Assembly (NCBI GenBank): GCA_964291675.2
Contig: OZ219866.1
Location: 1,440,001 to 1,504,000, forward strand
DNA: 64,000 nucleotides
Source: Alphaproteobacteria bacterium
GTDB lineage: Bacteria > Pseudomonadota > Alphaproteobacteria > MPNO01
Direction: 5' to 3'
Position 1 is the first letter of the stretch; each line of letters starts with the position of its first letter. A model generated the notes under the pieces. That model saw only the letters and a list, made by a program, of their open reading frames with translations. It searched no databases and was not told the origin of the DNA. Made by a program: the position numbers and the translations under genes. Below, in pieces: positions 1 to 64,000 of the stretch.

Positions 1-369
<369 letters not shown>

Positions 370-424
370 CTAGGACTGCCCGGACTCCTGTTCAACCCGC
401 CCGCGCGGCGCCTATATTCGGACC

Positions 425-2542
<2,118 letters not shown>

Positions 2543-2651
2543 TCGGCGGTCTGGAAGCCGGAGCCGCCGGTCCCCATATCGTTTCCTGCCGGCCGCCGCC
2601 TCCCCGCCGTGGCGGACGCCCTTCCCGACACTACCGCGCGATGCCCGATCG

Positions 2652-3632
2652 ATGACCTTCCTGTCCCTTGCCGTGGGCTTCGTTCTCCTCTTCTTCGGGG
2701 GCGAGATGGTGGTTCGCGGGGCGGTCGCGCTCGCCCGGCGTTTCGAGGTCTCGCCCCTGGTGATCGGCCTGACCATCGTCGGCTTCGGCACCTCGCTGCC
2801 CGAGCTGCTGGTCAGCCTCAACGCCGCGCTGAGCGGCGCGCCCGGCATCGCGGTCGGCAACGTGATCGGCAGCAACCTCGCCAACATGATGCTGATCCTC
2901 GGTGTCGCCGCGCTGATCTGCCCCATCGCGGTCAATCCGAACGCCGTGCGCCGCGACGGCCTGGTCATGGCGGCGGTCACGGGGATCTTCATCGTCGTCG
3001 CTCTCGGCGGCTCGGCGGAGCGCTACGAAGGCGCGCTGATGCTCGCGGCGCTCGCGGGCTATATCGGGCTGTCGCTGTGGCACGATGCCAGGCTCAACGG
3101 CGGATCGGCGCAGCTCCACCGCGAAGAAGCGGAATCGGTGACCGGGCTGCCCGGGCAGCTCTGGCTGATGGCCCTCTGCATCATCGGCGGCTTCGCGGCC
3201 GTCGGATACGGTGCGGACCTCCTGGTCGAGGGGGCGACCGCGCTGGCCCGCGCCGCCGGGGTGCCGGACGAGGTGATCGGCTTGACCCTCGTCGCGGTCG
3301 GCACCTCGCTGCCGGAGCTTGCCACCGCGATCGTCGCCGCCTATCGCGGCCATGCCGATGTCTGCATCGGCAACGTGATCGGCAGCAACATCTTCAACCT
3401 GTTCGGGATCCTCGGCGTTACCGCGCTCGCCGTGCCGGTGCCGTTCGCCGACAAGATCGTCGATTTCGACCTCTGGGTGCTTGCCGGGGTGACGCTTCTG
3501 CTGCTGCCGCTCCTGTTTACCGGGTGGCGGCTGGCGAGGCTCGAGGCGGCGTTGCTGCTCGCGCTCTACGGCGCCTATGTCGCCTGCCAGTTCTGGGGGA
3601 TGAGCGGGACCTATCCCGGCTTGGGCGCTTGA
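2652..3632 (+). CDS. yrbG: Calcium/sodium antiporter (YrbG/CaCA family)
   Basis: Two GTSLPEL...GNVIGSN alpha-repeats in a highly hydrophobic protein. Confidence 0.92.
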   Translation: MTFLSLAVGFVLLFFGGEMVVRGAVALARRFEVSPLVIGLTIVGFGTSLPELLVSLNAALSGAPGIAVGNVIGSNLANMMLILGVAALICPIAVNPNAVRRDGLVMAAVTGIFIVVALGGSAERYEGALMLAALAGYIGLSLWHDARLNGGSAQLHREEAESVTGLPGQLWLMALCIIGGFAAVGYGADLLVEGATALARAAGVPDEVIGLTLVAVGTSLPELATAIVAAYRGHADVCIGNVIGSNIFNLFGILGVTALAVPVPFADKIVDFDLWVLAGVTLLLLPLLFTGWRLARLEAALLLALYGAYVACQFWGMSGTYPGLGA

Positions 3633-3663
3633 TCCGGCGACGCGGAGGCGCGATCTTGCAGCC

Positions 3664-4437
3664 ATGTCGGAGACGGAATCGGGCGCCGCGCTGGTCACCG
3701 GCGCGGCGCGGCGGATCGGCCGGGCGATCGCCGAGAGCCTGGCGCGGCGCGGCCACGCGGTCGCCATCCACTACCGCGCCTCGGCCGAGGATGCGGCCCG
3801 CGCGGTGGACGCGATCGAGGGCGCCGGCGGCCGGGCGGTCGCGCTCGCCGCCGATCTCGCCGACGAGCCGGAGACCGGGACGCTGATCGCCCGCGCGGAG
3901 GCGGCGCTCGGCCCGGTGACGGTGCTGGTCAACAACGCCTCGGTGTTCGAGCGCGACAGCGTGGCCACCGCCAGCCGGGAGAGCTGGGACCGGCATATGG
4001 AGACCAATCTGCGCGCCCCCTTCGTGCTGATGCAGGCGATGGCGGCGGCGCTGCCCGCCGAGCGCACCGGCAATATCGTCAACATTCTCGACGAGAGGGT
4101 GTGGAACCTGACCCCGCATTTCGTCTCCTACACCCTGGCCAAGGCCGGTCTGTGGACGCTGACCCGGACCATGGCGCTGGCCTTGGCGCCGCGCATCCGG
4201 GTCAACGGCGTCGGTCCCGGACCGACCCTGCCCAGCCCGCGGCAGAGCCCGGAGCAGTTCGACCGCCAGGCGGGGATGATGCCGCTCGGCCGCGGGACCT
4301 CGCCGGCGGAGGTGGCCGGGGCGGTCGAATTCATCCTCCGCGCGCCGGCGATGACCGGCCAGATGATCGCGCTCGACGGCGGGCAGCATCTCGGATGGGC
4401 CCAGCCGCCGAGAGGAACGGAGCCGGTGTCCGAATGA
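3664..4437 (+). CDS. SDR oxidoreductase, pteridine reductase/FolM-like
   Basis: TGAARRIG, NNAS, YTLAK catalytic motif; overlaps folB start. Confidence 0.85.
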   Translation: MSETESGAALVTGAARRIGRAIAESLARRGHAVAIHYRASAEDAARAVDAIEGAGGRAVALAADLADEPETGTLIARAEAALGPVTVLVNNASVFERDSVATASRESWDRHMETNLRAPFVLMQAMAAALPAERTGNIVNILDERVWNLTPHFVSYTLAKAGLWTLTRTMALALAPRIRVNGVGPGPTLPSPRQSPEQFDRQAGMMPLGRGTSPAEVAGAVEFILRAPAMTGQMIALDGGQHLGWAQPPRGTEPVSE

Positions 4438-4859
4438 AGATCCTGCACCCGCCGCGCCCCGGCGCGGTCGCTTCCAACGCAGCCGGTGCGCCGGCGCCGA
4501 CGCGCCGCATGTTCGTCCGCGACCTGGTGCTCGACTGCCTGATCGGCGTCCACCGCTACGAGCGCGACGGCCGCCAGCGGGTGCGCATCAACCTCACGCT
4601 CGACGTGCTGGAGACCGGCCCCTCCGAGCGCGATCGCCTGTCGGATGTCGTCAATTACGACACGCTGGTGGCGCGGATCCGCGCGCTGGCCGGGGCCGGG
4701 CACGTCAACCTCGTCGAGACTTTCGCCGAACGGATCGCCGCCATCTGCCTCGACGACCGCCGTATCCGGCGTGCTGCGGTCAGGGTCGAGAAGCTCGACG
4801 TGTTCGAAGACGCCGAGAGCGTCGGCGTCGAAATCGAAAGGGAAAACAGCGTCCTGTGA
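4434..4859 (+). CDS. folB: Dihydroneopterin aldolase
   Basis: ATG at 4434 (ATGA overlap); IGVHRYER...QRVRINL...VVNYD...LVETFAERIA...VEKLD...VGVEIER. Confidence 0.9.
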   Translation: MKILHPPRPGAVASNAAGAPAPTRRMFVRDLVLDCLIGVHRYERDGRQRVRINLTLDVLETGPSERDRLSDVVNYDTLVARIRALAGAGHVNLVETFAERIAAICLDDRRIRRAAVRVEKLDVFEDAESVGVEIERENSVL

Positions 4860-4899
4860 CGCCACGTATAGCGTTCCGTGATCGCCATGAAGCCAGTCC

Positions 4900-5135
4900 A
4901 ACGGTTTTTTTCACAGCCCCGGCGTGCGCGTCGAGACCGGCTACAATTCCGGCGACTTTTGTGGCCTGTAATGTTTTTTTAGTGCTTGACTTTTGATTTT
5001 CTATTATAAATCAATGACTTGAAGAATCTGCCTATTTTTTGGGCAAAATGGGGAAGCGCCTTGATTTTGTTGACTGACTCCCCCCGCACGGCGTTTTGTC
5101 AACAAAGTTTTCCACAGCTTCCGTGGACATTCGTG
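4900..5135. promoter_or_regulatory. AT-rich element with DnaA boxes and an IHF site (oriC-, DARS- or datA-like)
   Basis: TTTTTCACA 4907-4915, TTGTCAACA 5096-5104, TTTTCCACA 5108-5116, weak inverted box 5122-5130; AATCAATGACTTG 5009-5021 matches WATCAANNNNTTR; GANTC sites at 5024 and 5076. Confidence 0.6.
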
Positions 5136-5199
5136 CGGCATTTCGACGCATCCGTGCGGCGCCGGGGATCCGCGCCCCGGGGCCGGGGCTAGGCGGACG

Positions 5200-7125
5200 A
5201 TGGCCGCACCGGCGGGCGGACCCGATGCGCGGCGGCGCGCGGCGGGCGACGGTCCGCTCGAAATCCGCTGGGCCGAGACGCTCGCCCGGGGGGTCGAGGC
5301 GATTGCCGCCGAGGTCCGGGTTCTGCCCGCGCGGCCGGGCATCTACCGGATGCTCGACGCGGGCGGCGCGGCGCTCTACGTGGGCAAGGCGAAGAACCTG
5401 CGCAAGCGGGTGAGCGCCTATACCAGGCCCGGCCGCCTGCCGCCGAGGCTGCACCGGATGATCGCCGAGACCCAGTCCCTCGAGGCGATCACCACCCATA
5501 CCGAGGCCGAGGCGCTGCTGCTCGAGGCCAACCTGATCAAGGAGCACAAGCCGCGCTACAACATCCTGATGCGGGACGACAAGTCGTTCCCCTATATCCT
5601 GCTGACCGCCGACCACGACTGGCCGCAGCTGCTCAAGCACCGCGGCGCGCGGAGCCGCAAGGGGGAGTATTTCGGACCCTTCGCCTCCGCCGGGGCGGTC
5701 AACCGCACGCTGCTCACCTTGCAGAAGGTGTTTCCGCTGCGCTCCTGTTCGGATGCCGTGTTCGCCTCGCGCACGCGGCCCTGCCTGCAATACCAGATCA
5801 AGCGCTGCTCGGGACCCTGCGTCGGCCGCATCGGGGCGGAGGCCTATGACGAGATCGTCGCCCAGGCGCGCGAATTCCTGAGCGGGCGGAGCCACGGCTT
5901 GCAGCAGCGGCTGTCGCGGCAGATGGAGACGGCGAGCCAGGCCCTCGAATACGAGACCGCGGCGGTCTATCGCGACCGCATCCGTGCGCTGTCGGAAGTC
6001 CAGGCACGCCAGGACATCAACGTGCGCTCGCTGGGGACGGCGGACGTCTTCGCCCTCGCCCAGACCGCCGGGCAGAGCTGCATCCAGGTCTTCTTCTACC
6101 GCGCCGGACAGAATTTCGGCAGCCGGACCTATTTCCCCGCCCAGGCCAGGGACGAACCGCCCGACCGCGTGCTCGGCGCCTTTCTCGGCCAGTTCTACAC
6201 CGACAAGACGCCGCCCCCGCTGGTCCTCGCCAGCCACCGCCCGCAAGGGGTCGACCTGCTGGCCGAGGCGCTGTCGATCGCCGCCCGGCGCCGCGTGCGC
6301 GTCGCGACGCCCGAGCGGGGCGGGCGCCGCAAGCTGATGGATCAGGCGGTGGAGAACGCCCGCGATTCGCTCGGCCGGCGGCTCGCCGGGAGCGCCGCCC
6401 AGCGCCGCCTGCTCGATCGCGTGGCCGAGCTGTTTGCGCTCGACGGGGCGCCGCGCCGGATCGAGGTGTTCGACAACAGCCACATCTCCGGCACCGACGC
6501 GCTCGGCGCGATGGTCGTCGCCGGGCCGGAAGGCTTCGAGAAGGCCGCCTATCGCAAGTTCAACATCCGCTCGACCGACATCGCGCCGGGCGACGACTAC
6601 GCGATGATGCGCGAGGTGCTGCAACGCCGCTACGCCCGCGCGCTCCGCGAGGATCCGGGCCGGGAGGGCGGCGCGTGGCCCGATCTCGCGATCGTCGACG
6701 GCGGGCCGGGCCAGCTTTCGGCGGCGGGCGAGGTGCTGGCCGATCTCGGCATCGAGGACCTGCCGCTGGTCTGCATCGCCAAGGGTCCGGATCGCCGCGC
6801 CGGGCGGGAGCGCTTCTACCTGGCCGGGCGCCGGCCCTTCACCCTGCCGCCGGACGATCCGGTGCTCTATTTCATGCAGCGCCTGCGCGACGAGGCGCAC
6901 CGCTTCGCCATCGGCTCGCACCGGGCGCGCCGGTCGCGGGCGATCCGGCGGTCGCCGCTCGACGACATCGACGGCATCGGCGCCAGGCGCAAGCGCTCGC
7001 TGCTCAACCATTTCGGCTCGGCCGCCGCCGTGGCGCGGGCGGGGCTCGCCGACCTTGAGACGGTAGAGGGGATCAGCAAGACCGTCGCGAGGCGGGTCTA
7101 CGATCACTTTCACGGCGAGCCCTGA
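5200..7125 (+). CDS. uvrC: Excinuclease ABC subunit C
   Basis: GIY-YIG (PGIYRM...LYVGKAKNL), [37 protein letters not shown], HhH. Confidence 0.97.
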
Positions 7126-7132
7126 CCGGCCG

Positions 7133-7750
7133 ATGATCAACATCCCCAACCTGCTGACGCTGTTCCGCATCGCCCTGATCCCGGTGCTGGTGGCGTCGTT
7201 CTATGTCGGCGGGGATGCCGGGAGCCGACTCGCCTTCGCCGTCTTCGTGCTCGCCGGCGTCACCGATTTTCTCGACGGCTATATCGCGCGGCGGCTCGAC
7301 CAGCGCTCGGCGCTCGGCCGTTTCCTCGACCCCGTCGCCGACAAGCTGGTGGTCGCCGCGGCGCTGCTGATGATGGTCGGGTTCGGCCAGATCGGCGGCC
7401 TCTCGGTGCTGCCGGCGCTGGTCATCCTGTGCCGCGAGATCCTGGTCTCGGGCCTGCGCGAGTATCTCGCCGGGATCGACGTCTCCATGCCGGTCAGCCG
7501 GCTTGCCAAATGGAAGACCGCGATCCAGATGACCGCCATAGCGATCCTGCTGCTCGGCGGGGCGGGGCCGTGGAACGTTCCCTGGACGGCGATCGGCGAG
7601 GTCGGGCTGTGGGCGGCGGCGGTGCTGACACTGGTCACCGGATACGACTATCTTCGCTCCGGGCTGCGCCACATCGCCGGCGAGGATGCCGGGAAGGGCG
7701 GTATCGAAACGGCGGGTGCGCCCGAGAGCGGGGCGGAAGAGCAGGGCTGA
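7133..7750 (+). CDS. pgsA: CDP-diacylglycerol--glycerol-3-phosphate 3-phosphatidyltransferase
   Basis: NIPNLLTLFRI, TDFLDGYIAR...GRFLDPVADK motif; conserved position after uvrC. Confidence 0.95.
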   Translation: MINIPNLLTLFRIALIPVLVASFYVGGDAGSRLAFAVFVLAGVTDFLDGYIARRLDQRSALGRFLDPVADKLVVAAALLMMVGFGQIGGLSVLPALVILCREILVSGLREYLAGIDVSMPVSRLAKWKTAIQMTAIAILLLGGAGPWNVPWTAIGEVGLWAAAVLTLVTGYDYLRSGLRHIAGEDAGKGGIETAGAPESGAEEQG

Positions 7751-7751
7751 G

Positions 7752-8279
7752 ATGACGCACGGTGCAGTGCTCGGGATCGTCGGCTGGAGCGGCAGCGGCA
7801 AGACGTCGCTGGTCCGCCGCCTGCTGCACGAGCTCGTCGGGCGCGGCATCTCGGTCTCCACCATCAAGCACGCCCATGCCGGGTTCGACATCGACACCCC
7901 CGGCAAGGACTCGCATGTCCACCGCGAGGCCGGCGCCCGCGAGGTGGTGGTGTCCTCGGTCACCCGCTTCGCCCTGATCCACGAGAACCGCGACGAGCCG
8001 GAGCCCCGGATCGACGGGTTGCTGGCCCGCATGGCGCCGGTCGACCTGGTGTTGATCGAGGGCTTCAAGAGCGAGCCGCATGACAAGCTCGAAGTCCACC
8101 GCCCGGCGGTCGGCAAGCCGGCGCTCTACCCGGGCGACTCCGACGTGGTTGCGCTCGCCACCGACGCCGAGGCGGATGACGCCGCCATCCCGGTGCTCGA
8201 CCTCAACGACACCGCGGCGATCGCCGATTTCATCGTCGCCCATTGCGGGCTGCGGACCGCCGCCAGGGGGGCGGCCTGA
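7752..8279 (+). CDS. mobB: Molybdopterin-guanine dinucleotide biosynthesis protein B
   Basis: GWSGSGKT, IKHAH, DTPGKDSH, LIEGFK; start moved to ATG 7752. Confidence 0.93.
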   Translation: MTHGAVLGIVGWSGSGKTSLVRRLLHELVGRGISVSTIKHAHAGFDIDTPGKDSHVHREAGAREVVVSSVTRFALIHENRDEPEPRIDGLLARMAPVDLVLIEGFKSEPHDKLEVHRPAVGKPALYPGDSDVVALATDAEADDAAIPVLDLNDTAAIADFIVAHCGLRTAARGAA

Positions 8280-8281
8280 CC

Positions 8282-9535
8282 ATGGCCCAGCTTTCCGACG
8301 ACTGCTTCGCCTTCGGCGGCACGCTGATGACCGCCGGCGAGGCGCTGGCGCTGCTCGGCGAACGGCTCGACGTCGTGGTCGGGAGCGAGACCGTGCCGCT
8401 CAGGGCGGCGCGCGGGCGGATCCTCGCCGCCGACCTGACCGCCACCTTCCCGGTGCCGCCGCACGACAACGCCGCCGTCGACGGCTACGCGGTCTATTTC
8501 GACGATCTCGACGGCGGCGGCGAAACCCGGCTTCGGGTGGGCGCGCGGATCGCCGCCGGGCACAGCGTCGACCGTCCGGCGCCGCGCGGCGAGGCGGTGC
8601 GCATCTTCACCGGCGCGCCGATGCCGCCCGGCCCCGACACCGTGCTGATGCAGGAGGATTGCGCCCGGGACGGCGACCGCGTGGTCATCCCGCCCGGGAT
8701 CAAGCGCGGCGCCAACCGGCGCCGTGCCGGCGAGGACATCGAGGCGGGCGCGGTGGTGCTGACGCGGGGGCGGCGGCTGCGCGCCCAGGATGTCGGGCTC
8801 GCCGCCTCGATCGGCCGCGCGGCGCTAGAGGTCTACGCGCCGCTCAGCGTCGCCCTGTTCTCCACCGGCGACGAGATCCGCGAGGTGACCGACGCGCTGC
8901 CGCCCGGCTGCGTCTACGACGCCAACCGCTACGCCCTGGCCGGGCTGCTCGACGGGCTCGGCTGCGAGGTCGACGATCTCGGTATATTGCAGGACGACGA
9001 GCGGGCGGTGCGCGAGGCGCTCGCCGGGGCGGCCGGCGGGCACGATTTGATCATGACCTCGGGCGGGGTCTCGACCGGCGAGGAGGACCACGTGCGCGCC
9101 GCCGTCGAGGCGCTCGGCGCGATCCATTTCTGGCGCCTCGCGATCCGCCCCGGCCGGCCGCTGGCGCTGGGCCAGGTCGGCCGGGTGCCGTTCATCGGGC
9201 TCCCCGGCAACCCGGTCGCGGTGATGGTGACCTTCATGCGCTTCGCCCGTCCGGCGATCCTAAAGCTCTCCGGGGCGGTCGATGCGGCGCCGAAGACCTT
9301 TCCGGTGCGGGCCGGCTTCGCCTACCGCAAGAAGGTCTCGCGCCGCGAGTGGCTGCGGGTGATCCTGCACACCGGCGAGGACGGCATGCCCTATGTCACC
9401 AAGTTTCCGCGCGACGGCGCGGGCATCCTGTCCTCGATGGTCGGCGCCGACGGGCTGCTCGAGCTGCCCGAGGAGCTCGCCGCCGTCGAGGAGGGGACGA
9501 TGGTCGATTTCCTGCCGTTCAGCGAGGTGAGCTGA
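8282..9535 (+). CDS. moeA: Molybdopterin molybdotransferase
   Basis: MAQLSDDCF start; NAAVDGYAV, IFTGAPMP, STGDE, SGGVSTGEED, GLPGNPV. Confidence 0.95.
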   Translation: MAQLSDDCFAFGGTLMTAGEALALLGERLDVVVGSETVPLRAARGRILAADLTATFPVPPHDNAAVDGYAVYFDDLDGGGETRLRVGARIAAGHSVDRPAPRGEAVRIFTGAPMPPGPDTVLMQEDCARDGDRVVIPPGIKRGANRRRAGEDIEAGAVVLTRGRRLRAQDVGLAASIGRAALEVYAPLSVALFSTGDEIREVTDALPPGCVYDANRYALAGLLDGLGCEVDDLGILQDDERAVREALAGAAGGHDLIMTSGGVSTGEEDHVRAAVEALGAIHFWRLAIRPGRPLALGQVGRVPFIGLPGNPVAVMVTFMRFARPAILKLSGAVDAAPKTFPVRAGFAYRKKVSRREWLRVILHTGEDGMPYVTKFPRDGAGILSSMVGADGLLELPEELAAVEEGTMVDFLPFSEVS

Positions 9536-9786
9536 TGCAAATGCTCTATTTCGGTTGGGTGCGACAGCGCATCGGCGTGCCGGCCGAGACCGTAGCGCCG
9601 CCCGCCGGGGTCACCGATGTCGAGACGCTGATCGACTGGCTGAGCGGCCGCAACGACGCCTATGCCGAGGCGCTCCGGAACCGCGAGGCGCTGCGCGTCG
9701 CGGTCAACCAGGAGCTCTGCGAGTTCGACAGCAAGGTGGGCGCCGACGACGAGGTGGCGCTGTTCCCGCCGATGACCGGGGGCTGA
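9535..9786 (+). CDS. moaD: Molybdopterin synthase sulfur carrier subunit
   Basis: MQMLYFGWVRQ...VAVNQ...DEVALFPPMTGG, C-terminal GG. Confidence 0.95.
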   Translation: MQMLYFGWVRQRIGVPAETVAPPAGVTDVETLIDWLSGRNDAYAEALRNREALRVAVNQELCEFDSKVGADDEVALFPPMTGG

Positions 9787-9788
9787 CG

Positions 9789-10262
9789 GTGATCCGGGTC
9801 CAGGAAGAGGATTTCGACGTCGGCGCCGAGCTCGACCGCCTCTCCGCCGAGGCCAGGGGCGCGGGCGCGGTGAGCTGCTTCGTCGGGCTGGTGCGCGACT
9901 TCTCCGGCGGCGGGCCGGTGAGCGCGATGACGCTCGAACACTATCCCGGCATGACCGAACGCCAGCTCGCCGGGATCGAGGCCGAGGCGCGGTCGCGCTG
10001 GCCGCTGGACGCGGTGCTCATCGTCCACCGCTACGGCCGGCTCGAGCCGGGCGCGCGCATCGTGCTCTGCGCCACCGCGTCGGCGCATCGCCGGGCGGCG
10101 ATCGATGCGTGCAGCTTCCTGATCGACTGGCTCAAGACCAAGGCGCCGTTCTGGAAGCTGGAGGAGACGCCGGACGGCGAGCGCTGGGTCGATTCCGACC
10201 CCGACGACGCTCTGGCCGAGGAGCGCTGGGCCGCGCCCGGGGCCCGGCGCGGCGATGGCTGA
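9789..10262 (+). CDS. moaE: Molybdopterin synthase catalytic subunit
   Basis: GTG start; FVGLVRD, LEHYPGMT, HRYG, LKTKAPFWKLE. Confidence 0.95.
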   Translation: MIRVQEEDFDVGAELDRLSAEARGAGAVSCFVGLVRDFSGGGPVSAMTLEHYPGMTERQLAGIEAEARSRWPLDAVLIVHRYGRLEPGARIVLCATASAHRRAAIDACSFLIDWLKTKAPFWKLEETPDGERWVDSDPDDALAEERWAAPGARRGDG

Positions 10263-11061
10263 GCCGACGGCGTCGATCCGGGCGCTTTACGGGTCGGACG
10301 GGCTGGTCGAGCGCATCCTCGCCGCGCTCGCCGCCGACGGCCAGGACGTGGGCAACCCGACGGTCGAGATGTTCCAGCATGTCGACCAGCTGCATGGCGG
10401 CGGTCTCGCCCAGACCGAGGCGCTGTGCGGGCTCGCCGGCGTGGCGGAGGGCATGCGGGTGCTCGACGCCGGTTGCGGCATCGGCGGTTCGTCGCGCTAT
10501 CTCGCCCATGTCCATGGCTGCGCGGTCGCGGCGATCGACGTGACGCGCGAATATGTCGAGGCGGCGGATCGCCTGAACGCGCTCTGCCGGCTCGACGGGC
10601 GGATCGCGACGCGGGAGGGCAGCGTCACCGACCTGCCCTACCCGGACGGCAGCTTCGATCTCGTCTGGTGCCAGAACGTGTCGATGAACGTCGCCGACAA
10701 GGCGCGCATGTTCGCCGAGGCCCACCGCGTGCTGGTCCCCGGCGGGCGCTACGCGCTGAGCCACGCGGCCTCTGGCCCGGCGGGCGGGCCGCACTACCCG
10801 CTGCCCTGGGCGCGGGATGCGTCCTACAGCTTCCCCGGCACGCCCGACGAAATCCTCGACGCCCTCGCGGCGGCCGGCTTCCGCGTCGTCGAGAACCGCG
10901 GCGAGGGCGCCGTCGGCGGCCAGCGCGGCCAGCGCCCGCGCCCCGGGCTCGGCGCCGGGATCGCGCTCGGCGGGGATTTGCGCGAACGCCTGCTCAACTC
11001 CATCCGCTCCGCAGAGGAGGGCAGGCTGGTCGGCATGCTGGTGATCGCCGAGCGGGGGTGA
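10255..11061 (+). CDS. Class I SAM-dependent methyltransferase
   Basis: VLDAGCGIGG motif I, LPYPDGSFD, RVLVPGG. Confidence 0.88.
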   Translation: MAEPTASIRALYGSDGLVERILAALAADGQDVGNPTVEMFQHVDQLHGGGLAQTEALCGLAGVAEGMRVLDAGCGIGGSSRYLAHVHGCAVAAIDVTREYVEAADRLNALCRLDGRIATREGSVTDLPYPDGSFDLVWCQNVSMNVADKARMFAEAHRVLVPGGRYALSHAASGPAGGPHYPLPWARDASYSFPGTPDEILDALAAAGFRVVENRGEGAVGGQRGQRPRPGLGAGIALGGDLRERLLNSIRSAEEGRLVGMLVIAERG

Positions 11062-11064
11062 GGC
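11039..11064 (+). repeat. Left copy of 26-bp direct repeat bounding the kinase/DUF3037 islet
   Basis: TGGTGATCGCCGAGCGGGGGTGAGGC, 23/26 identical to 14308-14333; includes the methyltransferase stop codon. Confidence 0.75.
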
Positions 11065-11090
11065 GAACCGCAGCAAGGCGGTTCGCTCAC
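11058..11090. terminator. GC-rich hairpin between convergent genes
   Basis: GCGAACCGC-agcaag-GCGGTTCGC perfect 9-bp stem (11063-11086); no U-tract. Confidence 0.4.
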
Positions 11091-11163
11091 GGACGCACCG
11101 GTGCGGGGAATGCGGTCGGACTCTGCCAGTCTCCGACCGGCCGCTTTCTTGGCCGCGTGGGCG

Positions 11164-12021
11164 CTATCGAGTGGGCTCACTCCGATGCGCCCGGAATTCG
11201 CCTTCTAGCGCCGTCACAAGGTCGTCCGCGTCGCTCTCGTCCAACACCTCCGCGGTGAAGCGAGCGCCCTCCAGTATTCGTTTGGCTGCCTTGTAGGCAG
11301 GTATGAGGGCGGCATTTCGAGGAAGGCCCAAGAAGAAATGCAGGTCGATATCCTCGCTCTTTCCTTCCCACACAGCGGCGAGATGGCCTCTCCAACGCCT
11401 TGCCTTGTCCTTGATGCGGTCGGCGTCGGCGAGGTCGAATGACACGGGCTCATAGGCGTGCCAGCGACCGTTCTTCCAAGCGTTCTTGAACGCGATCCGA
11501 TCCTGCGTTCCCGTGACCGTTTTCGGCTCGAACGGAACGAAGACCTCCCGCTCGGTCAACGCCTCGAAGATCGGCCGCCATACGTCCTCGTCCGTGCGCC
11601 GCCGTTCGACCCTGCTGTCATAGTGGGCCACGTAGCGTTCGTAGAGACGCTCGAAGGTCTTGGCCGGATCGGTTGTCAGGCCGGTGCCCGCCGGAGACCA
11701 CTGCAGGGCGCTGTCATCGTCGGGAAGAAGCTTCAGAGCGAGACTTCTGGCGTCGACTTCCCCGTGCAAGAGACGCTGGCCCTTCGTCCGCCTGGCGACA
11801 TCCGCGAATCCGCGATCAACAGCCTTCATCGCCGAGACGAAGGCTTGGCGGTCCAGGTCCGGAAACACATGCCGGAGACGCCAAACTGTCTTGCGGGTCC
11901 TTACTTCGAAATAGTCCCCTGATCGGACGTGCATGACCACGCCGACATTCAGCGCCTCGCCTGACACCACGTCATGCACATACCGCAGGATCGTATAGCT
12001 GTAGGCTTGTTTCTCGGTCAT
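11164..12021 (-). CDS. DUF3037-domain protein (partner of HipA-like kinase)
   Basis: N-terminal YSYTILRYVHDVVSGEALNVGVV resembles the DUF3037 pattern; ATG overlaps the kinase stop (ATGA at 12018-12021). Confidence 0.75.
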   Translation of the reverse strand: MTEKQAYSYTILRYVHDVVSGEALNVGVVMHVRSGDYFEVRTRKTVWRLRHVFPDLDRQAFVSAMKAVDRGFADVARRTKGQRLLHGEVDARSLALKLLPDDDSALQWSPAGTGLTTDPAKTFERLYERYVAHYDSRVERRRTDEDVWRPIFEALTEREVFVPFEPKTVTGTQDRIAFKNAWKNGRWHAYEPVSFDLADADRIKDKARRWRGHLAAVWEGKSEDIDLHFFLGLPRNAALIPAYKAAKRILEGARFTAEVLDESDADDLVTALEGEFRAHRSEPTR

Positions 12022-12278
12022 TTCAGCACTCGCTCTATTTCGGCGATGACCCCGTCTATGTTGTCTCTGGCGCGTGCGATCTGCGTCAGCGCCTTATCGA
12101 CCGCAGGGAGCGCCGGGCTCCATTCCGGCGGGATGCCGGCACGATACTCTTCCAACCGAGCATCGGACACCCCGGACCATATGGTCGGCAACGCGGCAAC
12201 ATCGAGGTCTCGGTGCTTGAGTCCCGCGCAAAAGATATGCCCGTCCGGCTGATCCAGCCAGTCCAGGCCACCCGTCAG

Positions 12279-13728
12279 GATCGTGTCCCGCCACGTGGTG
12301 TAAGAGCCCGGCGCCGATCGCGGTATCCGGCGTGTTGGGCCGGTAGGGTCAGGCTGCCACGGCGGGCGGCTTGACGGTGAGATTGTCGCTGGTCTGAGCG
12401 ATGGATTCCAGTGTCATGTATCTCCTTGCGACGGCCCACTCGTCGTTCTGCTCGAGCAGGATGGCGCCGACCAGGCGGGTGACGGCGTCTTCGTTGGGGA
12501 AGATGCCGACGACGTTGGTTCGGCGCTTGATCTCGGCATGGACCCGCTCGATGGGGTTGGTCGAGTGGAGCTTGGTTCGGTGCTCCCTGGGGAAGGTCAT
12601 GTAGGCGAGGACGTCGTGCTCGGCGTCGTCCATGAGGGTGGCGAGCTTGGGCGCCTTGGGCCTGAGCTGGTCGGCGACCAGGCGCCACTGGGCGCTCGCG
12701 GCCTGGGCGTCGTCCTGGGCGAAGGCGGTGGCGACGAAGGCAGACACGACGCGCCTTCCCTGACGGCCGGCATGGGCCAGCAGGTTGCGCATGAAGTGGA
12801 TGCGGCAGCGCTGCCAGGTGGCGCCGAGGATGCGGGTCGCGGCGGCCTTCAACCCCTTGTGGTCGTCGGAGATCACCAGCTTGACGCCCTTGAGCCCGCG
12901 GCCGGTCAGCGCGCGCAGGAAGGCGGTCCAGAAGGTCTCGGCCTCGGAGTGGCCGATCGCCATGCCGAGCACCTCGCGCCGGCCCTGGTCGTTGACCGCC
13001 ACCGCGACGGTCACCGCGACCGGGACGATGCGCCCGATCTCGCGCATCTTGATATAGGTCGCATCCAGCCACAGATAGGGCCACTCGCCCTCCAGCGGCC
13101 GGTCGAGGAAGCTCTCGATCTTGTCGTCGATCTCGGCGCACAGCCTGGACACCTGGCTCTTGGAGATGCCCGACATCCCCATCGCCTGCACCAGGTCGTC
13201 GACCGAGCGCGTCGACACGCCCTGGATGTAGGCCTCCTGGATCACCGCCGTGAGTGCCTTCTCGGCCATCCGGCGCGGTTCCAGGAAGCCGGGGAAGTAG
13301 CTCCCCGTCCTGAGCTTCGGGATCCTCAGCGCCACCGTGCCGGCGCGGGTCTCCCAGGCCCGCTCGCGGTAGCCGTTGCGCTGCGTGATCCGCTCCGGCG
13401 TGCGCTCGCCATGGGCGGCGCCGGTCAGCCCTTCCACCTCCAGCGCCATCAGACGCTCGGCCGAGAAGCCGATCATCTCGCGCAGCAGATCGGCGTCGGA
13501 ACTCTTCTCCAAAAGCCCGCGCAGGGCCATCATGTCGTCGGTCATCGCGGTTCCTCCTCAGGTTCGGGTTGGCGTTGCACGACCCAACCCTAAACCGGAA
13601 CCGCGATGGCCTCCGCTGTGGATAAGCAGCCCGCCGCCGCCAGACTCGCGGCGGTCGCGGCGGCGCGCTGCTTACCCACAGCTACAAACCAAGGCCAGAG
13701 CTCCTACACCACGTCTGGGGACACGACC
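12279..13728 (-). mobile_element. IS256-family insertion sequence (1450 bp) with 8-bp target duplication CCCGTCAG
   Basis: Terminal IRs GATCGTGTCCCGCCACGTGGTGTAAGAGC / GGTCGTGTCCCCAGACGTGGTGTAGGAGC; target duplication at 12271-12278 and 13729-13736. Confidence 0.95.
12349..13545 (-). CDS. IS256-family DDE transposase
   Basis: [52 protein letters not shown] motifs. Confidence 0.96.
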
Positions 13729-14307
13729 CCCGTCAGCCAGGGCGGTCGCCTGCCGATGGCCATTGTCGTCGCCGTGAACCCAAGCTCGTGGTCGATCAGG
13801 AAAATGTGATTCCCCTAGACGAGGCAGTTGGGGTTGGATACCCGCCGATCCGGGTTTTCAATGACGGCATCGAACACCAGCGCCGACAATGCCACCGGCA
13901 GCATGGCCTCTGCGATCCGGCCACCCGAACTCCAGACGCTGAACTGGTTGCCAACCTTCGCCGAGCCAAAGCCGACGGACGAGCTTTCCCGAAGACGCGA
14001 CGCCAGGTTCCTGTCGGCCACGACTTCCGACAGTGCCGGCGGTATATCCACCAGATAGGACGCCGGTACCGGCAAGCCGAGGTCTTTTGCAAGGGATGCT
14101 GCGACCACCTCACGCGCCAAATTCGTGACCCCTTCTTCGCAGCCGGCGGATAGCTTGCAGAACAGTTCGACAGGGGAATTCGTGTCCGCTCCGCACAGCA
14201 TCAGGAGGACACCGGTTCGGCCTGCGGTGGCGGATCGAATGATCTCGTCTGCTGCGATGCGGTCCGGCAAACCGCGCTCCTAGCCGTCCGCCCCGATGCG
14301 GGAGGGT

Positions 14308-14333
14308 TGGTGATCGCCGAGCAGTGGCGAGGC
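14308..14333 (+). repeat. Right copy of 26-bp direct repeat
   Basis: TGGTGATCGCCGAGCAGTGGCGAGGC; first 15 nt identical to the left copy. Confidence 0.75.
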
Positions 14334-14343
14334 CCCTCCGCCG

Positions 14344-15213
14344 CTAGGTCTTGCCCACCTCGGCGTCGTAGGCGTCCATCAGGGTGCGGGTGACCGGGCC
14401 GACCTGGAGGTGGAGGTCGTCGATCTGGCCGACCGGGGTGACCTCTGCGGCGGTGCCGGTGACGAAGATCTCGTCCGCCTTTTCCAGCTCGTCGGGCATG
14501 ATCGCGCGCTCGACCGTCTCGATCCCCCGGTCCCTGGCGAGCCCGATCACGGTGCGCCGGGTGATGCCGTCGAGGAAGCAGTCGGGCGTCGGCGTGTGCA
14601 GCGTTCCGTTCTCGACCAGGAAGATGTTCGCGCCGGTGGTCTCGGCCACCCGGCCGCGCCAGTCGAGCATCAGCGCGTCGTCGAAACCGTCCGCCTCGGC
14701 CTCGTGCTTGGACAGCGTGCAGATCATGTAGAGCCCGGCCGCCTTGGAATGCACCGGGGCGGTGTCCGGCGACGGCCGCCGCCACGGCGCGCGCTTGAGG
14801 CGGATCCCCTTGAGCCGCGCCTCGGGCGAGAAATAGGACGGCCATTCCCACACCGCGATGGCGACGTTGATCCTGGTCTGCTGCGCCGAGACCCCCATCA
14901 TCTCGCTGCCGCGCCAGGCGACCGGGCGGACATAGGCGTCGGCAAACCCCTGCGCGGCCACGGTCTCGTCGGTCGCTCGTTCCAGCTCCTCCAGCGAGTA
15001 GGGAAGCTCGAATCCGAGCGCCGCGGCGGAGTCGATCAGACGCTGGGTATGCTCGCGCAGCCGGAACACCGCGCCCGAATAGACCCGCTCGCCCTCGAAC
15101 ACGCAGCTCGCGTAGTGCAGCCCGTGGCTCAGCACGTGGAGCTTGCAGTCGCGCCATTCCCGGAGCGCGCCGTTGAACCAGATCCGGCCGTCCTGGTCGT
15201 CGAAATCGATCAT
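14344..15213 (-). CDS. ilvE: Branched-chain amino acid aminotransferase
   Basis: HGLHYASCVFEG, AYVRP, KAAGLY, ETTGANIF, LDGITR, GTAAEVTP. Confidence 0.95.
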   Translation of the reverse strand: MIDFDDQDGRIWFNGALREWRDCKLHVLSHGLHYASCVFEGERVYSGAVFRLREHTQRLIDSAAALGFELPYSLEELERATDETVAAQGFADAYVRPVAWRGSEMMGVSAQQTRINVAIAVWEWPSYFSPEARLKGIRLKRAPWRRPSPDTAPVHSKAAGLYMICTLSKHEAEADGFDDALMLDWRGRVAETTGANIFLVENGTLHTPTPDCFLDGITRRTVIGLARDRGIETVERAIMPDELEKADEIFVTGTAAEVTPVGQIDDLHLQVGPVTRTLMDAYDAEVGKT

Positions 15214-15303
15214 TTGCCCACCACCGCGCCGGCACCGGCGCGCGCTGCATTCGTGACGATTTTGCTGCGCGATTCGCTTGCCCGCGTATCAGCCGCGAGC
15301 AAT

Positions 15304-15324
15304 TATGTCAACATGGTTGACTTA
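15304..15324. promoter_or_regulatory. Palindromic operator overlapping the MarR start codon
   Basis: TATGTCAAC-ATG-GTTGACTTA; core GTCAAC/GTTGAC is a perfect inverted repeat. Confidence 0.55.
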
Positions 15325-15807
15325 AAACCGGGCTTCAACCCGCTGTTCCTGCGCGAGGAGGATCTGCGCCAGGGGATCGAGCTGCTGTTCTATGCCTATC
15401 GCGACTTCACCGGCCAGCCGGACGCGATCCTGACCGAGCTCGGCTTCGGGCGCGCCCATCACCGGACGATCTATTTCATCGGCCGCAACCCCGGCATCAC
15501 CGTCTCGCAGCTCCTCGACATCCTGAAGGTGTCCAAGCAGAGCCTGTCGCGCGTGCTCGGCCAGCTGGTGCGCGAGGGCTATGTGGAGTCCGGCGCCGGC
15601 ACCCGCGACCGGCGCCAGCGCATGCTGAACCTCACCGAGAAGGGTATCGCGCTGGAACGCCGCCTGACCGAGAACCAGCGCAGCCGGATCGCGCGCGCCT
15701 ACCGGGAGGCTGGCGCCGAGGCGGTCGACGGCTACCGCAAGGTGCTGCTCGGCATCATCGACGAGCGCGAGCGGGAGAAGGTGCTGGCCAGGCTGGCCGG
15801 CGGCTGA
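15313..15807 (+). CDS. MarR-family transcriptional regulator (PetP-like)
   Basis: LLFYAYRDFT, FGRAHHR, KQSLSRVL, DRRQRMLNLT; divergent from ilvE as usual in alphaproteobacteria. Confidence 0.88.
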   Translation: MVDLKPGFNPLFLREEDLRQGIELLFYAYRDFTGQPDAILTELGFGRAHHRTIYFIGRNPGITVSQLLDILKVSKQSLSRVLGQLVREGYVESGAGTRDRRQRMLNLTEKGIALERRLTENQRSRIARAYREAGAEAVDGYRKVLLGIIDEREREKVLARLAGG

Positions 15808-15811
15808 CCCC

Positions 15812-17143
15812 ATGCTGAGCGCCGAGCAGAACGACCGCCTGACGCGCACCGGCCCGGGGACCGAGATGGGGGCGGTGATGCGCCGCTACTGGCAGCCCGT
15901 CGCCCTGGTCGAGGAGCTGCCCGACGAGCGCCCGGTCAAGGACGTCCGCGTCCTCGGCGAGGATCTGGTGGTGTTCCGCGACGACCGGGGCCGCTACGGC
16001 GCGCTCGCCCGGCGCTGCGCCCACCGCGCCGGCGACCTCGCCTATGGGCGCTGCGAGGACGGCGGGCTGCGCTGCCCCTATCACGGCTGGCTCTACGCCG
16101 TCGACGGGCGCTGCCTGGAACAGCCCGCCGAGCCGCCCGGCTCGACCTACCACGAGCGCGTCCGCCAGCCCGCTTTTCCCTGCGTCGAGCGCAACGGCAT
16201 CGTCTACGGCTATATGGGCGGCGGCGAGGCGCCGCCATTGCCCGGCTTCGACTGGTTCGACGCGCCCGCGAGCCACTGCTTCGCCTTCAAGGCGCTGCAG
16301 CGGGCGAACTGGCTGCAGGCGGTCGAGGGCGAGATCGACCCGGCGCATCTCTCCTACCTGCACCGATACCTCGACGACGACGCGGAGGGCGACGGCTCCT
16401 ACGGCTTCAGCCAATTCCTCGCGGCGACCGACGAGTCCGACGTCTCGGTCACCGCCATCCTGCGCGAGGTGACCAACCCGAGGCTCGAGATCGCGCGGAC
16501 CGATTACGGGGTGCGCATCTTCGCGCTGCGCGACCGGGGCGACGTGACCTATGTGCGGGTGACCAACTATCTCTTCCCGCACACCGCCGTGGTGTCGGTC
16601 GGCGACTGGACGCTGGTGCAGGTCCACGTGCCGATCGACGACGCGAGCAACTGGCGCTACGACGTGTTCTACGACTTCCGCGCACCCATCGACCGGGAGG
16701 CGCTCAGGGCGGAGAAGCTCGAGACCTACGAGGTGCCGGGCTACACGCCGAAGCGGAACCGGGAGAACCGCTACGGCTTCTCCGCCGCCGAGCAGCGCGC
16801 CGGCACCTATGCCGGGGTGGGTTACGACTTCAACATCCACGACACGATGATCCTGGAAGGCCAGGGCGCGATCCAGGACCGCAGCCGGGAGAACCTCGCC
16901 TATACCGACATGGCGATCGTCGCCGCGCGCCGGATGCTGACCGAGGCGCTCGACGGCGCGATCCCCCTGCCGATGACCGAGGGCGCGGCGGCCCGCTACG
17001 ACCACCTGGTCAGCATCGACACGGTCGCTCCCAGCGGGGCGTGGCGGCGCGCATGGGTCGCCAAGCAGATCGAGCGCCGGGCGCGGTCGGTCTGGGCCGG
17101 CGGCATCGCGTCAGCGCGACTGGAGGCCATGCTCGGGCCCTGA
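15812..17143 (+). CDS. Rieske non-heme iron oxygenase alpha subunit (phthalate dioxygenase/LigX-like)
   Basis: CAH...CPYH Rieske motif; NWLQAVEGEIDPAHLSYLH mononuclear Fe site. Confidence 0.9.
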   Translation: MLSAEQNDRLTRTGPGTEMGAVMRRYWQPVALVEELPDERPVKDVRVLGEDLVVFRDDRGRYGALARRCAHRAGDLAYGRCEDGGLRCPYHGWLYAVDGRCLEQPAEPPGSTYHERVRQPAFPCVERNGIVYGYMGGGEAPPLPGFDWFDAPASHCFAFKALQRANWLQAVEGEIDPAHLSYLHRYLDDDAEGDGSYGFSQFLAATDESDVSVTAILREVTNPRLEIARTDYGVRIFALRDRGDVTYVRVTNYLFPHTAVVSVGDWTLVQVHVPIDDASNWRYDVFYDFRAPIDREALRAEKLETYEVPGYTPKRNRENRYGFSAAEQRAGTYAGVGYDFNIHDTMILEGQGAIQDRSRENLAYTDMAIVAARRMLTEALDGAIPLPMTEGAAARYDHLVSIDTVAPSGAWRRAWVAKQIERRARSVWAGGIASARLEAMLGP

Positions 17144-17195
17144 GGCGGCGGCGGCGCTGCTTGCGCCGCGCACCGCCGCCCGGCACAGTCGGGCG

Positions 17196-17735
17196 ATGGC
17201 AAGCAAGCCCGCCGGCCCCTCGCTCCGCTCCATCCCCGAAGGCGACGACCGGGAGCGGCTGATCTGCCCCGATTGCGGGTTCATCTCCTACGACAACCCC
17301 AAGGTCGTGGTCGGCTCGGTGGCGGCGTGGGACGGGAAGATCCTGCTCTGCCGGCGCGCGATCCCGCCGCGGAGCGGTCTGTGGACGCTGCCGGCCGGCT
17401 ATCTGGAGCTCAACGAGACCAGCGAGGCCGGGGCGCTGCGCGAGGCGTGGGAGGAGGCCCGGGCGCGGCTTGCCATCGACGGGCTGCTCGCCGTCTACAA
17501 CATCCCGCGCATCAGCCAGGTGCAGCTGATCTACCGCGCCCGGCTGGTCTCCCCCGAGATCGACGTCGGCGAGGAGAGCGAGGAGGTCGCGCTGTTCGAC
17601 TGGGCCGACATACCGTGGCAGGAGATCGCCTTCCCCTCGGTGAAATGGGCGCTTGCGCACTACCGGGAGAGCGCCGGGAGGCCGCTGGCGGCGCCCCGCG
17701 CCAACCCGCCGGGCGAGGTCGGCGACCTCGAATAG
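17196..17735 (+). CDS. NUDIX hydrolase
   Basis: CPDCG, YDNPKVVVG, Nudix box GYLELNETSEAGALREAWEEA. Confidence 0.92.
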   Translation: MASKPAGPSLRSIPEGDDRERLICPDCGFISYDNPKVVVGSVAAWDGKILLCRRAIPPRSGLWTLPAGYLELNETSEAGALREAWEEARARLAIDGLLAVYNIPRISQVQLIYRARLVSPEIDVGEESEEVALFDWADIPWQEIAFPSVKWALAHYRESAGRPLAAPRANPPGEVGDLE

Positions 17736-18662
17736 TCAGTCCACCAGCCCCACCAGCCGGTCCGCGAAAGCCGTCGGGTCGAAGGGTTGCAAATCGTCTT
17801 CCGACTCGCCGACGCCGATGGCGTGCACCGGCAGGCCGAAACGCTCGGCGAGCGCCACCAGCACCCCGCCCTTCGCGGTGCCGTCGAGCTTGGTGACGAT
17901 CAGCCCGGTCACGTCGGTCATCTCCCGGAAGGTGCCGACCTGGGCGTGGGTGTTCTGGCCGGTCGTGGCGTCGAGCACCAGCAGGCAGTCATGCGGCGCT
18001 TCCGGGTCGAGCTTCCTCATCACCCGGACGATCTTCTGCAGCTCGGCCATCAGGTCGCCGCGGTTCTGCAGCCTTCCCGCGGTGTCGACCAGCAGCACCT
18101 CGGCGCCGTCGCGCCGCGCCCCTTCCAGCGCGTCGAACACCAGCCCCGCCGCGTCCGAGCCGGTGGCGCGCGAGACCACCGGGCAGCCGACCCGCTCGCC
18201 CCACAGCTCGAGCTGGCTGACGGCGGCGGCGCGGAAGGTGTCGCCCGCCGCCATCGTCACCCGGCGGCCCTCGCCCCGGAGGCGTTTGGCGAGCTTGCCG
18301 ACCGTCGTCGTCTTGCCGGTACCGTTGACGCCGACCACCAGCACCACGTGCGGGCGGTTGCCGGGGTCCACGGCGAGCGGCTGCGCCACCGGTTCGAGGA
18401 TGCGCGCGATGTCGGCGGCGAGCAGGGCGCGCACGTCGTCGGCGTCGAGATCCCTTTCCACACGCCGCCGGGCGAGCGCGCCGGTCAGCCGGGATGCCGC
18501 CTCCACCCCGAGATCGGCGCCGATCAGCAGCTCCTCGAGCTCGCCCAGCGTCGCCTCGTCGAGCCGGCGCCCGGCGAAGATCCCGGCGATCCCGCCCGAG
18601 AGCCGCGCCGAGCTCCGCGACAGCCCGGCGCTCAGCCGGCCGAGCCAGCCCCGCTCGCTCAT
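17736..18662 (-). CDS. ftsY: Signal recognition particle receptor
   Basis: Start MSERGWL at 18662; GVNGTGKTTT, DTFRAAA, DTAGRLQ, TKLDGTAKGG. Confidence 0.96.
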   Translation of the reverse strand: MSERGWLGRLSAGLSRSSARLSGGIAGIFAGRRLDEATLGELEELLIGADLGVEAASRLTGALARRRVERDLDADDVRALLAADIARILEPVAQPLAVDPGNRPHVVLVVGVNGTGKTTTVGKLAKRLRGEGRRVTMAAGDTFRAAAVSQLELWGERVGCPVVSRATGSDAAGLVFDALEGARRDGAEVLLVDTAGRLQNRGDLMAELQKIVRVMRKLDPEAPHDCLLVLDATTGQNTHAQVGTFREMTDVTGLIVTKLDGTAKGGVLVALAERFGLPVHAIGVGESEDDLQPFDPTAFADRLVGLVD

Positions 18663-19903
18663 CCCTCCACCACGCCCCGCAGCACCCCGTCCGCCTGTCC
18701 CGTCACCCGCACGGCGACGATGCTGCCCGGTGCCGCCGGCCGGTCGAGCGCGATTCGGGCGTATTGCTCGGTGCGGCCGCCATCCGGCGTCTCGACCAGG
18801 ACCCGCTCGCGCCGGCCGCGCCTTGTCTCCAAATGGCGGGCTAGGCGGTCCTTGGCCAGCCGCCTGAGCGCCGCCGCGCGCGTCTTGCGCACCGGGCGCG
18901 GGACCTGCGGCATGCGGGAAGCCGGCGTGCCGGGACGCTCCGAATAGGGGAACACGTGGAGCCAGGTGAGCCCCGCCTCGGCGACCAGGGATTCGGTCTC
19001 GCCGAACATGGCGTCGGTTTCGGTCGGGAAGCCGGCGATCAGATCGGCGCCGAACACCGCGTCGGGCCGCAACCGCCGCGCCTCGCGACAAAACCCGACC
19101 ACGTCGGCGCGGCCGTGGCGCCGGCGCATGCGCTTCAGGATCAGATCCGATCCCGCCTGGACGCTCAGGTGGAAATGCGGCATCAGCCGCTCCTCCGCGG
19201 CGATGGCGCGAAGGAGTTCGGCATCGATCTCCGACGGGTCCAGCGAGGAGAGCCGCAGCCGGGGCAGCTCCGGCACCTCGGCGAGGATGCGCCCGACCAG
19301 CGCGCCGAGTCCCGCCCCGTTCGCCAGGTCGCTGCCGTAATCGGTGATGTCGACCCCGGTCAGCACCGCCTCGCGGTAGCCGTTGCCGGCGAGACGGCGG
19401 ATCTGGGCGATCACCGCGTCGGGCGCCAGCGACCGGTTGGGCCCGCGCGCGAAGGGGATGATGCAGAACGTGCAGCGATGGTCGCAGCCCTGCTGGATCT
19501 GGACGAAGGCCCGGGCGCGGCCCTCGATTCCGTCGATCAGGTGGGCCGCGCCCTCGCGCGCCGCCATGATGTCGCCAACCGCGCGTTGCGGGGCGCGCGG
19601 CGCGTAGCTCGACGCCGACAGCTTCTCCCGGTTGCCGAGCACGCGGTCGACCTCGGGCATGGCGGCGTAGCGGCCGGGATCGAGCTGGGCCGCGCAGCCG
19701 GCGACCACGATCCGCTTCTGCGGCGACTCCCGCCTGGCGCGGCGGATCGCCTGGCGCGCCTGGCGTTCGGCCTCCGCCGTCACCGCGCAGGTGTTGACGA
19801 TCACCGCGTCGACGAGCCCGGCCTCGGCGGCGCGGCGGCGGATGATCTCCGATTCCAGCGCGTTGAGGCGGCAGCCGAAGGTGACGATCTCGGGCGCGCT
19901 CAT
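18659..19903 (-). CDS. mtaB: tRNA t6A37 methylthiotransferase
   Basis: TFGCRLNALESE, NTCAVT, radical SAM GCDHRCTFC, HVFPYSERPGTPA. Confidence 0.94.
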   Translation of the reverse strand: MSAPEIVTFGCRLNALESEIIRRRAAEAGLVDAVIVNTCAVTAEAERQARQAIRRARRESPQKRIVVAGCAAQLDPGRYAAMPEVDRVLGNREKLSASSYAPRAPQRAVGDIMAAREGAAHLIDGIEGRARAFVQIQQGCDHRCTFCIIPFARGPNRSLAPDAVIAQIRRLAGNGYREAVLTGVDITDYGSDLANGAGLGALVGRILAEVPELPRLRLSSLDPSEIDAELLRAIAAEERLMPHFHLSVQAGSDLILKRMRRRHGRADVVGFCREARRLRPDAVFGADLIAGFPTETDAMFGETESLVAEAGLTWLHVFPYSERPGTPASRMPQVPRPVRKTRAAALRRLAKDRLARHLETRRGRRERVLVETPDGGRTEQYARIALDRPAAPGSIVAVRVTGQADGVLRGVVEG

Positions 19904-20733
19904 CCGGCCAGCGCCCCGTCGATCGCGCCGCGGAAGCTCACCGCCACCGGCCCCGTCATGCTCACCCGGCCGTCCGCGGCCCAGGCGATCTCCAGCTTCC
20001 CGCCGTCGAGCTCGACCGTCGCGCGGCGGCCCGCCTTGCCGCGCCGGTGCGCCGCGACCAGCGCCGCGCAGGCCCCGGTGCCGCAGGCCATGGTGAGCCC
20101 GGCGCCGCGTTCCCACACCCGGAGCCGTATCCGGTCCGCGCCGCGCAGCTCGGCCACGCCGATATTGGCGCGTTCGGGGAAAAGCGCGTCGTGCTCCAGC
20201 GCCGGACCCAGCGCCGCGAGGTCCACCGCCTCGGCGTCGGCGACGAAGAAAACCGCGTGCGGGTTGCCCATGCTGACCGCGGCCGGGTCGGCGAGCGGGC
20301 CGCGCGCGAGCGGCAAATGCAGCGTGTCGCGGTCGGCGGCGAGCGGGATGTCGCGCCAGCCGAAGCGCGGCTCGCCCATGTCGACCGTGACCGCGAGCGG
20401 CCCCGCGCGGCTTGCACCGAGCGGTCCCGAAGCGGTCTCCAGCCGCACGCTGTCGCGCCCGGTCTCCGCCATCGCCATCCAGGCGACGCAGCGCGCCGCG
20501 TTGCCGCAGGCTTCCGCCTCGCCGCCATCCGCGTTGTGGATGGTGAAGGCCGCATCGGCCGACGCTTCGGCCGGCGGCCGCAGCACGATCAGCTGGTCGC
20601 AGCCGATACCGGTGCGCCGGTGCGCGATCGCGCGCACCTCTGCGGCGTCCGGCGCGAACGCGCGCCGCCTGGCGTCGACGATCACGAAATCGTTGCCGAG
20701 CCCGTGCATCTTGATGAATTCGGGTCCGTCCAT
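19900..20733 (-). CDS. dapF: Diaminopimelate epimerase
   Basis: KMHGLGNDF, EACGNAARC, MGNPH, ERGAGLTMACGTGAC. Confidence 0.96.
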   Translation of the reverse strand: MDGPEFIKMHGLGNDFVIVDARRRAFAPDAAEVRAIAHRRTGIGCDQLIVLRPPAEASADAAFTIHNADGGEAEACGNAARCVAWMAMAETGRDSVRLETASGPLGASRAGPLAVTVDMGEPRFGWRDIPLAADRDTLHLPLARGPLADPAAVSMGNPHAVFFVADAEAVDLAALGPALEHDALFPERANIGVAELRGADRIRLRVWERGAGLTMACGTGACAALVAAHRRGKAGRRATVELDGGKLEIAWAADGRVSMTGPVAVSFRGAIDGALAG

Positions 20734-20837
20734 GGCGGGCGTAATATCGTGAGGATGGCCGGGAAGTCCAGAAATCCTGCGCTTTGCGCGCCCGGGTGCG
20801 CGGGATAGGCTCGGCTCCGCAACGACCGGATTGCGCC

Positions 20838-21329
20838 ATGGACGACTTCGCGCGGCTCTATCTGCGCCCCGACGACGCGCAGTTCGATGCGCGGTATCGG
20901 GCACGCTGCAAATGCGGCGCGGTCCGCTACGAGGTCGGCGCCGATCCGCTAAACGCCAAGATCTGCCACTGCACCCACTGCCAGCGGCGGCACGGCGCGC
21001 CGATGCAGTGGGCGGCGATCTTCCGCAAGGCCGACGTGCGGGTGCGCGCGGGCGCCGACCGGCTGCGCTTCTACAGCAGCGAGACCGATGCACCCGAGCG
21101 GGTGCTCCCCTGCCGGCTCGATTGCGGGCGCTGCGGCACCCCGATCGCGGACGAGGGGCGGCGCATGTGGCTCGCCTTCCCGGCGCTGTTCGATTTCGGC
21201 GACCCGCCCGCCGTGCCGGAGGCGTTCAGGCCGCGCTGCCACATCTTCTACGGCGCGCGGGTGCTCGACATCGACGACGCCCTGCCCAAATGGGCGGCGC
21301 ACGAGAACCGGTCGGCCCGGCTCGGGTGA
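20838..21329 (+). CDS. GFA (CENP-V/Gfa) family zinc protein
   Basis: CKCG, CHCTHC, CGRCG zinc motifs; HIFY...DDALPKW. Confidence 0.87.
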   Translation: MDDFARLYLRPDDAQFDARYRARCKCGAVRYEVGADPLNAKICHCTHCQRRHGAPMQWAAIFRKADVRVRAGADRLRFYSSETDAPERVLPCRLDCGRCGTPIADEGRRMWLAFPALFDFGDPPAVPEAFRPRCHIFYGARVLDIDDALPKWAAHENRSARLG

Positions 21330-21346
21330 GGTTCGGCGCCGGCCGC

Positions 21347-21460
21347 TTACCGGTCCGACATCCGCGGCTTGCCGGCGAGACGCCACTCGATCTCGGCGCA
21401 GATGAAGGCGACGACGGCGCCGACCACCATGAAGCCGAGGATCAACAACAATTCGTTCAT
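21347..21460 (-). CDS. Small (37 aa) single-TM membrane protein, hypothetical
   Basis: MNELLLILGFMVVGAVVAFICAEIEWRLAGKPRMSDR; GGAAGGGA RBS upstream; fills an intergenic gap. Confidence 0.5.
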   Translation of the reverse strand: MNELLLILGFMVVGAVVAFICAEIEWRLAGKPRMSDR

Positions 21461-21578
21461 GCCGTGTCCCTTCCCGCTCGCGCCCACGATAGCGCATCGC
21501 CGCCGCCCCGGCCAAGGCCGGCTTGACACCCGGCAAGCCCCGGCCCGTTATTGATCCCGGAGCACGTGGGAGGCACGG

Positions 21579-23941
21579 GTGTATTTCGGCCGGAGGCTGA
21601 GGCGCCGCGAGGACGACAAGTTCCTCAAGGGGCGCGGGCGGTTCGTCGACGACATCGAGCCGGCCGGCACGGCGCATATCGCCTTCGCCCGCTCGCCGCA
21701 CGCCCATGCCCGCATCCGCTCCATCGATCCCGCGCCGGCCGAGGCCCTGCCGGGCGTGCTCCGGGTGCTGACCGCCGCCGACTGGCAGGCGGCCGGGCTC
21801 GGCGCGCTCACCTGCGTCCACCCGATGCCGTTCTCCGACGGCAGGCCGATGAACGAGGCGCTGCGCCCGGCGCTCGCCTCCGGCAAGGTCCACCATGTCG
21901 GCGACGTGGTCGCGGCGGTGGTCGCCGACGACCGCTACGCCGCGCTCGACGGCGCCGAGGCGGTCGCGGTCGACTACGAGGCCTTGCCAGCGGTCACCGA
22001 CATCGCGCGCAGCCTCGATGCCGACGCGCCGGTCCTGCACGAGCGCTTCGGCTCCAATCTGATCTTCGAGATCGAGCGCGGCGACCGGGCGGCGACGGCG
22101 GCGGTCTTCGACGCGGCGCATCACACGGTCGCGTTGACGCTCGATACCCAGCGCGTCGCCGGCAGCCCGCTCGAGCCCCGCGCCTATCTGTCGGCGTTCG
22201 ACGAGGCGACCGGGGACATCACCCTGTGGGCGACCAGCCAGACGCCGCACTACCTGCGCCGCTGGCTCGCCAAATACGCGCTCCACGTGCCCGAGCACAA
22301 GCTGCGGGTCATCTCGCCCGATGTCGGCGGCGGGTTCGGGCTGAAATGCCATTTCGCGGTCGAGGTCCCGACCGTGGTCTGGGCCTCGATACTGCTCGGG
22401 CGCCCGGTCAAGTGGACCTCGACCCGGGCCGAGGCGCTGATGTCCGATGCCCAGGCGCGCGACCACCATACGAAGGCCCGCATGGCGTTCGACCGGGACG
22501 GCAGGATCCTCGCGCTCGAAATCGACACCATCGCGGCGCTCGGGGCGTATCTCTCGAACTTCGCGCCGAGCATTCCGGGCAATTCCTACCCGCAGACGGT
22601 GACCGGTCTCTACACCACGCCGAACCTGCATCTGCGGGTGCGCGGCGCCTACACCAACACGGTGCCGATCGACGCCTATCGGGGGTCGGGCCGGCCGGAG
22701 GCGACCTTCGTCAACGAACGCCTGCTGGAGAACGGCGCGCGCGAGCTCGGCATCGACGTGGCCGAGATCCGCCGGCGCAACCTGATCCCGGCCGAGTCCT
22801 TCCCCTACACCACGCCGGTCGGGCGCGCCTACGATTGCGGCGACCCGCCGGCGCTGTTCGACAAGCTGCTCGCCATCGCCGACTACGAGGGGCTGCGCGC
22901 GGAGCGGCGCCGGCTGCGGCAACAGGGCGTCCGGATGGGGATCGGCATCGCCTGCTTCCTCGACAAGTCGGGTACCGGGTCGAGCCGCAACCTCGCCAGC
23001 CGGGGCGGCCTGCATGGCGGGTACGAGAGCGCCATCGTGCGCGTCCATTCGGACGGCAAGGCGACCGTCTTCGTCGGCTCGCACAGCCACGGCCAGGGCC
23101 ACGACACCACGTTCTGCCAGATCGCCGCCGACCGCCTTGGGCTCCCCATCGAGGACATAGCCCTGGTCGAGGGCGACACCGGCAGCATCCCCTTCGGCAA
23201 CGGCACCTGGGGGTCGCGCTCGCTCTCGGTCGGCGGGGTGGCGATCGTGAAGGCGGCCGACCGGGTGATCGACAAGGCGCGGCGGCTCGCGGCGCACATG
23301 CTCGAATGCGCCGAGGAGGATCTGCTCTACGCGGACGCGACCTTCTCGGTGCGCGGCACCGACCGCCTTCTCGGCTTCGAAGACGTGGCCGACGCCGCCT
23401 ATCACGGGGCGGTGCTGCCGGCCGACGGCTCGATGGAGCCCGGGCTCGAGGAGACCGTGTTCTACGAGCCGCCCGACACCAACGACCCGCAGGCGATGCA
23501 CCTCGCCGTGGTCCTCGTCGAGCCGCGATCGGGCAAGGTGACGGTGCGCGACTACTTCACCGCCGACGATTGCGGCAACATCGTCAACCCGCTGATCGTC
23601 GAGGGGCAGGTGGTCGGCGGGCTCGCCCAGGGGCTCGGCCAGGCGCTGATGGAGCGCGTGGTCTATGACCAGGGCGCGGCGGGCCAGCTGTTCTCCGGCA
23701 CGCTGATGGACTATGCCCTGCCGCGCGCCTCCGACATGCCGGGGGTGCGGATGACCTTCCAGGAGACCCCGGCGCCGTCCAACCCGCTCGGCGTCAAGGG
23801 CGGCAGCGAGACCGGCACCATCGGCGCGCCGGCGGCGATCGGCAACGCGGTCGTCGATGCGCTGTGGGATCTCGGAGTCCGCCACGTGCGCCAGCCCTTC
23901 ACCCCCGACGCGGTGTGGCAGGCGCTGGAGGAGGCCGCCGA

Positions 23942-23945
<4 letters not shown>
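21579..23945 (+). CDS. Xanthine dehydrogenase/CoxL-family molybdopterin-binding subunit
   Basis: [37 protein letters not shown]. Confidence 0.92.
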
Positions 23946-24411
<466 letters not shown>

Positions 24412-24412
<1 letters not shown>

Positions 24413-25209
24413 TGCACCCCTACCGCTACCACCGCCCCGGCAATCCCGCCGACGCCGAGGAGGTTCTCGCCGGGGACGGGGACCGGCGCCCGCTGGCCGG
24501 CGGGATGAGCCTGATCCCGGTGATGAAGCACCGCCTGGCGGCGCCGTCGGACCTGGTCGACCTGGCCGAGATCGGCGGCCTGACCGGCATCACCGTCGAG
24601 CCCGCGACGCTCGCCGTCCGCGCGATGACCCGGCACGCGGCGGTGGCGGCCTCGCCGTCGGTCAAGGAGAGAATCCCGGCGCTCGCCACGCTCGCCGGCG
24701 GGATCGGCGATCCGCTGGTGCGCAACCGGGGGACCATCGGCGGCTCGCTCGCCAACAACGACCCCGCCGCCTGCTACCCCTCGGCGGTGCTGGCGCTCGA
24801 CGCGGAGATCGTCACGACCCGGCGGCGGATCGCGGCCGGCGGCTTCTTCGCCGGCATGTTCGAGACCGCGCTGGAGCCGGGCGAGCTGATCGTCGAGGTG
24901 CGGTTCCCGGTCCCCGCGGCCGCGAGCTACCGCAAGTTCCCCAACCCGGCGTCGCGGTTCTCCATCGTCGGGGTGTTCGTCGCCCGCCTCGTCGACGGCG
25001 CCGTGCGGGTGGCGGTCACCGGCGCCGGACCCTGCGTGTTCCGCATGCAGGCGTTCGAGCGCGCGCTCGCCGCCTCGTTCGACCCCGGCGCCCTTGCGGA
25101 GCATACGGTTGCGGCCGACGGGCTTACCTCCGACATCCACGGCAGCGCCGAGTACCGCGCGCATCTCATCAAGGTGCTGACCGAGGACGCGGTCGCCGAC
25201 TGCCTCTGA
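24412..25209 (+). CDS. FAD-binding medium subunit, CoxM-like
   Basis: LAGGMSLIP, VRNRGTIGGSLANNDP, DIHGSAEYR. Confidence 0.93.
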
Positions 25210-25217
25210 GCCGGGAG

Positions 25218-25330
25218 GCGCCCCTCGATACGGCGCTGACGCGCCTACTCGGGATGAGGAGGGGCCTTGAGCCGCCCCGCGCAACCCTCACCCTGAGTAG
25301 CCCGCCGAAGGCGGGCGTATCGAAGGGCGC
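25218..25330. repeat. Paired REP-like palindromic element
   Basis: CCCCTCGATACG...CTACTCGGGATGAGG followed by inverted CCTCACCCTGAGTAG...CGTATCGAAGGG; similar to 43594 and 62961. Confidence 0.75.
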
Positions 25331-25398
25331 GCCGGCGGTTCCGTCGAGGCCGGCTACGGACTAGACTCCGGCGGCTGGAGACATCGGGGGCCGACGCG

Positions 25399-26652
25399 AT
25401 GGACCGTCCCGGCTTCGATCGCATTCCCTACGCCTGGTATCGCGACGAGGCGCTGTACCGCCGCGAGATCGAGCGCATCTTCGAGGGCGAGACCTGGTGC
25501 TTCCTCGGGCTCGAAGCCGAAATTCCGAACCCGGGGGATTTCCGCCGCACCGTCATCGGCGAGGCGCCCGTCGTCTACAACCGGGCGCAGGACGGGCGGG
25601 TCCATGCCTTCGTCAACCGCTGCTCGCATCGTGGCGCGCTGATCCAGCGCGAGAATTTCGGCAACGTTTCCGCCCATGTCTGCCTCTACCACAGCTGGAC
25701 ATACGATCTGGCGGGCGATCTGGTCGCGGTTCCCCACCGTCACGGGGTCGGCGGCAGCCCGGGCATGCCGGACGATTTCGACATGGCCTGCCACGGGCTG
25801 AGGAAGCTCCGGGTCGACGGCGTCGACGGCGCCCTGTTCGCCACCTTCTCGGACAGCGTCGAGCCGCTCAGGGACTATCTCGGCCCGACCCACGTGGCCC
25901 ACTTGCAGCGCCTGTTCCGCGGCCCCGTCCGGGTGCTCGGCTACCAGCGCCAGTCGGTGCGCGGCAACTGGAAGGCCTATCTGGAGAACGTGCGCGACCA
26001 CTACCACGGCGCGCTGCTGCACGGCTTCCAGAGTACCTTCGGGATCAACCGCTCGACCCACGATTGCGGCTCGCGGATGGACCCGAAGCGCCGCCACAGC
26101 CTGCTGTTCGTCCGCCAGCCGCCGGAGGAGTACGAGAACGCGCCGCCGCCCGCGCTCGATCCGGGGCCGCCGCTTCCCCTCGCCGAGGCGGCGGAGGGTT
26201 CGCGGCTCTCGCTGCAGGATCCGCGGCTGCTCCACTTCGCGCGCGAGTTCGACGACGACCGCTCGACCACGATGTGCTCGATCTTCCCCAACAGCACCTT
26301 CCAGCAGATCCGCAACGCGCTCGCCGCCCGCCAGATCCGCCCGAAGGGGCCGGGCGCCTTCGACCTCGTCTTCACCATCTTCGGCTATCGGGACGACAGC
26401 GCCGAGATGACGGCGCACCGGCTGCGCCAGGCCAACATGGCCGGCCCCGCCGGCTATGTCTCGCTGGAGGACGCCGAGGCCCTCGAAGCCTGCCAGTCCG
26501 GCCACCGCGCCGGTGGGCCTGGGAATTCGGTGGTCGAGATGGGCGGGCGCGGGCCGATCCGGGACGGCGACCAAAAGCTCGACGACGTGATGATCCGCGG
26601 CTTCTGGTCCTATTACTGCGAGATCATGGGCCTCGACCCGCGCGAGGGTTGA
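25399..26652 (+). CDS. Aromatic ring-hydroxylating oxygenase alpha subunit (salicylate 5-hydroxylase/anthranilate dioxygenase-like)
   Basis: NRCSHRG...CLYH Rieske motif; NWKAYLENVRDHYHGALLH; GPAGYVSLED. Confidence 0.88.
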   Translation: MDRPGFDRIPYAWYRDEALYRREIERIFEGETWCFLGLEAEIPNPGDFRRTVIGEAPVVYNRAQDGRVHAFVNRCSHRGALIQRENFGNVSAHVCLYHSWTYDLAGDLVAVPHRHGVGGSPGMPDDFDMACHGLRKLRVDGVDGALFATFSDSVEPLRDYLGPTHVAHLQRLFRGPVRVLGYQRQSVRGNWKAYLENVRDHYHGALLHGFQSTFGINRSTHDCGSRMDPKRRHSLLFVRQPPEEYENAPPPALDPGPPLPLAEAAEGSRLSLQDPRLLHFAREFDDDRSTTMCSIFPNSTFQQIRNALAARQIRPKGPGAFDLVFTIFGYRDDSAEMTAHRLRQANMAGPAGYVSLEDAEALEACQSGHRAGGPGNSVVEMGGRGPIRDGDQKLDDVMIRGFWSYYCEIMGLDPREG

Positions 26653-26655
26653 GCG

Positions 26656-27123
26656 GTGGATGTCGCGCTGCGCCTGCAAGTGGAAGCCCTGATCGCCGAG
26701 GCCTCGGCGGCGCTCGACAACGAGGACTACCAGGCCTGGCTCGATCTGTTCCACGACGAGAGCGCGTACCGCATCGTGCCGCTGGAAAACCTCCGCCAGG
26801 GCCTGCCCGGCAGCGTGATGCTGTGCGAGACCAAGAAGGCGCTGAGCGATCGCATCGTCTCGCTCCTCAGGGCCAACACCTACAACCCGCACAGCGCGCG
26901 CCGCATCACCGGCCCGCCGAGGATTACGGCCTCCGGCGGCCCGATCGGGGCGGAGACCGCTTACGCCCTCTACCAGACCGATGTCGAGGGCGTCTCGCGG
27001 CTGTTCGCGGTCGGCTGCTACCGCGACACCATCGGGGCGTTCGGGGACACGCTCAAATTTCTCGACCGCATCGTCGTCCTCGACAGCTTCGCCATCCCCA
27101 CCCTGCTCGCCAAGCCGATCTGA
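26656..27123 (+). CDS. Ring-hydroxylating oxygenase beta subunit
   Basis: SnoaL-like 155 aa directly after the alpha subunit; YRIVPLEN, DRIVSL, IPTLLAKPI. Confidence 0.87.
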   Translation: MDVALRLQVEALIAEASAALDNEDYQAWLDLFHDESAYRIVPLENLRQGLPGSVMLCETKKALSDRIVSLLRANTYNPHSARRITGPPRITASGGPIGAETAYALYQTDVEGVSRLFAVGCYRDTIGAFGDTLKFLDRIVVLDSFAIPTLLAKPI

Positions 27124-27246
27124 GGCGGGCTTCCCGCCGGCCGCGCATTCTCCCCTTGGGGGAGACCGCAATCCTGCTACAATTTCCAGTTGTGGAACGG
27201 GCAGCCCGGCGCCGGTCGTGCCGGCGGCTCAAAGGGGGAAAGCATC

Positions 27247-27873
27247 ATGATCCGACTTCGGCACTGGCCGCTTCTCTGCCTGCTCGGGCTCGCACTCGCC
27301 GCGCCGGCCGACCGGGCGAAGGCCCAGGACGGCAACGGCGGCTACTACGCGAGCGCAATCGGGATGTTCCTCTTGCCGCTGGACTCCGAATGGAGCGAAG
27401 ACATCGCGGGCATCGAGTTCACGTCCGACCTCGGCACGGAGAACGGGGTTGGCGTCCTCGGGGCCCTGGGCTACAGCCTGGATATCGGGCTGCGGGGCGA
27501 AGTCGAGCTGGGCTATCGCAGATTCGGCCTCGACGAGCTCGAGGGAGACGAGGTCGATGGCATGTTCGACACCGTCAGCTTGATGACGAACGGGTTCTAC
27601 GACTTCGATCTCGGGCGGCTACGCCCCTATGTCGGCGGCGGCGTCGGTGCGGCGCGGCACGAGCTGGACATCGATTTGCCGCAGTCGAGAGAGACGGGAG
27701 CCACGATGGTACTGGCCTACCAGGCCATGTCCGGCCTCGGCTACTCTGTATCGGACAGCATCGACATCCATCTGGGGTACCGCTATTTCGGCACGACCGC
27801 GGGCGATTTCGGCGTCCCCAGCGTCACCTACGGCACGCACAGCTTCGAAGCCGGCATCCGGTTCCGCTATTGA
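27247..27873 (+). CDS. Outer-membrane beta-barrel protein (OmpA-like TM domain)
   Basis: Signal peptide ending AKA; LRGEVELGYR, PYVGGGVG, AYQAMSGLGY, LGYRYF, C-terminal GIRFRY. Confidence 0.85.
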   Translation: MIRLRHWPLLCLLGLALAAPADRAKAQDGNGGYYASAIGMFLLPLDSEWSEDIAGIEFTSDLGTENGVGVLGALGYSLDIGLRGEVELGYRRFGLDELEGDEVDGMFDTVSLMTNGFYDFDLGRLRPYVGGGVGAARHELDIDLPQSRETGATMVLAYQAMSGLGYSVSDSIDIHLGYRYFGTTAGDFGVPSVTYGTHSFEAGIRFRY

Positions 27874-27965
27874 CCCCCGGCACGCCTTTTCTTGCCGGGG
27901 AAAACCGCCGGTGCTAGCGTCGTGCCGGCGCGCCCGGGGGCGGGCGGCAAAGGGCGGAGGAAACG

Positions 27966-29003
27966 ATGGCGACGGATTCCGACGTGGTCGCGTTGTTCAG
28001 GAGGGAGCTCGAGCTCTGCGATGTGGGCCCGGGGACCAGCCTCGCCGTGTTCTCGGAAGGCGACGTGCGGGCGGAGCACGCGAGGGCGTTCCTCGCCGCC
28101 GCGTCCGAGCTCGAGGCCGATGCCTTCCAGGTCAATATCAGGAAGAAGCCCGGCAGCTTCTTCGGCCCGGGCAACTCGCTCAAGGGCAACGCGCCCGCGA
28201 TGGCGGCGCTGAAACGGGTCGACATTGTGGTCGACCTCGTCGGGCTGCTGTGGTCGAAGGAGCAGACCGAGATCACCGATGCCGGCCCGCGCATGCTGCT
28301 GGTGATCGAGCCGATCGAGGTGCTGCAGCGCATGGTGTCGAACCCCGGCGACCGCAGGCGGGTGGAGGCGGGCTCGGCCCGGCTGGCCGGGGCGAAGGAG
28401 CTCCGCATCACCTCGCCCGGCGGCACCGACGTCACCTACCGGCTCGGCGACTACCGGATCGGCGAGCAGTACGGCTATACCGACGAGCCCGGGCGCTGGG
28501 ACCACTGGCCGGGTGTGTTCCTCTACACCGCGGCGGTGGAGGAGGGTGTCGACGGCACCGTGGTGATCGACACCGGCGACCAGCTGCTGCTGCCGACGAT
28601 GCGCTATGTCGTCGACCCGATCACCCTCACCGTCGAGCGCGGCATGATCGCCGACATCGCCGGCGACGGGCTCGACGCCGAGCTGCTGCGGAGTTTTATG
28701 GCAAGCTACGACGACCCGCGGGCCTACGCGATCTCGCATATCGGCTGGGGGCTCGATCCGCGGGCGCGCTGGGACTTCATGGGCACCGACCCGGCCGCCG
28801 CGAACTCCACCGGCCAGGACGGGCGCGCGTTCTACGGCAACGTGCTGTTCTCCACCGGCCCCAACACCGAGGTCGGCGGCGACAACGACACGCTGTGCCA
28901 TATCGACATCCCGCTCAAGGGCTGCACGCTGACGCTGGACGGCGAGAGCATCGTCGAGAACGGGCGCATCGTGCCGGACGACATGCGCATCGAGGGGCGC
29001 TGA
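27966..29003 (+). CDS. 2,5-dihydroxypyridine 5,6-dioxygenase (NicX)-like protein, M29 peptidase fold
   Basis: DEPGRWDHWP, YAISHIGWGL, GNVLFSTGPNTE, CHIDIP resemble NicX/leucyl aminopeptidase-like family. Confidence 0.72.
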   Translation: MATDSDVVALFRRELELCDVGPGTSLAVFSEGDVRAEHARAFLAAASELEADAFQVNIRKKPGSFFGPGNSLKGNAPAMAALKRVDIVVDLVGLLWSKEQTEITDAGPRMLLVIEPIEVLQRMVSNPGDRRRVEAGSARLAGAKELRITSPGGTDVTYRLGDYRIGEQYGYTDEPGRWDHWPGVFLYTAAVEEGVDGTVVIDTGDQLLLPTMRYVVDPITLTVERGMIADIAGDGLDAELLRSFMASYDDPRAYAISHIGWGLDPRARWDFMGTDPAAANSTGQDGRAFYGNVLFSTGPNTEVGGDNDTLCHIDIPLKGCTLTLDGESIVENGRIVPDDMRIEGR

Positions 29004-29010
29004 CCGCGCC

Positions 29011-29934
29011 CTAACCCAGGGAGAGCCTCGCCAGAAACCCCTCCAGCGCGGCGTGGCAGGCGTCGGGGCGCTCGATCTGGAGCAGGTGGCTGGTGTCGGC
29101 GATCGGCGTCCAGGCGATGCCGTGGTCTTCCCGCATCGCCCGCCCGACCTTGCCGGGGGCGAGCGCGCCGGGGGCGTCGGGATCGGACGAGATGAAGACC
29201 AGCGGCCCGGCGAGCTCGCCGAGGCGCGGGCAGAGGTCGAGCCCGGCATTGGTGCGGTAGACCCGGGACTCGCCCTCGCGCGGGCAGCACAGGACCACGC
29301 CTCCCTCCGGGTCTTCGCGGGTGATCGCGCGCGCCATCAGCGCGTGCGCGCCCTCGACCCAGCGGGCCAGGCTCTTCGACCGGGCGAAGCGCGCGGCGAG
29401 CTCCATCGCGTCGGCGAAGCGGTCGGGCCGCGACGCCGCCCAGTCGGCGAGGCCGAGCTCGAAGCCCCGCGCCACCTCATGCGCCCGGTGGCCGGGCGAG
29501 GGGATCAGCGGCGGGTCGAACAGCGCCAGCGCGTCCCAGCGCCAGCCATGATCGAGCGCATGCCAGATCGCGGTGACCGCCGAGATCGAGTGGAACACGC
29601 CGACCGTCGGCTTGGCGCCGAAATGCGCCGGGATCAGCTCGACCAGCCGGTCCATGTCGGCGACGAAGGCGGGCACGTCGTGGCGCCCGACCTCGTGGCG
29701 CGGGTTGCGGCCGTGGTTGCGCTGGTCGTAGATCGCGAGATCGTAGCGCTCCGCGAGCAGGCGCCAGAACGGGTAATAGGCGTCGATGGCGAAGCCGTTG
29801 CCATGCGCCATCACCAGCCGGGGTCCGGCGGGGTTGCCGTGCCGGCGCACCCGGATGACGGCGCCGTCCTGCATCTCCGCGTCGAACGAGGCGGCCGGTT
29901 CTGGGACGCGGAATATGTCGGGCGGCGCGGTCAT
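29011..29934 (-). CDS. Alpha/beta hydrolase
   Basis: HGNGF, DQRNHG, VFHSISA nucleophile elbow, TSHLLQ. Confidence 0.85.
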   Translation of the reverse strand: MTAPPDIFRVPEPAASFDAEMQDGAVIRVRRHGNPAGPRLVMAHGNGFAIDAYYPFWRLLAERYDLAIYDQRNHGRNPRHEVGRHDVPAFVADMDRLVELIPAHFGAKPTVGVFHSISAVTAIWHALDHGWRWDALALFDPPLIPSPGHRAHEVARGFELGLADWAASRPDRFADAMELAARFARSKSLARWVEGAHALMARAITREDPEGGVVLCCPREGESRVYRTNAGLDLCPRLGELAGPLVFISSDPDAPGALAPGKVGRAMREDHGIAWTPIADTSHLLQIERPDACHAALEGFLARLSLG

Positions 29935-30872
29935 GGGGCGAGTCCGTGTTCGGCGAGGAAGCTCTCCACCAGCGCGAAGCAGCGCTCGGGCTCTTCGAGC
30001 TGCAGCAGATGGCTGGTATCGGGCACGCAGGCGTAGTCGATGCCGTGGGTCTTGCAGAACTTCGCGCAGCAGGGCGCGGTGATCGGCGCATCCGCCGGCT
30101 CCGGGTCCGCTCCCACGATCAGGAGCGGGCGCTCGGGCCGGCCGGCCAGCTGCCAGATCGGCAGCGTCGCGACCTCCGTATAGAGGTCCGCCTCGACCGG
30201 CCCCGGGCAGCAGAGCAGCCAGTCCCCGGCCGCGGCATCGAAGCGCAGCGTCGAGGCCGCGATCAGCTCTGCTACCCCCCTCCTGAGGCGGCGGAACCGG
30301 TGCAGATAGCGGTACACGTCGGCGATCTCGTCGGGGTCGGAAAACCGGTTCTTGCGGATCAGGGCCGCGTTGCGCAGCGTCTCGGCCTCGGCCAGCAACC
30401 GTGCGCGCAAGGGGTCGCCCTCGGGCGGCGCCACCGGCGGGTCGAACAGCACCAGCGCATCCCAGTGCCAGACGCCGTCGACGACCGCGAGCAGCGCGGC
30501 GACCGCCGACATCGAATGGAACACGCCGATGGTGGTCTTCTCGCCCCATTCCCGGGCAATCGCCGGGTGGATCGCCGCGTTGTCGCCCGCGAAGCGGCGA
30601 TAGTCGTGCGGTTGCGCCGCATGGAACGGGTTGCGCCCGCAATTTCGGAAATCGAAAAGCACCAGGTCGAAGCGTTGCAGCATCGGCCGCCAGAACGGGA
30701 AGTAGGCATCGCTCGCGAAGCCGTTGCCGTGGCTCAGCACGATGCGCGGCCCGGACGGGTTGCCGTGGCGCAGAACGCGGATCGGCGCGCTGTCGTCCAT
30801 CGCCAGGTCGAGCGCGGCCGAAGGCTGCGGCAGGACGAACCCGGCCGCGTCCGAGGGGGCGGGCGCCGTCAC
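29931..30872 (-). CDS. Alpha/beta hydrolase (tandem paralog)
   Basis: HGNGF, DFRNCG, VFHSMSA, TSHLLQ; GTG start overlapping the upstream stop. Confidence 0.85.
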   Translation of the reverse strand: MTAPAPSDAAGFVLPQPSAALDLAMDDSAPIRVLRHGNPSGPRIVLSHGNGFASDAYFPFWRPMLQRFDLVLFDFRNCGRNPFHAAQPHDYRRFAGDNAAIHPAIAREWGEKTTIGVFHSMSAVAALLAVVDGVWHWDALVLFDPPVAPPEGDPLRARLLAEAETLRNAALIRKNRFSDPDEIADVYRYLHRFRRLRRGVAELIAASTLRFDAAAGDWLLCCPGPVEADLYTEVATLPIWQLAGRPERPLLIVGADPEPADAPITAPCCAKFCKTHGIDYACVPDTSHLLQLEEPERCFALVESFLAEHGLAP

Positions 30873-33214
30873 CCTTCGCCGCTCGAACGATCCGCCGCCG
30901 CGATGGCCGCCAGCAGCCGGCGCGGTGTGATCGGGCACTCGGTGATCTCGACCCCGAGCGGGGCGAGCGCATCGTTGATCGCGTTGGCGATGGCGGCCGG
31001 CGGGCCGATCGCGCCGCCCTCGCCGATGCCCTTCTGCCCGAAGGTGGTATAGGGCGCGGGAGTCTCCATGTGATCGACGCGGATCGAGGGGATCTCGGTC
31101 GGTCCCGGCAGGAGGTAGTCGGCGAGCGTGGGCGCGAGCGGCTGGCCGTCGTCCGCGTAGGGCATCTCCTCGTAGAGCGCCTGGCCGATCCCCTGTCCGG
31201 TGCCGCCATGCACCTGGCCGTCGACGATCATCGGGTTGACCAGCACGCCGCCGTCCTCGACCACCGCGTAGTCGAGGATCTCGACCTCGCCGGTCGCGGT
31301 ATCGACGGCGACCACGGCGGCGTGGCTGGCATAGCTGAAGGTGCCGGAATCGCGCGCCGGCTTGTAGCCGCCGACCGCCTCCAGCCCCTGCGGGTCGGCG
31401 TCCTGCGTGAGGTCCTGCGGGCGGAGATACCAGGTGCGCCCGATTTCCGCGAGCGTCACGCTGCCGGACGGGCCGGCGACCCTTCCGTCCTCCAGCCGCA
31501 CCGAGGCGGGGTCGACCTGGAGCAGCCCGGCGCCGATCTGGCGGATGCGCTCGGCGAGCCGCTTGCACGCCTCGGCAACGGCGCCGCCCGCCTGGATCAT
31601 GCAGCGCGACCCCCAGGTGCCGGTCGAATAGGGGGTGTAGGCGGTATCGCCCAGCACCACCCTGACGGCGTCGGTGTCGATGCCGAGCACCTCGTGCGCC
31701 ACCTGGGCGAGCGTGGTCTCCAGCCCCTGGCCGTGGCTGTGCACGCCGACGCGGAGCTCCAGCCCGCCGTCGGGCGTCATCCGCGCCACCGCCTGCTCGA
31801 AGCCGGGGATCATCGGGATGCCCCAGCCGGCATAGACCGAGGTGCCGTGCCCGGCCTGTTCGCAGAAGATCGAGAAGCCGAGCCCGATGCGCCGCCCGTC
31901 CGGCTCGCCGCGGCCCTGGCGCGCGCGCACCCCGGCGACGTCGATCGCCGCGGCGGCGCGGCGCAGGCACTCGGGATAGTCGCCCGAGTCGTAGTGCCGG
32001 GCGGTGATGTTGTCGTAGGGCATCTGCTCGGGCCGGACCAAATTGTCGAGCCGGAGCTCGTGCGGCTCGCGTCCGATTTCGCGGGCGATCGCGTCGATCG
32101 CGAGCTCCAGCGCGAAGCAGACGCCGGGCCGCGCCACCCCGCGGAACGGCAGGATCGGCGGCTTGTTCGAGGCGACCGACCAGGTGCGGCAGCGGAAGGT
32201 GTCGAACAGATAGGGCCCCGGCAGGATGGCCGCGACCTGGGCCGCCTCCAGGCAGGCCGAGAACGGATAGGCCGAATAGGCCCCGGCATCGACCGTCGCC
32301 TCGGCTTCCAGCCCGAGCAGCCTTCCCTCCGCGTCGGCGTAGACGGTGAGGATGTAGTGGTGCTCGCGGCAATTGGCGTTGGCGGTCAGATGCTCGCGCC
32401 GGTCCTCCAGCCAGCGCACCGGGCGCTCCAGCCGCCTGGCGAGCCAGGAGATGCAGACCTCTTCAGGCGCCAGGATTCCCTTGTAGCCGAACCCGCCGCC
32501 GACATCGGGCGCGATCACCCGGACGCTCGCGTGGTCGAGCCCGAGGCATTCGGCGATCCCGGTGCGGACGATATGGGGTAGCTGGGCGGCCGAGGTCACG
32601 GTGAGCTGGCGCAGCCGCGGATCCCATTCGGCGAGCACGCCCCTGCCCTCGATCGGCGCCATGCACTGGCGCGCGGTGCGCACCTCGCGCGTCACCCTGA
32701 CCGCGGCGCGGGCGGCGACCGCCTCGATATCGTCCTCCACCAGGGTTTCGAGGAACACGTTGTCGCCCCAGTCCTCGTGCACCAGCGGCGCGTCCGCATC
32801 GCGCGCGGCGAGCATGTCGGAGACCGCTGGCAGGATGTCGAAATCGACCGCCACGCGGTCGGCCATATCCTCGGCCTCGGCGCGGGTCGCGGCGACGCAG
32901 ACGGCGATCGCCTCGCCCACCTGGCGAACCTTGGTCTCCGCGAGCGCCGGCTGGACCGAGGGCTTGAACCCGGGCAGCGCCGAGACCGCGCGGATCGGCC
33001 CGACTCCCGCCATGTCGGCGGCGGTGAACACGCAGGCACGGATGTCGTCCGGGATGTCGATCCCGCGGATCCGGGCATGCGCGACGGGGCTGCGGACGAA
33101 GGCCGCTTCGAGCTGGCCGGCGAGGCCGAAATCGGCCACGAAACGGCCGCGCCCGCGCATCAGCCGGTCGTCCTCCTTGCGCGGGATCGACGCGCCCACC
33201 CCCTGATTTGCCAT
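30869..33214 (-). CDS. Xanthine dehydrogenase-family molybdopterin-binding subunit (orphan)
   Basis: RSPVAHARI, DVGGGFG, PFRGVARP, HGQGLET, GQKGIGE. Confidence 0.92.
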   Translation of the reverse strand: MANQGVGASIPRKEDDRLMRGRGRFVADFGLAGQLEAAFVRSPVAHARIRGIDIPDDIRACVFTAADMAGVGPIRAVSALPGFKPSVQPALAETKVRQVGEAIAVCVAATRAEAEDMADRVAVDFDILPAVSDMLAARDADAPLVHEDWGDNVFLETLVEDDIEAVAARAAVRVTREVRTARQCMAPIEGRGVLAEWDPRLRQLTVTSAAQLPHIVRTGIAECLGLDHASVRVIAPDVGGGFGYKGILAPEEVCISWLARRLERPVRWLEDRREHLTANANCREHHYILTVYADAEGRLLGLEAEATVDAGAYSAYPFSACLEAAQVAAILPGPYLFDTFRCRTWSVASNKPPILPFRGVARPGVCFALELAIDAIAREIGREPHELRLDNLVRPEQMPYDNITARHYDSGDYPECLRRAAAAIDVAGVRARQGRGEPDGRRIGLGFSIFCEQAGHGTSVYAGWGIPMIPGFEQAVARMTPDGGLELRVGVHSHGQGLETTLAQVAHEVLGIDTDAVRVVLGDTAYTPYSTGTWGSRCMIQAGGAVAEACKRLAERIRQIGAGLLQVDPASVRLEDGRVAGPSGSVTLAEIGRTWYLRPQDLTQDADPQGLEAVGGYKPARDSGTFSYASHAAVVAVDTATGEVEILDYAVVEDGGVLVNPMIVDGQVHGGTGQGIGQALYEEMPYADDGQPLAPTLADYLLPGPTEIPSIRVDHMETPAPYTTFGQKGIGEGGAIGPPAAIANAINDALAPLGVEITECPITPRRLLAAIAAADRSSGEG

Positions 33215-33291
33215 GCCGAGCCGGTCCCGGGCCGCTATGGTGCCGAGCGGTGGTTATAGCATGGGGCGCGGCGCGGCGCGGGAGAGGGGCG

Positions 33292-34179
33292 ATGGCGAAG
33301 ACGGTCGGGATCGTGGGGCTGGGCCGGATGGGCGGGGCGATGGCGAAAAACCTGATCGCGGCCGGGTTCGCCGTCGTCGGGCGCGATACCGACCCGGCGC
33401 GGGCGGGCGCGCTGGCGGCAATCGGCGGCGAGGTGGCCGGGAGCCCGCGCGCGGTGGCCGAAGCGGCCGATTGCGTGCTGACCTCGCTCCCCACCATTGC
33501 CGCCTTCGAGGCGGTGACGGGCGGGGCGGACGGGATCGCCGCCGCCGACAAGCCCGGCCTCGCCACGTTCGACACCTCGACGCTTCCCATCGCGGTCAAG
33601 GAGGCGGGGCGGGCGGCGCTGGCGGAAGCCGGCCAGATCCTGCTCGACGTGCCGGTGAGCGGCACCAGCACGCAGGCCGAGACCGGCGACCTCGTCGCCT
33701 ATGCCAGCGGCGATGCGCAGGCGATCGCCGGGCTCGCCGGGGTGTTCGAGGGGTTCACCCGCGCCCATTTCGACCTCGGCGAATTCGGCAACGGCAGCCG
33801 CATGAAGTTCGTCGCCAACCTGCTGGTCGCGATCCACAACGTGGCCGCCGGCGAGGCCTTCGCGCTCGGCATCAAGGCCGGGCTCGACCCCGAGCGCATC
33901 CTGGAGGTGATCTCCAGCGGCGCCGGCACCTCGCGCGTCTTCGAGCTGCGCGGCCCCAGCATGGTCGCCGGGGACTACGAGAACGCCTCGGCCACCATCG
34001 GCCTCCAGCTCAAGGACATGAAGGTCATCGGCGACTTCCTGGCCGAGATCGGCTGCGCCGCCCCGCTATTCGCAGTGTCAGGGCAGGTCTACAACGCTGC
34101 CTTGGCGCAGGGACGGGTGGAGCAGGACACGGCGAGCGTGTGCGCGGTGCTGGAGGGGCTTGCGGGGGTGGAGCGGTAG
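33292..34179 (+). CDS. NAD(P)-dependent beta-hydroxyacid dehydrogenase (3-hydroxyisobutyrate dehydrogenase family)
   Basis: GIVGLGRMG, DVPVSG, GSRMKFVANLL. Confidence 0.88.
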   Translation: MAKTVGIVGLGRMGGAMAKNLIAAGFAVVGRDTDPARAGALAAIGGEVAGSPRAVAEAADCVLTSLPTIAAFEAVTGGADGIAAADKPGLATFDTSTLPIAVKEAGRAALAEAGQILLDVPVSGTSTQAETGDLVAYASGDAQAIAGLAGVFEGFTRAHFDLGEFGNGSRMKFVANLLVAIHNVAAGEAFALGIKAGLDPERILEVISSGAGTSRVFELRGPSMVAGDYENASATIGLQLKDMKVIGDFLAEIGCAAPLFAVSGQVYNAALAQGRVEQDTASVCAVLEGLAGVER

Positions 34180-34210
34180 GGGGCTTTCTGCCCGATTCTC
34201 CGCAACCCGC

Positions 34211-34648
34211 TCACTCGGGCAGGGTTTCGAAGGGATTCACTGCCCGGATTTCCAATGGCGCGAAGTGGCGCAGGTTGCGCGTCAGCAGCGTCAGGTTCCG
34301 GCTGGCCGCGGTCGCCGCGATGGCGAGGTCGGCGAAGCCGGGGGAATGGCCGGTCGCGCGCGCCCTGTCCATCAGCGGTCCAGCGGCGTTTGCCGCGGCG
34401 ATGTCGAACGGAATCGCGCGGTCGCCATAGAGATGCAGCACGAGGTCGAGCCAGTCGCCGAGGCGCGCGGCCCGTTCGGTGGCGCCGGTCCGATGCAGCC
34501 TGGCGATGCCGTGGCGGATTTCGGCCACGGTGACGGTGGACAGGAACAGGGCGTCCGAGCGCGCCGCCATCCATCCGGCCAGGCCCGGGGGACGGTCCCG
34601 CCGGCCGGGCGCCCCGGTCGACAGAACGTCCGTGTCGACCAGGTACAC
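34211..34648 (-). CDS. vapC: PIN-domain toxin VapC
   Basis: YLVDTDVLS, TVAEIRHG, ADLAIAATA, LLTRNLRHF. Confidence 0.9.
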   Translation of the reverse strand: MYLVDTDVLSTGAPGRRDRPPGLAGWMAARSDALFLSTVTVAEIRHGIARLHRTGATERAARLGDWLDLVLHLYGDRAIPFDIAAANAAGPLMDRARATGHSPGFADLAIAATAASRNLTLLTRNLRHFAPLEIRAVNPFETLPE

Positions 34649-34657
34649 GCGCTGTCC

Positions 34658-34900
34658 CTACGGCGCGGCGTCCCGCGGCGGGGCGGTGTCGCGCGGGGGC
34701 AAATCGCCGTCTTCCAGCCCGGAGGCGAGCAGCAGGCGGCCGAACGAGGGGACGTCGCGCAGGCGGGTCCACTCGTCGATCCCGAGGATCACGGCGCGCG
34801 GCTTGCCGTGGCGCGTGATGATCGCCGTCTCGCCCCGCGCCGCCCCGTCGACCAGGGCGGACAACCGGGCCTTGGCCTCGCGTAGCTGAATTTGTCGCAT
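34658..34900 (-). CDS. Phd/YefM-family antitoxin
   Basis: IQLREAKARLSALVD...IITRHGKPRAV; immediately upstream of vapC. Confidence 0.9.
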   Translation of the reverse strand: MRQIQLREAKARLSALVDGAARGETAIITRHGKPRAVILGIDEWTRLRDVPSFGRLLLASGLEDGDLPPRDTAPPRDAAP

Positions 34901-35037
34901 GGACGCTCCAGCTTGTAACCAATGTAGTCATACTAGGTCGCGGCGCCCCATCGCGCAATCGGCGTTCGTCGCCGGTAGAATGCGGGTCCGACACGCGGCC
35001 CGCGGGGTTTGCGGCCGGGGGAAGCGGAGAGCACAGC

Positions 35038-35976
35038 ATGAAAATCGCCGCAGCGCACGACTTCCACGACGAGGTGGCCGAGAGGGCGGCGGCGATCTGC
35101 CCGGATATCGAGTGGGCGCTGACCGACCGGGCCGGCACCTGGACCGTCTCGCCTGAGGGCGCGGACGCGGTGATCTATGCGGGCGATGCCTATACCGAGG
35201 TTTTCGTCGACGCCGTGGCCGCCATCGCGCCGCCGCGTTGGGCGCATACCGAGGATGCGGGCATCGACGGGCGGTTCTATGACGACATGCGGGCCAAGGG
35301 CGTGGCGGTCACCCACAGCCCCGGCGCCAACGCGCCCGAGGTCGCCGAGTTCGCCTTCGCCGGCGTGATGTGGGGGGCGAAGCGGCTCGGCGAGTTCCGC
35401 GACCAGCAGCGCGCGCATGAGTGGCGCCAGCTCGGCCAGACCGCGCTCGGCTCCGCGACCGTCCTGGTGGTCGGGCTCGGCGCCATCGGCAGCCGCATCG
35501 CCGCCTATGCCGGCGCCTTCGGGATGACGGTGCACGGCATCCGGCGCTCGGCCGAGCCCGTGCCGGGGCTGGACCGGCAGGGGACGCTCGCCGATCTCGC
35601 CGACTTCCTGCCCGAGGCCGATTTCGTCGTCCTCGCCGTCCCCAACACCGGCGAAACCGCGAGCATGATCGACGCCGGGGCGCTCGCGCTCATGAAGCCC
35701 ACCGCGACGCTGGTCAATGTCGGGCGCGGCGCGCTGGTCGACATCGCGGCGCTCAGGGATGCGCTCGCCGCGGGCTCCATCGCCCAGGCCTTCCTCGACG
35801 TGTTGCCGAGGGAGCCGCTCCCCGCCGACAGCGATCTCTGGGACGTCCCCAATCTGTTCATCTCGCCCCACACCGCCTGCACGACGCCGCTCTACATCGC
35901 GCGCGTCGGCGAGATCTGGCTCGAAAACCTCGGGCGCTTCCTCGCCGGCGAGAAGATGATCCACCGCGCATTCTGA
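35038..35976 (+). CDS. D-2-hydroxyacid dehydrogenase family protein
   Basis: VVGLGAIG, LVNVGRG, LDV..REPLP, ISPH. Confidence 0.88.
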   Translation: MKIAAAHDFHDEVAERAAAICPDIEWALTDRAGTWTVSPEGADAVIYAGDAYTEVFVDAVAAIAPPRWAHTEDAGIDGRFYDDMRAKGVAVTHSPGANAPEVAEFAFAGVMWGAKRLGEFRDQQRAHEWRQLGQTALGSATVLVVGLGAIGSRIAAYAGAFGMTVHGIRRSAEPVPGLDRQGTLADLADFLPEADFVVLAVPNTGETASMIDAGALALMKPTATLVNVGRGALVDIAALRDALAAGSIAQAFLDVLPREPLPADSDLWDVPNLFISPHTACTTPLYIARVGEIWLENLGRFLAGEKMIHRAF

Positions 35977-36004
35977 CCGGCGACCCGGTCGCCGACCGGA
36001 CATC

Positions 36005-37477
36005 CTAGCGCCGGTCGGGCCTGCCCTTGAACCCGGTGCCGAACCCCGCCTCCCCGGCGGCCCAGCCGCCGGCGACGCGGCCGCTGAAGATGGCGGGACC
36101 CAGCATGGTTCCCTCCAGCCCGGCCTCGCCGTTGATGTGTCCGCCGGCCATGCCCGCGAGCTCGCCCGCCGCATAGAGCCCCGGGACGGGCTCGAAATGC
36201 TTGTCGAGCACCCGGCACCGCAAATCGGTCTTCACCCCGCCGAAATTCTTGCGCGCGAGCGGGAAGAGCTGGATCGCGGAAAACGGCGGGGTGTCGAACT
36301 TCTTCGACCCGCCGAGCGGCTTGCCGAACTCGGGCTCGGCCTCCAGCCCGTCGTCGAAGGCGCGGTTGTAGCGCGCGACGGTATCGAGGAAGGCCGCCTC
36401 GTCGACCCCGATCGCCCGGGCCAAGGCTTCGAGCGTGTCGGCATTGGCGATGTTGGGCGAGTCGGCGAACAGCGCGGCGATCCGCTCGCGCGAGACCGCG
36501 TTGCCCACCCGGTAGTGGGGATCGGCGACCTCCATCGCCCCCGTCATGCCGGCGTCGAGGATCGCCCAGGCGTGGCACGGGTCCTGCGCCAGAAGGGCCG
36601 GGGTCGCCGTGGCGCCGCCCGACAGCGCCTCGTTGTGGAAGCGCCGCCCCTGCTGGTTGACCCAGATGTAGCCCGGCGTCCCGCGGAAGACGAGCCCGCG
36701 GCGCGCGCGCGGATCGCGGTGGTCGGGGGTCGCATAGACGTAGAGCCAGATATTGCCGAGATGGGTGAGGTAGCCGCCGGCCTCGCGGACCAGGGCATGG
36801 CCGGACCCGGTGGCGTTGCGGCCGGACCCCTCCATGATCCGGTGCCGCGCGAGGTCGGGTCTGGCCTCGAGGACCATGTCGAGATTCGAGTTGAACCCGC
36901 CGGTCGCCACCAGCACGCACCGGCAATCGACCGCGAACCCCTCGCCGCTCTCCAGGTCCCGCCCTTCGAGCCCGGCGGCGCGCCCCGCCTCGGTGCGGAT
37001 GCTGGTGATCTCGGCGTTGGGGACGATCTCGCCGCCGCGCGCGCGATAGGCCTCGATCAGCCGCCCGGTCAGCTCGCGGCCGGCGCCGCCCGGGCGGGTC
37101 CAGCGCATGACCGAGTTGCCCTCCTGCGGCTTCATGTCGGCCCATTCCACGCCGAGCCCCTCGGCCCAGAAATAGAGGTCGTTGAGCGAATGCTCGATGT
37201 AGTAGCGCGCCCAGACGGCATCGGCCGAGGGCCCGCCCCAGCGCATCCAGTCGGCGAAGGCGAGGTCGGGGCTGTCCTCGATTCCCCGCGCGCGCTGCAG
37301 CGGCGAGTCCACGATCAGGCAGCCTCCGCCCGAGACGATCGACGCGCCGCCGGGCTCGGCCGCCATCTCGAAGGCGACGGTGCGCGCGCCGGCGTCCCGC
37401 GCCTCGATCCCGGCGGCCATCCCGGCGCCGCCGGCGCCGACGATCGCCACATCCGCCTCGAAACGCCTGACACCCAT
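36005..37477 (-). CDS. FAD-dependent oxidoreductase (fumarate reductase/KsdD-like superfamily)
   Basis: IVGAGGAG, VATGGF, RKNFGG, GLYAAGE, GLEGTMLG; lacks the HYTMGG/NRL fumarate motifs. Confidence 0.8.
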   Translation of the reverse strand: MGVRRFEADVAIVGAGGAGMAAGIEARDAGARTVAFEMAAEPGGASIVSGGGCLIVDSPLQRARGIEDSPDLAFADWMRWGGPSADAVWARYYIEHSLNDLYFWAEGLGVEWADMKPQEGNSVMRWTRPGGAGRELTGRLIEAYRARGGEIVPNAEITSIRTEAGRAAGLEGRDLESGEGFAVDCRCVLVATGGFNSNLDMVLEARPDLARHRIMEGSGRNATGSGHALVREAGGYLTHLGNIWLYVYATPDHRDPRARRGLVFRGTPGYIWVNQQGRRFHNEALSGGATATPALLAQDPCHAWAILDAGMTGAMEVADPHYRVGNAVSRERIAALFADSPNIANADTLEALARAIGVDEAAFLDTVARYNRAFDDGLEAEPEFGKPLGGSKKFDTPPFSAIQLFPLARKNFGGVKTDLRCRVLDKHFEPVPGLYAAGELAGMAGGHINGEAGLEGTMLGPAIFSGRVAGGWAAGEAGFGTGFKGRPDRR

Positions 37478-37603
37478 TGCCGCCCCACCCCGCCGATTTG
37501 CCCCGGCCGGGGAAGCGTTTAGCACGCCGCGCGCGGTGGAAACAGCCGCGCCCTCTCCCTAGGATCGCCGGCCCGCGTCCCCAACCAGCGAAAGACACCG
37601 AGC

Positions 37604-38506
37604 ATGAAATACCGCTACCTCGACTGGTCGATCGAATCCTCGCCGCAGAACCCGGGCGACAACGCGATCGGCATCCTCACCCTCGACCGACCCGACCACG
37701 CCAACGCCATCGGACCGCGCATGACCATGGAGCTGCACCAGCTCGTCGACGAGATCCGCCACTCCTCCGCCCGGGTGGTCATCGTCACCGGCGCCGGCGG
37801 CAATTTTTCGGGCGGCGGCGACCTCCGGATCGAGACCATGCCGATGGAGGACCAGAAGGACGAGTGGACCGATTACGGCGTCAAAGGGGAGTACGGCGAG
37901 ATGCTGGTCTGGTTCGCCAACGACTATTTCCACATCGTCGCCCAGCGCATGTGCCGCAAGCTGGAGGACCTGCCGCAGGTCACCATCGCGGCGGTCGACG
38001 GGATCGCCGTCGGCATCGGGCTGGAGATGGCGGTCTCCTGCGATCTCAGGATCGCGTCCGACCGCGTGCGCTTCGCCGAGATCGCGGTGCCGGCCGGCTT
38101 CATGAGCGAGTGGAGCGCGCCGCGCAGCCTGCCCGGGCTGATCGGCCAGACCCGGGCCAACGAGATGATCCTGACCGGGCGCTTCGTCTTCGCCGAGGAG
38201 GCCGAGCGCATCGGCCTGGTCAACAAGGCGGTGCCGGCGGGCTCGCTGCTGGACGAGGCGCGCGCCTGGGCCGGGCGGATGTGCACCTACCCGGCGCTCG
38301 GCCTCAGATACGCCAAGGAGACCATCCGCCTGTACCAGAACCAGAACCGTCAGAAGGAGCACGGCGAGGTCGAGATGGAGCGCATCTTCGAGATCACCCG
38401 CACCGCCGACTGCGCGGAAGGGATCGAGGCGTTCCTGGACAAGCGCGCCCCAGTCTATCACCCCGGTGCGCCGGTCGACAAGCAGGCGCGCTGGCACGAC
38501 CGCTGA
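37604..38506 (+). CDS. Enoyl-CoA hydratase/isomerase family protein
   Basis: LDRPDHANA, FSGGGDL, IAAVDGIAVGIGLE, EGIEAFLDKRAP. Confidence 0.88.
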   Translation: MKYRYLDWSIESSPQNPGDNAIGILTLDRPDHANAIGPRMTMELHQLVDEIRHSSARVVIVTGAGGNFSGGGDLRIETMPMEDQKDEWTDYGVKGEYGEMLVWFANDYFHIVAQRMCRKLEDLPQVTIAAVDGIAVGIGLEMAVSCDLRIASDRVRFAEIAVPAGFMSEWSAPRSLPGLIGQTRANEMILTGRFVFAEEAERIGLVNKAVPAGSLLDEARAWAGRMCTYPALGLRYAKETIRLYQNQNRQKEHGEVEMERIFEITRTADCAEGIEAFLDKRAPVYHPGAPVDKQARWHDR

Positions 38507-38536
38507 GGGCGGGCGTATATGCGGGCGGGAATCCCG

Positions 38537-38616
38537 CCTGATCCCGAGTAGACACGCTCGCGCCATGTCGCGGGACGTCCTCAGACACGCCCCTGCGTGG
38601 CTACCCGGGGAGAGGG
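38537..38616. repeat. Degenerate REP-like halves
   Basis: ATCCCGAGTAG...GTCGCGGGACG followed by TCCTCAGACACGCCCC...GGCTACCCGGG resemble the two halves of the REP doublets. Confidence 0.45.
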
Positions 38617-38667
38617 CGGGTTGGAGGCGGGCAATGGGCTCGCCGCGCCCCGGGCGGGATCGAGAGG

Positions 38668-39441
38668 TCAGACCCGCCCGGCGATCCCCTCGTCGAGATC
38701 GACCCCGCCCGCCGCGAAGGCGCGTTCCGCCGCGGCGACGAAGGCCGCCGCCTCTTGCTCGGTCATCGCGCCGCGGAACATCTCCCGGCGCATCGAGACC
38801 CGCTGCGCGCTGATCGCCCGGATCGCCCCGGTCATCCGCGCGAGATCGTCCTCGCCCCCGATCAGCGACACCGCCTCGCGCGCCATCTCCTTGTAGTGGT
38901 CGCGCTCGTCGTCGTAGATCACCCGCATCGCGCGCGCGGTCATCTCGTGGAGCGCGCTGCCGGCGAGCTTCGCCCCCTCGCGGAACAGCCTGGCGCCGCC
39001 GCCCTCGGTGAAGCCGACGGCGGCCCGCTCGATCGGCGAGCCCGAGCGGACATAGGCCCGGCGCAGATCGCCGAGCTTCTTCTCCTCGGGGAGCTGGACC
39101 GTGTCGTCCGGCGAGATCGGCCGGCCCGCGAGATGCTCGAACACGTCGGCCAGCAGCGCATAGTGGTTGAACTCGTCGGCGAGCTGGGTGAGCCGGAAAT
39201 GGAACTCGCGGCGCGGGATCGTCTTGTCGATTTCGGGGAAGCACTCGACCAGCGCGGCGAGCTCGCGGTGCAGCCCGTTGAAATAGCCGTCGACCGGGTT
39301 GAGCTCCTTCCAGAGCTGCGCCTTCAGATAGAAGACATGGTCGTCCTCGCTCGCCCGGCCGTAGAACCGGCGCGCGATCTCCCCCTCCGCCTCCCAGTAG
39401 GGCCAGGCGGCGGCGAGCAAGGCGTGTTCGGTTGCCGTCAT
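38668..39441 (-). CDS. Ferritin-like (diiron four-helix) protein, function unknown
   Basis: Start MTATEHALL at 39441; two ExxH motifs (DEFNH, DERDH) plus conserved-looking Glu in KELN and TEGGG. Confidence 0.65.
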   Translation of the reverse strand: MTATEHALLAAAWPYWEAEGEIARRFYGRASEDDHVFYLKAQLWKELNPVDGYFNGLHRELAALVECFPEIDKTIPRREFHFRLTQLADEFNHYALLADVFEHLAGRPISPDDTVQLPEEKKLGDLRRAYVRSGSPIERAAVGFTEGGGARLFREGAKLAGSALHEMTARAMRVIYDDERDHYKEMAREAVSLIGGEDDLARMTGAIRAISAQRVSMRREMFRGAMTEQEAAAFVAAAERAFAAGGVDLDEGIAGRV

Positions 39442-39531
39442 CTGCGTCTCCCGGGTGTCGCCGCGATGATAGCGGCAGGGCCGAAAGCGGCAAGCGTTGC
39501 GGGGTTTCGGGCGCTCTGAGACAATGCGCCC

Positions 39532-41241
39532 ATGCCGCAGCTCGATACCGACGTGCTGGTGATCGGCGCCGGCGGGGCGGGCATGTACGCCGCGGTCGCC
39601 GCCGCCCGCCAGGGCGCGCGCGTCGTGCTGGCGGACAAGAGCCTGGTCGGCCGCGGCGGCGCGACGATCATGGCGCAGATGACCGTCGCCGCCGCGGTCG
39701 GCGAGTGGCAGCCCGATCACTGGACCCACCATTTCGCCGACACCGTCGAGGCCGGGCGCGGGCTGTGCAACGAGCGCCTGGCGGCGATCCTGTGCGAGGA
39801 GGCGCCGCTCCGCATCCGGGAGATGGACTCCTGGCGGGTGGGCTGGGCGCGCGAGGACGGCCGCATGCGGGCGGTGATGGCGCCGGGCCACAACATCCCG
39901 CGCTGCGTCTATGTCGATTTCCTCAATACCGGGCCCGCGGTCGCCAAGACGCTGCGCGGCCGGGTCGCGCAGGGCGCGGGGATCGCGCGGGTGAGCGGGC
40001 TCCCGATCGCCGAACTCGTGGTCCATGACGGGCGGGTCGCCGGCGCCGTCGGGATCAACCTGGAGGACGGAAGGCCGGTCGGGATCGCGGCCTCGGCGGT
40101 GATCCTCGCCGCCGGCGGGCTCACCCGGCTGTTCCGGCGCAACAGCGCCTCGGCCAATATGGGCGGCGATGCCTATGCGCTGGCGCTCGACGCGGGCGCC
40201 GAGCTGATCGACATGGAGTTCCCGCAGTTCTTCCCGATCGGCCATCTGGCGCCGCGGCTGGTGGGCATGGACCCGATCATGTGGGACCCGTTCCGCTACA
40301 AGCTCGGCGGCCGGCTGCTCAACGGCAGGATGGAAGAGTTCATCGAGAGCTACGGCGAGAGCGACTCGGGCGTCTATACCGCGCCGCGCGACATCACCTC
40401 CTATGCCATCGTCAAGGAATGCGAGGCCGGGCGCGGCTCGCCGGGCGGCGGGGCGTATCTCAGCTTCGAGCACATCCCGGAGCCGGAGCTCAGGCTCGCC
40501 TTCGGACCGGTGATCGACCGGCTGGCGAAGAACGGGATCGACCTGACGAAGCGCCCCATCGAGGTCGCGCCGATCGCGCATTACCACATGGGGGGAATCC
40601 GGGTCGACGAACGGATGGAGACCCGCGTCGAAGGGCTTTTTGCCGCCGGCGAGGCGGTCGGCGGCGCCAACGGCGCCAACCGGCTGTCGGGCAACGCGAT
40701 CCCGGAAGCCTTCGTGTTCGGCGAGCGCGCCGGTCGCTTCGCCGCCGAACGCAAGGCGGAGGCGCCGGCCTGGCGCGGCGGCGACGACGCGCGGGCGCGA
40801 GCGCTGGCGGAGATCGCGCATGGCGGCGGCGAGGCGGCCGGGCTCGGCGCGCTGCTGCGCGAGCTGCAGGCGCTGATGTGGGACGATGTGGGCCTGCTCA
40901 GGACCGGGGACGGGCTTTTGCGCGCGCTCCGGCGGATCCGCGAGATGCGGGAGCAGGACCTGCCGGCGCTGGCGCCGGAGCGCAAGGCGCATTTCGATCA
41001 CGCCCTGCTCGACTGGCTGGACCTCAGGGCATCGCTCGCGGCCGCGGAATCGGTGGCGCTGGCGGCGCTCAACCGCCGGGAGAGCCGGGGCGCGCATCAG
41101 CGCGAGGACTTTGTCGAGACCGACCCGGCCTATGCGCGGAACCAGGTGCTGCGGCTATCCGGGGACGGCGCGCTCGAATGCGGCTGGACCGGGATCGTCG
41201 CCGAGCCGCACGCCCGGGCGCCGCTCGAGGCGGCGGAATGA
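39532..41241 (+). CDS. SdhA/FrdA/NadB-family flavoprotein, atypical active site
   Basis: IGAGGAG, DMEFPQFFP, APRD, AHYHMGG, GANRLSGNA, RRESRGAH. Confidence 0.85.
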   Translation: MPQLDTDVLVIGAGGAGMYAAVAAARQGARVVLADKSLVGRGGATIMAQMTVAAAVGEWQPDHWTHHFADTVEAGRGLCNERLAAILCEEAPLRIREMDSWRVGWAREDGRMRAVMAPGHNIPRCVYVDFLNTGPAVAKTLRGRVAQGAGIARVSGLPIAELVVHDGRVAGAVGINLEDGRPVGIAASAVILAAGGLTRLFRRNSASANMGGDAYALALDAGAELIDMEFPQFFPIGHLAPRLVGMDPIMWDPFRYKLGGRLLNGRMEEFIESYGESDSGVYTAPRDITSYAIVKECEAGRGSPGGGAYLSFEHIPEPELRLAFGPVIDRLAKNGIDLTKRPIEVAPIAHYHMGGIRVDERMETRVEGLFAAGEAVGGANGANRLSGNAIPEAFVFGERAGRFAAERKAEAPAWRGGDDARARALAEIAHGGGEAAGLGALLRELQALMWDDVGLLRTGDGLLRALRRIREMREQDLPALAPERKAHFDHALLDWLDLRASLAAAESVALAALNRRESRGAHQREDFVETDPAYARNQVLRLSGDGALECGWTGIVAEPHARAPLEAAE

Positions 41242-41594
41242 GCGCCGACAGCGTCACCATCCGGGTGCGCCGCGGGACCCCCGGCGAGCCGTCCCGGATC
41301 GAAGCCTTCACCGTCCCCTACAGCGAGGGCATGTCGGTGCTGGACGCGGTGATGTGGGTGCGCGGCCACGTCGATTCGACGCTTGCCATCCGCTACGCCT
41401 GCATCAACGCCAATGCCTGCAAGGAATGCATGGTGCGGGTCGACGGCAAGACCGGCTATGCCTGCACCTCCCGCCTGGGCGCGGACGGCGCGCTGATCGA
41501 GCCGCTGGACAACAAGGCGCTGATCCGCGACCTGGTGACCGATATCGTCCCGCCCAAGGAACGCCTCGGCGCCCATCTCGAAGAGGGCGGCTAA
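41238..41594 (+). CDS. 2Fe-2S protein equivalent to only the N-terminal domain of SdhB/FrdB
   Basis: MSVLDA, CINANACKEC...YAC, IRDLVTD; 118 aa; ATGA overlap with the flavoprotein. Confidence 0.85.
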   Translation: MSADSVTIRVRRGTPGEPSRIEAFTVPYSEGMSVLDAVMWVRGHVDSTLAIRYACINANACKECMVRVDGKTGYACTSRLGADGALIEPLDNKALIRDLVTDIVPPKERLGAHLEEGG

Positions 41595-41598
41595 CGCC

Positions 41599-41613
41599 AG
41601 CCCCGATTTCTCA
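41599..41613 (+). repeat. Left 15-bp inverted repeat of NYN cassette
   Basis: AGCCCCGATTTCTCA vs reverse complement of 42339-42353 (AGCCCGGATTTCTCA), 14/15. Confidence 0.55.
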
Positions 41614-41640
41614 TCGGCGGCAGGCGCTTGTCGCGCGAGC

Positions 41641-41669
41641 ATTGACAGGCGAGAACGAAACCAATACAT
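41641..41669 (+). promoter_or_regulatory. Sigma70-type promoter of NYN gene
   Basis: ATTGAC-N17-ATACAT, close to the alphaproteobacterial CTTGAC-N17-CTATAT consensus. Confidence 0.6.
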
Positions 41670-41671
41670 AA

Positions 41672-41747
41672 AGACGTAATCCGCTACGCCCGTAGGCGGG
41701 CACGTTCCCGAGACCCCTCACGGGCCAAGCCCTTGGGGGGTCTTTTG
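41672..41747 (+). ncRNA. Putative structured leader/small RNA upstream of NYN RNase
   Basis: Hairpin GCCCG-tagg-CGGGC enclosed by ACGT/ACGT, then 14-bp stem AGACCCCTCA.GGGC-caa-GCCC.TGGGGGGTCT (41711-41743) followed by TTTGTT. Confidence 0.5.
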
Positions 41748-42341
41748 TTGACCTCAAGAGCGGCAGTCTTCATCGACGGCGGCCATCTCCGGGTCCTCGC
41801 CAGACAGAACGAATTCAGATACGACCCGGACCTCATCGAGGCCGTCGCGCTCGCATGCGTCGACCCGGAGGAAGAGTTGCTTCGGGTCCTCTACTACGAT
41901 TGCGCCCCCTATCAGGGCAGTCTGCGATTGCCCGTTTCCGGGCAGCGACAGGAGTTCGCGGGCTCCGACGAGTGGCTTCGGCAGTTGGCGGCCAAACGGC
42001 AATTTGCCGTTCTCCTCGGTACGCTGAAGTTTCGGGGCTTCGTGCCGAAGAAAGTGCCCATATCATCGGGACCGCTATCGGACGACGACTTTCGGCCCCG
42101 CTTCGAGCAGAAGGGAGTCGACATGCGGCTGGGCCTCGACATTGCAACCCATGCTTCGGATAGATCGGTGGACCGCATTGTTTTGGTCACCGCGGATACC
42201 GACTGCTTGCCCATCATGAAGCGCGCCCGCACCGCGGGGCTTCAAGTCGTCTTGGTCGAATTGCCGAAACAAAGACTTGCGCGGGAGCTGCGCTGGCATT
42301 CCGATTTCGTCCGGCCAGTGCAGTGGCCAAGACAGGGGTGA
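41748..42341 (+). CDS. NYN-domain (LabA/DUF88, PIN-like) ribonuclease
   Basis: VFIDGG, YYDC, QKGVDMRLGLD, LVTADTD acidic motifs; probable TTG start at 41748. Confidence 0.88.
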   Translation: MTSRAAVFIDGGHLRVLARQNEFRYDPDLIEAVALACVDPEEELLRVLYYDCAPYQGSLRLPVSGQRQEFAGSDEWLRQLAAKRQFAVLLGTLKFRGFVPKKVPISSGPLSDDDFRPRFEQKGVDMRLGLDIATHASDRSVDRIVLVTADTDCLPIMKRARTAGLQVVLVELPKQRLARELRWHSDFVRPVQWPRQG

Positions 42342-42353
42342 GAAATCCGGGCT
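42339..42353 (-). repeat. Right 15-bp inverted repeat of NYN cassette (overlaps stop codon)
   Basis: TGAGAAATCCGGGCT. Confidence 0.55.
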
Positions 42354-42368
42354 CGCGGCGGGGTGCCC

Positions 42369-43442
42369 TCACGCGACGGTCCAGACCGTCTCCGAGAACC
42401 CGCATTCCCGACAGTCGCGCAGATACGCGTCGCGCTCGCTGCGAATCCGCACCCTGGCATTGCGCCGGCCCTTCGCTCCGCATGCCGAGCACACGAGAGG
42501 CATGAGCGTGTTCCTGCCGCAGGAATCGCAGATCCAGAAATACCCGTGATCGCCGGAACCCGCGACAAGCTCCCGGCCATCGCAATGCCGGCACGCCGCT
42601 CCGCCGGCCGGAGCGCCATCGCCGCGCCCGGCGCCGCTTCGCCGGGCAACGTGGTCGTCGACCGGGTTGTCGCGGCGCGCCGGCGGATCGTCCGGATCGT
42701 CCGCGTTCAGCGCCGCGAGAAACCCGGCCACGCCCGCCACGTCCTCGGACGCCATGCGCCACCCGCCATAGGAGCGGCCCCGACCGACGCACAGGATGCC
42801 GGAGCCCTTGCGATGCCGGCCGATCTCGCGGCAGACCCTGTCCGGGATCGTATCCGCCTTGCCGACGAGTGGCGGGAACGCCTGCCCGGGCCGCTTGCGG
42901 CCGTCGATCTTCTCGATGATCCCGTAATCCGAGACCGCGAAGACCAGCTGCAGCGGTGCGTGCCGGAACCCGAGCTGGTCGGTCCCGTCCACGATCTTCG
43001 CGACGGTGCGGGATCCGAAGGGCAGCTTCCCGACCAGCTCCTCGCGGCGGCGTTCGAGGAAGCCGCGCAGGAATTCGGCCTGGGTCTCCGCCCGTTCGAT
43101 CGGGCACGGCATCTCCGTCTCTCTTCCCCGGCAGGAGCGGATCCACTCGTATCCGTCCGAACCGTCGGAGCGGATCGTCACGTCGCCGGCCACCGACTTG
43201 CTTTCGACGACGAACATGCCCCAGCGATGGACGACCAGGTGGTCGAACCGGCACTCGCCCGGAGAGCCGTCCGGCTGCGGCTGCTCGGGATCCTCGATTC
43301 TCAGATCGTGCAGCACGTGGACCTCCGGATGGTCCTCGAAGCAGCATTGCAGGTGGAACGCCACGCGCCTCTCGGCCGCGGCGTCGGCTTGTACGCGGCG
43401 GTCCGATGTATCCGCCTTGTGCTGGTACGGTTTCGCGATCAT
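42369..43442 (-). CDS. NERD-domain nuclease with C-terminal zinc ribbons
   Basis: AERRV...VLHDLRI...FDHLVV...FVVESKS...PIERA PD-(D/E)xK pattern; CRHC, CDSC, CSAC, CREC. Confidence 0.82.
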   Translation of the reverse strand: MIAKPYQHKADTSDRRVQADAAAERRVAFHLQCCFEDHPEVHVLHDLRIEDPEQPQPDGSPGECRFDHLVVHRWGMFVVESKSVAGDVTIRSDGSDGYEWIRSCRGRETEMPCPIERAETQAEFLRGFLERRREELVGKLPFGSRTVAKIVDGTDQLGFRHAPLQLVFAVSDYGIIEKIDGRKRPGQAFPPLVGKADTIPDRVCREIGRHRKGSGILCVGRGRSYGGWRMASEDVAGVAGFLAALNADDPDDPPARRDNPVDDHVARRSGAGRGDGAPAGGAACRHCDGRELVAGSGDHGYFWICDSCGRNTLMPLVCSACGAKGRRNARVRIRSERDAYLRDCRECGFSETVWTVA

Positions 43443-43593
43443 CAGGCTGCTGTTGGCGTGGTCACGGCGTGCGGAGCCGCACGGCGATCGAATGTCTCAC
43501 GCCCATGCCCGGCGCAACAGCCGAAACGCCCCGCCGCACCCGGGGCAAATCGTCGCAGCGGCGCGGGTCGTGCTCGGGAACCGCCGACGCGGC

Positions 43594-43705
43594 CGTCCTT
43601 CGATACGCCCCCCTTCGGTGGGCTACTCAGGATGAGGAGAGGCTCGTATGGCTCAAAATGAACCCCTCATCCCGCGTAGGCCCGAAGGGGCCGTATCGCG
43701 GGACG
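43594..43705. repeat. Paired REP-like palindromic element
   Basis: GTCCTTCGATACG...CTACTCAGGATGAGG / CCTCATCCCGCGTAGG...CGTATCGCGGGAC. Confidence 0.78.
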
Positions 43706-43724
43706 CGCCCCCATGGGGGCGGGG

Positions 43725-44744
43725 TCAGGCCTCCCCGGCGAGCAGCCGGTCGAGCACGCGCTGCGCGGCGAGCACCCCGGCATCGGCGTTGATGTCGACC
43801 CGCGGCAGCCCCGCGGGCATGGTCTCGATGCTGCGCTGCTGCGCCTCGATCAGCCCGACATCCTCGGCGAAGGTGGTCTCCGCCGCCCGGGCCAGATAGG
43901 CGGTGACCGATTCGTCGTCCAACTTGAAGCCGCGCGCGTGGTGCCAGAAATAATGCGCGCTGGTCTCGGTCTCAGGCGTGATGGTGTGGTTGGAGTAGAG
44001 CTCGATCCCGCCCGCCCGGTTGCCCTCGCGCGCGCCCTGCCCCGCCGGGGCGCAGCCCGCGTCGATCACGACATGGCTGGGCGGGGTCCAGGTGATGAGC
44101 TGCCAGCGGTCGACGTCGTAGTCGATGCCGCCCGCGCGGGCGAACATGCCGGGCGGCTTGCCGCCCATGATCCAGCGGTCGACATGGACCCGGTCGCCGT
44201 CGCGGCTGACCTCGACCGGGAAGTCGGCGACGCGGTCGGTGCCCAGCGTCGCGCCGTGGACGAACTGCACGTGCGACAGGTCGAGCAAATTGTCGACGAT
44301 CAGGCGCCAGCCGCCGGCGACGTGGAACCGCCCCTGCACCGACCGCCACCCCGGGTCGTCGTTCCAGTGGTAGTCGGGGACCGACGCCGCATCCGCCCGC
44401 GCGGGATCGTCCATCCAGATCCAGACGAAGCGGTCGCGCTCGACCACGGGGTAGGACGCCACCCGGGCGCCCGGCGGCACGCTGGTCTGGCCGGGCACCT
44501 CGATGCAGCTCCCGTCCGGCGCGAACAGCAGGCCATGGTAGCCGCAGCGCAGCCCGCGCTGCTCGGTGCGGCCGTGCGACAGCGGCGCCTGGCGGTGGAT
44601 GCAGCGGTCGGCGAGCGCCGCGGCCCTGCCGTCCGCGCCGCGGAACAGCACCACCGGCTTGTCCAGGATGCGCCGCGCGAGCGGGGCTTCGCCGACTTCC
44701 TCGTCCCAGGCCGCGGCGTACCAGCAATTCGTCAGGAAGGCCAT
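43725..44744 (-). CDS. Rieske oxygenase alpha subunit (vanillate O-demethylase VanA-like)
   Basis: NCWYAAAW, DRCIH...CGYH, DNLLDLSHVQFVH, FAED. Confidence 0.9.
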   Translation of the reverse strand: MAFLTNCWYAAAWDEEVGEAPLARRILDKPVVLFRGADGRAAALADRCIHRQAPLSHGRTEQRGLRCGYHGLLFAPDGSCIEVPGQTSVPPGARVASYPVVERDRFVWIWMDDPARADAASVPDYHWNDDPGWRSVQGRFHVAGGWRLIVDNLLDLSHVQFVHGATLGTDRVADFPVEVSRDGDRVHVDRWIMGGKPPGMFARAGGIDYDVDRWQLITWTPPSHVVIDAGCAPAGQGAREGNRAGGIELYSNHTITPETETSAHYFWHHARGFKLDDESVTAYLARAAETTFAEDVGLIEAQQRSIETMPAGLPRVDINADAGVLAAQRVLDRLLAGEA

Positions 44745-47086
44745 CGCGCGCTCCTTCGACGCCGCGCGGCGGCGACCGCCGCGGCGATCCGGTCGGGGGC
44801 AATCGGCACATCGTCGATGAGGATGCCGAACGGCGCAAGCGCGTCCTCGACCGCGGCGGCGATCGCGGCGGGTGCCGGAATCACCCCGCCCTCCCCCGCC
44901 CCCTTGGCGCCGAGCGGGTTGAGCGGGGTGGGCGAGACGGTGTGGCGGAGGCCGATGCGCGGCGCCTCGCAGGCACCGGGCATCACGTACTCGCCGAGAT
45001 TGACCGTCATGGGCTGCCCCGCATCGTCGAACACCATGCGCTCGTACAGCGCGCTGCCGATTCCGTGCACCGCCCCGCCGACCACCTGGCCCTCGACGAT
45101 CATCGGGTTGATCATCCGCCCGCAGTCATGGACCACCGTGTAGCGCAGGATGTCGACCGCCCCCGTCTCGATGTCGACCTCGACCTCCGCGACGTGGCAG
45201 CCATTGCAATAGGTCAGCGTGTCCGGGACGAAAGTGCCGAGCGCGTCCATCCCGGGCTCCATCCCGCCGGGCAGCGCGTAGCCCGGCTGCCCGGCAAGCG
45301 TCCGGGCGATGTCGCCGAGCGCGACCGACATGTCCGCCACCCCGCGCACCCGGACCCGCCCGCCGGCGAGCTCCAGGTCGTCGGGCGCGGCCTCCAGCAT
45401 GTGCGCGGCGACCCGGACCGCCTTGTCGGCGAGCGCCGAGGCGGCGATGTGGGCCGAGGAACCGGCGGTCACCGCCTGGCGGCTGGCGAACGCGCCGAGG
45501 CCGAGGGAGACCGAGTCGGTGTCGCCCGCGGTGACGTCGACCGCGCCCGGATCGAGGCCCAGCGCCGCGGCGCAGATTTGGGCGAGCGCCGTCTTGAGCC
45601 CCTGGCCCTGGTCGGTCGCCCCGGTGGCCAGCGTCACCCGGCCCGACGGGTGGACGCGGATGCGCGCGGATTCGAAGGGGCCGCGCCCGGTTCCCTCGAC
45701 ATAGTTGCCGACGCCGATCCCGGCATGGCGCCCGGCCTCGCGCAGCGCCGCCTGCCGATCGCGAAAGGACCCGTACCCGGCCGCCTCCAGGGCCAGCGAC
45801 AGGGTCGCCGGATAGTCGCCGCTGTCATAGGTCATCCAGGTGCCGTCCCGGTTCCTGACCGGGGTCCGGTAGGGCATGGATTCGGGCCGGATCAGGTTGC
45901 GGCGGCGGATCTCCGTCCTGTCGAGCCCGAGCAGCCCGGCCGCCCGGTCGAGCAGGCGTTCCATCGCGAACGTACCCTGCGGGCGGCCGGCGCCGCGCAC
46001 CGGCGTCACCGCCACCTTGTTGGTCGCCGCCAGGCGGATGTCGAGCGCGTAGGCCGGCACCGCGTAGGGACCCAGCAGGTTGGTCGCCGAGTTGTAGGGC
46101 AGGTTGACACCGTAGGGCGTATAGGCGCCGTGGTCGTGGACCAGCGTGCCGCGCACCCCGAGAATCCGGCCCCCGGAATCGAGCGCCATCTCCACGTCCC
46201 AGAACTGGTCGCGCTCCTGGGTGGTGGCGGTGAAGTGCTCGCGGCGGTCCTCGATCCATTTCACCGGCCGGCCGAGGATGCGCGCGGCGAGGGCTACGAC
46301 CGCCTCCTCGGCATAGAAGACGAATTTGGGCCCGAACCCGCCGCCGACATCGGGCGCGATGACCCGGAGCTCGTCCTCGCCGCAGCCCAGCAGGTCCGTC
46401 AGCACCGCGTGCGCGCGATGCGGCATCTGGGTGCCGCTCCAGACGGTGAGCCTCCCGTCATCGGGATCGGGCCGGGCGAGCACGCCGCGGCACTCGATGG
46501 CATGCCCCAGACCCTTGTTCTGGTGCATCGCGGCGCGGACCACGTGGCGCGCGCCGGCGAAGGCCCGGTCGCAATCGCCATAGGCCATGGTCAGCGCGGC
46601 GACCAGGTTGTCGGAGATCGCGCCATGGGCGGGGGGCGCGCCGTCCTCCAGCGCGCGCCGGCAATCGATCGCCGGCGCCAGCTTCCGGTAGTCGACGGCG
46701 ACCAGGGCGGCGGCGTCCTCGGCGCGGTAGGGGCAGTCCGCGATCGCCGCCGCCACCGGCTCGCCGACATGGCGGACCTCCCCGTCGGCGAGGATCGGCG
46801 GGTCCAGCGCGTGGCGGATCGCGCCGGAGGGCTGGGCCAGCGGCATCGTCACCCGGGTCACATGCGCGCGCAGATCGTCGAGGGCGAGCACCGCGCGCAC
46901 CCCCGGCGACGCCAGGGCGGCCTCGCGGTCGATGCCGGCGATCCGGGCATGCGCCTCGCCGCTCCTGACGAAGACGGCGTGGAGCAGGCCGGGGAAGCGC
47001 AGATCGTCGACGAACCGGCCCCGCCCGCGCAGCAGCGCCGGATCCTCGATCCTGGGGACCGGCTCGCCGACGGCGCCGGAGCTCAA
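44732..47086 (-). CDS. Xanthine dehydrogenase-family molybdopterin-binding subunit (orphan)
   Basis: Probable TTG start at 47086 overlapping the SDR stop; DVGGGFG, PVRGAGRPQ, QGQG, GAKGAGE. Confidence 0.9.
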   Translation of the reverse strand: MSSGAVGEPVPRIEDPALLRGRGRFVDDLRFPGLLHAVFVRSGEAHARIAGIDREAALASPGVRAVLALDDLRAHVTRVTMPLAQPSGAIRHALDPPILADGEVRHVGEPVAAAIADCPYRAEDAAALVAVDYRKLAPAIDCRRALEDGAPPAHGAISDNLVAALTMAYGDCDRAFAGARHVVRAAMHQNKGLGHAIECRGVLARPDPDDGRLTVWSGTQMPHRAHAVLTDLLGCGEDELRVIAPDVGGGFGPKFVFYAEEAVVALAARILGRPVKWIEDRREHFTATTQERDQFWDVEMALDSGGRILGVRGTLVHDHGAYTPYGVNLPYNSATNLLGPYAVPAYALDIRLAATNKVAVTPVRGAGRPQGTFAMERLLDRAAGLLGLDRTEIRRRNLIRPESMPYRTPVRNRDGTWMTYDSGDYPATLSLALEAAGYGSFRDRQAALREAGRHAGIGVGNYVEGTGRGPFESARIRVHPSGRVTLATGATDQGQGLKTALAQICAAALGLDPGAVDVTAGDTDSVSLGLGAFASRQAVTAGSSAHIAASALADKAVRVAAHMLEAAPDDLELAGGRVRVRGVADMSVALGDIARTLAGQPGYALPGGMEPGMDALGTFVPDTLTYCNGCHVAEVEVDIETGAVDILRYTVVHDCGRMINPMIVEGQVVGGAVHGIGSALYERMVFDDAGQPMTVNLGEYVMPGACEAPRIGLRHTVSPTPLNPLGAKGAGEGGVIPAPAAIAAAVEDALAPFGILIDDVPIAPDRIAAAVAAARRRRSARWPS

Positions 47087-47835
47087 GGCCTCACCCAGCC
47101 GCCGTCGACATAGAGCGTCTGGCCGGTGACGAAGGCCGCATCGTCGCTCGCCAGGAAGGACAGCGTGCCGGCGAGGTCGTCGGGCCGCTGCTCGCGCTTG
47201 ATCGCCTGCATGGCGGCGACCGCGGCGAAGCGTTCGTCCGACCGCGGGTTGGTCACCTGCGTGCCGTGGGTACGCACCAGGCTGGGCGCGATCGCGTTCA
47301 CCGTGATCCCCTTGTCCGCGAGATCGCTGGCGAGCGCCCGGGTGAAGCCGATCACGCCCCCCTTGCTCGCGATGTAGTGGCTGTAGCCGGTCACCGGGGT
47401 GCCGAAGGTGTTGGACGCCAAGTTGACGATCCGGCCCCAGCCGCGCTCCGCCATGCCGGGCGCGAACGCCTTCGCCGTCAAAAACATGGAATCGAGGTTG
47501 ATCGCCATCACCCGCCGCCACTTGGCGAAGGTGACCGCCTCGAAGGGCTCGTTGGGATAGACGCCGACATTGTTGACCAGGATGTCGCAGCGCCCGAAGC
47601 GCTCGCCGATCTCGGCGGCGAGGCGGGCGACGCCGTCCTCCGAGGCGACGTCGCAGGCGAACGAAGCGGCCTCCGCCCCGGCGTCGGACAGCATCGCAAG
47701 CGTCTCCGTCGCCGGTTCGAGATCGACCACCGCGACCGCCGCGCCGTCCTGCGCGAGACGCCGCGCGAAGGCCCGGCCGATACCCACGGCTCCGCCGGTC
47801 ACCGCCGCGACCCGGCCCTGATGACGATTGGACAT
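47083..47835 (-). CDS. SDR oxidoreductase
   Basis: TGGAVGIG, NNVG, YIASK, GQTLYVDGG. Confidence 0.9.
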   Translation of the reverse strand: MSNRHQGRVAAVTGGAVGIGRAFARRLAQDGAAVAVVDLEPATETLAMLSDAGAEAASFACDVASEDGVARLAAEIGERFGRCDILVNNVGVYPNEPFEAVTFAKWRRVMAINLDSMFLTAKAFAPGMAERGWGRIVNLASNTFGTPVTGYSHYIASKGGVIGFTRALASDLADKGITVNAIAPSLVRTHGTQVTNPRSDERFAAVAAMQAIKREQRPDDLAGTLSFLASDDAAFVTGQTLYVDGGWVRP

Positions 47836-47906
47836 CGCATAGCTCCCTTTGGCGTGGCTGGCGAACTATCATCGCGATCGGGCGGAATATTGGTAGGGGG
47901 CGGGCG

Positions 47907-50240
47907 GTGAGCGCGCGCGGGGAAGCCGACGATTTGCGGGCGATGGTGCTGGGGCGCGGGCGGTTCGTCGACGACTTCGACCCGCCCGGATGTCTCCACG
48001 TCCATTTCCTCAGAAGCCCGTTCGCGCGAGCGCGGATCGCCGGCATCGACGCGGCGGCGGCGCGGGCGGCCGACGGCGTGGTCCGGGTCTTGCTGGGCGG
48101 CGACCTGGCCGGGGTCACCGCGCCGGTCGCCGCCCGCATGGACGAGGCCGACTGGTATCGCTACCGCCCCACCGCCTGGCCGCTGATCGCCGAGACCGAA
48201 ATCCGCTTCGCGGGCGAGATCGTGGCCGCGGTGGTGGCGCGCGACGCCTATGCCGCGGAAGACGCCGCCGCGTCGATCGACGTGGACTACCGTCCCGAGG
48301 ACCCGGTCGCCGACATCGAGACGGCGCTCGGCGACGGCGCGCCGCCGGTGCACGAGGCGCTCGGCGGCAACACCCTGTTCGAGAGCCGCTTCGTCAGCGA
48401 CGCCGAGGCCGATCCCTTCGCCGACGCCCCGGTCGTCGTGTCGGGCCGCTTCCGCCACCCCCGGGTCGCGCCCTCGCCCATCGAGTGCTGCGGCTGTCTC
48501 GCGGTCCACGACCGGCGCGACGACGTGACCGAGATCCGCTCGCCGACCCAGGTGCCGCATATCCTGCGCGACGGAATCGCCAGGTTCCTGCGTCTTCCGG
48601 AGTCGAAGATCCGGGTCCGCCCGACCGATATCGGCGGCGGGTTCGGGGTCAAGATGCCGCTCTACCCGGAGGAGGCGATCGCCGCCTTCGCGGCGCGCAG
48701 CATCGGCGGCGCGGTCAAGTGGACCCAGGACCGGCGGCAGCACCTGGAGCGCGGCTACCACGCAAGGGACGCGGTGATCGAGGCCTCGCTCGCGGCCGAT
48801 GAGGACGGCCGGATTCTGGGCCTGAAGGCGGAACTCCGCTGCGATGCCGGCGCCTACACGCCCTACCCGCTCGGCCCGTCGCTCGAACCGCACACCGCGC
48901 TGGTCGGGCTGCCCGGCCCCTACGCCATCCCGTTCATCGACTACACCTCGCGCGCGGTCGCCACCAACAAATGCCCGACCGGCCCCTATCGCGGCGTCGG
49001 CTTCGGCCTCTGCCCGTTGGTGACGGAGAGCCTGGTCGACGCGCTCGCGCGGCGCATCGGCGCGGATCGCATCGCCGTCAGGCGGCGCAACCTGGTGCCC
49101 ACCGGGGCGTTCCCGTTCAGGACCGTCTCCGGCGGGATCATCGACAGCGGCGATTACGAGGGGCTGCTCGAAAAGCTGCTCGCCGCGGCGAAGATCGACG
49201 AGGCGGAGGACAGGCAGGGGCGCCGGGTCGGGGTCGGCATCTCCTGCTTCATCGAGCCCACCGGCATGGGCTGCACCGTGTTCCGCGGGCGCGGCATGAC
49301 CGACGTCCCGGGCTACGATTCGGCGGTGCTGCGCATCGCCCGGTCGGGCGCGGTCGAGGCCTATGTGACCACCCCCTCGATGGGCCAGCAGCCTTTTGTG
49401 GCGATGCGCCGGATCGTGGCCGAGAAATTCGGCATCGACGCCGCGCGGGTCCATGTCGCCTGCGCCGACACCGAGACCATGCCGCACGGCTCGGGCGCGT
49501 TCGCGAGCCGCGGGCTGGTCTCGGGCGGCGGCGCGCTGCACCGCGCGGCGAGCCAGGCGGTCGACCGGATGAAGCAATTCGCCGCGATCAAGCTGGAGCT
49601 CGACCCCGCCGACATCGTCTTCGCCGACGGGCGGTTCGCGGACGGGCGGAACTCGAACCGGTTCGCCACCTTCGAGGAGATCGCCGACTTCGCCCATTCG
49701 CCGAGCCCCGGCCTGCCCGACGGCCTGCCGCACGGGTTGCAGACCGCCGCGACCTTCGACACCCCGGGCGCGGCGACCTCGGCGGCGATGCACATCGCCG
49801 TCGTCGCCGTCGACACCGAGACCGGCGCGGTCGAGATCCTCCGATACACGGTGGCCGAGGATTGCGGCACCATCGCCGATATCGACGTGGTCGAGGGCCA
49901 GACCTGGGGCGGCGTGCTCCAGGGCATCGGCGCGGCGCTGCTGGAGGAAATCCGCTATGACGCGGCGGGGCAGCTCCAATCGGCCAGCTTCGCCGACTAC
50001 ACGATCCCCGGCGCGTTCGAGGCGCCGGGGATCGAGATCGTCCACCAGGAAACCCCCTCGCCGATCACCGAAGGCGGCTACAAGGGGGTGGGCGAGAGCG
50101 GCACCATCGGCGCGCCGGCGGCGATCGCCGGCGCGGTCCTCGACGCGCTCGGCCTCGAATGCGGCGATCTCCGACTGCCGCTCACCCCGGACCGGGTGCT
50201 GGCGCTGATCGCGGCGGCGGGAAGCCGGTCAGGCTCCTGA
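47907..50240 (+). CDS. Xanthine dehydrogenase-family molybdopterin-binding subunit (orphan, divergent)
   Basis: RSPFARARI, DIGGGFG, PYRGVGFG, SMGQQ, GYKGVGE. Confidence 0.88.
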   Translation: MSARGEADDLRAMVLGRGRFVDDFDPPGCLHVHFLRSPFARARIAGIDAAAARAADGVVRVLLGGDLAGVTAPVAARMDEADWYRYRPTAWPLIAETEIRFAGEIVAAVVARDAYAAEDAAASIDVDYRPEDPVADIETALGDGAPPVHEALGGNTLFESRFVSDAEADPFADAPVVVSGRFRHPRVAPSPIECCGCLAVHDRRDDVTEIRSPTQVPHILRDGIARFLRLPESKIRVRPTDIGGGFGVKMPLYPEEAIAAFAARSIGGAVKWTQDRRQHLERGYHARDAVIEASLAADEDGRILGLKAELRCDAGAYTPYPLGPSLEPHTALVGLPGPYAIPFIDYTSRAVATNKCPTGPYRGVGFGLCPLVTESLVDALARRIGADRIAVRRRNLVPTGAFPFRTVSGGIIDSGDYEGLLEKLLAAAKIDEAEDRQGRRVGVGISCFIEPTGMGCTVFRGRGMTDVPGYDSAVLRIARSGAVEAYVTTPSMGQQPFVAMRRIVAEKFGIDAARVHVACADTETMPHGSGAFASRGLVSGGGALHRAASQAVDRMKQFAAIKLELDPADIVFADGRFADGRNSNRFATFEEIADFAHSPSPGLPDGLPHGLQTAATFDTPGAATSAAMHIAVVAVDTETGAVEILRYTVAEDCGTIADIDVVEGQTWGGVLQGIGAALLEEIRYDAAGQLQSASFADYTIPGAFEAPGIEIVHQETPSPITEGGYKGVGESGTIGAPAAIAGAVLDALGLECGDLRLPLTPDRVLALIAAAGSRSGS

Positions 50241-50852
50241 ACGCGCGCCGAACAGGCCCTTCAGCCAGCGCAGGAACGCGCTCCACATCGCGCTGGCGCC
50301 GAGCGAGAACCCCGAGATCGGCTTGGCGGGGGGCGGCGCCGGCGCGGGCTCGGCGGTCTCCTCGGGCGTCTCCGCCGCCGCCTCGTCGGCGCCGCGCTCG
50401 GCCGCGATCTGCTCGTGCAGCGCTTCGGCGAAGCGGTCGATGAGCTGCGCCGCCACGTCCTTGATCATGCCGACGCCGCGGCCGTACTGGGCGACCGAGC
50501 CGGAGAGCTGCAGGTCGGTGCGGATCTGCACCTCCGTCGTGCCGTCATCGGCCGGAACCAGGCGGAAGTCGACATTGGCGTTGGCGCCGCCGCGGCCCTT
50601 GGCATCGCGCCCCTGCGCCTTGACGCGGGCCGAGTGGCCGGAATCGTCGCGGTCCTCGAACTTCGCATCGCCCTGGAAGGTCAGCGCCACCGGCCCGAGC
50701 CGGACCGACACCTTGCCCTTGAAGGCGTTCTCGTCGACGATCTCGGTGAGCTCGGCCCCCGGCATGCAGGGGGCGATGCGCTCGATATCGGTCAGGATGG
50801 CCCAGGCCTCGTCGACCGGCACCGCGACGTTGAAGGAATTCTCGAACTCCAA
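50229..50852 (-). CDS. coxG: CoxG/SRPBCC protein with C-terminal membrane anchor
   Basis: MEFENSF, IAPCMPGA, VRLGPV, AQYGRG; amphipathic tail WSAFLRWLKGLF. Confidence 0.88.
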   Translation of the reverse strand: MEFENSFNVAVPVDEAWAILTDIERIAPCMPGAELTEIVDENAFKGKVSVRLGPVALTFQGDAKFEDRDDSGHSARVKAQGRDAKGRGGANANVDFRLVPADDGTTEVQIRTDLQLSGSVAQYGRGVGMIKDVAAQLIDRFAEALHEQIAAERGADEAAAETPEETAEPAPAPPPAKPISGFSLGASAMWSAFLRWLKGLFGARSGA

Positions 50853-50874
50853 ACCTGCCTCCCTGGGCCGGGTC

Positions 50875-53199
50875 TCAGCCTGCGGCCCCGTTGATGGCGC
50901 GCCACACCGCCTCCGGGCTCGCCGGCATGTCGATGGCGCCGACGCCGAGCGGGCTCAGCGCATCGACGATCGCGTTCATCAGCGCCGGCATCGCGCCGAC
51001 GCAGCCGGCCTCGCCGGCGCCCTTGATGCCGAGCGGGTTGGTCGGGGTGGGCACCTCGTTGATCGCCATCTCGAAGCTCGGCAGATCGTCCGCCCGAGGC
51101 ATGGTGTAGTCCATGAAGGAGCCGGCGACGAGCTGGCCCGAGTCGCGGTCCCAGACGACGTTCTCCATCAGGATCTGGCCCAGACCCTGGACGATGCCGC
51201 CATGCAGCTGGCCTTCCATCAGCAGCGGGTTGAGCACGGTGCCGACATCGTCGACCGCGGCGTAGCGCAGGATCTCGACCTCGCCGGTCTCGGGGTCGAT
51301 CTCGACCTCGCAGACATGGCAGCCATTGGGGTAGGTCGGCGCCGGCGGCGTCCAGGCGGCCCATTCGTTGATGCCGGGCTCGAAGCCCGGCGGCACGGTC
51401 ATGAAGGACTGGGCGAGCTTCGCCGCGTCGACCAGGCCGAGCGTCCGGTCGGTGCCGGCCACGGTGAAGCTCCCGTCGGCGAACTCGATGTCCTCTTCCG
51501 CCGCCTCCAGCCTGTGGGCGGCGATCTTGCGGCAGCGCTCGATCACCTTGTCGGCGGCCAGCGCGATCGAGGCGCCGCCGACGCCCGACGAGCGCGAGCC
51601 GAAGGTCCCGGTGCCGGCCATCGCCTCGTCGGAATCGCCCTGGGCGATGCGGACCTGCTCGAAATCGAGGCCGAGCCTGTCCGACAGGATCTGGCGGAAC
51701 ACCGTCTCGTGCCCCTGGCCGTGGTTGTGCGTGCCCATGGTGAGCGTCGCCGAACCCGAGGGGTCGAAGCGGATCTGCGCCCATTCCGGGAACCCGCCGG
51801 CGGATTGCTCGATCACGTTGGAGATGCCGATCCCGCGCAGCCTGCCGCGCGCGCCGGCTTCGGCCCGGCGGTCCTCGCGCCCGGCGTAATCGACCAGCGC
51901 GAGCGCCCGGTCCATGTTGGTCTCGAACTCGCCCGAATCGTAGGTGAAGACGAGGCCGGTCCGGTAGGGGAACGCATCGGCGGCGATGTAGTTGCGCCGC
52001 CGGAGCTCCGCCGGGTCGATGCCGAGCTCGTCGGCCGCGGTGTCGATCACCCGCTCGATGGCATAGGCCGCCTCCGGCCTGCCGGCGCCGCGATAGGGCC
52101 CGGTCGACATCGTGTTGGTGAACACCGCGGTCACATGGGTGTAGATCGCCCGCGTCCGGTAGGGGCCGGCCAGCGAGCCCAGATTGTTGGTCGAGGAATG
52201 CGGCCCGAGCAGGGTCAGATAGGCCCCGAGATTGGCGGTCGTCCGCACCCTGAGGGCGAGGAACTCGCCGTCGCGGGTGAGCGCCAGCTCGGCGGTGGAG
52301 ATGTTGTCGCGCGCCTGGTCGTCGACCATGAACCCCTCGGTCCGGTCGCCGGTCCACTTGACCGGCCGGCCGAGCATCTTCGAGGCGTGAAGGCACATCG
52401 TGTATTCGCAATAAGGGCCCGACCGCATCCCGAAGGCGCCGCCCATGTCGTGGCTGACGACGCGGAGGTCGCCCTCCGGCACCTTGAGGATCGGCGAGGC
52501 GGTCGCCATGCGCACCCCGTGCGGGCCCTGGGTGCCGGTATGGAGGGTGTAGCGCCCGGCGAAGGGATCGAACTCGCCGATGCAGGCGCGCGGCTCCATC
52601 GGGGCGACGGCGACGCGGGTGACGATGAAGTCGAGCCTGGTGACATGGTCGGCCGCGGCGAAGGCGGTCTCGACCGCGTCCTTGTCGCCCTGCTCGAAGA
52701 CGAAGCAGACATTGTCGGGCGCCTCCGGCCAGACCGCGGGCGCGCCGTCGGCCAGCGCGTCCGCGGTGGCGGTGACCGACGCCAGCGGCTCGTATTCGAC
52801 CTCGATCAGCTCGGCGGCGTCGCGCGCCGCATCCTGGGTCTCGGCGACGACGAAGGCGACATAGTCGCCCACCAGCCGCACCCGGCCCTTGCGCAGCGGC
52901 AGGTTGGGCGGGGTGAACATGGGCGAGCCGTCGGGCTTGTTGCGCGGCACCGCGCAGGGGATGCTGCCGAGCCCCGCCGCCTCGACATCCGCATGGGTAT
53001 AGACCGCGAGCACCCCCGGGGCCGCGCGCGCGGCGGCTGCGTCGATCGAGCGGATCTCGGCATGGGCGTGGGGCGAGCGCAGCACATGGCCATAGGCCTG
53101 GCCCGGACGGTTGAGGTCGTCGGAGTAGCGCCCGCCGCCGCGCAGCAGGCGCGGGTCTTCCCAGCGCGGCACGCCCTGGCCGATACCGAACTTGGTCAT
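50875..53199 (-). CDS. Xanthine dehydrogenase-family molybdopterin-binding subunit
   Basis: KFGIGQ, RSPHAHA, PYRGAGRPEA, HGQGHET, GIKGAGEAG. Confidence 0.92.
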   Translation of the reverse strand: MTKFGIGQGVPRWEDPRLLRGGGRYSDDLNRPGQAYGHVLRSPHAHAEIRSIDAAAARAAPGVLAVYTHADVEAAGLGSIPCAVPRNKPDGSPMFTPPNLPLRKGRVRLVGDYVAFVVAETQDAARDAAELIEVEYEPLASVTATADALADGAPAVWPEAPDNVCFVFEQGDKDAVETAFAAADHVTRLDFIVTRVAVAPMEPRACIGEFDPFAGRYTLHTGTQGPHGVRMATASPILKVPEGDLRVVSHDMGGAFGMRSGPYCEYTMCLHASKMLGRPVKWTGDRTEGFMVDDQARDNISTAELALTRDGEFLALRVRTTANLGAYLTLLGPHSSTNNLGSLAGPYRTRAIYTHVTAVFTNTMSTGPYRGAGRPEAAYAIERVIDTAADELGIDPAELRRRNYIAADAFPYRTGLVFTYDSGEFETNMDRALALVDYAGREDRRAEAGARGRLRGIGISNVIEQSAGGFPEWAQIRFDPSGSATLTMGTHNHGQGHETVFRQILSDRLGLDFEQVRIAQGDSDEAMAGTGTFGSRSSGVGGASIALAADKVIERCRKIAAHRLEAAEEDIEFADGSFTVAGTDRTLGLVDAAKLAQSFMTVPPGFEPGINEWAAWTPPAPTYPNGCHVCEVEIDPETGEVEILRYAAVDDVGTVLNPLLMEGQLHGGIVQGLGQILMENVVWDRDSGQLVAGSFMDYTMPRADDLPSFEMAINEVPTPTNPLGIKGAGEAGCVGAMPALMNAIVDALSPLGVGAIDMPASPEAVWRAINGAAG

Positions 53200-53397
53200 G
53201 AAAGCCTTCCCACTCCTTGCCCGGTCGCACGACGCGGAGGGCGGGCCGAATCCCTCCCCGGGCGGCGATGAAATTCACGGCCGCCGGAATCGGCGCTGTT
53301 ATCCGCGGACGCCGGATGATAGGGGAAGGGCAAGGCGGCAACAACGCCGCTGTCTGGCCCTGACCCGGCCGCCGCAAGCCGGTAATGAGGAGTCGGG

Positions 53398-54552
53398 ATG
53401 GACGCGACGCGAGACAGGCTCGAGGCCTTGGCCGGCCGCGCCGCCGAGATATGGGGGGCGGGCGTCTTCGGCCTGGAGCTCGGCGCCGTCCTGTCCGCGC
53501 TGCTGGTCTTCGTTGCCTGCCTGCTGCTGCGCGGCCCGTTCTCGCGCCTGGTCGTGGGGCGCCTGGCGCGCTGGGCGGAGAAGACCGAGAACAAGATCGA
53601 CGATGCCGCGGTCCGGGCCCTGGAGCCGCCGCTCCGCTTCGTTCCCTTCGCCCTCGGTCTGTTCCTTGCGAAGGAGATACTGCCTGTCGCCGGGCTGGTG
53701 GAGCGCATCGCCGACGACGTGCTGCGCTCGCTGGCCGCGTTCGTCCTGTTCTGGGCGCTCTACCGCCTCGCCGAGCCGCTGCGCGGGCTCTCCGGGCGGC
53801 TGCAGGCGAAAATCGGCGCCGAGGTGGTCGACTGGACGGTCCGCGGCCTCAAGATCGCCTTCGTGGCGCTAGGCGCGATCACCGTTCTGGAGATCTGGGG
53901 GATCGAGGTCGCGCCGATCCTCGCCGGTCTCGGACTGATCGGGGTCGCCGTGGCGCTCGGCGCGCAGGACCTGTTCCGCAATCTGATCGCCGGGCTGCTG
54001 ATCATCGGCGAGCGCCGGCTGGCGCATGGCGAATGGATCAAGATCGAGGGCGGAGTCGAGGGGACGGTCGAGGCCATCGGGTTCCGCTCCACCCGGGTAA
54101 GGCAGTTCGACAAGGCGCCGATCTACGTCCCCAACTCCAAGCTCGCCGACACCGCGCTGGTCAACTACACGCGGATGACCCATCGCCGCATCTACTGGAT
54201 GATCGGCGTCGAGTACCGCACGACCGTCGAACAGCTCCGCCGGATCCGCGACGGGATCGAGGCGTTCCTGCTGGAGGACGACGCCTTCGCCCACCCGCCC
54301 GAGGTGCCGACCTTCGTGCGCATCGACCGGCTCTCGGATTCCTCCATCGACATCATGGTCTATTGCTTCACGGTGACCACGTCGTGGGGCGAGTGGCTGG
54401 CGATCAAGGAACGGCTCGCCTACCGCATCAAGGCGATCGTCGAGGAGGCCGGCACCGGCTTCGCCTTCCCGTCCCGGTCGCTCTATATCGAGACCGGCGG
54501 CGACGCGCCGGAAATCTTCGTCCCGCCGGAGCCCGACGGCACGGACAATTAG
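53398..54552 (+). CDS. mscS: Small-conductance mechanosensitive channel family protein
   Basis: AGLGLIGVAVALGAQD, GTVEAIGFRSTR, VPNS, FAFPS. Confidence 0.9.
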   Translation: MDATRDRLEALAGRAAEIWGAGVFGLELGAVLSALLVFVACLLLRGPFSRLVVGRLARWAEKTENKIDDAAVRALEPPLRFVPFALGLFLAKEILPVAGLVERIADDVLRSLAAFVLFWALYRLAEPLRGLSGRLQAKIGAEVVDWTVRGLKIAFVALGAITVLEIWGIEVAPILAGLGLIGVAVALGAQDLFRNLIAGLLIIGERRLAHGEWIKIEGGVEGTVEAIGFRSTRVRQFDKAPIYVPNSKLADTALVNYTRMTHRRIYWMIGVEYRTTVEQLRRIRDGIEAFLLEDDAFAHPPEVPTFVRIDRLSDSSIDIMVYCFTVTTSWGEWLAIKERLAYRIKAIVEEAGTGFAFPSRSLYIETGGDAPEIFVPPEPDGTDN

Positions 54553-54651
54553 GACTCGTATCGACCCGCGTCGCCGTTGACTAAAGCGCGGGCGGCCAAC
54601 ATATATGCGCGTCCGCGGGCAGGGACGCCCGCCCTCTATCGGGGAACAGCC

Positions 54652-55824
54652 ATGATTCCGGCCGTCATGCCGAGCTATGCGCGCGTGGACGTCGCGTTCG
54701 AACGCGGCGAGGGACCCTATCTCTACGCCTCGGACGGCCGACGATTCCTCGATTTCGGCGCCGGCATCGCGGTCACCGTGGCGGGGCATTGCCATCCCCA
54801 TCTGGTGGAGGCGCTGACCGGCCAGGCGCGGCGCCTGTGGCACACCTCCAATCTCTACCGCATCCCGGGGCAGACGCGTCTCGCCGAGCGGCTGACCGCG
54901 GCGAGCTTCGCCGACACGGTGTTCTTCTGCAACTCGGGTGCGGAGGCGATGGAGGCCTCGCTGAAGACCGCGCGCAAGTACCAGTTCGAGTCCGGGCGGG
55001 CGGAGCGCTACCGCTTCGTCGTCTTCGACGACAGCTTCCACGGCCGGACGCTGGCGCTGATCGCGGCCGGGGCGAACGATGCGCATCGCCGCGGCTTCGG
55101 CCCGATGCTCGATTCCTTCGACCGCGTGGCGTATGGCGATCTCGACGCGGTGCAGGCGGCGATCGGCCCGGAGACGGCCGGAATCGTCGTCGAGCCGGTC
55201 CAGGGCGAGGGCGGCATCCGGCCGGCCGATCCCGGGTTCCTGCGCGGGCTGCGCGGGCTCGCCGACGAGCACGACCTGGCGCTGATCTATGACGAGGTGC
55301 AGTGCGGCATCGGCCGCACCGGCCATCTGTTCGCCCACCAGGCCGCGGACGCCCCGCCCGACATCATGGCGCTGGCCAAGGGGCTCGGCGGCGGGTTCCC
55401 GATCGGCGCCTGCCTGGTCGACGAGGAGGCCGCCATCGGCATGGTGCCCGGCACCCATGGCAGCACCTTCGGCGGCAACCCGCTGGCCAGCGCGGCGGCC
55501 AACGCGGTGCTCGACATCGTGCTCGAAGACGGGTTCCTCGAGGGCGTCAGGCAACGCGGCGCCGCCCTCGGCGAGGCGCTGCGCGGGCTCGCGCGGCGCT
55601 ACCAGGGGGTCATCGAGGAGGTTCGCGGCGTCGGCTTCATGTGGGGCATGAAATGCGTCGGCCCCAATGCCGAGCTCGGCGGCAAGATGTTCGACAGGGG
55701 GCTGCTCAACGTGCTCGCCGCCGACAACATGGTGCGGCTGCTGCCGCCGCTGATCGCCGGGGAAGACCATATCGCCGAGGCGCTGGAGACCGTCGAGGCC
55801 TGCTGCGCCGAGATCGCGAAATGA
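54652..55824 (+). CDS. argD: Acetylornithine aminotransferase
   Basis: [41 protein letters not shown]; precedes argF. Confidence 0.94.
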
Positions 55825-56732
55825 GCCGGCCGCGGCATTTTCTCGACCTCGCGGAGCACGAGCCCGCCGTGCTGCGCCGCATGATCGACCGCTCGCTGGC
55901 GCTCAAGGCCGACCCGGGCGCGCTGGACGGCGCGGCGCCGCTCGCCGGGCTTACGCTGGCGCTGATCTTCGAGAAGCCCTCGACGCGGACCCGGGTGTCC
56001 TTCGAGGTGGCGATGACGAGCCTCGGCGGCAATGTCATGGTGCTCAATCCGAACGACATGCAGATCGGCCGGGGCGAGACCATCGCGGACACCGCGCGGG
56101 TGCTGTCGCGCTATGTCGATGCGATCATGATCCGCACCTTCGAGGCCGACACGCTCGCCGCCCTCGCCCGGCACGCGACGGTGCCGGTGATCAACGGGCT
56201 CACCGGCCGCTCGCACCCCTGCCAGTTGATGGCCGACGTGATGACCTTCGAGGAGCATCGCGGGCCGATCGAGGATCGGGTCGTCGCCTGGTCGGGCGAC
56301 GGCAACAACGTGGCCTGCTCCTGGATCGAGGCGGCGGCGGCGTTCAACTTCGAGCTCCGCCTCGCTTGCCCGCCGGTGCTGGCGCCGCCGGCCGCGATCG
56401 TCGAGCGGGCGGAACGCAATGGCGGGCGGGTCGCGCTCACCGAGGATCCCTGCGCAGCGGTGCGCGGCGCGGATTGCGTGGTGACCGACACCTGGGTGTC
56501 GATGGGCGACGATCCCGCGGACCGCCGGCACAACGTCCTCGCGCCCTTCCGGGTCGACGGGCGGCTGATGTCGCTGGCCAAGCCGGATGCGATCTTCATG
56601 CACTGCCTGCCCGCCCATCGCGGCGAGGAGGTGACGGCGGAAGTCATCGACGGGCCGCAATCGGTGGTCTGGGACGAGGCGGAGAACCGCATGCACGCGC
56701 AGAAGGCGATCCTTCTGTGGTGTCTCGAATGA
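55821..56732 (+). CDS. argF: Ornithine carbamoyltransferase
   Basis: [30 protein letters not shown]. Confidence 0.96.
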
Positions 56733-57697
56733 CCGGCGACGGAACAACCTCGGAGGAAGCCGGACCGTTACCGCTGGTCGGGAACGACATCGTGCTGCCG
56801 TTCCAGATCGAGAGCCAGGCGGCCCGCGGCAAGCTGGTGCGGCTCGGCGGGACGGTCGACAGGATCGTCTCGCGGCGCAACTATCCGGCGCCGGTGGCGA
56901 CGCTGCTCGGCGAGCTCGCGGTGCTGGCGGCGCTGGTCTCCTCGGCGCTCAAATACGACGGGGTGCTGACCGTCCAGGTGAAGGGCGACGGCCCGGTCAC
57001 CATGCTGGTCGCCGACGCCACCTCGGCGGGCGAGATACGCGCCTATGCCGCCTTCGACCGGGCAACCCTCGCCCGGGCCGCCGCCGGGGACTGGCGAACC
57101 GCTCCGGTGCCGTGTTTGCTGGGGGACGGCTATCTCGCCTTCACCATCGACCGCGGCCCCGAGGTCGAGCGCTACCAGGGCATCGTCGAGCTGCGCGGCG
57201 GCTCGCTCGCCGACTGCGCCCGCCGCCACTTCCGCGAATCCGACCAGAACCAGGCGGCGTTCAAGCTGGCGGTCGCGCCGACCGGGCCGAGCGGCGCCTG
57301 GCGCGCCGGCGGCATGATGATGCAACGCCTGCCGGATGCCGGGCCGGCGCGGCTTTCCGGCGAGGCCCCGGACGAGGAGTTGGAGGAGAGCTGGCGCCGC
57401 GCTGTGGTGCTGATGGCTTCCTGCACCCCGGCGGAGCTCGTCGACGACCGGCTGCATCCGCACGATCTTCTCTACCGCCTGTTCCACGAGGACGGCGTGC
57501 GGGTGTTCGAGCCCCACGCGCTGGCGCATGGCTGCCGCTGTTCGCGCGACCGGGTGGAGGCCACGCTTCGCTCCTTTCCGCGCGAGGAGATCGAGGATCT
57601 GGAGATCGACGGCGAGGTCGTCGTCACCTGCGAGTTCTGCGGCGCCCGCTATGCGTTCGACGACAGCGACATCGACCGGATCTACCTGACCAATTGA
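56729..57697 (+). CDS. hslO: Hsp33 redox-regulated chaperone
   Basis: YQGIV, CRCS...CEFC zinc site; follows argF. Confidence 0.93.
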
Positions 57698-57706
57698 GCG
57701 CGCGGG

Positions 57707-58852
57707 CTAAACGCTGACGGAATCGACGACCCGTCCGAGGAAGGCGCTGCACGCCGCGATCTGGTCGAGGCGGACGAACTCGTCGGGCTGGTGGGCCTCG
57801 CTCACGCTGCCCGGGCCGCAGACGATCGACGGCACGCCGGCCTCGGCGAACAGCCCGGCCTCGCAGACATAGGGCGCGGTCGACGGCCGGTTCTGGCCGG
57901 TGAGGCGGAGCGCGAACGTCTCGGCCTCGGAGCCCGGGGACGGCCCCAGCGTTGGCGCGGCGGCCTCGACGGTGGTCCGGATGCGGGCCTCGGGATCGAC
58001 CGCCCGCATGCGCGGCATCAGCGCATCCTCCGCGAAGGCGTCGAGCCGGGCAAGCACACGGGCGGGGTCGACATCGGGCGTCGGGCGCATCTCCCAGCCA
58101 AAATCGCAGTGCCGGGCGACGATGTTGACCGCCGCGCCGCCGCCGATCCGGCCGATATTGAAGGTCGTGCCCGGCGGATCGAACGACGCCGCGGCTCCGT
58201 CGCTCGGCAGCGCGCCGATCACCGCTTCGATCTCGCGGATATATTCGGCCGCGAACAGGATCGCGTTCACCCCTTCGGCGGGGCGGCTCGAATGCCCGTC
58301 CCGGCCCAGCACGGCGGTGTGCTGCTGGGAGATGCCCTTGTGCGCATTGACCACCCGCATGTCGGTGGGCTCGCCGACGATGGCGAAGCCGGGTCTCGGC
58401 AGCTCCCTGCCGATCAGCGCGATCAGCGAGCGGACCCCGATGCAGCCCACCTCCTCGTCGTGCGACAGCGCGATGTGGACCGGCCGGGCCAGCCGGGCGG
58501 CGCCCAGCCGGGGCGCAAGCGCGAGCGCGCAGCCGATGAACCCCTTCATGTCGGCGGTGCCGCGGCCATACAGCCGGCCCTCGCGTTCGGCCATGGCGAA
58601 CGGATCGCCGGTCCAGGGCTGGCCGTCCACCGGAACCACGTCGGAATGCCCCGACAGCACGATGCCGCCGGGCTCCGGCGGGCCGAAGGTGGCGAACAGG
58701 TTGGCCTTGTCCCCGGTCTCGTCCGGCACCTGGCGGACCGCGGCGCCGTGGCCGGCGAGATAGCCGGCGACGGCGTCGATCAGCGGCTTGTTGGGCTTGG
58801 CGGAGGTGGTGTCGAAACCGACCAGCCAGCCGATCGCCTCGACATCGCTCAT
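57707..58852 (-). CDS. argE: Acetylornithine deacetylase (M20)
   Basis: LSGHSDVVP, GRGTADMKG, DEEVGC, GEPT, AHQPDE; alternative start at 58885. Confidence 0.92.
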   Translation of the reverse strand: MSDVEAIGWLVGFDTTSAKPNKPLIDAVAGYLAGHGAAVRQVPDETGDKANLFATFGPPEPGGIVLSGHSDVVPVDGQPWTGDPFAMAEREGRLYGRGTADMKGFIGCALALAPRLGAARLARPVHIALSHDEEVGCIGVRSLIALIGRELPRPGFAIVGEPTDMRVVNAHKGISQQHTAVLGRDGHSSRPAEGVNAILFAAEYIREIEAVIGALPSDGAAASFDPPGTTFNIGRIGGGAAVNIVARHCDFGWEMRPTPDVDPARVLARLDAFAEDALMPRMRAVDPEARIRTTVEAAAPTLGPSPGSEAETFALRLTGQNRPSTAPYVCEAGLFAEAGVPSIVCGPGSVSEAHQPDEFVRLDQIAACSAFLGRVVDSVSV

Positions 58853-58888
58853 CGCGCGCTGCGCGGCGCGGCCTGGGGCGGGCACGCT

Positions 58889-60337
58889 CTAGCTCCTCCA
58901 GAAGGACGGCGTGAACAGGACCAGGATGGTAAATAGCTCCAGGCGGCCGAGCAACATGCCGGCGGCCAGCACCCATTTCGCGGCGTCGGGCAGGGGCGCG
59001 AAATTGCCCGACGGCCCGATGGTTTCGCCGAGCGCCGGGCCGACATTGCAGATCGCCGTCGCCGCGCCCGAGACCGCGGTGACGAAGTCGAGGCCGAGCG
59101 CGCCCAAGGCGAGCGCGAGCGCGCCGAAGGAGGCGACGAACAGGAAGAAGAAGCTCATCACCGAGCTCGCCACGTCCTGATCGATGGGCCGCCGGTTGAA
59201 GTGCGGCACGAACACGCCGTGCGGCCGGATCAGCCGGCGGAGCTGCGCCTGCGCGGTGACGTAGAGCACCTGGAAGCGGAAAATCTTGATTCCGCATGTG
59301 GTGGACCCGGCGCAGCCGCCGATGAACATGATGAAGAAGAAGGTCGCCGCGGCAAACGCGCCCCAGCCGTCGTAGCCGGTCGTGCTGTAGCCGGTGCCGG
59401 TGATGATCGAGACGACGTTGAAGCTCGCCGTGCGGATGGCGTCGACGACGGTAACGCCGCCCGAATAGGCGCGCCAGGCCGCCATGACCGCGACGATGAC
59501 GAGCACGATGCCGAGAAACGCGCGCACCTGGATGTCGTTGAACAGCGCCCAGGGCTGACCCCCGATCGCCCGCAGATAGAGCACGAAGGGGAGCGAGCCG
59601 ACGATCATGAACAGGATGATGATCGCCTCCGCGGCGGCGTTGCCGAGACCGCCGACCGAGGAGTCGGAGGTCGAGAACCCGCCGGTCGCGATCGTCGTCA
59701 TGGCGTGCACCACGGCGTCGAAGCCGCCGACGCCGACGGCGATGAGCAGCAGCACGCAGACGACGGTGAGACCCAGATAGGTGAGCCCGATCCCGCTCGC
59801 GATCTGGGTCATCCGCGGCATCACCTTGTCCGAACGGTCCGAGGACTCGGTGTGGAAGAGCTGCATGCCGCCGATCTGCAGCATCGGCATGATGGCGACC
59901 GCCATGACGATGATGCCGATCCCGCCGAGCCACTGGAGCAAAGCGCGCCACAGCAGGATCCCCGACGGCGCCTCGTCGAGCCCGGTGATCACCGTCGATC
60001 CGGTGGTGGTGATCCCGGACATCGCCTCGAAGAAGGCGTCGGTATAGCTGAGCCGCATCTCGGAGAAGGCGAAGGGGAGGGCGGCGAACATCGTCAGCGC
60101 CACCCAGCTTCCCGCGGTCAGCAGGAATGCCTGGCGGATGTTGAGGGCGAAGCGGGGGGCGCGGGCGGTCAGCACCATGGCGACGCCGACGAACAGCGTG
60201 AGCCCGCCGGCGCCCGCGAACACCTGCCAGTCGCTGTGACCGTCGACCAGGTCGGCCGCCATCGGCACCAGCATCGCCACGGCCAAGGTGGTCAGAAGTA
60301 TCCCGATGACGAAGAAGATGGGACGGAAATCGACCAC
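58889..60337 (-). CDS. trkH: Trk potassium uptake membrane protein
   Basis: SGITTTG, ATGGFS, TGTGY, GGCAGST, NVGP, GRLE pore motifs. Confidence 0.94.
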   Translation of the reverse strand: MVDFRPIFFVIGILLTTLAVAMLVPMAADLVDGHSDWQVFAGAGGLTLFVGVAMVLTARAPRFALNIRQAFLLTAGSWVALTMFAALPFAFSEMRLSYTDAFFEAMSGITTTGSTVITGLDEAPSGILLWRALLQWLGGIGIIVMAVAIMPMLQIGGMQLFHTESSDRSDKVMPRMTQIASGIGLTYLGLTVVCVLLLIAVGVGGFDAVVHAMTTIATGGFSTSDSSVGGLGNAAAEAIIILFMIVGSLPFVLYLRAIGGQPWALFNDIQVRAFLGIVLVIVAVMAAWRAYSGGVTVVDAIRTASFNVVSIITGTGYSTTGYDGWGAFAAATFFFIMFIGGCAGSTTCGIKIFRFQVLYVTAQAQLRRLIRPHGVFVPHFNRRPIDQDVASSVMSFFFLFVASFGALALALGALGLDFVTAVSGAATAICNVGPALGETIGPSGNFAPLPDAAKWVLAAGMLLGRLELFTILVLFTPSFWRS

Positions 60338-60395
60338 GTCATCGTCCTTGCCTGCGACCCGGCGCGGGGCCGCCCCGCCCCCGGCGAAGCGAGCC

Positions 60396-61034
60396 CTAGG
60401 CCGACCAGACCTGTCCCATCTGGGGATTGCCGATGGCCGACAGGAACTCGCGCCGGGTCGATGCGTCGTCGCGGAACGCGCCGGTCATCTGGCTGGTGAT
60501 CAGCGTCGAGCCGGGCTTGTCCACGCCGCGCGTCGTCATGCATTGATGGGTCGCCTCGATCACCACCGCCGCGCCTTGCGGCTCCAGCACGTCGTTGATG
60601 GAGTTGGCGATCTGGGCGGTCATCTTCTCCTGGATCTGCAGCCGCTTGGCATAGACCTCGACCAGCCGGGCGAGCTTCGAGATGCCGACCACCCGCCGGG
60701 TCGGCAGGTAGCCGATATGGGCGCGGCCGACGATCGGCGCCATGTGATGCTCGCAGTGCGAGGTGAAGCGGATGTTGCGCAGCACCACCATCTCGTCATA
60801 CCCGTCGGTCTCCTCGAAGGTGGTGGCGAGCATCTGCGACGGGTCCTCGCGGTAGCCGGAGAACCACTCGTCGAAGGCGCGCACCACGCGGGCCGGCGTC
60901 TCGCTCAACCCCTCGCGGTCCGGGTCGTCGCCGGCCCAGCGGATCAGCGTGCGGACGGCCTCCGCGGCCTCCTCGAAGGCGGGACGGTCGAGGAGCGGCT
61001 CGACCGCGGTAAGCGGGCTTCGGTGTGTCGACAC
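60396..61034 (-). CDS. folE: GTP cyclohydrolase I
   Basis: [32 protein letters not shown]. Confidence 0.96.
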
Positions 61035-61079
61035 TGCTATGCGTTTCCCGTTGCTGGCGAGGGCGCGGCGCCCCGCGGG

Positions 61080-61472
61080 CTAATTGAGTCGCTTCGGCTC
61101 GTCGGGGCAGTCGAGGGAGAAGGCGGGGATCTCGATATCGAAGCGCTCGCCGTTCTCGCCCTGCATGCCGTAGCTGCCGAGCATGATCCCCGACGGCGTC
61201 GGCAGCGGCGTGCCGGAGGTGTATTCGTAGGTCTCCCCGGGCGCCAGCACCGGCTGCTCGCCGACCACGCCGGCGCCGCGCACCTCCTGGACCCTGCCGA
61301 GCCCGTCGGTGATGCGCCAGTGGCGGGTCAGCAACTGCACCGTCGCCTCGCCCTCGTTGCTGATCTTGACGTGATAGGCCCAGACGTAATGCGCATCGGC
61401 CGGCGAGGATTGCTGGTCGAGATAGATCGGCTCGACGGAAACGCGGATCGCCCGGGTGGTGGCTGTGTACAT
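61080..61472 (-). CDS. apaG: ApaG protein
   Basis: VQLLTRHWRITD, GAGVVGEQP, YTSG, IPAFSLD. Confidence 0.96.
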   Translation of the reverse strand: MYTATTRAIRVSVEPIYLDQQSSPADAHYVWAYHVKISNEGEATVQLLTRHWRITDGLGRVQEVRGAGVVGEQPVLAPGETYEYTSGTPLPTPSGIMLGSYGMQGENGERFDIEIPAFSLDCPDEPKRLN

Positions 61473-61565
61473 GAAAACTCCCTGGCTCCCCTCGAACCGC
61501 CTGCCGGCGGCCCCCGGAATGTAGGTCGCACGGGCCGGGCCTTCAATCTTGCGCCGTCCGGACCA

Positions 61566-62762
61566 TTATGCTCGATCGAGCGCGCCGGCGATATCTTCGA
61601 GCAGGTCCGCTTGGTCCTCCAGCCCGATCGAGAGCCGCACCAGACCGTCGGTAATGCCGAGGCTTTCGCGCTCCGCCGGCGACAGGCGCTGGTGGGTGGT
61701 CGTCGCCGGATGCGTGACCAGGCTCTTGGCGTCGCCCAGGTTGTTGGAGATGTCGAGCAGCCCGAGACCGTTCATGAAGCGGAAGGCGCGGTCCTTGCCG
61801 CCGTCGATATCGATGGTGACGACGCTGCCGAAACCGGACATCTGCGCCTTGGCCAAGGCGTGCTGGGGGTGGCTCTCCAGGCCGGGATAGAGCACCCGCA
61901 GCAGATCGCCGCGGGCGGCCAGCGCGGTCGCGATGTCGAGCGCGGACCGGCAGTGCCGGTCCAGGCGAAGCTGCAGGGTCTCCAGCCCCTTGAGCAGCAC
62001 CCAGGCGTTGAACGGGCTCATCGAGGGGCCGGTGTGGCGCATGAAGGTCTTCAGCGTGCCCATGCAGTACTCCTCGCTGCCGAGCACCGCGCCGCCGAGG
62101 CACCGGCCCTGCCCGTCGATATGCTTGGTCGCCGAATAGGCCACGATGTCGGCGCCGAGCTCGAGCGGGCGCTGGAGCAGCGGCGTCGCGAACACGTTGT
62201 CGACGATCACCATCGCCCCGGCATCGTGGGCGAGCTCCGAGATCGCCCTTATGTCGAAGATGTCGAGCCCGGGATTGGACGGCGATTCGAGGAACACCGC
62301 CCGGGTCGGCCTGTCCAGCGCCGCGGCCCACGCGTCGGTGTCGGGGCTCTCGACGATGGTCGTCTCCACCCCCAGCCGGGGCAGGATGTCGGTCAGGATG
62401 TAGAGGCACGAGCCGAACAGCGCGCGCGCGCCGACGACGCGGTCGCCGGCCTCCACCATGCAGGCCAGCGAGGCGAACACCGCCGCCATGCCGGACGCCG
62501 TGGCCCGGCACGCCTCGGCGCCCTCGATCAGGCGCAGCCGGTCCTCGAACATGCCGACCGTCGGGTTGTCGTAGCGCGAGTAGATGTAGCGGTCGACCCG
62601 GTTGGCGAACGCGTCCTCGGCCTCCTCGGCGGCGTCGTAGACGAAGCCCGATGTCGCGTATATCGCCTCCGACGTCTCGCAGAACGCCGAGCGCCGCAAC
62701 CCGCCGCGGACCAGCCTGGTCTGCGGTCGCCAGCTCTCTTCCCGTCGGACGTGAGCGTCCAT
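61566..62762 (-). CDS. metZ: O-succinylhomoserine sulfhydrylase
   Basis: ETSEA, YSRYDNP, ESPSNP, YSATKHIDGQGR, NNLGD; SAM riboswitch upstream. Confidence 0.93.
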   Translation of the reverse strand: MDAHVRREESWRPQTRLVRGGLRRSAFCETSEAIYATSGFVYDAAEEAEDAFANRVDRYIYSRYDNPTVGMFEDRLRLIEGAEACRATASGMAAVFASLACMVEAGDRVVGARALFGSCLYILTDILPRLGVETTIVESPDTDAWAAALDRPTRAVFLESPSNPGLDIFDIRAISELAHDAGAMVIVDNVFATPLLQRPLELGADIVAYSATKHIDGQGRCLGGAVLGSEEYCMGTLKTFMRHTGPSMSPFNAWVLLKGLETLQLRLDRHCRSALDIATALAARGDLLRVLYPGLESHPQHALAKAQMSGFGSVVTIDIDGGKDRAFRFMNGLGLLDISNNLGDAKSLVTHPATTTHQRLSPAERESLGITDGLVRLSIGLEDQADLLEDIAGALDRA

Positions 62763-62781
62763 CTTCCTGCTCCCCGGCGCG

Positions 62782-62814
62782 CAAAACAAAACCCCCGACC
62801 GGAAAGTCGGGGGG
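62782..62814 (-). terminator. Intrinsic terminator in metZ leader (riboswitch expression platform)
   Basis: Minus strand CCCCCGAC-tttccg-GTCGGGGG followed by TTTTGTTTTG. Confidence 0.8.
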
Positions 62815-62828
62815 TGTCGCGCCTCCGA

Positions 62829-62886
62829 CCTTTTAGCTGGTTGTTTTACGTGGCCGCAAGCCGGTCGGGCCAAATCGCCACGGGCC
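62829..62886 (-). promoter_or_regulatory. SAM-II (SAM-alpha) riboswitch
   Basis: Minus strand CGTGGCGATTTGGCCCGACCGGCTTGCGGCCACGTAAAACAACCAGCTAAAAG: P1 CGTGG/CCACG, pseudoknot TTTGGC/GCTAAA; upstream of metZ. Confidence 0.9.
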
Positions 62887-62960
62887 GAGTGTCATCGATC
62901 GGGGTTGCCCCGTCAAGCGCGTGAAACGGGGTAGTTGGCTCTCTTTGAAACGGCGGCGGG

Positions 62961-63071
62961 GCCGTCCTTCGATACGCCCCCTCCGGGGGCTGCTCAGGAT
63001 GAGGAGAGGCTGGTATGCCACATACAAGATTCCTCATCCCGAGCAGGCGCGGAGCGCCGTATCGGGGGACG
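62961..63071. repeat. Paired REP-like palindromic element
   Basis: GTCCTTCGATACG...CTGCTCAGGATGAGG / CCTCATCCCGAGCAGG...CGTATCGGGGGAC. Confidence 0.78.
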
Positions 63072-63103
63072 CCGCGCCGCATCGGTTCCGTCAAAGGCGG
63101 ACC

Positions 63104-63496
63104 CTAGCGCTGGATCGCCGCCACCATCTCGACTTCGACCAGCAGGTCCGGGCGGGCGAGGCCGGCGACGATCAGCAGGGTCGAGGCCGGCCGCTCCTCG
63201 CCGAGATATTTCGCCCTGACCTCGTTATAGGCCGGCAGGTCCGCCGCGTCGGTCAGGAAATGGGTGATCTTGACCACGTCCTTCATGCGCATCCCGTTGA
63301 ATTCGAGGATCGCCATCAGGTTCCGCCAGGCGAGGTCCGCCTGGGCGGCGAAGTCGGCCGGGACGTTGCCGTCGACGTCGATCCCCACCTGGCCGGCGAT
63401 GAACATCACCTTGGCCGAGTCCGGGACCTCGATGGCATGCGCGTAGGCGCCGATCGGCGGGTGGATGGTTTCCGGGTACATCGCGCGGTTCTGCAT
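63104..63496 (-). CDS. RidA/YjgF family protein
   Basis: YAHA, IAGQVG, RPAST, LVEVE. Confidence 0.9.
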   Translation of the reverse strand: MQNRAMYPETIHPPIGAYAHAIEVPDSAKVMFIAGQVGIDVDGNVPADFAAQADLAWRNLMAILEFNGMRMKDVVKITHFLTDAADLPAYNEVRAKYLGEERPASTLLIVAGLARPDLLVEVEMVAAIQR

Positions 63497-63644
63497 GGCG
63501 GCCTCCCTCGGGCGTTCGGGTTTCGCAGCTCGCCCCGACTATAGCCCGCGAGCCGTTGCGCGCCGAGATTGACTTGGGACGCGGTGATGGCGAATAATCG
63601 GCGCTTCACCGGACGGAAATACGCGCCAACGACGGAGCCCCGAA

Positions 63645-64000
63645 ATGTTCCTGCAAAACTGCTGGTATGTGGCCGCCGAGCCGCACGAGATCACGCGCCA
63701 GCCCTTTGGCCGCACGATCTGCGACGAGAAGATCGCCTTCTGGCGCACCGAAGACGGCGACCCGGTGGCGTTCGAGGACCGCTGCTGCCATCGCCGCATG
63801 CCGCTCAGGAAGGGCAGCGTCGAGGGCAATGTCCTGTCCTGCCACTATCACGGGCTCCAGTTCGACGTCACCGGAAAGTGCATCCACGTGCCGGGACAGA
63901 CCACGATCCCGCCGGGTGCGCAGGTGCGGGCCTACCCGGCGGTCGAGAAATACAACTGGATCTGGATCTGGATGGGCGATCCGGCGCTCGCCGACGAGAG
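63645..64000 (+). CDS. Rieske oxygenase alpha subunit (VanA-like), 5' part, runs off window edge
   Basis: Manual translation from ATG 63645: MFLQNCWYVAA...EDRCCHR...SCHYHGLQFD...WIWMGD. Confidence 0.88.
   Translation, partial: MFLQNCWYVAAEPHEITRQPFGRTICDEKIAFWRTEDGDPVAFEDRCCHRRMPLRKGSVEGNVLSCHYHGLQFDVTGKCIHVPGQTTIPPGAQVRAYPAVEKYNWIWIWMGDPALADE

Follow-up and report, generated by a model that had tools for sequence, protein, structure and literature searches.

What governs expression of the NYN-type nuclease gene found in this window, by which we mean the whole stretch of 64,000 nt that was analysed, is a question raised by the DNA directly in front of it. Between 41642 and 41749, a putative promoter, a predicted RNA of about 73 nt and an intrinsic-terminator hairpin adjoin the TTG start of a 197-aa ORF, and the 5' neighbor of this leader is the gene for a 2Fe-2S subunit, whose stop codon lies at 41594. 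The small hairpin region of the leader spans 41679–41702. The features considered in this work are the following:

41589–42348, no strand: cassette of RNA and NYN gene, an insertion/deletion unit of ~0.76 kb, from the comparison with genus relatives
41642–41647, + strand: −35 box TTGACA, read from the sequence; TTGAC is kept in most loci (per-position counts of 69–76 of 78)
41665–41670, + strand: weak −10 box TACATA after a 17-nt spacer; the cross-locus consensus is TAnnnT (T 58, A 71, T 51 of 78)
41677–41749, + strand: predicted ~73-nt RNA (leader and small RNA), 5' end placed from the promoter and 3' end from the U-tract
41679–41687, + strand: invariant single-stranded 5' segment AUCCGCUAC, from the alignments, 1–3 nt from the predicted start
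41688–41701, + strand: hairpin H1 (GCCCG, loop UAGG, CGGGC), from the RNAalifold consensus
41710–41749, + strand: intrinsic-terminator-like hairpin (41710–41744) and U-tract UUUUGUU, from the fold, the terminator scan and arm complementarity
41735–41740, + strand: GGGGGG, an SD-like run in the 3' arm of the terminator, read from the sequence
41748–42341, + strand: NYN nuclease ORF, 197 aa, TTG start, from Pfam PF01936

Taken by itself, the candidate promoter is weak. Its −10 box matches TATAAT at three of six positions, and a promoter scan of the leader region called no sites, since this box lacks the final T. The comparison across loci rescues it: the best sigma70-like match begins 47–56 nt 5' of an invariant octamer, CGTAGGCG, in 67 of 78 homologous loci, and the sigma70-like score reached at least 8 out of 12 in 67 of the 78 loci but in only 4 of the 77 windows used as controls. 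The sigma70 promoter that the preliminary description of this DNA had proposed is thus present with its elements and conserved at the homologous loci. Its conserved spacing suggests that the transcript starts 1–3 nt before AUCCG, and hence that the invariant segment would be the extreme 5' end of the RNA. A 362-nt contig from an RNA library (98% identical, low depth) covers 41648–41997, running through the terminator into the NYN gene; it begins 5' of the predicted start, comes from a library that may contain DNA, and shows no ends, strand or level.

The 89-nt leader stretch folds with a predicted energy of −40.1 kcal/mol (z = −2.97), and 2 of 200 shuffles folded equally well. The alignment of the leaders revealed a near-invariant sequence, (U)AUCCGcUAC-GCYCG-UAGG-CGRGC-A, then a short linker with a conserved UaU, single-stranded in its position between both hairpins, and, 3' of it, a sequence-variable hairpin with a U-rich tail. 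The first consensus hairpin obtained with RNAalifold, GCYCG/CGRGC, was designated H1. In an alignment of 82 leaders fitted to the model, a fit that favors the model (a plain MAFFT alignment gave the same picture, more weakly), the H1 helix pairs in 99.8% of the cells; its middle pair, which ranked first by mutual information, is CG in 50 sequences, UA in 30 and UG in 2, and is never unpaired. In the same alignment, six of the seven modeled pairs of the terminator stem show changes on both sides. The G-U pairs fit the + strand only, which assigns the RNA to this strand. An all-against-all mutual-information scan placed only the H1 and terminator pairs on top, with no other helix and no antiterminator. 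Of the two alternative hairpins described earlier, which can both form, GCCCG/CGGGC is backed by covariation, but CCGCUAC/GUAGGCGG is not: 92.6% of the cells pair, one pair is broken in 28 of 82 sequences, and the covariation score was 0.040 versus 0.037 in shuffles.

The covariance model R1 gave 65.1 bits at the leader, its sole strong match in the genome, and the leader is single-copy in the 4.8-Mb genome by both BLAST and the model, which rules out a repeat element. An Rfam 15 scan of 41000–43000 with E-values of up to 10 returned three chance-level matches, none in the leader; the abiF RNA motif (RF03085) did not match there at this threshold, and TEG147 (RF03535) was found neither in the window (E up to 10) nor in the whole genome. 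Tandem Repeats Finder returned 0 rows for 41500–42400, and there are no direct repeats within the leader. A leader peptide was discarded, given that the leader has no AUG and that the invariant core carries a UAG in one frame. Mimicry of stable RNAs, or pairing with them, was likewise rejected, because 8 of 200 shuffles did as well as the 29-nt core when compared with 55 tRNA calls and the rRNA operon. The best match of the core is an ARAGORN call of 94 nt with a poor D-arm (tRNA-Arg(GCG), G000:C2:570370-570463), probably false, which holds a 13-nt perfect complement of the leader 5' segment that was judged to be due to chance.

The second hairpin has the GC-rich stem and the following U-tract of a putative intrinsic terminator, and the terminator scan lists its inner part plus the T-tract. 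The stem and its U-rich tail had already been described; the stem has 15 pairs and a 1x1 internal loop (arms of 15 nt, 87% complementary), instead of the 14 bp initially given. By a crude terminator rule, 63 of 78 family loci were positive, against 206 of 3000 random windows. We analyzed the second hairpin in 75 loci, after dropping three of the 78 that the anchor pattern missed; it has at least 10 pairs in 71 of them, and at least three U within the 8 nt past it in 64. The start codon lies at most 8 nt from the end of the stem in 45 of the 75 loci, which places the ribosome site within the 3' arm, as at 41735–41740, while in 19 it is found 13–29 nt further downstream, after a separate SD. The fact that the terminator is kept even when a separate SD lies downstream suggests that termination itself is under selection, beyond the masking of the ribosome site, and this fits a fixed excess of RNA over protein. 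At the present locus, the GGGGGG run is indeed the only SD-like sequence, as had been pointed out; it precedes the in-frame TTGs at 41745 and 41748, both of which fall within the UUUUGUU tract. Homologues begin with M(K/R)xAVFIDGG, and the ATG of the gene in the genus relative G008 corresponds to position 41751.

The identity of the protein as NYN, claimed from the first inspection, was confirmed by a match to PF01936 above the curated cut-off (35.3 versus 24.2 bits, E = 2e-8, residues 102–187), which is the only Pfam match of the ORF. The AlphaFold model (pLDDT 90.6) has a PIN-like fold with the conserved acidic residues. Its best solved structural matches are the LabA-like protein VPA0982 (PDB 2qip, E = 1.1e-7) and the NYN domains of MARF1, with TM-scores normalized to the query of only 0.53–0.54. 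The fold and the acidic motifs are common to these LabA-like proteins and the present one, which differs from them in the model by extra beta-strand elements at about residues 55–120. In an alignment of 17 sequences, the motifs FIDGG, GVDMR and DTD are invariant, as are D10, D125, D131, D150 and D152, which we take from the NYN family literature to be catalytic. This subfamily comprises 1801 database proteins at E-values of up to 1e-5 (586 matches across one genome per species), and the best 120 of the 1801 are 61–95% identical and mostly of ~195 aa. The PADLOC defense models gave only weak HEC-09 and NYN matches (E ~1e-4), and the NCBIfam library only weak ones. None of the 169 plasmid and 65 phage records of the collections searched was a subfamily member of at least 60% identity, and the NYN proteins found there are all at most 35% identical.

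We then compared 80 homologous loci encoding NYN relatives of 52–77% identity, which according to the record titles belong to at least six phyla and include Alphaproteobacteria, Acidobacteriota, Nitrospinota, Dadabacteria, Latescibacterota and Rhodothermales, among others. The invariant octamer is present at most 200 nt from the NYN start in 77 of the 80 loci, and together with the covariation described above this demonstrates that the structure of the leader is conserved among homologues. The exceptions are a gene split by an insertion, with the RNA intact 3.7 kb upstream, a 5'-truncated fragment, and one locus (L101) that is the only intact homologue without the H1 core; it carries another first hairpin (GCCCC.../...GGGGU) and retains the promoter-hairpin-terminator layout. 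The differing leader of L101 lies 170 nt upstream of its NYN start. Every intact NYN of the subfamily among the 80 loci is therefore preceded by a leader of the same architecture. The R1 model yielded 82 matches in 85 sources, with a maximum of one strong match per source. No protein neighbor is conserved in 81 loci, the largest cluster beyond NYN and its antisense ORFs reaching 7 of 81, in agreement with the earlier remark that a protein antitoxin is not adjacent. About 22 nt of the RNA are invariant while the protein falls to 52% identity; partners that co-evolve do not usually show such a difference, and the RNA could be read by a universal host factor.

The comparison of 12 genomes of the genus, all of which contain the upstream operon, revealed that the RNA and the NYN gene move together. 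In six genomes the site is empty, the convergent genes being ~5 nt apart and the hairpin missing; G008 has the RNA and NYN and lacks the NERD gene, G010 has a NERD-domain gene only, G001 a diverged NERD gene, and G000 and G009 have RNA and NYN plus NERD. In G007 the site falls at a contig end. These differences delimit window positions 41589–42348 as a cassette of ~0.76 kb that is inserted or deleted independently, with the site acting as a hotspot for small cassettes of the nuclease type. The borders of the RNA-NYN cassette show no direct repeats, and the cassette encodes no DNA-binding protein or recombinase. The convergent NERD gene (window 42369–43442, − strand; 357 aa, PF08378 with E = 4e-14, Cys-rich C-terminus) is a separate insertion/deletion cassette, missing from G008 and six other genomes of the genus. 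G010 contains a second copy of RNA and NYN elsewhere (L111, G010:C1:4381282-4384367; also L012), of a Rhodobacter-like type, in which a ~3.7-kb element bounded by perfect inverted ends of 49 bp interrupts NYN past about codon 22, and the RNA (72.4 bits) and promoter are intact. In IMG/VR contigs, the cassette adjoins endolysin and spanin genes (L266) or integrases (L262, L267).

Searches from the RNA side were carried out with R1 and with the exact core pattern. Of 61 relatives, four gave a strong R1 match, in each case at a NYN locus, and in a phylum-wide sample of 151 genomes one further clear match was obtained, in G150 (40.8 bits). This copy (L119, G150:C321:14402-14481) is an orphan RNA gene with promoter and terminator, and the present NYN query found no NYN of the subfamily in this genome, which is 97% complete. 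The exact core pattern occurred in at least 120 metagenome loci and in 20 viral contigs, whose 970 nt downstream were scored with the subfamily profile. Among the matches listed, NYN follows the RNA in 95 of the 115 assessable metagenome loci (76 complete, 17 running off the contig end and 2 fragments), 20 have none, and 5 are too short; inspection by eye of the 20 listed without NYN detected one diverged NYN start and three short NYN remnants. Of the viral contigs, 6 have NYN and 14 do not.

About a dozen of the loci lacking NYN contain complete RNA genes of at least 50 bits, most of them with a TTGAC-17-TAnnnT promoter recognized by eye. The RNA-only genes keep promoter and terminator, and some NYN-less copies have a different 3' part. 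The genes that follow the RNA-only copies are mutually unrelated (SIR2_2/AbiH-like, metallophosphatase, OsmC, PAP2 and RimM). Two NYN-less H1 cores are located inside phage genomes, with a different 3' part, no evident promoter and an upstream terminator before them: one between the genes for a DnaB-like helicase and the portal protein (L264 2389-2457, +), the other 5' of the genes for the protease and the large terminase (L263 about 7632-7705, −). These RNA-only copies and the promoterless copies in phage operons may indicate a role of the RNA that is independent of NYN. Two viral contigs (L269 5808-5943 and L272 1248-1411) carry complete RNA-only copies 3 and 24 nt after a tRNA gene, that of L269 being followed by an SIR2_2/AbiH-like gene, and here the RNA may be released from the tRNA co-transcript. 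A general linkage to tRNA genes was discarded, as only 5 of 217 loci have a tRNA in the 300 nt that precede them.

More distant NYN paralogues from the same bacterial family (26–32% identity; L014-L017, L019, L020, L022-L024 and L026) were also examined. R1 matched at none of these 10 loci, yet by eye each of them has a promoter-like box, a stretch shared among orthologs and, ahead of the start, a GC hairpin with its T-tract; the crude rule detected a terminator-like hairpin in 8 of the 10, versus 206 of 3000 random windows. Outside this family, TEG147 lies directly 5' of a NYN homologue in Streptococcus phage Javan85 (L137 480-540; 52.6 bits; 22 nt separate its end from the NYN CDS) and in Lactococcus phage Bacchus (L138 467-528; 38.2 bits), both scores being below the gathering cut-off of 56.1 bits. 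Teg147 counts among the bona fide sRNAs of S. aureus (PMC5826253), and the two phage loci connect this known small RNA family with NYN genes. The TEG147 loci and the present one are alike in having a promoter, a hairpin RNA (~60 nt in TEG147), a U-tract and then a NYN homologue; they differ in the sequence and fold of the RNA, which in TEG147 is a single long hairpin, and the NYN proteins are ~33% identical. In Moraxella phage Mcat4 the order is TTGACA-17-TATAAT, ~80 nt, terminator, SD and NYN; just 3' of that NYN gene (L124 1373-1573), isrK and C4 antisense RNA matches above the gathering scores were observed. The type of RNA thus tracks the NYN subfamily, which argues for a cognate RNA-protein pair over a universal reader.

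The closest parallel for this arrangement is the AbiF/RCd22 module of the C. difficile phage phi027, in which a sigma-A promoter drives a ~100-nt motif RNA ended by a terminator, read-through yields the toxin mRNA, and RCd22 represses in cis and neutralizes AbiF in trans by direct binding (PMC12373285). As far as sequence signals show at the present locus, both have a single sigma-A/sigma70 promoter, a structured RNA bearing a conserved motif, an intrinsic (Rho-independent) terminator, and an RBS with an effector gene that lacks its own promoter. A dominant short RNA and an effector mRNA made by read-through, which are predicted at the present locus, would be further likenesses, and carriage by mobile elements is another. 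The two modules differ in their components: the RNA found here is unrelated to RF03085 and has one conserved module rather than two, and the protein is NYN (PIN-like) instead of Abi_2/HEPN-like, so that neither the RNA nor the Abi_2 protein of an AbiF module is found and Pfam detects NYN only. Binding and toxicity were demonstrated experimentally for RCd22/AbiF, whereas the NYN/RNA pair is known from its sequence.

With the type III toxin–antitoxin systems ToxIN, CptIN and TenpIN, the locus would share an RNA gene, a terminator and a nuclease gene under one promoter, with no protein antitoxin. The reading given in the preliminary description, a possible RNA-controlled toxin or defense system with type III architecture, stands in part: homologues retain the order promoter, short RNA, terminator, RNase, and there is no protein partner, but tandem direct repeats are missing and the putative toxin has the NYN fold and is not ToxN/AbiQ, CptN or TenpN. 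For these two reasons, the locus is not a canonical member of type III.

On the basis of the layout shared with AbiF/RCd22, we tentatively favor, with a confidence that falls a little short of even, a type III-like module in which an excess of the short RNA would throttle NYN in cis and probably bind it in trans. Transcription would start from the sigma70-type promoter at ~41677, and the first 25 nt of the transcript would comprise the invariant AUCCGCUAC segment and H1, with the strong intrinsic terminator next. Such a terminator would end most transcripts as the ~73-nt RNA, leaving the NYN ORF to be reached by read-through only; as the SD would in addition be locked in the terminator stem, NYN synthesis may be held down at two levels. 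This NYN subfamily most likely has the invariant 5' module as its specific ligand. Termination and occlusion of the ribosome site would then make up the cis action of the RNA, and binding and restraint of the nuclease its action in trans, in the manner of RCd22 with AbiF and of the type III RNA antitoxins; the model supposes accumulation of the short RNA, its binding to NYN and a harmful effect of unrestrained NYN. The existence of RNA-only genes, the absence of any leaderless intact NYN among the 80 loci and the NYN-less phage copies fit this proposal, and the asymmetry between the first two, judged from the sequences, is what would be expected for an antidote. Against it are the lack of tandem repeats, the lack of relationship of NYN to known type III toxins, the weak PADLOC matches and the absence of close subfamily members from the plasmid and phage collections, together with the unusual invariance of the ~22 nt and the RNA-only copies discussed above.

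A different possibility, which we consider rather improbable and still deserving of attention, is that the leader is an autoregulatory substrate: NYN would cut or recognize H1 in its own leader as negative feedback, and what it really targets would be the other H1 copies, including those in phages. Negative feedback by cutting of the own 5' leader is known for RNase III, RNase E and PNPase. The autoregulatory leaders of E. coli rnc, rne and pnp resemble the present one in being structured and directly 5' of an RNase gene, whose product plausibly recognizes its own leader; they are not known to have a promoter-proximal intrinsic terminator or to occur as free-standing RNA genes, and the present family has both. 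The strictly cis, single-copy layout, the single-stranded UAU between the hairpins, the H1 cores 5' of structural and packaging genes in phage operons and the fact that each NYN subfamily has its own leader all agree with a substrate. The terminator, however, is kept everywhere, although feedback by cleavage does not need a conserved one, and RNA-only genes with promoter and terminator are easier to understand as sources of an expressed RNA than as target sites.

It is also conceivable, although we think it unlikely, that the locus represents a new family of abortive-infection or toxin systems with an RNA antidote, itself part of a whole class in which each bacterial NYN subfamily would have a cognate small RNA and the NYN-less H1 copies of phages would be decoys that disarm the host nuclease. 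Phages are known to escape ToxIN by means of a pseudo-ToxI, and the orphan phage copies of the RNA resemble such an escape.

H1 could instead be a cis element independent of NYN, read by universal host machinery or by a small ligand (a put-like modifier of RNA polymerase, a riboswitch or an RNase entry site) and gating read-through of the terminator into any gene that follows. The invariance of the sequence across phyla would be understandable, as would the presence of the core before SIR2_2/AbiH-like and metallophosphatase genes and before structural genes of phages; the leaders also retain the capacity to form a possible alternative 5' hairpin. Nevertheless, NYN is the gene found in 95 of the 115 assessable loci among the matches listed on the RNA side, the remaining downstream genes have nothing in common, covariation gave no sign of an antiterminator, and the use of different RNAs by distant NYN subfamilies favors a cognate protein. 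We therefore regard a NYN-independent element as quite unlikely.

A function at the DNA level, with GCCCG-N4-CGGGC as a recombination site or operator, seems very improbable. Within this palindrome the covarying pair occupies symmetric positions, and symmetric half-sites can covary too; moreover, the cassette is mobile and a few copies abut tRNA 3' ends. The U-G and G-U intermediates nonetheless fit RNA pairing, the conserved flanks are asymmetric, the cassette has no DNA-binding protein, recombinase or border direct repeats, and the low count of upstream tRNA genes given above (5 of 217) argues the same way. Finally, the idea that the hairpin, located 115 nt past the upstream stop codon and on the same strand, is the ordinary terminator of the upstream flavoprotein/Fe-S operon with a chance promoter next to it is refuted by the empty-site relatives, which lack the hairpin in the ~5 nt between their convergent genes, and the element also travels with NYN to unrelated loci and phyla, so that we give it practically no credit.

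Bacterial LabA-like NYN proteins are widespread and, to our knowledge, most have no assigned function; nor do we know of an RNA partner reported for the solved NYN relatives. We found nothing in the open-access literature text on an RNA linked to NYN, and the pair, encountered among hundreds of bacteria spread over several phyla, appears to be an undescribed portable unit that resembles RNA-controlled toxin systems. One large NYN subfamily is now tied to a dedicated RNA that is near-invariant across phyla, and the leader is a candidate RNA family absent from Rfam. The NYN family thereby gains a concrete mechanism that can be tested, namely, a nuclease activity restrained by RNA. If the RNA is an antidote, RNA-antitoxin systems would extend to a new nuclease fold and to a non-repetitive RNA, with possible phage counter-measures; and if the phage copies are decoys, they would constitute the second natural case of antitoxin mimicry by phages.
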